A stretch of DNA of 64,000 nt from Fimicolochytrium jonesii (Eukaryota). Shown here one piece after another: positions 1-64,000 of this stretch. Position 1 is the stretch's first letter. Every line of letters starts with the position of its first letter. Location of the stretch: NCBI RefSeq assembly GCF_025526975.1, contig NW_026515691.1, forward strand, positions 434,001 through 498,000. Direction: 5' to 3'. The notes under the pieces were generated by a model. That model ran no database searches, was not told where the DNA came from, and saw only the letters and a program-made list of their open reading frames with translations. Both the position numbers and the translations under genes were made by a program.

Positions 1-124
1 ACGACTCAACGCTCTGAAGGCTCTGAAGGACGTTTTCGCACGGAATTGGGCATGTACAGTAGAAAGCATTAGAAGCTCAGCTGAACGCAGTCCGTCGACG
101 ACAGCCACCAGGCCTCCACCAGCA

Positions 125-964
125 ATGTCCGCCGACGTCAGGAAACTCCTCAAACAGGCCCGTGCAGCACGCTCGAACCCAACCTCCGCAACGGCTCGCA
201 AATCGAACCCAACGCCTGTACGCCATGCCCCACCAAAAACAACAGTAAACTCACGAAAACGGCCACCAACAGAAACACCCGTCACCGCAACATCTTCATC
301 ATTCGCCGCCACTCAGAAACATAGCGCTAAGCGGCGGAAAACTGAGGTGGCGGGATCGGAAGGTGGATCATTAGGGGACAGTGGGGGGGCGACGGCGACG
401 GGGAACGAAGACGATTCTACGACGGAAACCGCAGTGCTCCCGCCAGGGTTCTTCGACACCACCTCCGATTCCCCATCACCACCTAAATCAGAGCACGAGG
501 ATGCACCGCCCCCATTATCCGACTCCACCTCCGCCCCATCCGATCCTCCAGCCCTCCCCTCCAACTTCTTCGACACACCCACGCCCGCTGCCACCTTCCT
601 CGCCGACTCAACTTTCAACGCCGAATATGAGGCCTTGAAAAAAGAGATCGAAGCTTCCACCGCCGACGCGCAGGATGCGGTGGTTGCGGAGGAGGAGGAG
701 GAGGGTGTGGATCGCGATGAGGAGATGAAAAGGGAGCAGCGGGCTTTTGTGGGGAGGTTGGAGGAGTTGAGGAGGGTTAGGGAGGGGTTGGCGTTGGGGA
801 AAATGGGAGCTGGTGTGGGTGGGAGTATAGTAGGGGCAGGGCCCGGGGGGAGGGAAGCGAAGGCAAGGAATGGGACGCAGACGATTGTGAGAAAGGCGTT
901 TGAGGATGAGGATGTCGAGTATGCTTACGATGATGATGACGATGACGAGGAGGAGGATGCGTAG
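125..964 (+). CDS. ZNF830/CCDC16-like spliceosome-associated coiled-coil protein (no zinc finger visible)
   Basis: 279-aa ORF; N-terminal MSADVRKLLKQ, two LPxxFFD motifs (LPPGFFD, LPSNFFD), then a coiled coil and an acidic tail, as in the ZNF830 family. Confidence 0.65.
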   Translation: MSADVRKLLKQARAARSNPTSATARKSNPTPVRHAPPKTTVNSRKRPPTETPVTATSSSFAATQKHSAKRRKTEVAGSEGGSLGDSGGATATGNEDDSTTETAVLPPGFFDTTSDSPSPPKSEHEDAPPPLSDSTSAPSDPPALPSNFFDTPTPAATFLADSTFNAEYEALKKEIEASTADAQDAVVAEEEEEGVDRDEEMKREQRAFVGRLEELRRVREGLALGKMGAGVGGSIVGAGPGGREAKARNGTQTIVRKAFEDEDVEYAYDDDDDDEEEDA

Positions 965-1572
965 GAATTGAGAAAGGAATCGGGATGCAACATGCTCATG
1001 CTATGGTTGTAAACCCGACTCCTGTCGTTCAATTCGGCATGGGACACGGCCCTAACACACCCCTCGGAATCCTGTACCTACAATGGGCTTCTGAAGATGA
1101 ATATGATCTATGTGGGGTACGCGGACAAGCCGTGAGGCTTATCCCATCAAATCATGCTGATACACAATTATCGAGAATGCGAGCTAGATTGAAAGTTGGT
1201 GCAGTGTGTGGATGCAGATACGATAGATATGTATATACAGAGGAAATGATGCTAGCGCAGCGACGAAAATCCGCCTTCCAGAACCCCCTCCCTAACAACC
1301 ATCGCTGCGAGGGTAGCGATACGCCAAGCATGAACGTATCTGAAGAGATTCCTGTCGCTCAACACCCCCGCCGTTTCTGTGCCCTCGATCCAAGCTCAGC
1401 CCATTCCATCCCGTCCCCATTCTCTCTTGGTCTATCCCTAACGCCCCGGTGGTGGACAAAACCGAACAGAGCTGAATACACTCCGCCTCCCCAATTCACA
1501 AGTTCCGTCGGATGGTCGTTGCAAGTCAGGGAAAGGATCGCAAGGCGTGACGTTATCTTTTCGGGTGTTTGT

Positions 1573-1810
1573 TTAAGCGGCAAGAGGCGAGATCAGACGC
1601 AGGAAGTTGGGGCGGGGGGATGAGCGGGTGAAGCCTGCGGTAGGACGAACATATATCAGAATTAGCATTGGCATTGCAGTCGAGGGAACTCTGGTGTGAT
1701 TTGCAAGAACACTTACCAAGGTAGAGGATAAGCGGAATGTAACCGATATGGACGACCTTGCGGCCCCAGTTGAGGACCTTCATGATGCGGTCGCGGGTTT
1801 CTTCGTGCAT
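1573..1810 (-). CDS. TOM7: Mitochondrial import receptor subunit Tom7
   Basis: Exons 1810-1717 and 1634-1573 (GTAAGT...CAG intron) splice to MHEETRDRIMKVLNWGRKVVHIGYIPLILYLGFTRSSPRPNFLRLISPLAA*, matching the Tom7 signature HxGxIPxIxYLG. Confidence 0.92.
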
Positions 1811-2066
1811 ATTGGCGGGGGTTGCGGTTGTCAAGAGGGTGGTGAGGGTGGTGAGGGTGGGTGGAGATGGAAAAAGGTCGGGGGTTGAAGTCGACAACTT
1901 GGCGGAACCTCGGTCTGCTCCCTGCCACCCTGGCCTCTTCGCACTTTCTGAGTTCTCGCCTGTCCGATTTTCCCGTTTTTCACACTTCGCCCACCTCACA
2001 CCTCGGCGACCCTAGTTGAGCACACCCACAAAAGACCTATCCATATCTCAATATAAAACCACAGAT

Positions 2067-3913
2067 ATGCTTTCAAACTACACCCACGACGACCCCAACG
2101 ACCCCGCCTCCAAACCCACATCCCCATCCCAATCCTTCGACACCCTCAAACAACTCAGCCAAACCCACCACCCAAAAAAGCAATCCCCATCCCCACCCTC
2201 GAAACACAAATTCTTCTCCGACTTTACAAACTCGTCACCGGGGGCTGGTAAAACGACCACGACCACGTCGTCGCCTTCGTCTTTGTTTGGGTATAGACCT
2301 GCATCACCGTTGGGGATCTCGGGGGGTGCGTTGGAGGATGAGTCGCCTCCGTTTTCGGAGTCGTCTATGGAGCTGGATGACGATCACCCAATTAAAAATG
2401 AGTATAATGGGGCGGATCACAACGGGGTGAATCAGAACGATCCAGACGTGGGCGTGATTTCGTCGTCGTTCCAGTTTTTGAGCGACGAAGGAAGCGGGAC
2501 GAGGGTTTTGAGGGACGATGAGTTTTCGGCGTTTGATGAGCGGGGGATTTTGGGTGGGCCTTCCATTCTGTTTGAGGCGGGAGAGGGGGAGAATACGTAT
2601 CCGGAGGAGGAGGAGGAGAGGGGGAGCGGAGAGAAGGAGCGGAGTGGGTTGGGGGACGGGCGGGACGAGGATGTGAGAGTTGAGGATGTGAGGGGGGATG
2701 CCTTTGTCGGAGAGGATGGGGTTGAGGAGGTGGTTGTTTTGCAAGAGACCGTGAGGGAGGTGCTGATCGAGACTGTGGAATTGGAGCACGAAGTCGCCAT
2801 GGACGCACCATTCACCGAATTCGACGACCTCGACAATCTAGACGGCGATGACGAATCAAACTTAACCCACTCCCCAACCCTCCAACACACCCTCGACCAA
2901 TCCACCACCCATTTCTCCCTGCACCCCAACGACTCCTACACCGCCTTCCTCCAAGAATGCGACACCCCGGCCTTCCGCAACGCCGCACGCCGCCAGTTGC
3001 TCTCCCCACTAGGGTCCACCTCCCCATCACCGTTATTCCCTCTTCTCTCCTCCCCCCGCCCCGCGACGCTCGACGACCATATCAACCGCTACCGCCACGC
3101 TCTCGCGGAACTGAGGAAACTGAGGGAGTTGAGAACGGCGTACGAGCGCGCGTATGGCGAGGACATGGGCGATCTGCAGTGGTATGATCTGGACCGCGTG
3201 AGGAGGGGCGCGTTGGGGAAGGTGGCGGAGTTGAGGGATTTGGAGGGGGAGATGGAGCGGTTGATTCGCAAGGTCCAGGAGGATGATGAGGTACACTTTG
3301 CCCCCTTTGTGTCCCTACCTGGTTCTCGTCCATTTTTTAACATCGAGAAATTTCATAGGCAAAACACAAACCAGCCCTCCAGCACATCGCCGCCCACTCC
3401 CTAACCCTGGACGCGAAACAAGCCGAGATCGAGTCTCTGGAAGCCAAACTGGCGCGTAAACGCCGCCGGCAGCACTGTCGCGAGAACGAGGTTGTCCAGC
3501 TGCGGAGAGATGTGCGGGAGATGCAGTCGGCGGTGCAGGTGCTTGTGGATGAGGGGGGGCAGAGGATTGCTGCTTTGGTATGTTGTGGGGGTTTTTGGTG
3601 AGAGATGGCATGGGCGGGTTATCATGAGGTGGTGGCTAACGATAACCGAGTGACAACAGAATTTACCATGGCCGGCCCTCTACGTCTTCTGCGCCGTCGG
3701 GCTGTTCATCTGTGCTATCATCATGTAAGCCCCCCCTCCTGTGCCAAATCACACCCTCCACAGCGCACTCATCTCCTCACACTCATTTGCAGAGAAATGG
3801 CCGTCCTGCCGATGTATCACCAACGGCACTCTCGACCTAGTGCTCAGGGAAGACCGCTGGCACCCGAGTGTGCCGCGGGGCCGTGGGCGCGTTGGACTGG
3901 GGAGGCGTCATGA
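2067..3913 (+). CDS. Hypothetical protein: low-complexity N-terminus, coiled coil and C-terminal transmembrane helix (multi-exon)
   Basis: Long first exon (ATG 2067 to donor near 3290); later exons give a coiled coil, a hydrophobic PWPALYVFCAVGLFICAII segment and a short tail ending at TGA 3911-3913. Confidence 0.55.
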
Positions 3914-4467
3914 ACATAACAGAAAGTGTGGGATCACTGTGTATAATATGTGGGGAAAGGTGGGATGTTAGTGTACGTAATGTGGTGTGTGTGTGGGGAG
4001 GGATATCAGGAATCGAATATAATATACCCCTTTTATACTTCCCCGGGGTCCGACATATCGGTATGCTGTCAATCGTCCAATTGTTGGGCAGACGATGTCA
4101 GATTACCTGCCACGCCCAACATGGCAAGAAGTGCGAAGAATGCGGAACCGTTATACCAGTTCTGCCATTGCAACCGCAACTCGTGCGACCGCTTGATGTC
4201 GACAAGGTGGGTCCCCTCATATTACCAAAATAGCACCAAACGGTAAGCGTCGACAACGGTTCGGACCAGTTCGGTCGCTGGGCCACTTATTGGGGAATGG
4301 AACGGAAGAGGCGCCCACGGAAAAGACATCACAACCGGCGTACCCTTCTCAAAACACATGTATATGTAAATATAAAGCTAAGCGAAGTACAAATGTGATG
4401 TGGATGGCCGGGTGCCACGCCAAGCCTAGCCTTCCACGCAGGATTACTGTCTTCTGCACGGAATAGT

Positions 4468-4500
4468 TTAGGGTTAGGGTTGAATAACCTTAATACCTAA
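4468..4500. repeat. Interstitial telomere-like TTAGGG repeats within an imperfect inverted repeat
   Basis: TTAGGGTTAGGGTT-GAAT-AACCTTAATACCTAA. Confidence 0.6.
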
Positions 4501-5414
4501 TTCACACTCAGCGTGTTCTTCAGTAGCTGACGACACAGAGCTTTTGCAGAGCTCTTATGTAAGCGATGATGGCACTCGTTCGAAACGACCGAGCTTCATA
4601 GTGGATAAACACGTCAGCATCTTCAACATCTCGAAATTGCGGACGTAGCAATCGTCACAGAACATCTATACAACCCTTCTAGACGATTCAGATAGCCTTC
4701 AGGACACCCAGGACAGCATCCACCGTAAATCCTGAAGCCCGTAGTGCGCTATAGCCGAAAAGCGCCCACGTATAGGTTATTTACATACTAGAACGACCGA
4801 TACGTCGGCTAAGTCACCCTTTTGCGCTGGATGGTTAAACAAACCTTTTTGACTCACTGTTTGCCATACATACCTTACTCTTGCGGTCTATCAACTCTGG
4901 AGAGTATACGTTCAACGGTCGATACGTTATCGACATAAACGCGCTTTTACTAGTAGCCAATTAGTAGCACGCGCATGGACCGGGAATCTATAACTGTTAT
5001 TCGATCCTCTTCAAACTCGGAAATCTCGTAGAGTACGCCGAGCTTGTAGACTTGTGAAAGTTTCGGACGGATTCGACCTACGGCTATGGAGATATCGAAT
5101 TTGGAAGTTTTCGTTGCCAAATAACGTAACCCCATACCAAAGCTATCGCAGTTTTGGTCGAAACGACATCCGTTGAGGTTCTTCTCGATCCAGAGAACTA
5201 CCGTACAATTACGCTGCAAGATTCAAGAGGTTTCGATCACGGCAAGCGGAGATATACGCGTCACCGCGTTCGGATAATAGCTGTTTAAATGAAAACAGGC
5301 TATTAGGAAACGTACCTCAATTTTCGAGATATTGGACGGCACAACCTCGACCGTGCATAAGTGGACACCCACAGCACGGTGTAGACGGGACGGACACTCA
5401 AGTTGCCGGGGCAC

Positions 5415-6806
5415 ATGCATACAACGATGACCAGCAAGGCAGCAAAAGTCTCAGTGCACAGAAGATGCACACTGCTTGACTTACTTCACGAGCATGAGCC
5501 GTGGGGAACGACAGACAGTGACCCCAAGCGTCCGTTAGAGATTCTGGCCAGCTGCTTAGCGACATTCATATCATGGATGCGAGACCGACAGCCTATAGCT
5601 GTGTGCATACAGACCGACACCGCAGTAGGCTGGAAACTCACAGTGTGCGCACAAACGACAGACAACGTAGAGCACCCCGTATCACTTGATGACGCAATAC
5701 AGAGGCTGGCACAGCTTGAGTACCCACAGGCTGGACATCTTGCAGCTACAAGCAAAGAGGCCGCCGAGCTCACACGCCGATTGCTAGACCTTATGAGATC
5801 TGCCGGAACACTCTTTAGCGTGCACATACCCGAGCTGAAGCAAAACAAATGCAGGACGCATTTCAGATGCACAAGGAGATCGCTAGACCCCAAAGACTGG
5901 ATGGCTAATGAGGACAAGCGCAATGCCTCTGTCGAGTGGCTACGATGCCGACCAGAGGAGTGTGAGCGCTGCCCGGTCCTTGAGAGACTCAAGACAATGC
6001 CTGCCGTGGTCAACACCAACGACGCTCTTGAAGCTGCACATGAGGCGCGATGCGTAGGCATCGGGGGAAAGACCACCACCACTATTGGTAGGGACTTGGA
6101 GATGATATGCACGCTACGATGGGCGGTAGTCTCATTTCTCAAGCTAATGGACGTACCACCGTGTGCCAGGTTCATGGCAGGCATCGGGTCGATTGCACGG
6201 TCAACATACGTGGGCGAACATGAACGCGTGGAGCTGGGGACAATAGGCACGATGCTCGACGCCCACGCAGAGCACCTGGACGAAAACGCCATCATCACGC
6301 TGCTGACGTACGAACGTCGCCGGCTTGACGAGATGCCAGCGATGCACACCGGATGCCCAGCTCAAGATGTAGACAACAACACCCCCGTAACGTTAGCGGT
6401 ACACCAACACCCTGAGATCGTAGCATGGTCCGCGCTCTGTGGATTCGACGCTCGGGGAGAACGACAACCAACAATAGTAGTGTCACAGTCCCCATGTGTA
6501 ATGTGTGAGATATGGTGCGACGCCGAAGGCGTGCGACTTGTGAACGCGCCTAGTAGCGATCTTGGGCACCCCGTAAATCACACGTGGATGTTCCCATCGC
6601 ACCCCCACGCCAACCTCAGTCGCACCATGAGACGCATCACACAGGAGGTAGAACACAGCATACGCCAGCATGCGTATTTTGATACAAAAACCGCGTACTC
6701 GAGATACACAGATGCAGACAATAATTTTGAAGACGAGCTCACAGGCAAGCACAATACAATGGCTGGTTTCAACAGCATCATACAGAGAACACGGCCGGAT
6801 CCATAG
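5415..6806 (+). CDS. OTT_1508-like nucleic acid/nucleotide deaminase (intronless)
   Basis: About 463-aa ORF with HPE (HxE), IVVSQSPCVMC (PCxxC) and a downstream H..W.FP motif; the N-terminal LAxxL...AV...LxV motif is typical of fungal OTT_1508-clade proteins. Confidence 0.75.
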   Translation: MHTTMTSKAAKVSVHRRCTLLDLLHEHEPWGTTDSDPKRPLEILASCLATFISWMRDRQPIAVCIQTDTAVGWKLTVCAQTTDNVEHPVSLDDAIQRLAQLEYPQAGHLAATSKEAAELTRRLLDLMRSAGTLFSVHIPELKQNKCRTHFRCTRRSLDPKDWMANEDKRNASVEWLRCRPEECERCPVLERLKTMPAVVNTNDALEAAHEARCVGIGGKTTTTIGRDLEMICTLRWAVVSFLKLMDVPPCARFMAGIGSIARSTYVGEHERVELGTIGTMLDAHAEHLDENAIITLLTYERRRLDEMPAMHTGCPAQDVDNNTPVTLAVHQHPEIVAWSALCGFDARGERQPTIVVSQSPCVMCEIWCDAEGVRLVNAPSSDLGHPVNHTWMFPSHPHANLSRTMRRITQEVEHSIRQHAYFDTKTAYSRYTDADNNFEDELTGKHNTMAGFNSIIQRTRPDP

Positions 6807-7265
6807 TACCGCATGACAGGCGAGGAGATACCGTAGGCCATGGCAACCAACGCACAACGCACGCCTACGCGCTGCGCCCCGTAGCACGCCGGCATGCCAA
6901 GGCGGCGAGGCATGAGCAGCAGCACTGAGCCTTGCCGCTCAGGCGGACGTCCAACGCGGCCTAGCAGTGAGGCGCACGCCGCGCAGCCACTCCCGCACGA
7001 TGCCGACACGCTCAGAGATTTACACCGCCATTAGACCGAATGTTTTTACCGATTTACCGAATAGACCGTCTGCGTTCCGACCGCTGAGCTGCATGCAGAC
7101 CCATCCATTGATTCCATATCATAGCAAAATAGGGCGACCCATGAATGATTACTGATCGAGAAAAGACTTGAAATGGGGCAAAATAGTACAGGGAAAAAGG
7201 GGGAAAGCATAAAGCGACAAAAAAGGATGGGGGAGCTGAAGCCAGACTTTCCAGAGTCTGCAAAT

Positions 7266-9210
7266 CTATGTGGTAGTTTGTTCCATGCCTACATATCTAT
7301 AGTCCAGATGTTTTGTGTGGGAGCTGGGTTTATGTAGCGGTGTGGGTGGTGGTTTATTTTCGGACGGATTTGGCTCTGTGATTGTGGGTGGATGTGTGAG
7401 GAACGAAGAAAGGGAAAGCATTGCAGGAAGGAGATTACAACACTCACTTGACCAACTCCTGATAATTGTTCTCCTCAATCTCCAACTGCCTCTTCATCTT
7501 CTCCAGCTCATCCGCCATCTGCGCCCTCTTCAACGCCAGCTGCTCCTCCCGCTCCCTCAACGACGCCTCCTTCTCACGGACCTTTGACACAAACACCTGG
7601 CGCATCTCGTCCTCCTTTCGCTGCATGTCCTCCGCCATCGCCCGCTTCGCCGTCTCGACGCGGGACTCGTAGTAGTCGTCGCTGGCGAGGAAGGATTCCG
7701 GGCGGCCTGAGGCGCGGATCTTGGAGCCGCGATGTGTTGCGTAGTGCACGCCGTGGGTGGTTTCGATGAGGTCTTGGAGATTGGTGCGGATGAGGAGTTC
7801 GCGGAGGTGGACGAAGTCGCTGTGCTTTTCGTTCTCGACTGGTGATTTCAAAAATGTTAGTTCACTTGTTGTATCCTTGGCTAGCTTCCTTCGACGGACT
7901 TGTTTTCTCACAACTCACCCTCGACGGATCCCCACCGGTATTTACGTCCGCGGACCCTTTGTCCGTTGACTTCCACCAGGTCGTCACTTCCAATAACGGC
8001 GAAAGGCATGTATCGCTCAAGCATGACAATGTTTTCGCGGTCCTCAGCGTGTGCCGTCGGGTAAATGTGGATTCCGTACTTCTCAAAGTCGCGGATGATC
8101 TGTTGACAGAGTATGCATGTGAGAACTGTCCGCTTGAAACACGAAGAATTTTCAAATTGACTTACAGCCTTCTTGAATGCCGACGTTTCTTCCGGAGTCA
8201 GGGTGTCCGCCCTTGCAATGACGGGGATCACATTCACGCGGGTGCACAACCGTTGCAGGAACTCGACGTCCAGATCCTTCAGACTGTGGGTACATCGTGT
8301 GGTTAGCTCTCTGCTGGACCGAACCATCGATCGCAAATTCCCGACGAGGACTTACCGGTTGTCTCCGGACGGGGTGAGAAAGTACAGAAGAGCGTGCACA
8401 CGGCTGTCCCGGATGTTCTTGCGCATCTCCTGGCTGCTCTCTGCCTGCAGGTACCTCTCATATTGCTCATCGATGTACTCAACGATGGGGTCGAAGCTAT
8501 TTCCGCAAAGAAATGGCGGTCAGAATTTGAACATCAACGACGGAAATCCCGCCTGCCTCGCAGTACGTACTTCGTCTCACGGTTAAGTTGGTCGCCGAAA
8601 CCGGGTGTGTCGATCACAGTCAACTGCAGTGTGACTCCCTCCTCGGTGAGCTCTGGAATCGGGAGAAGTACAGTTGAGTTACTCTGGGTCCGCCCCTTCA
8701 AAATATTCCCATAGTAGTATCCTCCAGCAACATACCGTAGGTGGTAGGGTCAATGGAAACGGTCTTGGTAGACGACAAGTTGCGTGGTCCAAGCTCCTCA
8801 GTCAAAGGTGCGTTGAAAAGCGTGTTCATGAAGGTAGTCTTTCCCAGCCCCGACTCTCCTGCAAAGACCGGGCCAGCGAAAACCGTCAGCCAAAACCCGT
8901 GGGAACCCTCCTCATTCTCGTCCTTTCTCCCACTCCCACTCGTTCCACAATTACGCACCAACAACCATAATGTTGAGACTGTAAGGACGGCGCTTCGAGT
9001 TCCTCACTCGCTGAGCGGGCAGCTCGGCCATGCCGAGGGGTTCTGTGAGCCTCGCCTGGACGGACCTGGGCAGCTTCCATGGTCCTGGGTCGGGGAAGCG
9101 ACCGCGGAACTGATGTGCGTATTCCTGTTGAAGAGAGTTGGGTGAGTGGCGGGAATGGATTGAGCGAGACGGCGGTTACGGCGGTTAAAGGGGCCGCTTA
9201 CCAAAGGCAT
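7266..9210 (-). CDS. Septin GTPase (multi-exon; last exon uncertain)
   Basis: GESGLGKTT P-loop, DTPGFGD, VHALLYF, ARAD G4 motif, RGRKYRWG septin unique element and a C-terminal coiled coil. Confidence 0.93.
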
Positions 9211-9389
9211 GTTGTGGGTGGTTACTCTGCCTTGCTACTGAGAGACGGTGAGTGTTGGTGGGAGTTGGTTGATCAGGCAGGGTGGGAATGTGCAAATTGG
9301 CCAAACCGGCGGCCGTCGCACGGTTTTCGCCCTTGGCCGCTCGCTCTGCTGCCCGCTCTCGCTCTTTGGCGCGTTTGGTCGCTGACTTC

Positions 9390-10400
9390 ATGCACCCACA
9401 GGGGCTTTACGAGGAAGTGAACGACCCGCTCCCTCCTCGAGTCCCTTCTGCGTCGACATTTGAAGCCTACCTTCGAGGACTCGCGGGAGGATATCGTCAG
9501 AGACCCACAGCGACATCGAACCCTTACGAGACCCAGCATATAGCCATGACCGCCGTTGTCCCACTCCCGCCTTTCCAGCCGTACGCAACCTACCAACCTG
9601 CAATAGACGTGCTAGGAAAAGGTTCCTCGCCAAACCGTGTCGTGAAGGAGGTACGGCCGGGAATGAGGGATCTGAACTTAAAAGTCACCGTCATCGACAC
9701 TTGTACGTTTCCTGCATATGATAAGAACATTTCCGTGCGCCATTTTGGTCCTATGATAGTGTCCATAGGCTGCCAGACGGCCATTACAATGCTTGGCGCA
9801 AGATGTCGACAGCCCCACGCGTTCTAATTCTACTACCACAGATTTCTTGGATAGGAGGGTGCCGCTGTCGATGTTGTGGGTGGGCGACGACACAGCTTCT
9901 ATTATACTAGTATCTCCAAGCAGACAGGCCTATGATTCAGTGAGACGAGGTGCGGATTGGCTGGGAAAAGTTTCTTCGAGTGGTGATTGGAGCTTAGTCG
10001 ATTTCTTTTCTTCCATGCGGATAGGAGATATGCTGGAGCTATTCAATGTGTGCGTATTAGCCCTTGGGCCTCGCATGGGACATGAGGAAGCCTGGGGTCC
10101 ATCTCGCCTAACCTTACCGGTCACATTTTCAGGGAGACACGATTGATCAAAGGCGTCATGGAGCTGAATACAGGGAAAGTAGGTCGCATTGAGCGGTACT
10201 CGGAGTAAGTCGTTGGGAAGAGGAGGTCCGTCTGTGTCAGGAACGGACTATTGATCCCGGCGATTGCGTGAACAGAGACCTGCAATCGTTTACTCCCGAA
10301 CCCAATATGAGCCACATGCACTGGCGGCAGGATCCTAATAGCAGGGGCGGATGGGTATGTGTATTATGGGTCGTGGCATGCCGAAGTTCGTGACACTGAA
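9390..10400 (+). CDS. SOSS complex subunit B / NABP-like OB-fold ssDNA-binding protein (multi-exon; ends approximate)
   Basis: Spliced segments VKEVRPGMRDLNLKVTVID, VGDDTASI, MRIGDMLELFN, KGVMELNTGKVGRIERYSE and EPNMS follow the NABP1/2 OB-fold pattern in order. Confidence 0.7.
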
Positions 10401-11918
10401 AGATCGATTTCGGCACTTGTCCGACAGATCTCGATCGAGCCCGAAGTCAAAGCGAAATACTGGGTAAGATGCCCCCTTCCTCGCCATGCTCTGACTCACA
10501 TGGCTGTTCAGGAATGACGGCATTTACCCATTCGCTCTCTCCGATTTCTCCAGTACCAACCAGCGGAAGACAAATCCGTCCCAGCACGCATGCCAGGAGT
10601 CATTCCTTCTGGCCCCCCGCCCATGAACATGAATGTCCGACCGCCACCTGAAAAGCGGCCGAGACATGTTTGATTGAAGAGCTGCGAAATTTTGGTACAA
10701 CTTCGTATGTGGTCAATGTTTCGGTTTGCTAAGGAGTTCAGCTGCTATTGGGCAACGCCAAAGCTGGATGTTGACTCGTCGGCATGCGCCGCCCCGATCA
10801 CTTCCGAAGGTTGCTGGCACCTTTACTACTGTCGAGAGTCGCTAACCTCCGATACTGAGTAATTTTGGCGATTGGCATCGCTCCGCACGATTATCAGAGG
10901 AGCCACGGACGCCTTTTCATCCAAGCCTAGATGGGGAATAATAAGGCGAGCGTCTTGGATACTTCCAACACCGCGATCCCCACCGGTCCGGGTTCTTTGG
11001 AGGCGGTGTGCTCACCCACGATAGGGCACGTCACGGCGGCTTTCTGTACGGATCCTGGGTTCGCTTGCCCGCCGAGAGTACTTTCGCTCAAGCACCTACC
11101 AAATGGGGATTCTTTGAGCGTATCGAATGATGGTGGTAGAGCATATCATGCATCGCAATGGTATCAGGGTGTAGGAGTCGGCATGTCCATCCAAATGCAC
11201 ACGATTCTAGAGAACATAAGTGGAAAGTTGCGGTGTACCACAATATGTAATGAGGTTAATAAACGAAGCCGTCGATCATTAGCGCGCCAATGTTCTTCCG
11301 ATATGAACGAAAAACACATGCCATCGACTTGAATGCACAAGGCCATCGCTTGCCCCCGTCTTCCATCTAAAGAGGGATCGCGAAACGTACTGTCCTATCC
11401 CCCAACCCTCCTGTGATCCCTTTCATCCCTTCCCACCAGTCGCAGGTTCGAAATACTACTTGAAAGGTCAGAGTGCCCTACGTCCGAGTCCTTGATGGGT
11501 GCCTTTCCACCGCCCCGCAAAGGAACAGAATCTGACGGTGTCCAGCAAGGATTTAGGAGGTCCGCATGGACGCTCAAAATCCCTGCGTTTACATGTCATC
11601 AGGGTAATAGAGCAGTTTGACAGCGCGTAACCTGTCATTTTAAGTTTCTGACCGTGTGCTTTATCATCAGGGAGTCTGCGTCTGGCTTTCAGGTGTGCAG
11701 CTCGGTAGGACAGGCGCCTATTTCTCTTTTGGATACCGATAGAACTTGAATCATAAGCCTCCAATTTCCATTTGAATTGTACACCAGTGCGCTGCCACCC
11801 TGCTCGTCGATAAGGCAAGTCAAACTCCCCCCATGAGTGCATCATTCCCGAGAAAAGCCGCTCAGGTTCCGTTGTCTCCGAATGTTCTTTGTGAACCATA
11901 TAGACACACAAGGCACCA

Positions 11919-12907
11919 TGAGCTCAACTGGTCCGTCTGGAAGCACCGGCCCCGGCGCACAAAGATTTATCTTCGGTGCGCCATCCCGGTCTGGACCCTT
12001 CAACTTTCAGGCCACGACGCCAACCGCAGCACCTACTTTGACATCAACATTGAGCACTGTCGACAACCTGGTCTCCTTCAATAATCACGCATGCTCCGAC
12101 ACCACCCTCGTCATGAATAGCGGGAAGCTAATGTACGCTGACAGCGATGTCCTGTGCCGTGCCTCGCCGTTTTTCCGAGCACACGATTCTTTCAGCAACA
12201 ATGCAGGAACCGAACGCTCGATCGAGGTGAAACACATCTGCGACGACGACTTGGTCTTTGCCCGAGTGCTTCTATGGATGTACACACAACGGTCAAACGA
12301 CCTCGGATTAGGCTCTCATAACCTAATGTCGTACATGTCCGTCGGCTTCGTGCTGGAACTTGACAAGTCGTTTTACGGTGCTATGCGGGTGGCCATGCAA
12401 GCGATCTCGCCCCTAGATCTCTCTCTCGATGGAATCTATATGTTCATGAAGCGCGCATTAACCTCCGAGGAGCAGGTTATCCATGCGCTGACCGAGCTTT
12501 TGCGAGATGTCCCATGCCAGAATGTGCACTTCTACAACACAGGCACTGTGTGCAACTCATGCTCGCGCGCGAACGGTGGAAGCGGAACAACGGGACCCTT
12601 TGGCCCCCACCAACAAGGACAACCTGTCTGCAGCTCGTGCCTCAAGTGTGCCAAGCATTGCAACTCGGCATACGTATACATATTACTGCACCTGCCCGCA
12701 ATATGGATCGGAACGGTGATGACACACGAGTACACATACGACATCTTGGATGTCCGGAGGCGCGTGAAAGCGGCTGTTGTTGCTCACAGTGACAAAATTC
12801 GGATCCTTTTGGACTCGACAAACGTGGTTTCTGCTGTCCTCAACACGATGAGCATCCCTACCCTCAGAGAGTGTCTGTATGTGATCTATGGGAATCCTCC
12901 TCCATAA
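11919..12907 (+). CDS. BTB/POZ-domain protein with a Cys/His-rich insert (intronless)
   Basis: SDTTLV...VLCRASPFF...FARVLLWMYT is a BTB signature; a later CxxxH...CxxC...CxxCxxCxxHC cluster. Confidence 0.75.
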
Positions 12908-13519
12908 TCCGGACCAATGAACTGAGATGTCACTGGACTGTCATCGGGTGACGCAGACACCAATATCCAGACGGAAAACCAATGGCCATCCTTTCCTCCT
13001 ACATCGGCATGCCTTCCCTTGGAGCATAACGATCTATCAAAGGCACGGCGGATTGGCGTATGCTAGACATCTCTCATAAGCAGTGTGGGCGGCACACATC
13101 TTCCCCAGCGCCGATTCCAAGTCTGCACCATATGGCAGCGTTTCTAGCGTCTTTAGCCAGTACAGACATGTTTGTCCCTATTTAGATACAATATACGACA
13201 TGTAGCAATTTTGACCTCGTCTTCGCCAATGCTCAATCGTTTGTGGGGAGACGAAGCTGATTCGCACAGCCCTTTGCAAGCATGAGGTAAAGTACTTCAA
13301 ATTTATAAGTGTTCCCGAAGCACCAGAGAGCGAGGGCGATACGATATGTCCGAGCCGCTACACTTCTTGCAGGATATGATGCTGCCGAGATGCGAATGAT
13401 ACAGGTGCTGGTCGATAGACTGCCCTCTGGAAGCATCATATAGAGCGTGCCCCATTTGTAACTTAACTTTTTGGCTACACAATGAGCATCTACATGATAT
13501 ACCCTGTGACTTAGATATT

Positions 13520-14315
13520 CTAACTGTTGGGTTCTAGTTCAAAAACGGACGCTGGAAAGTCCTCCAAAATGTCGCAGACAATCCCAGGCGACTTCAACGT
13601 ATACCGCCTCCAAAATGCGCCGTTCTCTCTCCTCTCTACATTCATCAGCTCATACTCGGGCAAAATGTTCAGATATCGAAACAGTTGTCCGATGGCTATG
13701 TTCTCCTCTACAAGCATCCGTTGATACTTTGCGTTGCTAATGGTGACAACGCTCGTTGCCTTGCAGCATACCTTTTGATGTGATTCAGGCATATGTTTGA
13801 TTAGACGTAAGCGGTGAAAACGGATCCAGGGAGAACTATGTCCTTACTTTGTCCTGCAACAAGAGGTCAACTTCGCGATCAAAGACGCCAGCTTGAGTGG
13901 AAACCTTCTCGTTCTTTATGATCTTCACTACAATCTTGGCATTGTAGTAGGCGCTGTCATCCATAACTCTTTGAATATCGAGACGGAAAATACCACAGCC
14001 AGAGGCCAACGCTTGACCAGTCCTCATATTGCACATAAACCGACCTTAATATTCTCTGCACGTTACCATTGGCAGTCAGGAGTATCCGCTCTAGTGGGGT
14101 GAAACCTGGTGGGAACGTGATACTCGTTTCCCTGGACGACATGATATCTCCCTGCACGAACACCAGAAAATCGTGAGGAAAAAGTCGCGTAGCTTCAACG
14201 GGAGGAAAGGTGTGCATACAAAGTGCCCAGGCGCCTTGGCTGCGGGCCCGTTTCCCTCGCTTGGGGGTGCATCGCTCGCATGTTGTCCTCCAGGTGTTGT
14301 GCTGTCGACGACCAT
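13520..14315 (-). CDS. DUF98 / chorismate-lyase-like (Rv2949c-like) protein, multi-exon
   Basis: Spliced FTPLERILLTANGNVQRILSAYY...FDREVDL...IAIGQLFRYLN...WRRYTL...ILEDFP. Confidence 0.7.
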
Positions 14316-14609
14316 GATGGCCAGTTTGTCCTGGAGCTGCTGGATGCCCCACGTCGATGGGGGAGGACTATGCAAGCAGCGAACAGCTATGTACTGTACG
14401 GTTGTTCCAAGGACTGCGGATAAGGGCTGGCGATTGGAGGCGCAGAATAATTGTTGAGGGGTTGAGGACTGTTAAGGGTTTGGTGTGTAAGGGTGGAATG
14501 GGCGGTTGGACGGGTTCTGATGTTTGTGGATGAGATGGGGAGAAAGTGTGAAGTGGATAGCGAGGTAGTTAGGGAGTGGGTTGAGGACACGCGAGAGGTT
14601 CGGAAGATA

Positions 14610-14922
14610 CAGTGCTGTTCATAAAGCAAGACCGCATTTGACAGTGCCGTCAGAGAAGTGCTCGACCGCGTCGCCGGCCGGACGCTCCGGACAACCCGAG
14701 CGAGATCTCGAGAGCAGCTAGAGGCTATTGCACAGCAGACATTTCAGGATATTGAGCCAGATGTGCTAGAAAAACTTGTGTCGAGCATGCCCCGGCGTAT
14801 AGCGGCAGTCATAGCAGCTAGAGGAGGATTCACTAGATACTAGGCGTAGATCTATATGGAGAGGCGCGTCCAGGGGGCCGGTGAATTAAATTGACAGCGG
14901 TCTTGCTTTATGAACAGCACTG
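14610..14922 (+). mobile_element. Internally deleted Tc1/mariner element (MITE-like, 313 bp)
   Basis: Perfect 26-bp TIRs CAGTGCTGTTCATAAAGCAAGACCGC (14610-14635 and 14897-14922), TA on both sides (14608-9, 14923-4); retains the Tc1 transposase C-terminus LVSSMPRRIAAVIAARGGFTRY* (to 14843). Confidence 0.93.
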
Positions 14923-15529
14923 TATGTACACCGTTCGAGTCGGTGCCGGACGTTAAGCTCACCCAAGAGCAGACGGTACTGAACGTTTGAAAATGCGGCA
15001 AGCATTGGTGGACGGGCACAGAGTGCACTGCGGACGCGATATTGAGCGGCAGATTGAGCGGAGGAGGAAGGATGGGGACAGTGGGTTTGGTGACAGGAGG
15101 TGGTTGCGGCCACAGCTCGGGTGTCCCCGCAACCACCTCTGGTCTCTTATCACTTGCTGTTCCGGTATCCCACCGTCGGGCTTTTCCATACACGATTCAG
15201 CGGCCTGTCTTCGATTGAAAATAGAAGTCTCCTCTTCCAATCGTTACGTTGATTTTATTGCGCAAGGGCATTGATGATGAGTCTACTACTGGAAACTCTT
15301 CCTTGTGAACCAATCCACGTCCTGCAAATGTTTTACTCACTCAGATCTGAGGTTATGTTAACCCCTGTTCTCACAGTGAAGAAGCTGTAGGAATTGCAGT
15401 ACATGAAAAGTACATATGAATGTAATGACAATATGTAAGAAAAAACAAACTGTACAAGCATGCGATATTAAATACGTCGGGTGTCGGACTCGCCGAAGGG
15501 TTTTGAATCATGCATAACACGCCCAATCC

Positions 15530-17584
15530 TCAAGGATCCTGCGCGGTCCAATCCGTCCTCTGCTTCCCCCTCCTCCTATTCTTCTTATCATGCAGCTTCG
15601 TCGCCTTACCCGCATTCGCCAGCGGCTGGGGCGCCTGTGCGCCCTGGTGCGGGTACAGCTTTACACGGCTGAAATCGCCCTGCTGGTGTTTACCGACGAC
15701 GCCGGCACGCACTGTTGTTGTTTGCGGGGCGAAGAAGGCGGCGTCGAGGGCGGAGGAGGCGGGGGTTGACAGGGTGGTTGTTGATGGTGTGGATGATGGG
15801 TCGGCGGCGTCGGTGGGTTGCTGAACGGCGGGATGTTCTACGGGTCGTCGGGACGCGAATCGTTTGTTGCGGTACATTGGCGCGTTGAACGACTCTGCGT
15901 CGATGCCGGGGGGTGGATGTGCGTACAGCAGTTTCCCGCTGACGTAGTCTTTGAGGATATACCGTGCCGCACGGGCTTCGTCCGGGTTTCCCTGCGAGCT
16001 CTTGGTAAACCCTCTCGCGACGGCGTATGAGATGAGCAGCTCGGTTCCATTCGGCTGACGGTCCTCCTGCACGCCCTCCGCGTCGCGGGTGCGGACTCTG
16101 ATGCCGTAGATGTTCTCCACGACCCATTTGGGCACGCGTTTGGCGACCAGGCCCGCGGGACCCGTGAACTCGCGCAGCTGGTCGATGGGGAGGATACCGT
16201 TGACGACCAAGTCGGCTTTGGTTGTCGCAAAGGACGGGAAGACGAGACCGGGGCAGTCGCAAAGGACCATTTCTTCGGAGAGGTGGATTGTTTGGAAGTG
16301 TTTAGTTTTGCCGGGGGTGGAGGAGACGGTTACGCGCTTAGCGCCGACGAGGGCGTTGAGGGTGGAGGATTTGCCGACGTTGGGGTATCCGACGAAACCG
16401 ATGGTGATCTTTTGCGGGCCGGCTTCGCTTTTGCGGAGGGGTTCGGGGCAGGAAGCATGGAAGAGGTCAATGAGCTCGTTCGCGCCGTAAATGCGGGCGC
16501 GTTCGGGGATGTTTTCGTCCGTGTCGGGCTGTACCAGACCCGTCATGGAGTCTCGGCGGTCGGCCGAAGCTGTGAACAAGCATAGTGCGTAAGCGTGTGC
16601 TTCCATGTTAGTACTGGGCCAGAAAGCATAAGCATACCTGGCGGATACGCTTCCTTTCCGGCATTCTTTCCCTCTTCCTCGTCTTCGCTCTCCTCCTCCG
16701 AGTCATCAGCGTTGGCAGCATCCAACTCTTCCTGAGCCTCCGCAGCCTTCCGCGCCTCCTCCTCCGCATCCTGCCTCTCCTTTTCCAAAACAGCAGAAAA
16801 GAAAATATACCGAATCCCCTCCTTCTCGAAATGATCCGCCCACTGCAGCCTCTGCTCCACCGTCAACATATCCGCCTTATTAACCAGCAACAAGTTTTTC
16901 TTTCTCGGGTCGACCTCCACAACATACTTCTCAACATCAGTCGACCGGAACAGCACGGGGTTCCGCGAATCCACAATCTGCACCACCAGATCCGACCGCT
17001 CAATCACACGCCACAGCTGCCTCCACACCTCCAAATTCCTCTCATAGGGGGTCATAATCAGCCCCTTATCCTCCTCCAGCGTCGCCAGCCCACGTCTCCA
17101 ATCCAAAAACGAGTCGTTCTCACGGCGTTTGAGCTCATCAGCTGTGGTCGAGTGATCCCATTTCGGTCGGCGGGGCACGGTCAGCAAGTGTTTGTGCTCC
17201 CTGTGCTGCTCCAGTGCTTCGGCTTCCTTCTCGGGCGTGAGCAGGAAAGGGTTGTTGTAGGTGTTGGAGACGACGGTGATGTTTAGCCTCTCGGCCGCGA
17301 AATCGGTGCCGGCTAGCTCGGCGGTGCTGAGGAAGGCTTCAAGGTCGTTTTCTTGCGTGATGGAGCGCATTTTCATGACGTTGGCGGTTGACTCGTCTGT
17401 CTCTGTTGTATGCTGGAAGATATCGCCAAGCGGTGAGTGCGCTTTTCGCCTTCAACGTGGGAACTCAGCGAGGAACACTTACCCTGATAGACCCGTCCGG
17501 GTTCTGTTGAGCGGCGGTGTTGAAGCGGGTCCGCATGAGGGACTTGCCCAAGCCCACCTTCTTCTTGCTTGTCGGGATACCCAT
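15530..17584 (-). CDS. LSG1: Large ribosomal subunit GTPase Lsg1 (multi-exon)
   Basis: TPYERNLEVWRQLWRVIERSDLVVQIVD, NKAD, GYPNVGKSS and DCPG: circularly permuted GTPase; ATG GGT ATC at 17584. Confidence 0.95.
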
Positions 17585-17968
17585 TTTGGAGGGAGTGCTG
17601 TTGGGGACGGGGTAGGTCGCTGATAGACGGAACACTAGCTAAAAGCAGGTTGAATGGGGAGTCCCAACAACGCTTATACGGAGACGAGTGAAGCAATAGG
17701 GCGCTACTCTACAGGAACTTTCTCCCTATATATGTGCCTGCCTATGTATGTGCTCTGCAAAACGGTGGACGATAGTGACAAATGTGTGTTCAATGGCCGT
17801 CTTTAGCATCCTTCCCCTGCAAAAACCTCTGAGAATTATTCATCGCGCCTTTTGGCAAGTTCCCGCATGACTGCGCCACGCCTCCCGTCTTGCCCCAAAT
17901 GCGTTGGCTTGCGAGCGCCTGCACAATGGTGGCTTCAACCCCCAACAATCATCAGCGACCACTCAACA

Positions 17969-19044
17969 ATGTCCTTGCTATCTCCCTCCCTACGCCGTCT
18001 GACGCCTCTTTGCCGACGGGTCTCCGTCAAATGTGCCCAGCAACATGTATGTTTGGTCCACCCTCATTCCCCGTCTTTGCCACATCCATTCCCATGCCTC
18101 GTGAACTTAGTGCTCATTTAGGCTGTTGTTCTGTAGAGGACGAAATTCTCCAAACCAGATATCCACGTCTACCTACGGGAAACGGTACCGGGGCTTGGAG
18201 AGAAGGGTAGGTCCTTCTTTGTACCCGTCTCTACTTTCTTCTCGTGGGATAGACGAGCTTATTTCTCAACGATTTGCAGGGGAGATCACACTAGTGAATT
18301 GTAAGCACGTGCGACGGGAGTCTGTAATGGGGTGTACTGCACTCTTCGGAAGAAGCAGTCTAGGGAGCACGGGATGATTCTGGCAGTATGCTTACAGTTT
18401 CCTGGGCGGTTGTTTCTAGTGGCACAAGCACGGAATTACCTGGTACCCTTCGGATTAGCATATTACACGCCGAGAATACTGGGCAAGCCTATCCTGCCTG
18501 ACGGCTGGGAGGCGAAGGAGCGCGAGGAGGACTTTGAGCTGGAAACGGTAAGGACGGGGGGAGATGTGCGAAGGGGAATACGCATCCCAGCGTTTTGGTT
18601 TCAGTGAAAATCGTGGGACCACTTCGTCTCATGTCACCATACTAAACCACCCTCGATTCCAACAAACAGATCGTCCCCGCCTTCTCCACCATCACCGTCG
18701 AATCCCGCTCTACGTCTACCTCCTCTCCCACCTCCTCCACCTCCACCACCGCCCAAACCGCCCGCATCCAATCCCATCTCGACCTCGCCCTCGCCCTCCG
18801 TTCTCTCCCGCCCCTAACATTCAAACGCGTGCGGATGAAAGCCACCGACACAAAGATCTACGGCTCCGTCACCGCCGACGACGTCGTGAGGGAATTGTTG
18901 GAAGTGCATAATGTCGTGGTGGATAGGGAGAGTGTGTTGATGAAGGAGCGGATAAAGAATGTAGGGGAGTTTGAGGTTGAGGTGGCGTTGGGGGTGGGGG
19001 AGAATGGGAAGGTGGTTGTGAGGGTGGAGGATTCGGAGGTTTAG
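17969..19044 (+). CDS. MRPL9: Mitochondrial ribosomal protein bL9m (multi-exon)
   Basis: Presequence-like N-terminus, ARNYLVP (L9 N-domain), KIYGSVT and RIKNVGEFEVEV (L9 C-domain). Confidence 0.8.
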
Positions 19045-19385
19045 GGAGGGAATCAGGTGGGGGGGAAGGTGTTATCATTATTGCCATTGGGGAGCTCAGT
19101 GGCAGTGTCGAATAGAAATTATAGATCAGCATAAATGCCCAACTGCCCAACTGCCCTAGCGTGACAAAGAGAAAACGTGCAACGGAGCAACAGAAATGAC
19201 TTCAGCCCTCTTTCAATTCTAACCGTATGCCCAATCTGATTCAGCAGTAGTAAGATGTGCAATCTAAAAGTATAATTTAGATCCCTTCAAGAAAAGAAAG
19301 TCCCAATCGGCACACACAAACAGGTCCTGGTTGAAATTCCCAGTCCATCGACCCGTCCGTTCACCTCTATCCCTCCACACAAGGT

Positions 19386-21324
19386 CTACAAATCAACCCA
19401 AACCCTCTTCTGACTGACCATCTCCCCCCACTCCTCATCCCCGTTCCCACCGTCCTTCCACTCCTTACAGTCCCCTTTACACTCCCTCCCCTTCCCAAAA
19501 CTCAAACACGCACACCCACCCATCCTATCCGCCGACGCGCTCCCCGCAACCCCGTCAAAGCTCGAAGACGCAGAGAAATACCCGCTCGAATCGGAATCAC
19601 CCCTCCGGTGTCGATGCCGTTTCTGCTGTTTCTGCAGTAGCGTCAGTCTCGCTGTCGTTTTCTGCAACTGGGTATCACCGTTGTTTTGGTGGTGGTGGTG
19701 GTGCAGTAACGGGCTCGTCCCCGCGCTGGATACCCTCGACGAATCACGTGAGGAGGTGTGGTCCGATGGTGGCGAAGATGGAACGGGGGTGTATGCCCTG
19801 GCCATCACGGGGAGGGTGGGTGAGGAAGCCCCGGGGGGTGAGGGGGAACGCGATCGACGGGTATGGCGGAATCTGAGGAAGGCGAGGAAAAGGAGGAGGG
19901 CGAGGGAGAGGAGGAGGAGAGGGTAAAGGGTTATTGGGGCGTCTGTTGATGGGGTTGGGTGGTGAGGACGGTCATGGTGGGCCGGGATGTCGTTTTGCGG
20001 CGCTGTGTGATTTGGCGATGGCGGTGGTGGTGGTGCCGGTAAGCCCTTCGTGCTAGCCTCAGTCCCAAAAATCGGCACCTTCTTGATCCACCTCCCCAGC
20101 TTCCCAAACAGCTTCGCATCCCCCTGATGCCACGAACTCGCTCCCAAATGCCGGAAAAGCGGCGTCTCGACCTTCCCGCTCAACCTATTCTGTTGCCCGC
20201 CCAAAACTTTCAATGTCTCTCGTTCGGGGAAGATGTTGTGTAAGGCCGAGATGTACATGCAGCCGGTGCTGAACATAACGCTGGCGTAGGGGGAGAGGAA
20301 GTAGTGGTTGAAGGTGGGAAGGTTGGTGACGAGGGTGGAAATAAAGGGGGAGTGGCGGGGCACCATGATAAAGCCGTTGGAGACGCCGACGGGGTGGGCG
20401 GCGTTGGCTAGGAATTGGACTCTTATAAAACGAGAGCGTGAGGTTAGATTAGTCTCCCTATTGACGTGACAAGAAAACACCGGAGACGATAACTCACTTC
20501 CTCAAAGGATCCAACGACCGCCTACACATTAAATCCATATCCAGATACGTCCCTCCATACGTATACAGCACCAAATACCGCAACGAATCCGCTTTCTGTA
20601 TATTAAACCTATAATTCGTCCACGTCTCCCAGAACCACGCATGCTCAGCTTTGATGAACTTCTCAGCGGCCGCGTCGTCCCAGTACATCCGCGTCCAGTG
20701 CGGATGGATCACGACACAGGCGTTGGCGGCCTGTTCCCACTGTTTTGGTGGGGCGGTCTTCATCCCGATCGCGATGTGGTGGAGGATGGGTGGGACGATG
20801 AGGTCGGTTTCGTCGAGCTTGGGCCCCCAATTCAGGGCCTGCTCGGTTTGTGTGACGAAGGACGGCGCGGATTCGGTTGTGAATGGCAGCTTACCCGTGT
20901 CCATCATCTGCGATATCGGCGGCTCCTGTGATGTTGGAAACGGCGGTAAAGGCGACCCAGCCGCCTTAGCCGCAGCCCGTGCGGCATCCTCCTGCACCGA
21001 GATCTCCAACTCCACCGCCAGTGCAGCCTTCCTCACATCTCCCACCACATCCTCTACCCTCTCCCCCGCCGAAACCCGCCTCGCGATCGCCAGATACGTC
21101 AAATCCAGATCCGACGGCGGTGGCGGCAACCCATCCAGATCTCTCGGCAGCTGGTCGTCGTGGGTGCCGATAAAGTTGATGGATTTGAGGTTCCAGGTTG
21201 CGAAGCAGTGGATTATAACGCCCATGCAGTATATCCAGCTGCGGTAGACAATTACGAGGGTTGTGCAAATGCCCAGGGCAATGTGCCGAGGCCGGATACG
21301 GCGGAAGCTGGGGAGGGCTCGCAT
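19386..21324 (-). CDS. GT32 glycosyltransferase, MIPC synthase (Sur1/Csh1)-like
   Basis: IVPPILHH, KADSLRYLVLYTYGGTYLDMD (DxD motif), PVGVSNGFI, VMFSTG; N-terminal and C-terminal TM segments; intron near 20.4-20.5 kb. Confidence 0.85.
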
Positions 21325-22120
21325 GGTGTAGACAGGGTTTCTGTATGGATGTTCCGCTTGGAGGGAGAAGAGAACTACGACCCCGGAAAATGCGAGTCCT
21401 GCGCTCAACGAGCCAGGACGGGGTGCCGGTCAACGGAACCGCAGTCTGATCCGTGTCCTCGCCAATTTGCTGTGCTTAACTGAGGTTTCAGGTTGAAGTG
21501 ATCGGACCAGGTGAAACCAAGTGAGAACCGTTTGCGGACTGCTGAAATGCGTGGGTGGGAGGTCAAGTGGAGGCCGACGAAGACGCAGATGGGCGACGGC
21601 GGCAGCGACAGTTGCAGATTGAAGTGGCAGTGAGGGAGGGAGTGCAGTGACAGAGGATGGTTGCGGTGATATACTGTAAGTACTAAGTAGTGGGCCGTTC
21701 GGGAAAGGGACGGTCGCGGATAAAACACTGCTGCGAACAGAAAGTAGGCCCTGCGCGATTCAGGTGGCTTGGCGTCGTGGCTGCTGGGCGGAATGTTCCA
21801 TAATCCCCCATTCGGGACGGTCTCAACTCCGCTCGATTGACAGGTGCAACAACAACGGGGTTATGCCCAAAAAGCCTTTCGAACACCCTCTCTATTAACT
21901 GCATTGAAAGTCCTCGACGGCATAAAAGGGGTCCGACTTCGACACGTCGAGTTGGCTTACGACGACGCGGTTTTCTCGCGGTTGTACAGTACATGTACAG
22001 TACAAACATTGCACTTGGGCCCAGTTATGCTGCGAAGAACTCTAGGCTAGTGCAATATGCATCTAAACGCTGTCATACGTACAGCCCCTCTCCCCAACCC
22101 AACCCTCCAACCCACCCCTC

Positions 22121-24912
22121 CTACACCCCCCAAGCCAACAACCCATCCCCCTCAATCCCATACGGATCCCTCACCTCCTTCCACCGCTCCCTAATCGCCC
22201 TCCCCCTCCTAATCTCCCTCAACACCCTCTCCCTCGCCATATTCCACTCCCTACTCATCATATACGCCCTCTCGATCGTCGGGAGCGTCGGGTACCGCGC
22301 CACCTCCTCCCTCAACACCCTCATCGTCGCGTCGGTCGCGAAGCGCTGGAAATCCAATTTGGAGATCACCAGTGCGGTGGTCTTCTGGTTGGTGATGACG
22401 CTGACGGGTTGCTCGAGCGTGCCGGCTTTGGCGTGCGCGGACATCTGCGAGGTGAGCGTGCCGGACATGCATTGCCCGAAGAAGTCGCCCGGGGAGAGGG
22501 TTTTGACGACCAGGAATTCGGTGAGGAGCGTGCTGTCTGGGGGGAGTGTGGCGGGGTCGGCGGCGGATTTCGACGGGGTGAGACGGTCGAGGGAGACGTT
22601 GGAGGAGTGGAGGAGTTGGGAGGCTGAGCGGCGCGGGTTGGTTGAGGATTCCGAAGAGGAGATTGTGGGGGCGCGGTAGGGTTTGATGTGGTAGCGGCGT
22701 TTGCCGAGTTTTTGTTTGATGAATTGGACCGCTTGGACTACGCGGCATGTTCCCGATCTGCACACGGATGTAAATATATGAGAAAAGAAATCACTCATGG
22801 CCCAAGAGAGAAGAGACTCGGGCATAATCACACACTCACATGAGGAAATACAACGCCCCCACATGCTGCTTCTGACACACAATGATCCTATTCGCATCAA
22901 ACCGCTCGATACTCGAGCAATTCAGCAACGCAGCCATATCCCCATTCAGCGTCCTCAGCATCGCGTGCGTCCGCAACGTCTGCTGCTTGATCGTCTCGGC
23001 CTCTTTGAATGTGCTCGTGATATGCTCGTAGTCGCGTTTGCCGATCGTGAGGAACTCGGTTACCCGTTTGGTGGTGTAGGTGGCCGTTCGAAGGGGGGAG
23101 GTGAGGAAGGATATGTCGAAGGATTCTGGACACACACACACATTCAGTTTGTTAGCAAGTGCGACATAACTTTCAAGAATATGGGGATGTTATGAACCCA
23201 CCTCCAGCACCCATATACCCCATCGTAATAGTATACGCCTTATTCAAATCCTCCTCAACCTGCTTCATCGCTTTCCTCTCCTCATCGCCCACCACCGCCG
23301 CCAAAATGCTAGCCGTACTCGAGCTCGCCAACGCTTTCTCGTCCCCCGCCCCGCCGGCCATAGCCGCCATCGTCGGCGAACTCCCCACCAACTGCAGCGT
23401 GCTCGCACCCCCATGGAATCGGGACACAGTCGAGTCGCCCCTGCGCGCGCTCACAAAACTCGCCAACGCGAAGCTCTTATTCCGCGCATCGATCAGTTTC
23501 GCCCGGTCCACTTTCGTAATCTCCACCTCCCCATCTAGAATAATGTAGAACCGGCCAATAGGGTGCATCTCCTTCACAATCTGCCGACTCGAATGCCACC
23601 GCGTGTAGATCGCGGCCTGGATCAGCGCGCGCTGCACGGGCGTCGGGTACTTGTCCATACACTTCATCGTCGAGCACCAAGACACAATCCGGTCGATTTC
23701 AGCGGGTGTGCGGCGCGAGGCCGGTTTGCGGAGGAGGGTGCGGATGTCGTTATCTAGCCAGCCGTTGAATTTCTTGGGTTTGGCAAAGAGGTGGGAGACG
23801 CCAAAGACTTCGTGGGACATTAGGAGGGGCATGTTTGTGGATGTGGATGCCGTGGATGTCCCAGTCCGTGTTTTGGTGTCGTAGGCGGTGTGCGAGGCGG
23901 AGAGGCCGATGACTTCTTCCTCGGTGTAGGTTTTTGGGTCGTATTCCCAGGACCATTCGAGCGGGTTTTTAAGGATCCTAGCGAGGAATTTGATGAGGTG
24001 CACGCTGTGGGCGACCATTCGGGCGATGCGGCGGAAGCGGCGGTAGGGGGTGTCGTTGTGGGAGATGGTCGTTGACACGGTGCTGGTGGTGGTCGGTTCC
24101 GACATGGCGACCATGGACGTGGCAAGCGAGGGCGCCAATGAGCCGCGACTAGTCTGGTTCATATTCAAACTCCTCTCAGAGGCCTTGTTGGACCATGATT
24201 TTGTGTGCGGGGTCGGTTCGAGCGTCCCCGAAGCGGCCGGGTCAATGGAGATTTCTGGCGGTTTCTTGATCGATTCATACAACGACTTTCTCCGCAGCGT
24301 CCGACTCGACGACCCTCCGGCATCGTGCATCATCATCGGCGGCCGCACGGACTCGGAATTGCGGGTCCAGCCCGTGCGCGGCTGCGGCGTAAGGGCAGGG
24401 AAACCTCCTCCGCTGTTACCCTCCTCAGTTCCAGGCCCACCGGCGCCCGAGACCCTCGGCATCCGTGAGGGAAACCCATCGGAAACAGCCAGCGACCCGC
24501 GCCTCGTCTCCGGAAACATCACAATGTTCTGAATCTCCCTCATCTCGCCTACCATCTCCTCATCGTCACCGCCATCGCTCCCATCCAGCACCGGCGGCGC
24601 CTTCAGGCCCACATCTGTGATCACCGCCGCGACCGCCTTATTCTTCAACCGCGTCTTCAAATACCGCCGCGCCTCCCTCACCGCAATGGCGTTATTGCTC
24701 GGCACACGCGCGGCGTAGTGGGAGATTTCGATTGCCGAGGCACGGGCGTCGAAGGGGTAGAGACCGCCGAAGGAGGCGAGGTATTCGGCTTTCGGGGTTA
24801 GTGGGGGTGCGGTGTAGGTCGGTGGGCGGGTGTAGCCGATGCTCGGTTTGCGGCCGCGGTGTGCTGGGGGTGGGCGCTCGGAGGGAAAGAGGGTGGGGTG
24901 GTGGTGGGGCAT
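22121..24912 (-). CDS. Cyclic nucleotide-binding domain protein (CNBD-like, multiple cNMP domains)
   Basis: IVKEMHPIGRFYIILDGEVEI, RTATYTT, IVCQKQHVGALYFLMSGTC and LSPGDFFG cNMP-fold motifs across several exons. Confidence 0.75.
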
Positions 24913-25410
24913 TCTGACTGCGGTCGGATGAGGCTATGTGTATTGTACTGTTTTCGATGCACTGTCAAGGTGCCTCAGCGATGGTGTCTGCAAGATGAGG
25001 ACCTCGTTTGCAAGATGAGCAGTGATGGGCCAACGAGGCTTGGCCACCAAGCGCAAGAGCGGACGGAGCAAAGAACGAACAAAGACGACGTTCTCCGACC
25101 GCCCGACGGACCACGTAAGCAAGGCATATTCACCAATGAAGGCGTGGAAAGAGAAGGGGGAAAAAAGGAGTGGGGCAGGAGGAAGGGCTGGAGTGGGCCA
25201 ATGTCCGATTGTGCGCAAGGAAGCCCCAGCCAGCCAGGCGCATGGAACGCGTCGCGTCCGGCCGAAAGCGGTGACCCCCCCGAAAGCATCCTGCGTCGTG
25301 CCTGTGAACGTCCCGACCTTCTCCCATATGCAACGAGGACCTTACTTGGTACGTTAGATATTGCGCGGACCTGGACCTGTTATTCAGTGAGTGGAGGCGC
25401 AAGAGTGCTT

Positions 25411-25623
25411 GGGGTTCCGAGCGTTAGCGAGGAGAAGGCGAGCGCCAGTGAGCCTCATCTGGGCCGTAGTCCGAGCGAAGCGAGGCCCAGGGATGCCTGA
25501 GGGTTCCGAGCGACAGGAGGAGAAGGTGAGAGATAGCGAGCCCCAACTGGGCCGTAGGCGCGAGCCATTCGAGCCGCGAGCGAAAGCGAGCGTTGGTGTT
25601 GTACTGCAACGAGCGATGCGAGG
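25411..25623. repeat. Degenerate ~89-bp tandem repeat rich in GCG(N)NNGC mini-hairpin motifs
   Basis: Units starting GGGTTCCGAGCG at 25412 and 25501; motifs GCGTTAGC, GCGAAGC, GCGAAAGC, GCGATGC. Confidence 0.6.
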
Positions 25624-25974
25624 TGAAGGGTTGGTTCGGTCTGGGAGACCGATACGTCACCAGAGCGAACGTTGTGTGCTATAATGGTAATATACATATG
25701 TACTCGACGGACAAGCAATGCAACCTTCATAAAACATCAGCGTATCTGCCTATTCCAAAAACACTGTCCATCAATCCGATAACTCGTCCTCCGCATCATC
25801 GTCGAGCCCCGCAGCCAAAACGATATCGTCCATGTGGTGCCGGCGGTTTAACGACCGTTGTTTCACGCGATCGATGTCCGCCCTTAGTTCTTTCACCTTG
25901 TGTTGTGCGTCAAGTGCTCAGGGTCAACGTGACATCCTTTTGATGTGGGGCCAGCGGTAAGGAAGCCTGATCTT

Positions 25975-28900
25975 ACCTCACGGTTTGTCACGTCTTCCAG
26001 AACAGATAGATCATCGTCTTCAAGCGGGCCTTCGGATCGGGTAGATGATCTGCTTCAAGTGAGTTAGTGCATGTAATCAGACGAGATGTTCAGACAAGGG
26101 TCTCGGACCTGAACCGGGTCGGGCTGCTCATCCTGAGGGACCGAATCTTATGCAGGTTCTCTCGTTCGAGTCGATCTTTCTCAAGGTGGGCTCGGTCCAG
26201 CTCCTTCTCTGCATCTCGATGAATCAGCCTCCGGTAGCACGAGACACCTGATAAACAAGCAACAACTCACGCATCCGTTTCCGATCCTCAACCAGCTCGA
26301 CCTCTTTCGCCGCCAATCCCGAGACCTGCCTTAGCAGCGCCTCGACCCTCGCTTCGGCCGCCTGGCATCGCGTCCCGACTCGGGTGTGCTGCTGCTTCTC
26401 TTCCTGCAGCCGGGCAACCAGGTCATTCCGCCTTGACTCGATCGCGAGAAGCTGCGATTCGAGTTCTTCGATGCGGGTGGTACAGCGGTGCAGCTGCGTG
26501 CGGAGGTCTTCGATTAGGTGTTCGTGTTGTAGCGCTTGGTGTGTTGTTTCTTGTTTCCTTTGTGGGGGTGAGGATACGTTAGCACCTTATCGTCTCGTAT
26601 GTCCCCGAAGCGCCATATCTCAATCTGGCATTTGATGATGCCGCATGCGATGCAGAGCGGGGAAGCGCACGTACCACTTCTCAGCCATCCGCTTCTGATC
26701 CACAAGCAGCTGCTGGATATCCCGACACGTCCTCGCATGTGCTTCAGTCACGTTCTCCAACTTGAGGCCTAGATCCTTGATCTGTGCCTCGTACTTTTCC
26801 GTCTTGGCCGCGGAGTCGGCCTCGTGCTGCGCGACTACTTTCTGTTTCGTTTCGGCCAGCTTCTTATGTGCGTGTTCGAGATTTGTGAGCTGCGTAAGGA
26901 GTCTCACGCGGTCCTCCTAAGCGCGGCATGAGTGGTTATTCTTATGAGCTGCCTGAAGAGGGAAGATTGAATACGGAATCGGGAATGCGCACCTTAGTCT
27001 CCTCCAAATCACGCTCGGCATTGCGCAAGCGACGGTAGGCATCGTTTGATCTTTCGCCAATCATCTGTTTCTCCTTTTCGAAGCGGTTCTCGTCTCGCAA
27101 AGCTTTCTGATGCAGACTGACAGTCGGATCGTGCAAAAATTTTAGCAAGCTGGAAGCGTTTCATAGCGTGCGGGGTGCTCAACCAAGGGACGACGTCACC
27201 TCTCCAGTTTGTTCATCGCAGCGCTCTTATCCCTTTCGGAGTTCCTGAGGCGAGTATTCAGCTCTTCGATTGTGAGCGCGATGCGGTCGGCTTCTTCGGG
27301 GATGTGTCTGCTCAGCTTTTCCAGCTCGCTTTCTGCGGCGCTGTAGGGTCAAAGTAAGCCCACTGATCGCTTTGATTGCCATGCCACTCTTTGACTGCGA
27401 GATGCGAGATGGAGGGTCGGCTGCTCGCATTACGAGGAGGCCACCTACCGTTTGTCGCGGATAGCTCGATCGGCTTGATGCTAGAAGAGAGCATTGTCGT
27501 TTCAGATCTCTGGATACTGGGACCAAACGACAGCGTCCACCTCGTCCCCAATTCGAACCTGTAGTTGCGAGCACTTTGTTTCCAGATCTGAGATCTCTGC
27601 TGTGAGCTGTTGCTTATCGGAGTTCAGCTGCGCCCTCATTCTGCGGATCGACAAGACAGGAAAGGCCATGAGCGTTCCGTTTGTGTACAATCGCCATTCA
27701 TGCATCGCATACATGATCCCACTCTGTCTTACGTTGCGATCTCTTGCTCCGTTCGCTCCCTATATCGCTGCGGGAACTCGAGCAATTTCTCATTCAGTCG
27801 TTGTATTTCCGACTGGTACTGTTGTTCGCGGATCAGAGCCTTTTCGTACTCCAACTTTGCTTCTTCGGCCTGGATAATAAGATTGCATCAGCATTTCGAT
27901 CGTCGTAACGGTCTCTCGCGCAACCCCCTCTTTCCCGCCTACTTTCTGGATTTCACTCTGCAAGCTCTGATAACTCTCCACCTCCTTCGCCTCCAGCTGA
28001 TCTATCCGCTGCTCGAATTCGGCGCTGATCTTGATCACCTCGTCCTGGTTTTCGCGGAGACTGACGTGCTCAATAGAGAGGGCTGCAAGCTTGGACTTGT
28101 ATTCTGAGTAGCAATGTATGAGAATATACTTACATAGTGCGGAGATATACTTTGATGTTCAGCAGCTTACCATCTCGCTCCAGTTCGATATTCTTCAGAC
28201 TATTGAGTTGATCTCGTTCGCGCGCGGCCAGCGCTTGCGCTTCACGGACATGCGCCTGATATCGCGTCGTCACCTCTTCCAGAGACCTGTCACCTGGGCA
28301 GATGAGACGAGTCTCCCGACACAGAGGCACTTCATGTTGGCCATCCAGCCGCATCCACAGACCCACCTCCGCAGATCACCCACCCTCCCTTGATACGTCT
28401 TGATATCCACCTCCCGCCTCCTGATCTCCTCCACCAGCTTATCATTCTCCACCTGTGCAGCCGTGATCTCGTGTGCGCATTCTTTCACATTGCGTTCGGC
28501 TTGCGTCGCCCGGTCGATCGTGTTGTTGAGGTCTCGTTTGAGGGTGCTGATGAATGCCTGGGCTTGTTGAAGTTCCATGGACTGATTCTGTGCTGTGTAT
28601 GGGGGCGAGTTGTGTTGATCAACATTGCATCCTGCGGCAGAACAGACGGAAGAACATACCATGCTTCTTCGTTTGTGATAGCTCGTCCTCAAGTTCGGCG
28701 ACCTGTCGCTGGGCAGATTTGTTTCGTTCGGCCAGCACGTCGTTCTCGTTGATGAGGACGTCCACTCGCTCGTTCACTTCTTTCCTGCCCGAGTGAAGTA
28801 TGCCGTCAGCCCTGACTTCGGCAAGTATGTATCCCTGCTCATCCCTCAATCCATGCTGTTGAACCACATACCACTCCTCGGCCGAAATCTGCCCTCCCGT

Positions 28901-29510
28901 CACCGCTCTACTCCTGCTCTCCACAAGCGCCTTATGCTTGCTCAGCAGCGAGTCGTACATCTCGCGCACCTGCGACGCTTCCAAACTCAGCAGGCTGTTC
29001 TGATCTAGCTCTTTCTGATTGTCCATGTGTAGAGTGTTGATCGTTTCGTGCAAATGGCGGTTTTCTGTCTGATGGATCAAGTGATCTGAAATTGAGTGTC
29101 CGGTGCTCGTCCAAGCACAGATCCCATTTCGCACCCACCTCGACCCTCTGTAACCGATTCTGCAACTCGGTCACCCTCCGCTCCGAATCATGATCCCTCG
29201 TCTGCCGTATTGGTTCTGCTTTCTGTCTCTTTGGCGATGGCGACCTCCTGCGTGCTGAAATGGATCCAGATCAGGCGTCAGTAGCAGCTAGATCAACCCC
29301 GGTACACCGACGGCTTCCACCCCGACCTTTATCCAAAAGCGACTCCACACCACTTAGACCCGCATCGGCGTCCCTACGGCTCGACGGCACATCCAGATCT
29401 GCTGGGTCCGACGGTCGGATCGCAGGGTGGCCGTCGATATTGCCGGATTTCAACACGGTCTCGCGCAGTAACCGGGTCCGGTCTTCGCGGGTGAGCATTG
29501 ATGGAAGCAT
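25975..29510 (-). CDS. SCLT1-like centriolar distal-appendage coiled-coil protein (many exons; ends approximate)
   Basis: Continuous coiled-coil exons with canonical splice sites; IQQLLVDQKRMAEKW...LIEDLRTQL recalls the SCLT1 C-terminal motif. Confidence 0.55.
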
Positions 29511-29998
29511 GTTTGGGTGTGATATGTGGGACCTAGCTGGGCACAGAAGCTCTTTGGACACATGAACTGTGCCAGGACCGCTGGAAGATAGCGATGAGCT
29601 TATGGGACGGAAAACCATTGACGCGTCTCCCCAGAAAAGTGGCGAGTTTCAAGCTTCACCGCGCGTCCGATCGGGACAAACCTTCGACAGCGCGTGTCCA
29701 TTTATTGACAGTGCCCTACATACTGTACGCCGTTCCGCCAGGCTCTCGCCCTGCCGCTCACAAGGAACTTCCTTTTTAGGTGCAGTCCGCTCAAACCCGA
29801 CATCCCTGTGCCGACGCCTGCCATCAGTGCCATCTTCGAGAGTTCAGGCCTCTTTACGCAGTCAGCGACGCGGTGCTACAAGCACTCACCGCGCCATACG
29901 CAAACTTTTCCCCGCAGTGTGGTTGACTTTATCGAATTCTTCGAGTCTATGACATACAAATGAATATCAATGTGTTAAAGACAATGCAATTCATCCAA

Positions 29999-30070
29999 TT
30001 CCAGTTAGTATATTGGCTAGTATCTCCGCCTGTCACGCGGAAGAGCCGGGTTCGATTCCCGGACTGGAAG
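29999..30070 (+). tRNA. tRNA-Asp(GUC)
   Basis: Acceptor stem TTCCAGT/ACTGGAA, anticodon arm TCCGC-CTGTCAC-GCGGA (GTC at 30032-34), GGTTCGATTCC T-arm, downstream oligo-T Pol III terminator. Confidence 0.97.
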
Positions 30071-30832
30071 CTTAATTTTTTCCTTTTTTCTTTCCCTCAA
30101 AACGCGTTTTGGCTGCAACCCGATTATCCCTTTTCGCCAACCGTACAGTACTGCACTGCATTGCACGCTCTCGAGAACAATACACGGACGGAATGATCGC
30201 CTGGCATCACGTTTTTTTTTCACACCTTCCATTGGGTATGTATGTACATGTCCCACCTGAATGAGACGGTAGCCCGAATTCAGACCCAATCCCGCCCGGT
30301 TCTGTGATACGTTGATTCCCGCGACGGTCGCATTGATTGTCGAGCGACGGGATCGCGGTGCAGCCATTTTGACAGTTGTTGGTATGCTGGTGTGTGTGAA
30401 CGATTGGTCTTCCATTCCCCCTGATGTATCGCACGGAAGCATTGATTCTTATTCTAGGTGCCGCGATGTTCGTTGCGATGCCTTCAGACTCGTTTTGAAG
30501 GACGCCTTTCTGTAACTGGATGGAGGCATTCAAGGAGGCAGTCTTACAAAGCGGAAGACATGATATCATGCCAACGCAACAAAGCATATTCCCAAGCTCA
30601 CGTCATGTAGAAAGCAAGAAGGTCAGCTACGTATGCGATATGACCATTCAAAACTAGTATGAGAGCTAAAATGAACGGCCATCGCCTATGACTATGAACA
30701 GTATATACATTGGGGCCCATCCATCCGTCCCGTCCCACATCACCATGCAAAACAAACCAGAACGTACAAAAGCTATAAACCCTTCCACCTATCCCCGCCA
30801 CGCGCGAAATGTATCCCAACAACATACGCCTT

Positions 30833-33233
30833 CTAAACAGCAACCTTCTCAAACCTCGCCGCCAGCGACCTCACCCCTCCCTTCTGTTCCTCCACACCTC
30901 CATCTCCCCCACCACTCCCCGCAACAGCATCTGCACAATCCTTCACAACCTTCGCATCCCTAAACGGGTCCCCAAGATCCAACATCGGTAACGGTGTTGC
31001 CGCCGGCTGTGGTTTGGAAGGCGTGGAGGGTTTTGACCAGGGTGGGGAAGGTTCGAATGAGTTTGTATTTTGGGTGGTAGTGTCGGGAGTGGCGGGTTGG
31101 GGGCGTTTGCGAGGGGGTGGAGTTGGGGGGGTGGTGGTGGGGAGATGTTTTGGTTCTACTGCCGGGGGAATGTGGGCGTGGCGGGGGGGTTGATGGGAGA
31201 GTGGGCGGGGTGCCGGGGTGGGCTGGGGGGTGGCGTCGGCTAGGGAGGAGCTGCGTTGGTGGTGGGAGATTGAGGGTTGTTTTGTGGGTATTTGTTGTTG
31301 TTGATGGTGTTGTTGCTGCTGTTGTTGGTAGTGCTGTACTGAAGATGGTTGCGGGGATTGCTGAACCCTCTCATACGACCCCTCCGAATCCCTCGCCTGT
31401 CCCGCCAACTTCTTCAGCTTGTTTTTCGCCACAGTGTTCAACCGACCCATGAACCCTTTTCCTCCTTTATCTACATGTGAAGATTTTTGCGACGAGAACG
31501 CAGCAGCCGTTTCCCCATACATTTTCAAAATCGCATCGGATGTCTTGCGCTTGATTTGCCGCGGCTCGGTCTGTTCGGCGCGAAAGGGTGGTATAGGCGC
31601 GGTGGAAGCGGCAGGTCGAGGCGGTTGTAACGGTGCATTGCTGCTCACGTCCGAGGGTCGTGGAGATGCAGAGTCTAGGTAGTACGCGCTTGCATCTTCG
31701 TCTGCGGAAAGGAAGTCCAATTGTCCAAGTTGTGAAGGCCCGGACATGTCAAAGTTATCCACGTTTGGGCTCTCGGGTTCGGCGTCCGTATCAGGCCGAA
31801 ATATTTGCGAGACCTCCCCGAAACGCACTCGCTTGTCGCTGCTTTTGCTACTTTCCAAGCTTATCGCCGATGTGTTGGCGAGCCCGCCTCTTGGCAAGTG
31901 ATGGAGTGAGCTGTTATTCGAGACACCGGAATCGAGTGACCTGCGCATCTCGGGCGTGCCTGAAGGGTCATGCTTTCTTGGCGGTGGCGGTGGCGGTGCC
32001 GCACGGGTTTGGGATGGCTGCTGTGCAAGGGGCCTCGGAATAGGCTCCGACATCGCTGCTTCCGCGAACCATCGGTGATTGATAGCATCCGTGATCGCAG
32101 GCCTCCGTTCCGGATCCACCTGCAAAAGGCTTGCAATAAGGTTCTTTGCGTCCTCCGAGACTTGGATGTCATCCGGGAACGTGTAGCCTTTCTTGATGGC
32201 ATCCAACTGCTGCTTTGTTCCTATCTTCTTCGTCCGTAACATCCCACCGCCAGCCGTGGCAATGAACGGAAGTCGCCCGTACAGGAGCAGATAGGCTGTG
32301 ACACCACAGGACCACAGATCGACCGGTCTTCCGTAGAATGTGCGGGAAAGCATCTCTGGGGCCTGATGGGGTGGTTTTAAGTCGCTAACCCTGACAGAAA
32401 CAGACGATAACGATAAAATCACCATACCTGGAAGCCTTGTGTTCCAGCTATTTGGTTCAGGTTGTTGTAACCGACATTTCCGACAGTTACGCCGAAATCT
32501 CCCAATTTCAGGGACGTCAAGTCCGTACGCGTCATGAGCATCAGGTTCGACGGTTTGATGTCACTATATGAACGCGCAACCCGAACACGGTCAGTACGAC
32601 TCGATTCGTTCGTAGCGAGCAGCCCTTAAAAAGCACATACCGATGGACAAGTGATGCAGTATGAACACAAGCTACGCTCTCGAGCATCCCAAAGACAACT
32701 TCCCGTGCCGCAAACTCCGGTAAATGGTGATACTCATCCAGAAGATCCTGTACGGTGCATTCGGCTCTGGAAGTGCACAAAGGAAGATAAGCACATATGT
32801 CACTTGCCCGACTAGTGGCAATGCAGACGAACCTCTCCATAATAAGGACCAGTTGGTTCTCATCGTTGGAATAGAAATCGAGGTATTGGATGATTCGCGC
32901 CGGATATTGCCGTGACAGGTCTTTGATAATCTCCACCTAATGGTGGACTTGAGCATCCCTACGAGTCAACAGCAGGAAAGACCTTCTCCAAGCAACCCAC
33001 CTCAGCCACCACCTTTTCGTCCCGTACGGGTCCATCAGCGAACTGCTCCCTCTCGAAGAGTTTCATAGCCACCGGTTCTCCCGTTTGCTTGTTGATGCCT
33101 AACCACACATTGTCCTCACTATGCGCGGATGCGATAAACGTAGTTATGAGTATATAGCGGTCTTACACTTCATAACATGTCTAAAGATGAAAACATACTT
33201 TCCCACTCGCCGTTCTGGCCAATACAAGTCCAT
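30833..33233 (-). CDS. Ser/Thr protein kinase (CAMK-like) with a long disordered C-terminal tail; may extend further 5'
   Basis: Spliced VAMK, VHRDIKPSN, LGDFG, GTQGFQAPE, DLWSCG and PERRP motifs. Confidence 0.88.
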
Positions 33234-34699
33234 TGTTTTCCAGCGACCGTCGTCAAGTGCAAGGGACGTGTTTTTCTGAAGTTTCCAATACTGAGGTCTT
33301 CCAAGGTTGGACGGTATAGGTTCCCCGTTGACGTCCCTCCCCGAACGCTGTTACGTAGTAGAATGTCGAGTTCAAAGGCGTTTGCACATGCTGTGCAGGT
33401 CGCTGGAGGCCCAAAGAGCTTCCCGTCCAAAGCACCCCTGTGTGTCATGTCCTCTCCGGACCGGCTTGGCTCATGCTTGGCTGGTGGCGTTCAGCCGTGG
33501 CTGTGCTGTCAAATCTGACCGCTGCGTTGCCAACTTGCCACTGGCCAGCATCTCGGAAGCATCTGCACAGCCACTGCACATGACCTCACCGCCGAAAGAG
33601 AACAACGTCCGGCTCAACGCAGGCTCCGATTTATCCTTTCGCGTCGAGGCAGCCCAACTGAGGTGGGTGGAGGAATGCTGGCACGGTGGAGGGAATAACA
33701 GGAGAGTCTGAGGAGACTGCAGCAACACCAAAGTATTTTCCTTCCATAGTGTGGTCAAACACCCGCAGGCCCGCATAGGCCCGCATAGGCCTTTCTAAGG
33801 TGGCACTGACCGCCAGGCATTTAGGACGACGCCTCGGCTGAGTTGGTCGAATGGCATGGCGAGTGTTTGTCTCTACACGGCAGAGGTGCGGCCTGGCTCC
33901 TGGATGCTTATGGTATCGAGGCGATTGTCTTGCGCGAGAGATCAATTTTGCCGGCGTACCGATGACTAGTTTGGAGACAGCATTTTGCCGAGTTCTTCGA
34001 GGCGGTTTGAAGTGAGCAGTGAGAACATGCGCTGTCCATTCCGCAGATGGACTGCTCCGATCGAGTTGCAGGAGCTGGTGAACATAACGCCCAACAGCAT
34101 TAGGGAGGCCAGAAGCTGAAGCGGACTTGGAGACCACCATACATGGTTTGCGCGCATTGGCCATGTAGACTCTGATACTGGGATAAGAGAGGCCTCAGGC
34201 TGCACGACCGCCCCGGCGTTATTGACGGCCATGATGGCGCACCGGCAACCGATGCGGATACCTCAAATCGATCAGGAAGCCGGACTGTTACGTTTGCGAA
34301 TCCAGTTTGCACAGGAACAGCAGAAAACCGACGAAAGAGCGGAAATCTGAATTTCCTTGTGGAGTCGTGGAGTCGTGAAGACCAAGGGGAATTGTACACC
34401 AGTGCTGTAATCACGGCAGTGTCGAGCAGTGCTTGAAGATGACGGCAGGCTGTACGGACTACAGATGTCTTACTGCCATCTTCAGGCACTGGTGGATTAA
34501 AAGAAAGTGGATGGCGACGGAAGGCAGGGAATATGGCACACACAGAGACGAAAGGCGGTGCATTTGACTTACGCGACGGCCTTTCGAGAATTACATGGAA
34601 AGCTTCATCTGCGTCGCGACAAGGGCGAAGGTCACGTCTCGTCATCGCTTCCTGACACGGGAGGAGTAGGGGCATGCGCGCCTTGCAGATTTATGTCGG

Positions 34700-36300
34700 A
34701 CCGTCTCTTGTGTTCGGGCATGGAATCAGTGCCGGAGACAACGAAGCTCTCGACGGAAGTAGTAGGGCCCCATCAAACCGATGTGCGAACCAGTACGGCT
34801 GTCATTGATGGTGTTGGCGCAAGTCCCAACGCATTACGCGCTTCCGGGGATTTCGTTCTCATATCCGAAGACAGTGGAAAGGAAGTCCAATTCATTTGGA
34901 TGACACCAACCAAGTTTACTTGAGCGTTCCGTTTCTTTACCATATCTATCTTGGTGACGCTGCTCCCATCGACGTGGGCTTATCGACAAATGTCATCAGA
35001 TCTCGTGCTCGGACTTCGGGCAAGCTTGATTTCGGAGGTTACGTCGCTGCCAGAAAGCGATCTGACGGTCGCCACAAGACAGTTTTGCACGGCGGGTTCT
35101 GCCGTTTTCAACTATCACTCGGTCGACGCCTTCTACATACATCGGAAAGCGGGCCCTGATTGTGTCTCGACGAGCCGTTGATCAACCATCCACATTACAC
35201 CCCATATCAATTCGAATCGCAGGACGCGCGACCTGATGGTACAGACGATGATAGATGCCGCGAAATACACTGATGTGACGGGGCCCTACGGATGTCCGCA
35301 TCTTTAGGGACAACTTGATGGTGTAAACTATGGTTTGACGAAAAAACGATCAAAAGGGGGCCGTTCGCCGGACCCTTCCGTCGGATATTTTGTGGGCAAG
35401 CGATATTGCAGATTTCGTTGCTGGGGATCCTTGCTCTGGCCGCTGCAAACAATGTCTGTTTTGGCAGGATCATCAATGATTCCCTACCCGCCCCGCAACG
35501 GCAATCTCCCCTTCCTCTCCTGGTCATCCACCGTCGTCCTCCGCTTCAACAGAAGGAAGGCCCACGTCAAACAAAATTTGGACGAAATTTGTGCCACTTC
35601 GCTAGAAGATCCTCACGGTCGACGCTTACCGCGCTGGGCCAGGTTCAAAGGGAGGCAGCCTTTTATATATACGTACCACCCGGCGTTGGGATACGCGACG
35701 GATAAGAACAGTTTCGCATAAATAGCGGACATGTTTCGCAGTTCCCAGGGGAGTCTCCAGAACCAGATCCTGCATACCTTCAGCATCTTCTCGCATCAAC
35801 AACAACAAGTCATCAAGATGATCGCAGATATCAATCACGACACGCTGGTGGAAGGAGCTTCTCCACTTCAATGCTTCACCGAACGACATGAAGAAGGTCC
35901 GCTCTTCGCTGACGTCGGCGAATTAGGCGGCGAAGTTCGACGTGTCAATCCCCATCAACGGCACCGCCATCTGTGTGGCAATCCGCTGCCGAAATCCGCG
36001 GAGCTAGGGGCTTGCGACGGTGATACGCGCGGCGTATCTGCCGGGCTGAGAGATTTGTAGAATTATGATGGATGCAATGCTGCCTTATGGAAGCTAAGCC
36101 GGCGTTTGCTTCGTGTGAGGAAGGTCAAAAGGATATCCATCTCCATGTTCCTCACTCGCCATCGCCAGCCATTCTCGAAAGTCAAGTAGGTAACGGCTGT
36201 GTGAGTGATACGCCACCACAACGGGCCTTTTTCTCGAGGAAGATGAACGCCCGAACCCAATCCGATGTGTGCGATGCAGGAACCCGTCTAAATATTGCAG
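34700..36300 (+). pseudogene. Decayed gene-like or TE-like sequence of unknown family
   Basis: Abutting protein-like ORF fragments in shifted frames; 35335-35721 and 35731-36060 are in the same frame separated by one TAA. Confidence 0.3.
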
Positions 36301-36391
36301 TAAATAATATGCGTCTATATACATGTTCATCCCCCTTCCAGAGGTCCTTTGCATCGGAGACCCCAAGCTCCCTCTTCTCCCGCAGAAACCC

Positions 36392-37223
36392 CTACGCAGA
36401 CTTCTTTTGGCCCCCCACATCCTTCCCCGCCTCAATCGGCGGCAGCACACCCAACGCATCCGGCCCCTCCTCATCCACATACGATTTCACAATGTTCTGC
36501 GCATACGGGTGGTCTTCGTCTGCAAAGATGAACAGACGGCCCATTTGCACTTTTCGTAGGCCGTTTTTCGGGAGCATGCCGTAGACTGCTTTTTTTAACG
36601 GCTGTTGGGAATGAAATGCATGATAATGGTCAGAAAACATCATGTAGTCCGCGATCGTGTGTTTACTCCCCTAGTTCTCCTGCCCCTCCTCCTCGAAACC
36701 ATGTGCCCGTGATAAACAAGAAACCTACCCCAGTAGGATGCTCCTCCGCAAACTTGTTGTACGTCAAGTTCGTAACACCCCCAGGCCATCCACTATGCCA
36801 GAAGTAGTTCTTCTGTGTCGCCTTCTTTCCGGTCAGCGCGACGTGGCGGGCGTTCACTACTACGACATAATCTCCTGCGTCGACTAAAGGAAGTTGATTA
36901 GCCCTTGGTTCTGATCTTCGAGTGACTTGGAATAGAAACAGTCTGACTTACTCGATGGGTGATGAATAGGCTTATACTTCCCCCGCAGGGCTATGCTTAT
37001 CCGCTGCGCGAGCTTGCCGAGGACTTTGTCGCGGGCGTCGACTAGGTGCCATACTCGGCCGTATGCTAATCCGGTCTACGAAGGTAGAGAAGGTGGGTTA
37101 GACTGTGGTTCCGGGATTTGCCCGGTGTCATTGGAAGGCCTGCGGCAGCGAAACCCTGAGGGATAAGAAGACTCTATCGTCTGCTGCTGTTAAACTGCTT
37201 GTGGTGCTTACCCGTAGAGTCAT
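36392..37223 (-). CDS. MRPL13: Mitochondrial ribosomal protein uL13m
   Basis: WHLVDA...LGKLA...[35 protein letters not shown]; multi-exon. Confidence 0.93.
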
Positions 37224-37425
37224 TATGCTGGTTTGTGGTGTTGGTTGTTGAACGAGAAGGGCAGTCGAACTGAGAGTTGAAAGCTGGTTGAAAATGAGTT
37301 GAAAGAGTTGAAGGCTTGGATTTCTTGTCGCGCGAGGTTTTCCCTGTCGACTTTTTCCTACTCGCGGAAATTGCAGCTCACTAGGCCCTCACACCCAGCA
37401 CACCACCACATCCACCACAACAACA

Positions 37426-38852
37426 ATGACAGCCCCAGCCACCTTACCGCCCGCAGGCCCCACCCCCGCGTCCGCCGTCCAAGCCGTCCTAGTCCCCTCA
37501 GCCCCCATGCCCACCGACTCAACAGAAGTCAAAGGCTACGACTTCAACAACGGTGTCGACTACAGCGCCCTGCTCGCCTCTTATTTCCGGACAGGGTACC
37601 AGGCGACGAGTGTTGGGCAGGCTGTTGAGGAGATTAATCGGATGGTAAAATATCAGGGATGAAGTTACGTTGATTTGGGGCATGGTGGTTAATGGAGTTC
37701 ATTCTGTCAATGCGTAGATAAAATGGAGGTTATCGGACGAACCAATAGCAGACGACGAGACGGAGGAGTACAGGGATCCGGAAGCGAGGCGGAAGATCAA
37801 GTGCAAGATTTTCTTGGGATATACATCCAATCTTATATCGTCAGGACTAAGGGAGGTCATTCGATACCTCGTTGAGCATTCCATGGTGCGTAACCGGCAT
37901 CACCTCTTCCCCTCTTCCGTTCACCTCGACCTAACCAACAAGATTGGATTCCTCAGGTAGACTGCATAGTAGCCTCAGCAGGCGGCATCGAAGAAGACCT
38001 CATCAAATGCCTCGGCCCCACCTACATCGGCTCCTTCTCCCTCCCCGGCGCAAATCTCCGCAAACAAGGGCTCAACCGCATCGGCAACCTCCTCGTCCCA
38101 AACGACAACTACTGCAAATTCGAGGACTGGGTGATGCCGATCCTGGACGCGATGCTGGAGGAGCAGAAACGCGATGGCGTGGTGTGGACGCCGTCGAAGG
38201 TTGTGAGGAGGTTGGGGAGGGAGATTGGGGATACGGAAAGTGTTTATTATTGGGCTTGGAAGGTACGCTGCCTCTACTCACAATATATTTGCGCACACCG
38301 GTTGACTCACGCAAACGTATTATACCCCTCCGCACACAGAACAACATCCCAGTCTACTGCCCAGCCCTAACCGACGGCTCCCTCGGCGACATGATCTACT
38401 TCCACTCCTACAAAAACCCGGGCCTCATAATCGATATCGCGGGCGATATCCGCGCGGTCAACAACGAGGCTGTGTTTGCGAAAAAGACCGGGATGATTAT
38501 CTTGGGGGGTGGAGTGGTCAAGCATCATATTTGTAATGCGAATCTGATGGTGAGGGTTTTGGTCTCCGTTCCTCTGTTCTTGATCATGTTTGGCTGATAG
38601 ACTCAACCCAACCCGATATGACTCCTCCAGCGCAACGGAGCAGATTACGCAGTATACATCAACACCGGCCAAGAATTCGATGGCAGCGACGCCGGCGCCC
38701 GGCCAGACGAGGCCGTCTCGTGGGGCAAGATCCGCATGGACGCCAAACCGGTGAAAGTGTATGCGGACGCGACCGTTGTGTTTCCGTTGATTGTGGCGGA
38801 GACTTTTGCTAAACACGGTGTGAAGAGGGTGGCGGATGGCGCGACGGATTAG
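37426..38852 (+). CDS. DYS1: Deoxyhypusine synthase
   Basis: [70 protein letters not shown]. Confidence 0.97.
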
Positions 38853-39129
38853 GTGCAGGCGGAACTCGTAGCGTAACTGCTTTGTCTTTCAGACATAATT
38901 TATTTCACTAGCATAGGCTATCTTATGTCTCTCTCCCTGTTTTCGTCGTAGCAGATAGCAGGGAGAGCAAACTACTTAGTCAATCCATTTTGGGGGTGTT
39001 TTCCACATACATATCAACATAGACAGGGGTATCGACAAATCGCAAATATATACAATGTTGCCTGACCGATCTCCTTGAACATCATGGCGGTGTGGCCTAA
39101 GCACACGTCAGTCTCCCTTCGAATGCACC

Positions 39130-40027
<898 letters not shown>

Positions 40028-40546
40028 CGGTGGAAGGGTGCTTTTCTGAGAGCGATGGGGCAGGCAGGGAAACGATATCGATTTTTGCAGTTATCGGAGT
40101 TTGCGGGTCGGTTGGAGTGAGTTAGGAGCGAAGCAAGCAAAGTGCCAGTGGGAAAAAGGAGCGAGCGGAAAGGGGGAAAGCTCAGAACACTTCGCGTCGG
40201 TGACTTTGCGTTTTCGGACAAGTTCCAATTGAACAAGTCACGTGGTATGTCCGAGATCCAAATAAACTCTCGGGGTGCCGACTCTGACTTCAGCGCACGA
40301 CTAATCCCCACTGGGAAACAGCCCGCCTTGTTCTTGGCTAACCTTCAACGACGAGCGACAACCACCACCTAAATGCGATAACCTTGCGCAACTTCTCTGG
40401 TAAAGGTGAAACGCTACGAAATCCGTGCAAACCCAGCCTCACTCCTGTCCCAACGCAAAGATCAGCCAAAAAGTGTCCCACATAGTGTTCAACCGCCTCA
40501 AAAACAAATACTCAACACAAACCGCAACCTTCCATAACCCCAACCA

Positions 40547-43500
40547 ATGCTGGCAATGCCCGGCCCATCCGCGTCCTCCAGCGCACCGCCACGCCGGTCA
40601 GTGCAGCAGCAGCTCCTCTTCGCCAAAGCAAACGGCGACCCGCTGAAGTTCACCATAACGCGTGGTGCGCACCGAGCGCGTGCGCGAGACCTGATCGAAT
40701 CGAACGGCGGTGAAGTTGTGGAGTACGCCCCTGTGGATGAGATATTCATGAAAGTAGCAGGACCGGGTTCGACGCCGTCGGCAAGGGACATGTATTCTAC
40801 CGAATATGTGGAGGATTCTGTAAAGGCGGGGCGGCTTCTGGATCGAGCGCCGTATTGCCTTTCGTTGGATTTGGTTGCTTCTGGGAATCGAACAATGTAC
40901 GCGTAGAGTTGTGTTTGCGCTCTATGCATCATTTTCGAGGTTTCGCTGACATGGATCTCTTTGCGTAATTCAGATCCCGGGAACCATTTGATGCGAAGGA
41001 TGATGTTATACTTCGGGCTGAAATCGAGAGAGCCAGCGGGACTGATCTCTCCGGAAATGCCCTATATAAACGCATCGCGGCACAGGTACGGATGTCTGAC
41101 CTGTCTTTCTGTGGATATGCCGGCGCGGACGCTAACGAGTGCTCTCATTTTCACCAGTTTCCGCATCACCCCTGGCAATCATGGCGAAACCGCGCCGTTG
41201 AACGCATCCTGCCTACACTGCACACAGAAAAGAAAAAAAACGCGGCAAAACAGCCGGTGAATCAGAATCAGAACCAGAACCAGAACCAGAACCAACCAGC
41301 TATTGTCACCGCGACGTCTAATGCCACGAAAGCGGTTGTCCGCCCCAAACGTTCCGAAATCTTCACCCCGTACGAAGATGAGATTCTGAAAGAAGTGATT
41401 CGTGTCACACGCCCGGAGCTGAGGGATGCGGCTTATGCCGTGCTTGCTGGAATGGTTCGTTAACCCCATCAATTGGCCGCGCACCCATCAGCGAAACCTG
41501 TACTTACACTCAACAACAATAAAGCTCAATAAAGTGCACTCCCGCGAGCAATGGAAATCCCACGCCGAGTCCGAAATCATCTCCCAAGTCGAAGCCGAAA
41601 ACTCCGATGACGACGATGATGACGACGACCAAGCGCAGCCTGGCCAAAAACGAAAGAAGCAGCGACGGAAGGAGTTTACGGAGCGCGAGAAGAGGCTTAT
41701 TAGGAATTTTACGAGGGGGAAATGTACGGCGCCAGGGATCAAGGGGAAAAATTTTTGGTTGGAGTTTGCTGTTCAGGTATGGGGATGGATGGCTGCTGGA
41801 TGGTGGGAATGGGCTCTCTGATTCTTTTTTTTTCTTTTGGAATGAGTAGCATCCGGAACATAATGCGGAGAGCTGGCGAGGCCACTTCAAAAACCACATC
41901 TGCGCCGTTCTCCAAGCCGGCGAGGAAGTTCGAACGGAAGCGAAACAGATGGTTGAGGACGGGTGGACGTTGGAGGATGACTGGCAGCCGGCGGATGACG
42001 CTGGCGCGGATCAGCAGGAGGAGGGCGAGGTTGATCAAGTGGACTGGGAAAACGAGGAGGAGGAGGAGGAGGAGGAGGATGAGGAGACGCAAACCGAGAA
42101 CGGCCCGAATGACACGCAGTCGGAATCTGTTGACGGTCAGAACGAAAACGAGGAGGACGAGGTGGAAGATACCGCACACCAATTCATGACGCAGGAGCCC
42201 TCTGGGGGAGTGTGGGACGACCGCGGTTCAGAAGAATCTGAAGATGGAGTGGGCGAGGAGGAAGAAGACAGGCACCAGTGGCAGACTCAAGGCCCCCAGC
42301 CTCGCTCCCCACAACAAAAGTCCCAACAAATCCAACAACACACCCAAACCCAACGCAAAAGCACACGAATCCTGCAAATGACAATGACCCAACAAACCGA
42401 ATCGCTCCAAATCAGCACATACCCGCCCGACAACGAGATGGAAGATATCTCCGACACCGAGGACGACACCGGGTCCGAGTCTGGGTCCCTGGGCGGGTTG
42501 CAGACGCAGGCACCGCCGTTCAAGGCTGTTGAGATTAGTGATGATGATGACGAGGAGCAGAATCAGGAGAGAGAGGGTGACGATGGCAGTGCGGCAAGTG
42601 CAGGAGCGAAGGGTAGTCCGGAAAGGGTGGTGGGCAGAACGGAAGAGGATATTGATGATATTATGGAACGTGGGGCGAGGTTGACGAGGGCGGCGATGGC
42701 TAATGCGTCGGCGGGGCTGCCGAGTAAACGATCGTTCATTTATGATGATGAGGAGGGAGGGAGTGGGGAGGATGAGGATGGTGCAAGAACGGGCCAGGGA
42801 GATGGTTCGGAAGAGGATTTATCGCCTGAGCTCTTGCAGGCCGCTAACGGCGACGTGGGCACGCCCGCACGCACCACCCGCACGGCGTCACCCGAAACCG
42901 ACCACGAGTCCGAGCCGCCCTTCCAGCAGACTCGGAGGTCACCCCGGAAAGCGAATGGCAACACCGTTGCGAAAACGGACGAGAGTGAAGATGAGAGGTA
43001 TACCGCCTCGGATCGTGACGACGAACCACCGGAGTTGCCGCTTCGACGGTCCCCGCGCAAAGCTGGTGCTCCTGATCCTACTGCTACGGCAACCGAAGGC
43101 GTAACGACACGGTTGAGGGAACGTTCCAGACGTACCAGGTCCAGCAACGCCGTACCCTCCGAAAGCATCAAAACACGTCTCCGCCACCGCATCGAGTCCA
43201 CCGTAAGCCCATCCAAACGCAAGTTGGGGATCCAAGCCCAAAGGGAATTGGACGGGCAGGTGTATGTACCCAAAAACGTTGTTGAGGATGAGGAGGTGGG
43301 AAGGAGACGGAGGAGTGTGAGGAGGAGTGCAGTTGCGGTTAGGGAGGGGTTTTCGTATGAGGTTCCGGGGAAGGATGAGTTTGTGGATGGGAGTGATGGA
43401 AGCGAGGAGGAGGATTTGAGCAAAGAGGCGGGCGAGTCTTCCGAACAGGGTGAATCCTCGTTGAATGTACAATCGCCGAAGAAGACGTTGCGGAGAAGGC

Positions 43501-44492
43501 GGGAGGAGACGGAATCGGCGTTGGATGTTCATGCCGATGAGCAGATGGTGGACGCAGCAGTTTCAAGGAAATCACCTAGGAAAGCGGACACGGTGGCTGG
43601 TGTTGTACACAAGCAACATGCTGCGAACGTGAGCGCGAGCGAGAGTGTTACTTCTATTGCTAGGTCACCCACATTGTCGGTCTCCCCATCCATTGCGGGG
43701 CTCGCTGCCAACATCAACCACAACAACAACATCATCATCAACAACAGCAAAATGGGAAACAGCATCATATCGTCTCGCTCGTCGTCGGCGCGCTCGTCGC
43801 CGTTGGATGTTAGTCGGCGGACGTCGGCGGGCAGGGTGACGGTTATTAGGGGGGTTTCGATTGATGATGATGAGGAGGAGGTTGGGGATGTGAGGAAGGT
43901 GGATAAGGGCAAACGGCCTGTTGTCGTGGTTGAGTCTACGCGTTCTACCGCAAATAGCGCGCGTAATGGTTCCGCCAAGACATCAGCGCAAAAGCAAAAG
44001 CAACGACCAGCAAAACCCCAGCAAACCTTCACTGAAAGAAAATCAACCCAAACCCAACGCTCCGACTTCTTCTCCCAATTCGATGCCCTCCTCCGCGACT
44101 ACACCGAGCTCAACCCCTACCGCCGCGACCACCTCGAGCACGACTACTCCCCGTTCTACAATGACCCGGCTTACACGCGTAAATCCTGTCTGCTCGCCCT
44201 GCACATGTCCTCCGGCCTTTTTTCGCTGGCGAGGAAGTTGTTGGATGTTGCAAGGGGGGATAGGGAATTTGATATGGGGGTGATTGAGGGGAGGGCGGAG
44301 GAGGAGTATTGGGGGGAGGAGGATAGGATTGCGCATAGGGTGGTTGGGAGACGGTGTTTTGGTCGGGAGGATGATGCGGTGCTGCTTGGAGTGGATGTGG
44401 ACGGGTTGCAGGAGTTGAGGAGGAGGAAGGGGAGGGGGAGTGTGGCGCGGAGGATGAGGTTTTTGCATTCTTTGGGGGTTAGGGGGGGCTGA
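40547..44492 (+). CDS. RAP1: Telomere-associated protein Rap1 (BRCT, Myb-like repeats, acidic linker, RCT domain)
   Basis: BRCT (LIESNGG...YVEDSV), Rap1-type Myb (PFDAKDD...GNALYK...HPWQSWRNR) and C-terminal EDDAVLL...LRRRKG..SVARRMRFL. Confidence 0.82.
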
Positions 44493-45207
44493 AGTGGAGA
44501 GCGGGAGGATTGGGCAGAGAAGTGGGCTGGAAGTGGGGGAATGCGGGATACGAAAACAGTGGCATGATCTTGAAGACGAAAACTGGGGGAACAGTGTACC
44601 CGGACGGGGTGTACATATGTTAATTCAAAGCCGAAATGGGATCTGTATGCAATAATATGAAGATATCGTATGCATCATCAGTGAACTCTTCGTTGACATC
44701 GGCTAATACGCCGACCTTCCTTGCTGAGACTTGCTTTACTTGCGTCGTTGACAGTGCGGGCTTAGCCGCTGTCAATCACAGAACGAAATGAATCTTGTGC
44801 GCCGTCAGTCTTGCGAAGCCACGCGATGAGGTCATTCATGCTCTCAGCCTTCTCGGATTCCCCTTCTCGCAGCACACAACGTTTGTGGGCGCTGCTGCAT
44901 AGTGCAGATGCACAACTTGCAGCATAAGCACTGGCAGGCTGAGGGCACTCATGGTTTGCTCACGGTTGGTCCCGTTTGATTGCGTTGGTGGCCAGAGTCG
45001 TCAGGTCGTGACAGCGGGCGGTGCACATTTCGTCACCTCCGTCGCTCTCGGAGGAAGGCTTTGCAAAACGTTCCCTTTATTCCCTGCTTCCGATGCGAAT
45101 AAAAGGGCAGAGCAGCCCCATCGCTCCCCCTCCTTCACCGGATAACCAAACCACCACAAAGAACCCAAAAACGCAAAGTCCATACTCTTTCTAAACAAAC
45201 CGCAAAC

Positions 45208-45696
45208 ATGACCAACCCCATCCAAAACCTCACCACCCCCTCCTCCCACCACACCCCTCAAACAACAACCGGGCCCCTCCGCGCCAACCAACTCGACGAC
45301 TCGGTCGGCGTTTTCGCCGCAGCCGGCCTCCCCACGGGTTTCGGCCTCAAACACGACCCCAACGCCGTGCAGGGCCACTCTTCCGTGCATGCCCACGCTG
45401 AACGTAACCACGAACTTACCGGTGCCGCTGAGAAGATTGTGCCTGACCACGGCCTCACTGGCAACCACGATCTCACTGGCAACCACGGTCTGAATGCGAC
45501 TACGGTCCACGATGCCCACCACAACAACGTTCACGATGTCCACCACAACAACGTTCACGATGGCCACCATGACGCCCAACATGGACGAGCACACGGCTCG
45601 CAGAACCTGGCGGGAGCTTGGATGCCACATGCCGCTCAGCACAGGGATGGGGAGTCGGTCGCGCAGCCGGGTCTCCATGCCAATATTGTCCTCTGA
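45208..45696 (+). CDS. Small His/Asn-rich repeat protein (162 aa)
   Basis: Clean single ORF with C-ending codon bias, AAACATG start context and AATAAAAG about 110 bp upstream; HGLTGN and HDxHHNNV repeats. Confidence 0.6.
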   Translation: MTNPIQNLTTPSSHHTPQTTTGPLRANQLDDSVGVFAAAGLPTGFGLKHDPNAVQGHSSVHAHAERNHELTGAAEKIVPDHGLTGNHDLTGNHGLNATTVHDAHHNNVHDVHHNNVHDGHHDAQHGRAHGSQNLAGAWMPHAAQHRDGESVAQPGLHANIVL

Positions 45697-48600
45697 GAGC
45701 ATCGACGTATAACTGTCACCTTGTTAGTTATCTTCTTATATACCTTCACACATACACACCACTTTTTTGTTCCTCGTCCCAACACCCTCAGATAGGGACT
45801 CTGAGTTTTTGTATAGTAGCGCCTATGCGCTGGCCCTTTGTATTGGCATAATAAACCACTTTTGATATCCGCTTGACATCTCTCGCACAATACTCAGATT
45901 TTGTCCTTTCGGCGACTACTTGATCGCGTGCACACGGCGCACGCACGACTCACCAGAGCTTTCCCCCTCTCTCCCCCCCTTCCTGGCCTACACAATATTA
46001 GTGCCAAGGTGACCTCGCTCACAGGGTCCCCGCGTAAACCCCTGGGAAAGTCTATCCGACGCGTCCTCGTAAGCTCAAAACCGCGCATGGAAAAAGGCCA
46101 AAATTGCAGCATTAGCAGATATCGTCAGCACAAGACGCTTGTTTCTTGCCCCCCCCCTTTTCCTCTCCTCGGGCAGGTTATAAAAAAAAGCACCTGGGTA
46201 ATCGTCCTCGATCGGCATTAAGCTCATATTCACGTCGTCCTCGCACCCTCTATCCATCTTCTTACTTCGCGCATACCGGTTCCCTACAACCTGTGTCCTG
46301 GCCGCACACCCCACCACTGCATCATCGTTTCGACAGTTGGGTTTCTCTACGCGTTACGGGATGAGTCAACATCCCCATGGCGGCATCGGACAAGTCTCGC
46401 TTGCATACTCTCTCGTAGTCGAGTATCGTGTTTCCTTGCATGGGCAAAACGATGTCAACCACGGCTTGGCGCATTCTCCAGTACTCAGGAAGTGCACCAT
46501 CGGCATTCACCCATCTATCTCATCGGCAATTCGTCTCGGTCAATCCTTGTCGCTTAATTCTCCGGTCGCTCTCTCCCTGTTCTTGTTCCCTCCTATGCTA
46601 GGAAGTTACGGAGATCGACCGCTCCATCTACTGCGGAAGTGCCAATTCGCCTATTGTCTTCTCTAATTTTCCCTCTCTTGTCTACTTAGATTTTGGATCG
46701 TTGGATAACGTTCCATCTCTTGTCCCTAATCTTCACTCTCTTGTGTGGATACACGCGCGACCGGCCGAACATTCGCAAGTCGGTGCGAATTTTCTACGTG
46801 TATGCGGTGTCCTCCATTGTTTCTCTTCCCGCCCGTTTCTATGTTCACCACGAGTGAGGTTCATCTCCTTTCGGCATTTGCTCGTCCCGCCAAATTCTTT
46901 CCCCTTCTCCTTGTCTCTTCTCTCTTCTATATCAGGCTGTACGCCTACGCCTCTCACTTTCTACATTCGAGCGGGACACAGCCGCATGGGTTGTCCCCCC
47001 TTGCTTCATTTCTAAACTTTTCTCATATAAGAGGATTTACACGGCTTCGCAAGCACGTACCGACTGATCCCGTTATGAACCTTGCACGTAAGACATCTCG
47101 ACAATCCCCTTCCATGCTGTTATTTCTCCCCTGCCTAAGAGCAACACCGGATCGCGCAGCACAGGCTCACAAGTTTCCCGCAGCTTGTTTTCAGCTCTCG
47201 GTTCAATCATGTTCATTCCTCTTGGCTGACTTGGCTGTGTTCCCTCATCTAACATCCCCTCTCATCTCGACAATGTGTGGCAATGATACCTAACCCCGGC
47301 ACTCTAGCCAGCGCCTGCTTCCCTTTTTGGTACTCTCCACGGGGCTGACCGCTCACGCGGCTGACCACTTTTCGTTCACGAACGGTGAGCAAACACGGAA
47401 TCGCGTTGTTGACGCGTATTTCGTAAGCTCCAAACGCTTGATAATTTACGAGTAAGGGATATATCGTCAGCAAACGCATCGTGGCTCTCTTCTCCTCTCT
47501 TCTTGCTTAACCAGTCTCACCCGGCCTTCGTGGTCCAATAATCTTATAGAAAGACCATTCTGTGCCTTCGGAATCTTCGTCTTCCTCTCCAGGTCTTACG
47601 CGTAGGCATGACCAAGCAGGCAGCAGGGCATCTGGGCATTGGGCGCCACTTTCCGGGCCGTCATCATTAGAAGGCTAAGTCGAAAGCTTAGACCTCGGTG
47701 TACTATCGGTGTGATCTCCCTACCCTTCTCCCTCCCACTTCCCGTCCCTCTTCTCGGCCGTCAAAGAACTGGGGACAAGCCCGATAATGTGAGCACTGCG
47801 TGAAGACAGCTCGTGTCTCTTGGCCCGGCCCTCTGTCGCCGACAGAGACGTCCTGTCACGGTGCCTGCAAACGATCCCGACGCGTTATTTCTGACGCGTA
47901 TCTAAGCCGACATCGTCAGCCATTTTGGCGCCCATGTGAGGGCGGAGTTCAGCTTCCTCGGGGGAGACGCGCTCGAGTCTGCTTGAGAGATCCTGATGCT
48001 CCCGCGCACGCAATACCCAAATACGCCCAAGAACGACTTCGCGAGTTTGCAAGGATGAACTAACAAGCATCGCATCGCGAAAGGGCAAAAGGAAAACAAA
48101 ACGAGGCAGGTTGTCAAACCTGCCCATGTAGAGCGGGCGCACGGGAGGCGTCGCTCCGGTCAGAAAGTCGCACAGTAGCTGGTGCTTCCTCACCACTGCA
48201 GCTCCAAAACGCGCAGGAGATAACCGCAGGAAAAGGTTCTGTAGTCCGGATTTTGCACGTAGACGACATCCGGCAGCGCGGCAGGACGGGTCACTTGGGC
48301 GCCGCGGGGGGGCTTGGCTCTTTCAACATAAGATCACTCTAATTCCGTTCGCCTGGCCCGTTCGGAGCGACCGGGATGAACACAGGAAGGCCGCGGTCAC
48401 CTCCTTTTCTTTGCCCCGGAAGCACACCGGGCCTCGACCCATGTATGCATCGCTCGTCTGGAAAGACGGAGAGTTCCCAGAACCCTCCAGCAAGGAAAAA
48501 CGCGTCAGGAACGCGTTTTGGACTGAAAGCTGTCAATGCTGTCAATTTGCTCACCCCAGCTTATCAAAGCATCCCACGCGTCTTCCCCGCCCTCCGCCCC

Positions 48601-49314
48601 AGGCGCACATAGAGGGATTCGACGCGTTCGCAATAGTGAAATCGGGAGTCGTAAGCCTTCATCGAGCAAGACCCATGCAACTGGCTCTCCACACGTATTC
48701 CTTCCTTGGGCTTGCGGCGCGAACGATCGAGACTGGGTTGGGTTGGACTTTTACCTGGATGATTGATTGGGGAACTTGAAGGCGCTTGTGCATGCATCGG
48801 GGAGCGTTAGATCCCGAGAAAGCATGGATAGAGTGTGGGTGGATTGGGGGATCGTGTTTCATGAGGGTGCAAGTGAATTCAATTGATTGCGTCTGTCAAA
48901 GTTGAGGTGACGATGGCAGGTACGGTGAACACACAAAGATCGAGGCAGGGCGGAACAGGGGCGAGTTTCCACAGACCCGCTGGACTCTGCTGCGATCAAT
49001 CCATACGTTCCTAGAGTACGCGCCCAACACGCCTGATGCAGACCCAGGCGTGGTAATCAAGAAAGAGAGCAGGTACCCGTTTTGTATCTATCCAGATCCA
49101 GTGTATTTGAGTCATTTGCAAGGGACCCGTGTCAACGTCCATGTAAAGTGTATGAAGCAGCGGAAAGATGAGAGTCTGGGGGAGGGTGTGGTCTTTTACG
49201 CGCAAGGTGGGAGAAGCGGGAAGAGGGGGGTGGGGGGGGGGGGGTGGGGACGGTATGAAAACATCCTTCGGGATAGGACAAGTCACGTTGCATCCTGCGT
49301 GATGTCCTGGAGTC

Positions 49315-52300
49315 TTACATGGGTTCAGTGTACTGAGATGGGAAAAGGGGAAGGGGGGGTCAGGAAATACCGAGGAGTGCAACTGAAACCATCAGAGGGG
49401 CAGACACTCACGTTAGCAGGAAACAGCCCTTTCCGTCCATTGACTTCTCCCTGCCACCACCCTGCGTCGTCTGCGAAACGAAAGAAGGACATTGGTCAGC
49501 CACATGGCTCCGCAATCGAATAGGTTTGCGACGAGCGTACCTTGATTTATGATGGATATTACGTCGTTGGCTTTGAATGATAGTTCGTCTGAGAAAGAAC
49601 GCCGGGTAAAACGTCAGTACCCAGATAGGCTTTGCAAAAATCACAAAGCATGTCAAGAACATACCAGCCTCCGAAGCCTCATAATCCTGCAGAAAAATAA
49701 TACCATCAGCAAAGGCATCCCCAATCATCCGCCAACCCACTAACACACCAAAAGCACAAAAACTCACATAAAGTGCCCGACAAGTCGGCAACGCAGCCTT
49801 CTTCGGCGGCGGCGGCGGCGGAAGCTTCTTCCTCGCTGCAGCAGGCGACCCACCCCCAACCTGCGGCAACGCAAATCCGCCGCCTCCAAACCTGCTCGCC
49901 GCTGCTTGCACACCTCCGCCGCCTCCTGCCGGTGCCCCCCCATACGACGTTGCAGCCGCCGCGGATGGAGCCCTGCCATATCCCGCCGCGACGTTTGCGA
50001 CCCGGGGCCCAGATGAAGACGCAACCTGCCCAGGCCGCGAATCCATCGGCAACCCCGGGTTGATCCGCACCTCCGTGACCTTCCCGTTGTTCTTGACAAA
50101 CGCCACCTTGTGCGCCGGGTCGCTGACGAACCGGATCTCCTGGGTGCCGCCGGACTGCCAGGTGGTTTTCTTGACGGTGTACTTGATGGTGTCGGTGAAG
50201 GTTAGGGGGAGGGTGCGGTGGGTTGCGAGTTGGTATTTCTCGCTGTTCAAAGAAGAAAACCAAAATCGGTCAACATTTGCCGAAAGGTGACATGACTACT
50301 ACGCGAACAGGGGAAACGACAGGAAACGCACCTGAGAACAGTAACAAACTCCGTCTTAAACATATTCTCCAACACCAAATCAAACTGCCCCGGCACATGC
50401 ACCACAAACAGATCATCCGGTTTCGTTGACATCGAAACACCCTGAATCTCACTAAACGGAATCTGCTGCTTGATGACTTTCACCAGCCGGCCCTTGTTGG
50501 GTCCACTCTTCTCCTTTTCGGTTCCGACAATGACAAGTGCGGATTCGGTGAGAAGGAGTTCCCGCGTGACGGGCTTGAATTTGCGGTCGTATTTGGTGAC
50601 GCGGTCTGCAAAGACTACTTTTGTGTTTTTGCCTGTTGTGCGGGAGGAGGGGAAAGATGAGGTATGTTCAGCGCACGTTCTATGCTCCTATCCATATACC
50701 GGACCCACGCCGATAAGGGCCCAAACTCACCAACAAGATTCTTCAAAATCGGATTATCCAAAAACCCCAAATAATCCCCCAAAAACTCTCGATTCAAACT
50801 AAACCGTTTCCTCTCCTTCCTCCCGCACATGACATCCGCGGCCTTCTTCCTCAGCTCCAAAAAGTACTTGCGGCTCTTCCACCGGCGATACGCGCGCTGG
50901 ATGACTTTCGCGTACGTGTGGTACTTGCGGTCGCGCTGCTCTTCGAGGAGGAAGAGGGATTCGGGAGACTTAATGAAGATTTTTGTGCGGCCTAGTTGCC
51001 ATTCGGTGGGTTCCATGTGGACGGAGGACATGATGTGTTTGATGCCGTCGGAAGTGGGGCCGGGCCAGTGAGGGAAAGTTTCTTTTGTGAGGATTGCGAA
51101 TCTGTTTGCATGAAATTCAGCGTTAGGGGTGTTAAAGGTCCGGGTGTCCTAAAGAGGGAAGACAGATATCCAAATCCGAACACGCACCTCCTCAAAAACT
51201 TCTCAAACGTATTCCGATAGGCATACCCCGCCCTCCTAACCCTAATATTCTCCTTCAAATTCAAATACCGCACCTGATGCTCCACCCGTTTCGCATCCCA
51301 GTCCTTGGCGCGTTTCGTCTCATTCGGTTTGATACATCTCACATACGACGGGGTGCATCTCATCAACGTTTCGACCAATTCCTGCGATTGGCCTTTTATC
51401 TTGTGGGAGACGGTTGTGGGGCGTTTCCGGTCGCTGTCGTCGATTTCTTCGGGGAAGAGGGCGCGGATGAAGGGGCTGGTGGTGGACTGCATGAGGGAGA
51501 CGAGGTCCTTGAAGAGGGTGTCTTTGTTGGCTTCGACGAAGCCGTCGCAGCTGTATGTAACCGCACCGGCGTAATGCTGAATGACAAACTGGGACTGATG
51601 CCCTTGGTAATGTTTGTTCTGCGAGCACGCCATATCGAGCTTCTGCACGAAAGTCTGGTCAGCGCCGTCGGCCACCGCGTGCATCGTGAAGCAGATATCG
51701 TCCAAAACAGCCATGATCCCTGGTGGTCTCTTGCTCTCGATCAGATCGACGACGACCTTGTTGTTGAAGTACTCGATGGGTGTCCACTGGATGCCCTCGC
51801 GCTGATACTCCTCCTGCTCGGATTTGAGCGTGAGTTCGATGAAGATCTGCTGCAGCCGCTCGTTGACGTAGTTGATGCAGAACTGCTCGAACCCGTTGCG
51901 TTCGAAGATCTCAAAGCCGAAGATGTCGAGGACTCCTAGGGAGAGTTGGGCTGTTTCCCGGAGTCCGGCGGCGAGGCTGGCCATCGCGTTGTTGACGGCT
52001 TGGACGATCCAATCGAATAGACGCGTGTAGAGCGCTTTTGATAACGCGTCCCTCGTGCCCTGTGCCTGCTGCACGTTCATCGGCACATTGTATGACGAGC
52101 TCCGTTTCCCAAACCCTCCCGTCGTCATAATCCTACTCGTGAGCTTGTTATCCAGCATCTCTTCCGATATCCCAAACAGGTACGCCGGGAACGCCAGCGT
52201 CTGCGGGTCCGCTACTTTCGCGTTGTTGCCTTCTTCTATAAAGGACACGTTGCCCAGATGCAGGATCCCAGCGACGATCTGGAATATCGATGCTTTGTCC

Positions 52301-54103
52301 GCTTCGCTAATCTGACAAATATCAATCGATTTCTTCATGTCGGCAAATTCCTCGACGTCGTTGATCCCGTCCGCGTGGTATTCGCCGCTGGAGTTGAGGT
52401 AGTGGAAATACTGCGGGTCCATCATTCCCAGCTGCTCCTTCTCCTGAGCGTTGGCTCCTTTTGTCATTTGGTAGAACTGTGTCGCATATGCTGTGAATGA
52501 GTGTGAAAAGACTGAGATAGGGCGGACTTTTGACTTACGATGTGAAAGTTTCGCTCTCCAACACCCGGTCCTACAACGCGAGACTAGGAAGCAAACTGAG
52601 CTCCATAGTCGAAACCCGCCCTGGCTTCGAAAATGGGGTATACCTTTTCCAGCAAGAAATTGGATATCTTGCCTCCACCAGGCGCCCCGCTCTTCCCAAA
52701 CTTGATCTCGAAATATTTGCCCTGTCATGAGTCCTCAATCAGCCTCAATCCCCATCAAAAAGCCTCTCATCGAATCGGCGGACTCACGAATCGACTAGAA
52801 TTGTTGTTCCGCAACGTTTTGGCGTTTCCAAACGACTCCAGCAATGGATTGGATCCCAGAATGATCCGCTTCACTTCGTCAACAATCGTGTTGTTCGCTC
52901 CGCCTCCACCCGACACGGCCGCGATGTAGTTCCTGCACATGCTATTTAGCGATTGGGGTGACGGTGGGCAACACGAACGGGGAAATGCGGTGTCTCACAT
53001 GATCAATTTGGCGGATTCCGTTTTTCCTGTTTGGTGTTTATTAGAACCCCCTCCATACGAGTCGAAGACATGGGCTGGCCAACGAAGAAGTACCTGCTCC
53101 ACTCTCGCCACTACAGTGACCGAATTATCTGGTCAGAGTCCACAGCCAATAGTCACTGCCCTTTTCCCACAAGCCGCAACGAACCTAATAATGACACACT
53201 GATTCTCCTCATCGGTAATCATGCTCTGAAACCTTCTCAACAGTCAGAAGCGGGCCTCTCCAGCCCGCCACAGCAACCAGTCCTCACATCTTATCCGCGA
53301 CCGCATAGACGTGCGGAGGGTGCTCATAGGCCGCCTGGACGAGGTTGTGATGATCAACGCCATGCTACCGTGATCAACAGCATCATGGGAAGCACCTACA
53401 GAGCCATGGTATATATCTAGCGGTGATGAAATTGTAAGCCTTAGCCTCAGGAGATCTCAGAAACGCCGGATCCTCCTTTGCACTCTTTGATACCCACCTA
53501 TTTCCTTCTCGGTAAAGTACGGCAGCTTCTTATACGGGTTGACTACATTCACGTGTCAGCCACCATTACATCGTCCCTCCCCCGCACATCAGCAACACAC
53601 CTGCAACAAGTGTCGGTCCTGCAACCCAAAAAAAATCGTCAGTGGTAATTCTCCCTGTGCTCATATGACTTTCAAAAAGGTGGGCCATACCTATGTATGT
53701 AAACATCAAGTCTGCCTGAATCCTGCAAGCGCGGTCGTTGAGTACAGGTGATAGTCACCGACCGCTGAGACTGGTAGCCTACCGTTTCTTCAGATTCTCT
53801 GTGATCTGGAGGGGTGATGTGGTCAATTCTCACGCGTTAGGTATCGGAGATCAAATAGGAAGGGTACCTGATCATCAGTCACTTTCGACAGAAGCTGTAT
53901 GAACAGTTACAAGCGTCAGGAGACTTCGCGCTCTTAAGCTATGACCTGGTCAGTTCATTTAATCTATACCGTCATATCCTCGACGCCCTGATGGAATGCA
54001 GCATTGTTGAGTACGAGACTTTCACTTGGATAAAGTGCGATAAGTGAAGGAGCCTGGGACCTACATTCTGGGCCTGATTTTTTGAGCTCCACTGGAAGGA
54101 CAT
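49315..54103 (-). CDS. Class I myosin, long-tailed (motor, IQ, TH1, Gly/Pro/Ala-rich TH2, SH3)
   Basis: GESG...[36 protein letters not shown]3 ends GLFPAN/YTEPM* (TAA 49317-15); many micro-exons at the 5' end; ATG 54103. Confidence 0.95.
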
Positions 54104-54457
54104 GGCTCAGTGTACTCTGACCTGAGGCTGCGGAGTTGAAAGGAGGGTTTCTGAGATGTGTGTTGCAGATGGGCCAGGTATAGTGAGTGGGTCAAGTTGT
54201 TGCAAGAAGCGGATCCGAGATGGAATGAATTATGGAACGCCACATCATCCATCATTCTCGCGCGCGCACATGGGAGCATTGGGAGGGAGAGTGACGCAAA
54301 GGCATGCGCGCATCGCCCAAAAGGTGCCCATCATCAAGCCATGCGTCAAGCCATGCCAAGCAACGCACCCCCATTCCGACAACTCTCACTTTCCCACTTA
54401 AGCAAACAGACCTCAACCAACTAACAACAACAACAAGAAACAGCCAACCAAGCAACT

Positions 54458-55406
54458 ATGCCCGAAATGGACGACAACATCGACTACTACGCTGTCCTCG
54501 GCGTCAAGCAGGACGCTACCGAGGACGCCGTGCGTCAGGCTTATATCAAGGAGTCGGTATGTAGAGCTCGCCCGTGATCTAGGGAACGGCACAGGGCCAG
54601 GACGTGGACTGCTGGCAGTATTTTCACTTTCTGGGGGGAGGCCGGCATGCGTTGGACGGCCACGCTCAAGCGAGCGGCTTCTTCTCAGTGTCTTATTGTC
54701 TTTCTTCCCACCTCTCGCAGCTCAAATGGCACCCCGACAGAAACCCCTCCACCGAATCCACCGCCCGTTTCCAACAAATCGCCCAAGCCTACTTCGTCCT
54801 AAGGTAATTTGCATCCCACCCTCACCGTCCCACCCTCCCCTCCTCAGTCACTAACCACGCCCATTCATGATTATCTCAGCGACAAGAACCGCCGAACAGC
54901 CTACGACCGCGCCCGCCGCGAAAAGAAGCGGTATGCCGCCCCCAGCGAGGAGCCCGTGAACGCTGAGGCTATGTTTGGGAATGTGTTTGATGATCTTTTG
55001 GTGCCGGAGGTTCCTAACGTGAGTTCGATCATATTTTCATGCGGTGGACGTATTGCATGTCATTTCGATGAGCTCACGTATTTTTGGATCATTTTATTTC
55101 CAGCCTGTGTGGTTCTGGGAACCAGTCGGTGGAGTCGCCGGTTTCGTCGTAGGTTTCATCGTCTTCAACATCCCCGGCGCCCTCTTTGGCGCCTACACCG
55201 GGAAGAAGATGGGGAAAGTGCGCGATATGAAGGGTGTCGCGGTTTACGAGGCTTTCGCTAAGGTAGGCCCACAATATTCCTCATCTTCCAACACTTGCCG
55301 GGACGGTATTGATATATTTTTTTGTCCTGTTCTGCAGCTGTCAAAAGACCGCAAAGCAGAAATCCTCGCAGCCCTCGCTGGGAAATTCTTGCCCAAGGCT
55401 TTCTAG
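54458..55406 (+). CDS. DnaJ-domain protein with a C-terminal Gly-rich hydrophobic hairpin
   Basis: DYYAVLGV...KWHPDRN...FQQIAQAYFVLSD..RR.YD; five exons. Confidence 0.9.
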
Positions 55407-55726
55407 AAAGTGGACAATATCCGCGCTGCCACACATCCAATCAAAACCGCAAATACGTGCCTCATCAAACATTCACACAAACCTACCACCCCCACTTTTA
55501 ATATGTTACGAGTACCCGGCGATATCTGTTGCGCTTGTAGTTATGTAGTTTTCTTTACCTAGTCTTTTGTACGATCAATTGTACCGAATTTTGCCTCTTC
55601 ACTTTCGTTGTCGGCTGTATATATGGGCCATATGTACGCGTCTCAAACACAATATGTACATCTCTCAGCTCAATGTGCGCTACGCCGCCTCCACGTCCTC
55701 AGCACCCATACGCCGAAAGTCCTCAT

Positions 55727-56790
55727 TCAAACCGACCCCCCACTCTCACTCCCACTCCCACTCCCCGCCCATCCATTCCTCCCATAATTCTCCGCAACAA
55801 GCGCCCAAATATCAAACCTCTCCCTCCTCGCCAGCCACTCATCATACCCCGCATCCAACTCCTTCCTCACCGCCTCCTTCCACCCGACCCGTAACACCCC
55901 CCAAGCCGATTGTGCGCGCGTGATCCCCGGTCTCGTCGCGGAATCGAAGCTGGGACGCGGTGACCCGGGGTTCGACTGGGAGGATGTTGATTTCTTGCGG
56001 ATGATTTCGGGAAGAGTGGCTTCGAAATATTGTGCCCGGCGTTCGGCGCTGATGGAGTCGGAGACGATCCCCATTGCTGTTTCGGGGTTGACCATTGACA
56101 TCAACAGGCCGGGTTTGCGCTGGACTTGCTCTACCGGGAGCAGTGATGTTAAATTGTTGGGGAGGGGTGGTGGTGTGAGGATAGCGTCTGCGTCGTCTGT
56201 GTTGTCGTTGATGGTTGTAGGTGGTGGTGTGAGGGGTGGCGAATGGGCTGGAGAGAGAGGTTTGAGCGCTTTGGGCAAATGTCGTTCCGAACTAGCAATC
56301 GACGAGATATGGAACATGCCGACTTGTCGGGTGGTGTGGTTATACCCGTGGCACCATCCGTCCGTAAACGTCTTTGGAAAATCGCATCAAACTGTATGAG
56401 TATGGGTTTCCTTGGGCTACCAATATCGGGTTTTTGTTTTCGTACCATGGAAATCGTCATCACATCCCCCACACTCAACCCCACCTCATCCTTCTTCCTC
56501 GGCCTCGCATCTTTAATCACCACATACGTCGGTAACCCCTCGTTGCCCTGCAGGAACGCAGGTAACGTATGCATGAGGGGGTTATTCTCGACGTGATGGA
56601 AATCGGCCCCATTCTTCTCGACCCCGTTCTTCCCAATGTCGCGGTTATCTTCGAGCTGGAAGTACTGTCTTTTGGTTTCGAGGGAGCGATTGCGGTGCCG
56701 GGTGACGAGCAGGTAGGCGGTGCCGAGAAGGAGAGCGAGGATGAGGATGGTCGAGAGGGTCGTTACGACTATTACAGGGATTAGTTCCAT
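55727..56790 (-). CDS. Single-pass membrane protein with an SH3 domain
   Basis: N-terminal TM helix; YVVIKD..P..KDEVGLSVGD...WCHGYN....GMF SH3-like motif split by an intron near 56.4 kb. Confidence 0.7.
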
Positions 56791-57128
56791 GTTGGCGAAT
56801 GTGGCGGGCGGGGCGGAGTCGGGGTTCCTGCCCCGTGTGGTAATTCTCGGTGGGGGAGAGTCCTGGGACTGGCCTAGCTCTACCAGCAGGCGATGGCCTA
56901 TAGCATTCTCCTTCGGTTCTTATGTTTGTTCTGGCGCCGTTGGAAGAGTGAGGTGGTGGGTGTGGGTTGTCGTTGAGCAAGCGGCGAGCGCAGCCTCACA
57001 AGCGCACGGAAGAGGCTTCTCACGCGCGGACAGTCTTGACATTTCGGAACTTCCGTAACTTCGTGTTGGCCACTGGAAGGAAGGGGTGGTCGGGAAGCGC
57101 TTTGCTATATAAAGTAGGACTAGCAGCC

Positions 57129-59628
57129 ATGGCATCAGCCAGCATATCCCACACCCTCCCCGCTCTCTTCCGGCCATGTCTATCCCGACATCGAGCCTTT
57201 GTCTCCAAATTCGAGCCCCACCGCTCCCTCAAGAAGCGAGCATTCCACCGCACCTTCATCAGCCGCCAGCAACCGAAGAAAGATGAACCACCAATGCTTA
57301 TCACAACGCCTATATTCTACGCCAATGCAGGTTTGTGCATTTCACTCCTATGTATGCATGTGTATGATCTTTGTGTTGAAATACCCGTCTTTTTGCTTTG
57401 CAGAACCACATATCGGACACCTGTATTCAACAGTCCTCGCCGACGTGCTAAAACGGTTCTACGAGTTGAAAGGGCGGGAGGTTGTTTTTTCGACGGGGAC
57501 GGATGAGCATGGGCAGAAGGTGAGGCTGGTTACCGTCGCCGGCGGGATGTTGCGCGATGAAGGAAATGTTGACGATGTGGTTGTGAAGGATAGATTCAGG
57601 AAGCTGCCCAGAGGAAAGGGATAGATACGTTGAAGTTCTGCGATGAGGTTTCTCAAAAGTTCAAGGTAGGTGGGACTACCCTATGGATTAGGACGCAAAA
57701 CGGTTTCCTGATGGGGAAGGGGAAATCCATTCGCAGACATTATTCGAAGCCGCCAACATTTCCTACACCGACTACATCCGGACGACTGAACCGAGGCAGA
57801 AACGCGCTGTGCAGGCTCTTTGGGTACGACATTTCGGATATGAGCTACGTCAATGGTTCAAGGTTGGCAATCGGGCTAATGAGGATGGAATGTAGACGGA
57901 TTTGCGAGACCGGGGATATATTTACAAGGGCACGCATGAAGGGTGGTATTCGGTCTCGGATGAGACGTTCTATCCCGCGACGCAGGTTGAGGAGGTTAGG
58001 GCCGCTGATGGGACTACGAAGATGGTATGTACACGCATAGTCGTTTTGAATTTCCCCCGGATCTCTTTGGTAAACCTGACGATTGGTCAACACAGGTCTC
58101 GAAAGAAACCGGCCAACCCGTAACCTGGACCACCGAAGAAAACTACAAATTCCGTCTCAGCGCCTTCCAATCCCAACTCCAATCCTGGCTCACACAAAAC
58201 CCCACGGGTACCCACCCTCCTTCTCCTTTTTTCTCCCCCTTTCCTCCCACTAAAACCCTCCCCCTCCTTTCCACAGCAATCCACCCCCCCCAAAAACACC
58301 ACCTGATCCTCTCAACCCTCACCACCCACTCCCACGAACAACTCGCAGACCTCTCCGTCTCCCGTCTTCGCTCACGCATGCAGTGGGGGATCCCCGTGCC
58401 GGGGGATGAGGAACATGTGGTGTATGTGTGGCTGGATGCGTTGGCGAATTATTTGACCGTGCTGGGGTATCCGTGGACGGAGGGTGAGACCGGGATGAGG
58501 GCAAGGATGCAGAGGGCGTGGCCGGCGGCGTGGCATGTTGTTGGGCAGGATATCCTCAAGTACGTCCTACTCCCAAAAAATCTCTCAATCCCCTCATCCG
58601 CGCCAATCCATACTGAATACCCGAATGACCATCTACGCAGATTCCACGCAATCTACTGGCCCGCCTTCCTCCTCGCCGTCAACCTCCCCCCACCCATCCG
58701 GATCCTCGCCCACGCCCACTGGCTGCGCCACCACGTCAAAATGTCCAAATCGCGCGGAAACGTAGTCGACCCCATGGCCGCCATCGCAACCTACGGCGTC
58801 GATTCCGTGCGGTGGTTTTTGATGCGGGATAGTGCATTGGTTTATGATTCGGGTGCGTTTTATTCGTGCGGTTTCACTGGGGGAGTGGATGGTTTTCAGA
58901 TGCGTGTGCTGGATTTTTTGATACCTTTTTTTTTGGGGGGGTAGATTTTTCGGATGAGATGATACATCAACGGTATACGAAAGACCTGGAACGGCAGTTT
59001 GGAAACCTGGTCATGCGGTGTTGTGCGCCCAAAGTCAATAAACGGATGCTCGCGCCCTCGAGCCCGGGAACACTCACCGACGCCGATCGGGAGTTGCATG
59101 ATAGTTTGGCTGCCCTCCCAGGTAAGACCACAAAGAACCCACCGGCCCCTCCCCCAACACCCGCTGAAACGTCATCCCCACACGCGGTTCGAAACCTTTT
59201 CTTTTTTAGGCATTGTAGAAACATGTTACGAGAACGCCGAATTTGCCGCCGCCCTCGAACACATCACACACACCATCTCCCTCGCCAACAGACACTGGGA
59301 CGCCACGAAACCCTGGCTCCTCGCGCGCACCTCACCCTCCTCCTCCGCCGCGGCCGATATCCTCGCCCAAGACCGCCTCCGCACGATACTGTACTACGCT
59401 ATCGAAACCGTGCGTGTATGTGGGATACTCCTGCAGCCCGTGATGCCCGGGAAGATGGGGGTGTTGTTGGATGGGCTTGCGGTGGGCGAGGGGGAGAGGG
59501 GGTGGGGGAACGCGCGGGTTGGGGGGAGGTGGGTGGGTGGTGATGGGAGGGAAGAAGTGGTTGTGAGGGAGGGGTGGGAGGGGACGGTTGTGCCGGTGCA
59601 GAGACCGTTGTTTCCTAGGTTGATGTAG
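57129..59628 (+). CDS. MSM1: Mitochondrial methionyl-tRNA synthetase
   Basis: Presequence, ITTPIFY, PHIGH, GTDEHGQK, WGIPVP, YVWLDAL and KMSKSRGN; multi-exon. Confidence 0.93.
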
Positions 59629-59688
59629 TGGGGTGGGGATAGAGTTATGTAGAAAGATAGATTTGTCTTTTTATGTAGATACAGGATA

Positions 59689-59783
59689 CAAGTTGCCATC
59701 ATCGGCGATGCCTCCGGCAGAGGTACAATGATGTGGATGGCAGATAACCACCACGGAAAATGGGAACGGGTGAAAACTCTAGA
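59689..59783 (-). ncRNA. Candidate Fanzor omegaRNA scaffold / transposon right end
   Basis: Lies immediately 3' of the Fanzor stop; TGCCATC/GATGGCA stem enclosing CATC/GATG and CCTC/GAGG hairpins; bounded by TA at 59687-8. Confidence 0.45.
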
Positions 59784-62059
59784 CTACCGGGAGAATGCGT
59801 CTGGTCTGTGGCCATTGCCAAGCACCACCGAACGCACAATCGAGAGGAAATTCTTGGTGCTTAGGACGTCCCGATTGTGCACTTTCATCCGTAGTCGTAG
59901 TGGCCGTCTTCCAGGAATCTCAAATGGCGCCCAGTCTTGGTTGATACATTCAGGGTTGGGGCAACCCACCAATCCATGGACGAATTCCATTCTTCCCTTT
60001 CTAGCTTGCCATGGCCGAGATGACAGCCGCTGTCGGATGTTTTTCTTCACACGGCCATGGCAGTCGGGGCACACGGACGATGTTCGATACTCATCTAGCA
60101 AGTAGCATGGAATGCTGTTTCTTGCAAAGAGTGTGCGGAATCTAAATTCCATGATGAGTTAGCATATTATAGTACATAAAGAACAATGATGGTCACTCAC
60201 CCCTTGGTTTTTGATGACTCCTGAAAGCGCATCGTTTTCCCAGCATCGCTCCAATCTCACCCAAGATGACCGAAAAATGCTTTTCATACCGGCGTCGCAT
60301 GTTCTTGATGAGCTTGCTCTCAGACTTTTGTCACAGTGAGAACGCCTTGAACCTGCGAGCGACATGAATCTCATCCTGGTAAAACTCATCCAGGGCGGGA
60401 TCTTGAATATGGATGTCAGCCCATGTTGACCCAAATTTGAAGACGATACATGATACATCATACCTGCATGTTCGTAATCCACGATGAACGCTGAGAACGC
60501 CTCGATGTTCATGCTCTTGTGCGACGGAATCTGTGATTCCATCTCAGCAACGCCGGCATTGATCTTCCGCTCTGTCATGTCTCTCTGAACGTACCGCGAC
60601 TTTGTCCCGACCGCCCGTTGATTGGATGTATATCTGATGAGGGGCGGTGTTTTGTGAGAATGTGACAACGGATGGTGGGGACAGTGAAGGGGGGGGGGGG
60701 GGGGGATGGTGGAGACGGGGACGAGGACAGGGTTGGCCTCGACACCGTCATGCAGGTCATCAACATGGGCCACGTGACGAGCGATATGACACACGACGGC
60801 GACAAGCAAACCAACCGCGGCCGCTCCCTCATTGGCGGCGTTCCCATCGACAGCTCCGTGCTCGTCCAACTCTATCGACAAACTCCTCGCCCAGATCCGC
60901 GACGGTGGCAACCGCTACACCATGATTAGCGCCACCGAGGCCCTCATTGCCAAAATGGCTGCGGAAGCCGCCAACGCCGTCTGGACCGACTTCGTTGCCC
61001 GTGTCCGCAAACAGGGGAACCACCCCTTCCAAGTCAACATCCGCAAACACCTCCGCACCATCTTCCGCAAAGTCGAGGGTTGGGGGGGGGGGGGTTGGGG
61101 GATGGTGGGGACAGCAGGGCAGTAGTACTTAGCAGTAGTCGGCAGAGGAAGCAGGTGACTGAGCGAACTCTATGTTTTGTGAGATGTAGTACTGTGAAGT
61201 ATGTATTGAAGTCTCTTAGAGAAGTCTGAAGTGTAGAAAAGAGGACGCGAGGTCCGAAAGGGAAGAAAAGAGTAAGCTCCTGTATGCGTAAGCGTGGCGT
61301 AAGCGGGAGGTGAGTCACAAGGGGAACCTAGCTACGGGAACCCTAACTAAGGACTCGGGAGTATGAAACCTCCAACAGTAGTAATCAACTGAAACTTACC
61401 GAAATGGCCGCTCCTTCTTGTTGTCTCGACAGAATAGGAGGTAACGCTTGCCCGGATCAATGGAGACGATGTTTGGAGCCTCCCTTAAGTCATCAATGTG
61501 ATGCTCAAAATACAGCTGCTTGACTTCTTCCCGCATTTGGGCCTTGCTGCGCTTCCGGGCCCGACACCCATACTTGAGCCCTGGCGTCTTGAAGTGGATG
61601 GTAACGGAATACCCGTCGGTGCTAATTGACCCATCAAACTTGAGACCAAGCTTCTTTCGATGTTTGAAGACCTTGTCCTACAATCCGTCAATCAGCGACG
61701 TAATCTGTTTGAATCAAGCACAGAAGGGTACAGACTTAACTTACATTCACATTGAGAATCTGCCCCCACAGCTCCTGCTTGCGTTCACCAGTGAGTTTCC
61801 CCACGCAACGTCGGCCGACATCCAGGATATGTGTGCCTAGGATCAGCGTGTCGATCCAAACAGATGACTGGATTTGAGATTTGCGCAGCGGGATAGCGGA
61901 AAACAGCCGCATTCCACGGCGCTCATAGAGGCGTGAGAGCTCACAGCAGGCGCCTGTGGAGAGGCAGGTGTGGACCATGATTAGACAAAAGAAGAAGCTG
62001 AGGGGGGGGGGGGGGGAGCGGAAATACACTAACTCACCTAAATAGGGCATTGTGTCCAC
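59784..62059 (-). pseudogene. Fanzor1 (TnpB-like RNA-guided endonuclease), intron-containing, disrupted and 5'-truncated by an LTR insertion
   Basis: Spliced FSAIPLRKS...IDT...FDGSISTDGYSV...IVSIDPGKR (RuvC-I D, 61456-8)...RYTSNQR...GDWS...LLDEYRTSSVCPDC (RuvC-II E, 60090-2)...VHGLVGCPNPEC...NRD (RuvC-III D, 59868-70)...RPDAFSR*; premature TGA at 60331-3 and a +2 frameshift near 60257. Confidence 0.92.
60670..61114 (+). mobile_element. Insertion inside Fanzor intron, flanked by 15-bp direct repeats
   Basis: GGATGGTGGGGACAG at 60670-60684 and 61100-61114; poly-G tracts just inside both ends; coding-like interior. Confidence 0.55.
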
Positions 62060-62333
62060 TGTCGGGGAATCTCATCTTCACTTGTATTTCATATTATACC
62101 TCTTTACTTCTACTTGATCCGAGACCCGGGCTGGCCACCCGAGCTCTCGGTGATACATTATATAAGGCGCCCAGCCTCACTGAAGCCACGCAAGCCCCAC
62201 TGGCAGCCCATATATAAAGCTGTCAGTCGAGCGGCCGCTGCGAAGAGCTTCTTACTTTTTTCTTCACTACAATACACTGCTCTCAGCCCTCTCAGAAGGG
62301 CCCAATCTCGTCTACGTTTCCTCTGACGTTACA
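62060..62333 (+). repeat. 5' LTR of a Ty3/gypsy retrotransposon
   Basis: Starts TG exactly where Fanzor coding similarity stops, ends CA, contains TATATAAAG (about 62211), and is followed directly by TGGTAGC. Confidence 0.75.
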
Positions 62334-62346
62334 TGGTAGCAACACC
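62334..62346 (+). promoter_or_regulatory. Primer binding site (probably tRNA-iMet)
   Basis: TGGTAGC directly after the LTR CA, complementary to a tRNA 3' end ...GCUACCA. Confidence 0.6.
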
Positions 62347-62427
62347 TACCACTAGCATCACCAAGACATTCCTCGTCAACGTTGCCCCTCTACCGGACGT
62401 CCCCCTTACACTCGTTCACAAGCAAGA

Positions 62428-63765
62428 ATGGACGCACAGACTCAAGCTCTTGTTGCGGCTGTCGCAGCTGCTTTCGCTAGTCAGCAGCGTGCTGTTACGC
62501 AGGACGACCAACGAGCCAAACGTTTCAAACTTCTTATGGACGCTCGCAAGAACAAGCTCGTCGAATACCATGGCGCCAAAGCTGCCAAACAGATACAAGA
62601 GTTCGTTACGTCTCACCACAACTTTCTCGAGTCTCTGAATGTCCCGGCTGTACCAGCTGGAACAGACGGCACTGGAGCTGCCAACGCCATAGCCTTTACT
62701 ATGGCAGAGTACGCCCCTACGCTTACTACCTACCTCAAGGGTACTGCTCTCGAGTGGTGCAATACGACTTACGCCGGTGGACCTCCCGCAAATTGGGCAG
62801 CTTTTGGAACGGCTCTTGTCGCTCACTTCTATCCTCGCAACTTGCGTAATACTATTGAGCTCAAGCTCTCCGGTCTCAAGCTTGGTGACTCTCTCGAAAA
62901 ATACATCAAGGAGTTTCAGGACACCAATAATGAGCTCGAAGCTGCTCATCGTCTTGATAACACTCAAGGCACCATTCCCCTTATCGATCAGATTCGATAC
63001 TTCAAGGCTGGTTTTCTCAAGAATACGGTAATCGGTCATTATCTCGCTGAAGCCGTTACAAACTTCGAAGTCTCGGGCACTACCAATATCAACACCCCTA
63101 TCACTCTCGATCAAGCTATCACTGCAGCTCGTCGTGCTCATGTGGCTCATGGGTTCACTGACGGCAACCAAGCCAATACGCCTCGTCCGATTGCCTCGGC
63201 ATCAAGTGCTCGTGGCGGCCGTGGAGCCAGCCGCGGTCGGGGTAGTCGTGGCGGTGGTCGTGGCGGATGATTCGCCCCTTACACCAATCCTCGAATTACG
63301 GAATTTGAGCAAGACTTAGATGATATGACCTTTGGGCTCAATGCTTTTGGTACGTCATACTATCCCCCTGGAGTGAGTCGTCTCACTACAGGTCAAGTTT
63401 CCTACCAACGTCAGCAGCCCTTTTGTCGACGTGGACAATGGCAAACTACTCACATCCCTCGTCAACGTCCAACAACTCCTTGTCCTCTTTGTAACAAAAT
63501 GGGACATTGGAGGGTTGAATGCTGGTCAAATCCCGAAAATCGACAGCAAGGACTTCAAACCCAGAACCAATGCGGTGGTTTTTGACAGCGCGGTCGTGGC
63601 GCTCAAACTCCGCAGCGCAGTCGCCAACCTAATCAACAACAAGGTTCAGCGAATCAGGTTGATGCTGGGTCACGCATTACGGAAATTCTCGATGACGCCG
63701 TCAACTCTGCGAATACTACAAGTACTACTACAAATCAATCTTCGAGTTTTTTCCAAGGTCGATAG
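62428..63765 (+). pseudogene. gag: Gag (retrotransposon gag domain plus CCHC zinc knuckle) with two premature in-frame TGA codons
   Basis: LKGTALEW...W..F...L..HF...Y..EF; CPLCNKMGHWRVEC in the same frame after TGA 63268-70; second TGA 63583-5; final TAG 63763-5. Confidence 0.85.
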
Positions 63766-64000
63766 AGCCCCTCGGTAGCTCTGCTCGGCCTACAACATAC
63801 GATCCTACAGATAAACCTGCCTTCGAACCACTGTCTGCTGGACTCTGGGTCTCTCATTGTCGCATCGGAAACAAGTTTGCTTGTGTTCTCTTTGATAGCG
63901 GAGCAACTGGGTTATTCCTTGACAAGACATTCGTCAAAAAGCACAAGTTTCCCAAGAAACGTATCGAACCAAAGCAGATATGGCTGGCCGACAAAGAATC
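63747..64000 (+). CDS. pol: Pol N-terminus (aspartic protease), -1 frame relative to gag, partial
   Basis: Open frame from the T TTT TTC heptamer to the window end, containing VLFDSGATGLFLD. Confidence 0.85.

What the first reader, a model, noticed from the sequence alone, without database searches (positions are those of the whole stretch)
59689..62059. Five-intron Fanzor1 RNA-guided nuclease locus, hidden from the ORF track
Seen in sequence: joining exons across GT-AG introns at 62037-61954, 61744-61678, 61399-60634, 60463-60402 and 60200-60142 gives one protein. It has the WED-like FDGSISTDG motif, RuvC-I IDPG, RYTSNQR, GDWS, RuvC-II DEYRTS, a CPDC...CPNPEC zinc site and RuvC-III NRD. Established knowledge: these motifs define Fanzor1, the eukaryotic TnpB-derived omegaRNA-guided DNA endonucleases; from memory, motif order and wording closely track Spizellomyces punctatus Fz1. 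Inference: this is an intron-rich member of a distinct family. All three catalytic residues are intact and only two point lesions are visible, so active sister copies may exist, possibly with their own TAM, and this copy may be repairable.
Basis: partly seen in the sequence, partly recalled or inferred. Interest (0 to 1): 0.9.

Follow-up and report, generated by a model that had tools for sequence, protein, structure and literature searches.

The report
Broken, five-intron Fanzor in chytrid fungus
This is a broken copy of a fungal jumping-gene family whose gene is split by five introns and encodes a close relative of Fanzor1, a known RNA-guided DNA-cutting enzyme; the family seems undescribed and likely gained these introns in its own lineage, but it is a new member of a known kind and this copy cannot make a working enzyme.

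Summary
Observation confirmed. Spliced alignment of SpuFz1 (a single-ORF gene) to the window recovers all five introns at the stated coordinates. The read-through matches SpuFz1 residues 240-632 at 47%, with D383/E541/D606 kept. It belongs to a family of 55 unnamed Fimicolochytrium jonesii gene models.

The copy is dead, not lightly damaged: one stop, one frameshift, 17 rare substitutions, and its 5' half cut off by a Ty3/gypsy insertion.

Added here: (1) a likely 75-nt omegaRNA scaffold at 59761-59687; (2) none of the five intron positions occurs in 5 relatives mapped, which have other introns, so gain in this lineage is likely; (3) the TAM-anchoring arginine column holds glycine in 12 of 14 family models, so even full-length sisters may be impaired; (4) intron 3 holds a captured piece of a host GTPase-like gene.

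Multi-exon Fanzor1 genes are in print since 2013. The scan earlier noted spliced ghost elements in another chytrid, not this family. New member of a known kind; interest 0.36.

The parts
62038..62071 (-). Remnant of the Fanzor exon cut by the LTR insertion (reads ..TVDTMPYLG; sisters ..AVDAMPYLG); left limit approximate
61954..62037 (-). Intron 1, 84 nt, phase 1, at SpuFz1 residue 244
   Evidence: 13 of 13 covering sister models cross it without a gap
61745..61953 (-). Exon, SpuFz1 residues 244-310
61678..61744 (-). Intron 2, 67 nt, phase 0, at SpuFz1 residue 311
   Evidence: 20 of 25 covering models gapless, the other 5 break exactly at this donor
61400..61677 (-). Exon with FDGSISTDG and RuvC-I (catalytic D at 61458-61456, = SpuFz1 D383)
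   Evidence: PDB 8gkh E 7.9e-16
60634..61399 (-). Intron 3, 766 nt, phase 2, at SpuFz1 residue 401; enlarged by inserted DNA
   Evidence: 29 of 33 covering models gapless; P0023, P0054 and P0011 read into its 3' part
60735..61077 (+). Decayed fragment of a conserved chytrid host gene (weak GBP-like GTPase hit; P0092 residues 187-373, three internal deletions, one frameshift), antisense inside intron 3, with an 8-nt direct repeat at 60729 and 61076
   Evidence: 85% identity over 68 aa to P0092
60464..60633 (-). Exon with YTSNQR
60402..60463 (-). Intron 4, 62 nt, phase 1, at SpuFz1 residue 457
   Evidence: 40 of 42 covering models gapless; P0043 and P0001 read into homologous intron sequence
60201..60401 (-). 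Exon with in-frame stop (60333-60331) and frameshift (near 60257) just before DWS
60142..60200 (-). Intron 5, 59 nt, phase 2, at SpuFz1 residue 524
   Evidence: 44 of 44 covering models gapless; P0042 and P0051 read into homologous intron sequence
59781..60141 (-). Last exon: RuvC-II E (60092-60090, = E541), zinc site CPDC...CPNPEC, RuvC-III D (59870-59868, = D606), stop codon
   Evidence: PDB 8gkh E 6e-28
59687..59761 (-). Predicted omegaRNA scaffold / right end, 75 nt: TTTTCC, first stem-loop, second stem-loop, ends in TA (likely target-site duplication)
   Evidence: Same length and layout as the published 75-nt SpuFz1 scaffold, compared by eye; folds; whole-scaffold z -0.6, not significant
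59672..59686 (-). Predicted 15-nt guide: host flank, about 45-60 nt past the stop of a methionyl-tRNA-synthetase-like gene on the + strand (gene name recalled from its motifs, not searched)
   Evidence: inference from the SpuFz1 layout; ORF end 59628
62083..62333 (+). Likely 5' LTR of a Ty3/gypsy retrotransposon inserted into the Fanzor gene; left limit approximate; followed by a TGG primer-binding-like site at 62334
62356..64000 (+). Ty3/gypsy gag, zinc knuckle and aspartyl protease, running out of the window
   Evidence: Pfam Retrotrans_gag E 5.8e-7, RVP_2 E 5.3e-5

Best explanation
This is the 3' half of a dead copy of a multi-copy Fanzor1 gene family of the SpuFz1 clade, in the chytrid Fimicolochytrium jonesii or a near relative, split by five introns that were likely gained in this lineage. 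Shown: the exon structure by homology, the catalytic triad, the SpuFz1 fold of a full-length sister, the family, the lesions and the Ty3/gypsy insertion. Inferred mechanism for a working member: the element, likely a non-autonomous DNA transposon inserting at TA like SPu-1, is transcribed and spliced to give a protein of about 700-760 residues with a basic N-terminal nuclear-signal-like motif. A roughly 90-nt omegaRNA would come from the 3' end (75-nt scaffold ending in TA plus about 15 nt of host flank). The complex would cut the empty allele next to a TA-ending TAM, so that repair from the filled allele restores the element. This copy then decayed: retrotransposon insertion, stop, frameshift, many substitutions and a captured host-gene piece in intron 3.
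For: Introns recovered to the base from SpuFz1 alone. X-read-through aligns without gaps to sister P0040 (374 of 408 identical) and to SpuFz1 240-632 at 47%. Sister P0040 hits PDB 8gkh at E 5.5e-148. The AlphaFold model of sister P0039 (pLDDT 76.7) matches SpuFz1 with target-normalised TM 0.90, E 5e-51, then PpFz1 and GtFz1. Nine family rows form one clade (SH-aLRT 100), joined to Gaertneriomyces P0056 (100) (quick tree). Sister models read into sequence homologous to introns 1, 3, 4 and 5, so the introns predate the spread of the family. Five mapped relatives lack all five positions. SPu-1 is a single ORF with TA duplications (PMC3627910; PMC10432273). The restorative-homing model is from a review (PMC13565253).
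Against: No RNA evidence for splicing or for the omegaRNA. The scaffold's folding energy is no better than shuffles (z -0.6). A four-sequence alignment of 3' ends gave no consensus structure, and a three-sequence alignment of the first stem gave 5 pairs, 3 of them broken in one sequence. No left end or terminal inverted repeat can be seen in the window, and none was found for relatives L002, L003, L005, L038. The R96 column is Gly in 12 of 14 family models, which argues against cutting by most members. Intron status of the closest outside homolog (P0056) is unknown. Sister 'support' partly rests on automatic gene models.
Confidence: 0.85

Rival explanations
1. The family spread mainly as a passenger with a blunted nuclease. 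An early change of the TAM-anchoring arginine to glycine left the catalytic triad intact but stopped or weakened DNA cutting, and a transposase elsewhere moved the element.
For: R96 column: Gly in 12 of 14 family models; Arg in 16 and Lys in 2 of 18 outside homologs that cover it. R85A in GtFz1 abolished cleavage (PMC11423790; that this is the same arginine as SpuFz1 R96 is my inference). P0037, which keeps Arg, branches first among the family rows (support 91).
Against: The loop is also 5 residues shorter in this family, so the contact may be remodelled, not lost. Catalytic residues are strongly kept (E541 in 43 of 43, D383 in 31 of 32 matching models). No DNA was available for a selection test.
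Confidence: 0.35
2. One reading: active sister copies exist with their own TAM, and the family is a ready source of a new editing enzyme.
For: P0039 (761 aa) and P0040 (693 aa) keep all eight motifs tested and are colinear with SpuFz1. The N133 column is Ala in 17 of 18 models while Q129, Q130, R291 and Y345 are kept in P0039 and P0040, which fits a changed TAM.
Against: Copies are 88-97% identical in protein (median 92%, 45 pairs), most models are partial, both full-length models have Gly at R96, and P0039 has Lys at a nearly invariant Thr after RuvC-II.
Confidence: 0.35
3. The five gaps are not functional introns but chance GT-AG-bounded insertions in a pseudogene.
For: No RNA reads were available; intron 3 plainly took up foreign DNA.
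Against: All five excise with no indel against SpuFz1. Four have branch-point-like motifs 18-31 nt from the 3' end (distances corrected by hand for an offset in my script). Sister copies share them.
Confidence: 0.03
4. A domesticated host gene: the introns reflect a long-settled cellular function.
For: Intron density of 4.1 per kb of coding sequence; well-formed splice signals.
Against: 55 dispersed, mostly partial models on many contigs; this copy is broken; no one-to-one orthologs across chytrids appeared in the homolog search.
Confidence: 0.04

Closest known systems
SpuFz1 / SPu-1 element of Spizellomyces punctatus (PDB 8GKH, 9CEU; PMC10432273, PMC3627910)
   Same: 44% identity over 641 aligned residues for full-length sister P0039; same fold; D383, E541, D606, Q129, Q130, R291, Y345 kept; multi-copy; Ty3/gypsy insertions into Fanzor copies also reported there; likely 75-nt scaffold ending in TA.
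   Different: SPu-1 is one ORF; this family has at least five introns. About 130 extra low-confidence, proline-rich N-terminal residues. R96 is mostly Gly, N133 Ala, N385 Gly. Copies look more decayed. Scaffold sequence differs.
Unnamed Gaertneriomyces sp. JEL0708 protein HDU85_005947 (P0056)
   Same: Closest outside homolog, 52% identity; sister to the family in the tree.
   Different: Keeps Arg at the R96 column and Asn at 385; its introns could not be read.
Multi-exon Fanzor1 of Chlamydomonas reinhardtii (CRe-1, -2, -3; CrFNuc)
   Same: Intron-containing transposon-borne Fanzor1: five exons in CRe-1, ten in CRe-2 and CRe-3, with EST support; intron densities up to about 9.6 per kb across Fanzors.
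   Different: Helitron2-associated and algal; not compared by sequence here.
PpFz1 of Parasitella parasitica (PDB 9CF0)
   Same: Fungal Fanzor1 with DPG at RuvC-I like this family; hit at E 4.7e-36.
   Different: About 20% identity; has an insertion in RuvC that this family lacks; ATN TAM.

Membership tests
Fanzor1 | Eukaryotic TnpB-like protein with RuvC triad D-E-D | tested here: met
   Window D148, E307, D381 align to SpuFz1 D383, E541, D606
Fanzor1 | RuvC-II Glu six residues before the zinc-finger motif (rearranged site; PMC13565253) | tested here: met
   DEYRTSSVCPDC in the last exon
Fanzor1 | Large REC plus WED lobe, 600-700 aa, Fanzor1 fold | tested here: met
   Met for full-length sisters. 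The window copy itself lacks the part before SpuFz1 residue about 237.
Fanzor1 | Groups with SpuFz1-clade Fanzor1 proteins | tested here: met
   (quick tree, midpoint root; no Fanzor2 or TnpB rows included); best structural hits are SpuFz1, PpFz1, GtFz1, far ahead of Cas12f and TnpB
Fanzor1 | omegaRNA encoded at the 3' end, with a 7-bp first stem-loop and a flank-derived guide | tested here: inconclusive
   Position, 75-nt length, TTTTCC start, hairpin and TA end match; no significance for the whole fold, no covariation, no RNA data
Fanzor1 | Carried by a transposon (terminal inverted repeats, target-site duplication, multiple copies) | tested here: inconclusive
   Multi-copy met (55 models); left end outside the window; no sister DNA available
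Fanzor1 | Conserved REC-loop arginine that anchors the TAM duplex | tested here: inconclusive
   Region absent from the window copy; Gly in 12 and Arg in 2 of 14 family models
Fanzor1 | omegaRNA-guided, TAM-dependent DNA cleavage | not testable with these tools
   needs a bench assay

The most novel reading that the evidence does not exclude
A transposon-borne Fanzor of the SpuFz1 clade gained five or more spliceosomal introns while still multiplying, and most of its copies swapped the TAM-anchoring arginine for glycine yet kept the full catalytic triad. It would then be either an enzyme that grips DNA differently, with a new or relaxed TA-ending TAM, or a guide-binding, poorly cutting Fanzor spreading as a passenger, with its guide RNA released from the tail of a spliced mRNA. 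Together with introns at other positions in relatives, the intronless SpuFz1 gene would be the derived state.
Probability: 0.2. Interest if true: 0.62.

Novelty: new member of a known kind. Interest (0 to 1): 0.36.

Why it matters
It adds an apparently undescribed multi-copy family at 44% identity to SpuFz1, the best-studied eukaryotic RNA-guided nuclease. Natural changes at two TAM-contact positions and a candidate guide scaffold make it a cheap ortholog to test for a different TAM. The intron map gives a small, testable case of intron gain and loss inside a mobile nuclease gene. It does not show a new mechanism, and this copy is dead.

Tried and rejected
No whole genome is held for the window, so sister DNA, left ends, ghost copies and the missing 5' half could not be searched. 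Sequencing runs: none was listed; this is no evidence on expression. Rfam: no match in 58500-64000. Pfam on hand has no good Fanzor1 model: only weak Cas12f1-like_TNB hits, E 0.018-0.068; the precomputed label PF26935 on homologs could not be resolved to a name. ESM Atlas on the intron-3 peptide: only scores of 0.80 or less, uninformative. Folding of six 3'-end windows: z from -0.71 to +1.21. The first hairpin alone gives z -3.66, but I chose that 33-nt window after seeing the hairpin, so I do not count it as a test. The start motif I made after reading the SpuFz1 scaffold occurs 3 times in the window against 0.25 expected from a first-order model, so the motif alone is weak and that null is too lenient. 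Alignments of 3' ends with metagenome relatives gave no usable consensus. No terminal inverted repeats were found around 4 related loci. No second copy of the 3' end, intron 3 or the LTR in the window. The careful tree did not finish; the quick tree is used. The D606 count was spoiled by a loose pattern and is not used.

Full report
Observation. The five introns are at the stated coordinates, each GT...AG. Joined, the exons read in one frame from MPYLG to a TGA at 60333-60331; after a frameshift near 60257 the frame continues DWS...DEYRTS...CPDC...CPNPEC...NRD to a stop at 59783-59781. Two single exons hit SpuFz1 in the PDB (E 6e-28 and 7.9e-16). As an independent test I aligned SpuFz1 (P0058) and the Gaertneriomyces homolog (P0056) to the raw window with a home-made spliced aligner; each placed all five introns to the base and the frameshift at 60257. 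The read-through, with X at the two breaks, covers SpuFz1 residues 240-632 at 47% identity. D383, E541 and D606 are kept.

Family. The last exon found 13 proteins among 49 candidates, all labelled Fimicolochytrium jonesii; 12 of them match at 91-97% identity and one at 71%. Cluster look-up and a full-length search brought the set to 55 distinct gene models; some may be pieces of one copy. All are named 'uncharacterized protein'. The host is therefore F. jonesii or a near relative (inference). Models covering a junction cross it without a gap in 13 of 13, 20 of 25, 29 of 33, 40 of 42 and 44 of 44 cases. The exceptions are informative: they break at the same donor or read into sequence homologous to window introns 1, 3, 4 and 5, so the introns were present before the family spread. 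Ten long models are 88-97% identical over the C-terminal part. Of 17 models over 500 aa, 3 keep all eight motifs tested, and one of these (P0017) lacks 91 residues of REC and is fused to other sequence. An AlphaFold model of P0039 matches SpuFz1, PpFz1 and GtFz1 first. In a quick tree of 43 rows, 9 family rows form a clade (SH-aLRT 100) joined to P0056 (100). P0056 is 52% and SpuFz1 44% identical to P0039.

State of this copy. It starts at residue 350 of 761 because a Ty3/gypsy element (LTR about 62083-62333, gag, protease) sits in the exon upstream. Besides the stop and frameshift it has 17 substitutions seen in at most a tenth of covering sisters; 7 are at residues where sisters and SpuFz1 agree, such as D388, E410 and G497. 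A few of the 17 are shared with P0039 or P0040 and may be subfamily variants. Intron 3 holds an antisense fragment of a conserved host gene. The copy is a decayed pseudogene.

Intron history. In SpuFz1 numbering the window's introns lie at 244, 311, 401, 457 and 524. I mapped introns in 5 of the 72 metagenome loci, the ones closest to the query; L003 was left out as nearly the same as L002. L001, L002, L004 and L006 share an intron at 164, L002 and L006 another at 585, L004 one at 534, and L005 has none (introns up to 200 nt allowed). None has any of the five window positions, and the window lacks 534 and 585. SPu-1 is a single ORF. Gain in this lineage is the simplest reading, with P0056 unread. 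Breakpoints in sister models hint at more junctions in the missing half: three models at P0039 residue 178, one at 272, which equals SpuFz1 164. These are hints only, as gene predictors invent introns around lesions.

Guide RNA. In SpuFz1 the omegaRNA is a 75-nt scaffold between stop codon and right end plus 14-15 nt of flank, with a 7-bp first stem-loop, and the 3' target duplication lies inside the scaffold. Twenty bases after the window's stop, 59761-59687 is 75 nt long, starts with the same TTTTCC as the published scaffold (by eye), forms a first hairpin of 7-8 pairs and a second stem-loop, and ends in TA. Against this: the whole-scaffold z-score is -0.6, alignments with relatives showed no covariation, Rfam has no match and no RNA run was listed. 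I put the assignment at about 70%.

DNA recognition. SpuFz1 reads its CATA TAM with R96, Q129, Q130, N133, R291 and Y345. P0039 and P0040 keep Q129, Q130, R291 and Y345. N133 is Ala in 17 of 18 models. The R96 column is Gly in 12 of 14 family models, but Arg in 16 and Lys in 2 of 18 outside homologs covering it. A REC-loop arginine was essential in GtFz1; that it equals R96 is my inference. A changed TAM is plausible, but so is a blunted enzyme.

Mechanism. Shown: exon structure by homology, fold, triad, family, lesions. Inferred: transcription and splicing, an omegaRNA from the 3' end, cutting of the empty allele beside a TA-ending TAM and restoration by gene conversion, as proposed for OMEGA systems, with a transposase supplied in trans as discussed for Spu-1.

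Comparison with print. Multi-exon Fanzor1 genes were described in 2013 (five and ten exons in Chlamydomonas), and intron densities up to about 9.6 per kb in 2023; this copy has 4.1 per kb. I found no description of this family. Searches were 'Fimicolochytrium' (17 papers, 15 listed, none on Fanzor by title), 'Fanzor' with 'jonesii' (1 paper, unrelated mentions), 'Fanzor chytrid transposon', and supplement searches of three papers, all without a hit. These blanks are weak: the supplements of PMC10530073 do not even contain 'Spizellomyces', so its 3655 nucleases may include this family under accession numbers; one file of PMC10432273 was unreadable; the supplements of the bioRxiv paper 10.1101/2023.08.09.552727 were not seen; Repbase and patents were not searched. 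What I saw of each paper: PMC10432273 passages, section 7 and supplement hits; PMC11423790 passages, section 5 and a supplement search; PMC10530073 passages and a supplement search; PMC3627910, PMC13565253, PMC12247965 and 10.1101/2023.08.09.552727 passages only. The scan's earlier notes had nothing on this genome or sequence; two notes on another genome describe spliced ghost elements carrying the guide RNA, unchecked here, and they prompted the 'guide from a spliced transcript' part of the novel case.

Verdict. Real and correctly read: a dead copy of an apparently unreported, intron-rich Fanzor1 family of the SpuFz1 clade. New member of a known kind; interest 0.36.

Noticed in passing
window 60735-61077 (+), inside intron 3: Captured, internally deleted fragment of a conserved chytrid gene of about 490 aa (weak GBP-type GTPase hit, E 0.002). 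An 8-nt direct repeat flanks it (that 8-mer occurs 8 times in the window). Two sister models that read into intron 3 (P0023, P0054) stop matching the window at the fragment's edge, so it may be specific to this copy or subfamily. Template-switch or break-repair capture is a guess.
   Followed up: partly
window 61130-61399 (5' part of intron 3): About 270 nt of pyrimidine-rich sequence with short repeats and no match elsewhere in the window; possibly a piece of another mobile element.
   Followed up: no
L001, L002, L004, L006: All four metagenome relatives share a phase-1 intron at SpuFz1 residue 164; L002 and L006 share another at 585; L004 has one at 534; L005 has none. They lie on both sides of the split between this family and SpuFz1, so intronless SPu-1 may have lost an old intron.
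   Followed up: partly
L002 4944-5020, L005 3190-3250: Short hairpins directly after the stop codon with a start and loop like the first stem-loop of the SpuFz1 omegaRNA: candidate omegaRNAs of further chytrid-like Fanzors.
   Followed up: partly
window 14607-14925: 319-nt element with perfect 29-bp terminal inverted repeats, MITE-like; its ends differ from the Fanzor right end.
   Followed up: no
window 62083-64000 (+): Ty3/gypsy retrotransposon with an in-frame stop between gag and the zinc-knuckle ORF (63268-63270).
   Followed up: partly
proteins P0082, P0087, P0017: Gene models fusing Fanzor exons to other sequence; P0082 has a tyrosine-recombinase-like N-terminal part (Phage_integrase E 5.6e-4), likely a neighbouring or nested element merged by the annotation.
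   Followed up: no
family N-termini (for example P0039 residues 20-30): A basic RRKRRK motif, nuclear-signal-like, in 12 models, ahead of a proline-rich region modelled with low confidence.
   Followed up: no
window 5385-6806 (+) and 11837-12907 (+): Long single-exon ORFs (473 and 356 aa stop to stop) in an otherwise intron-rich window; not identified.
   Followed up: no
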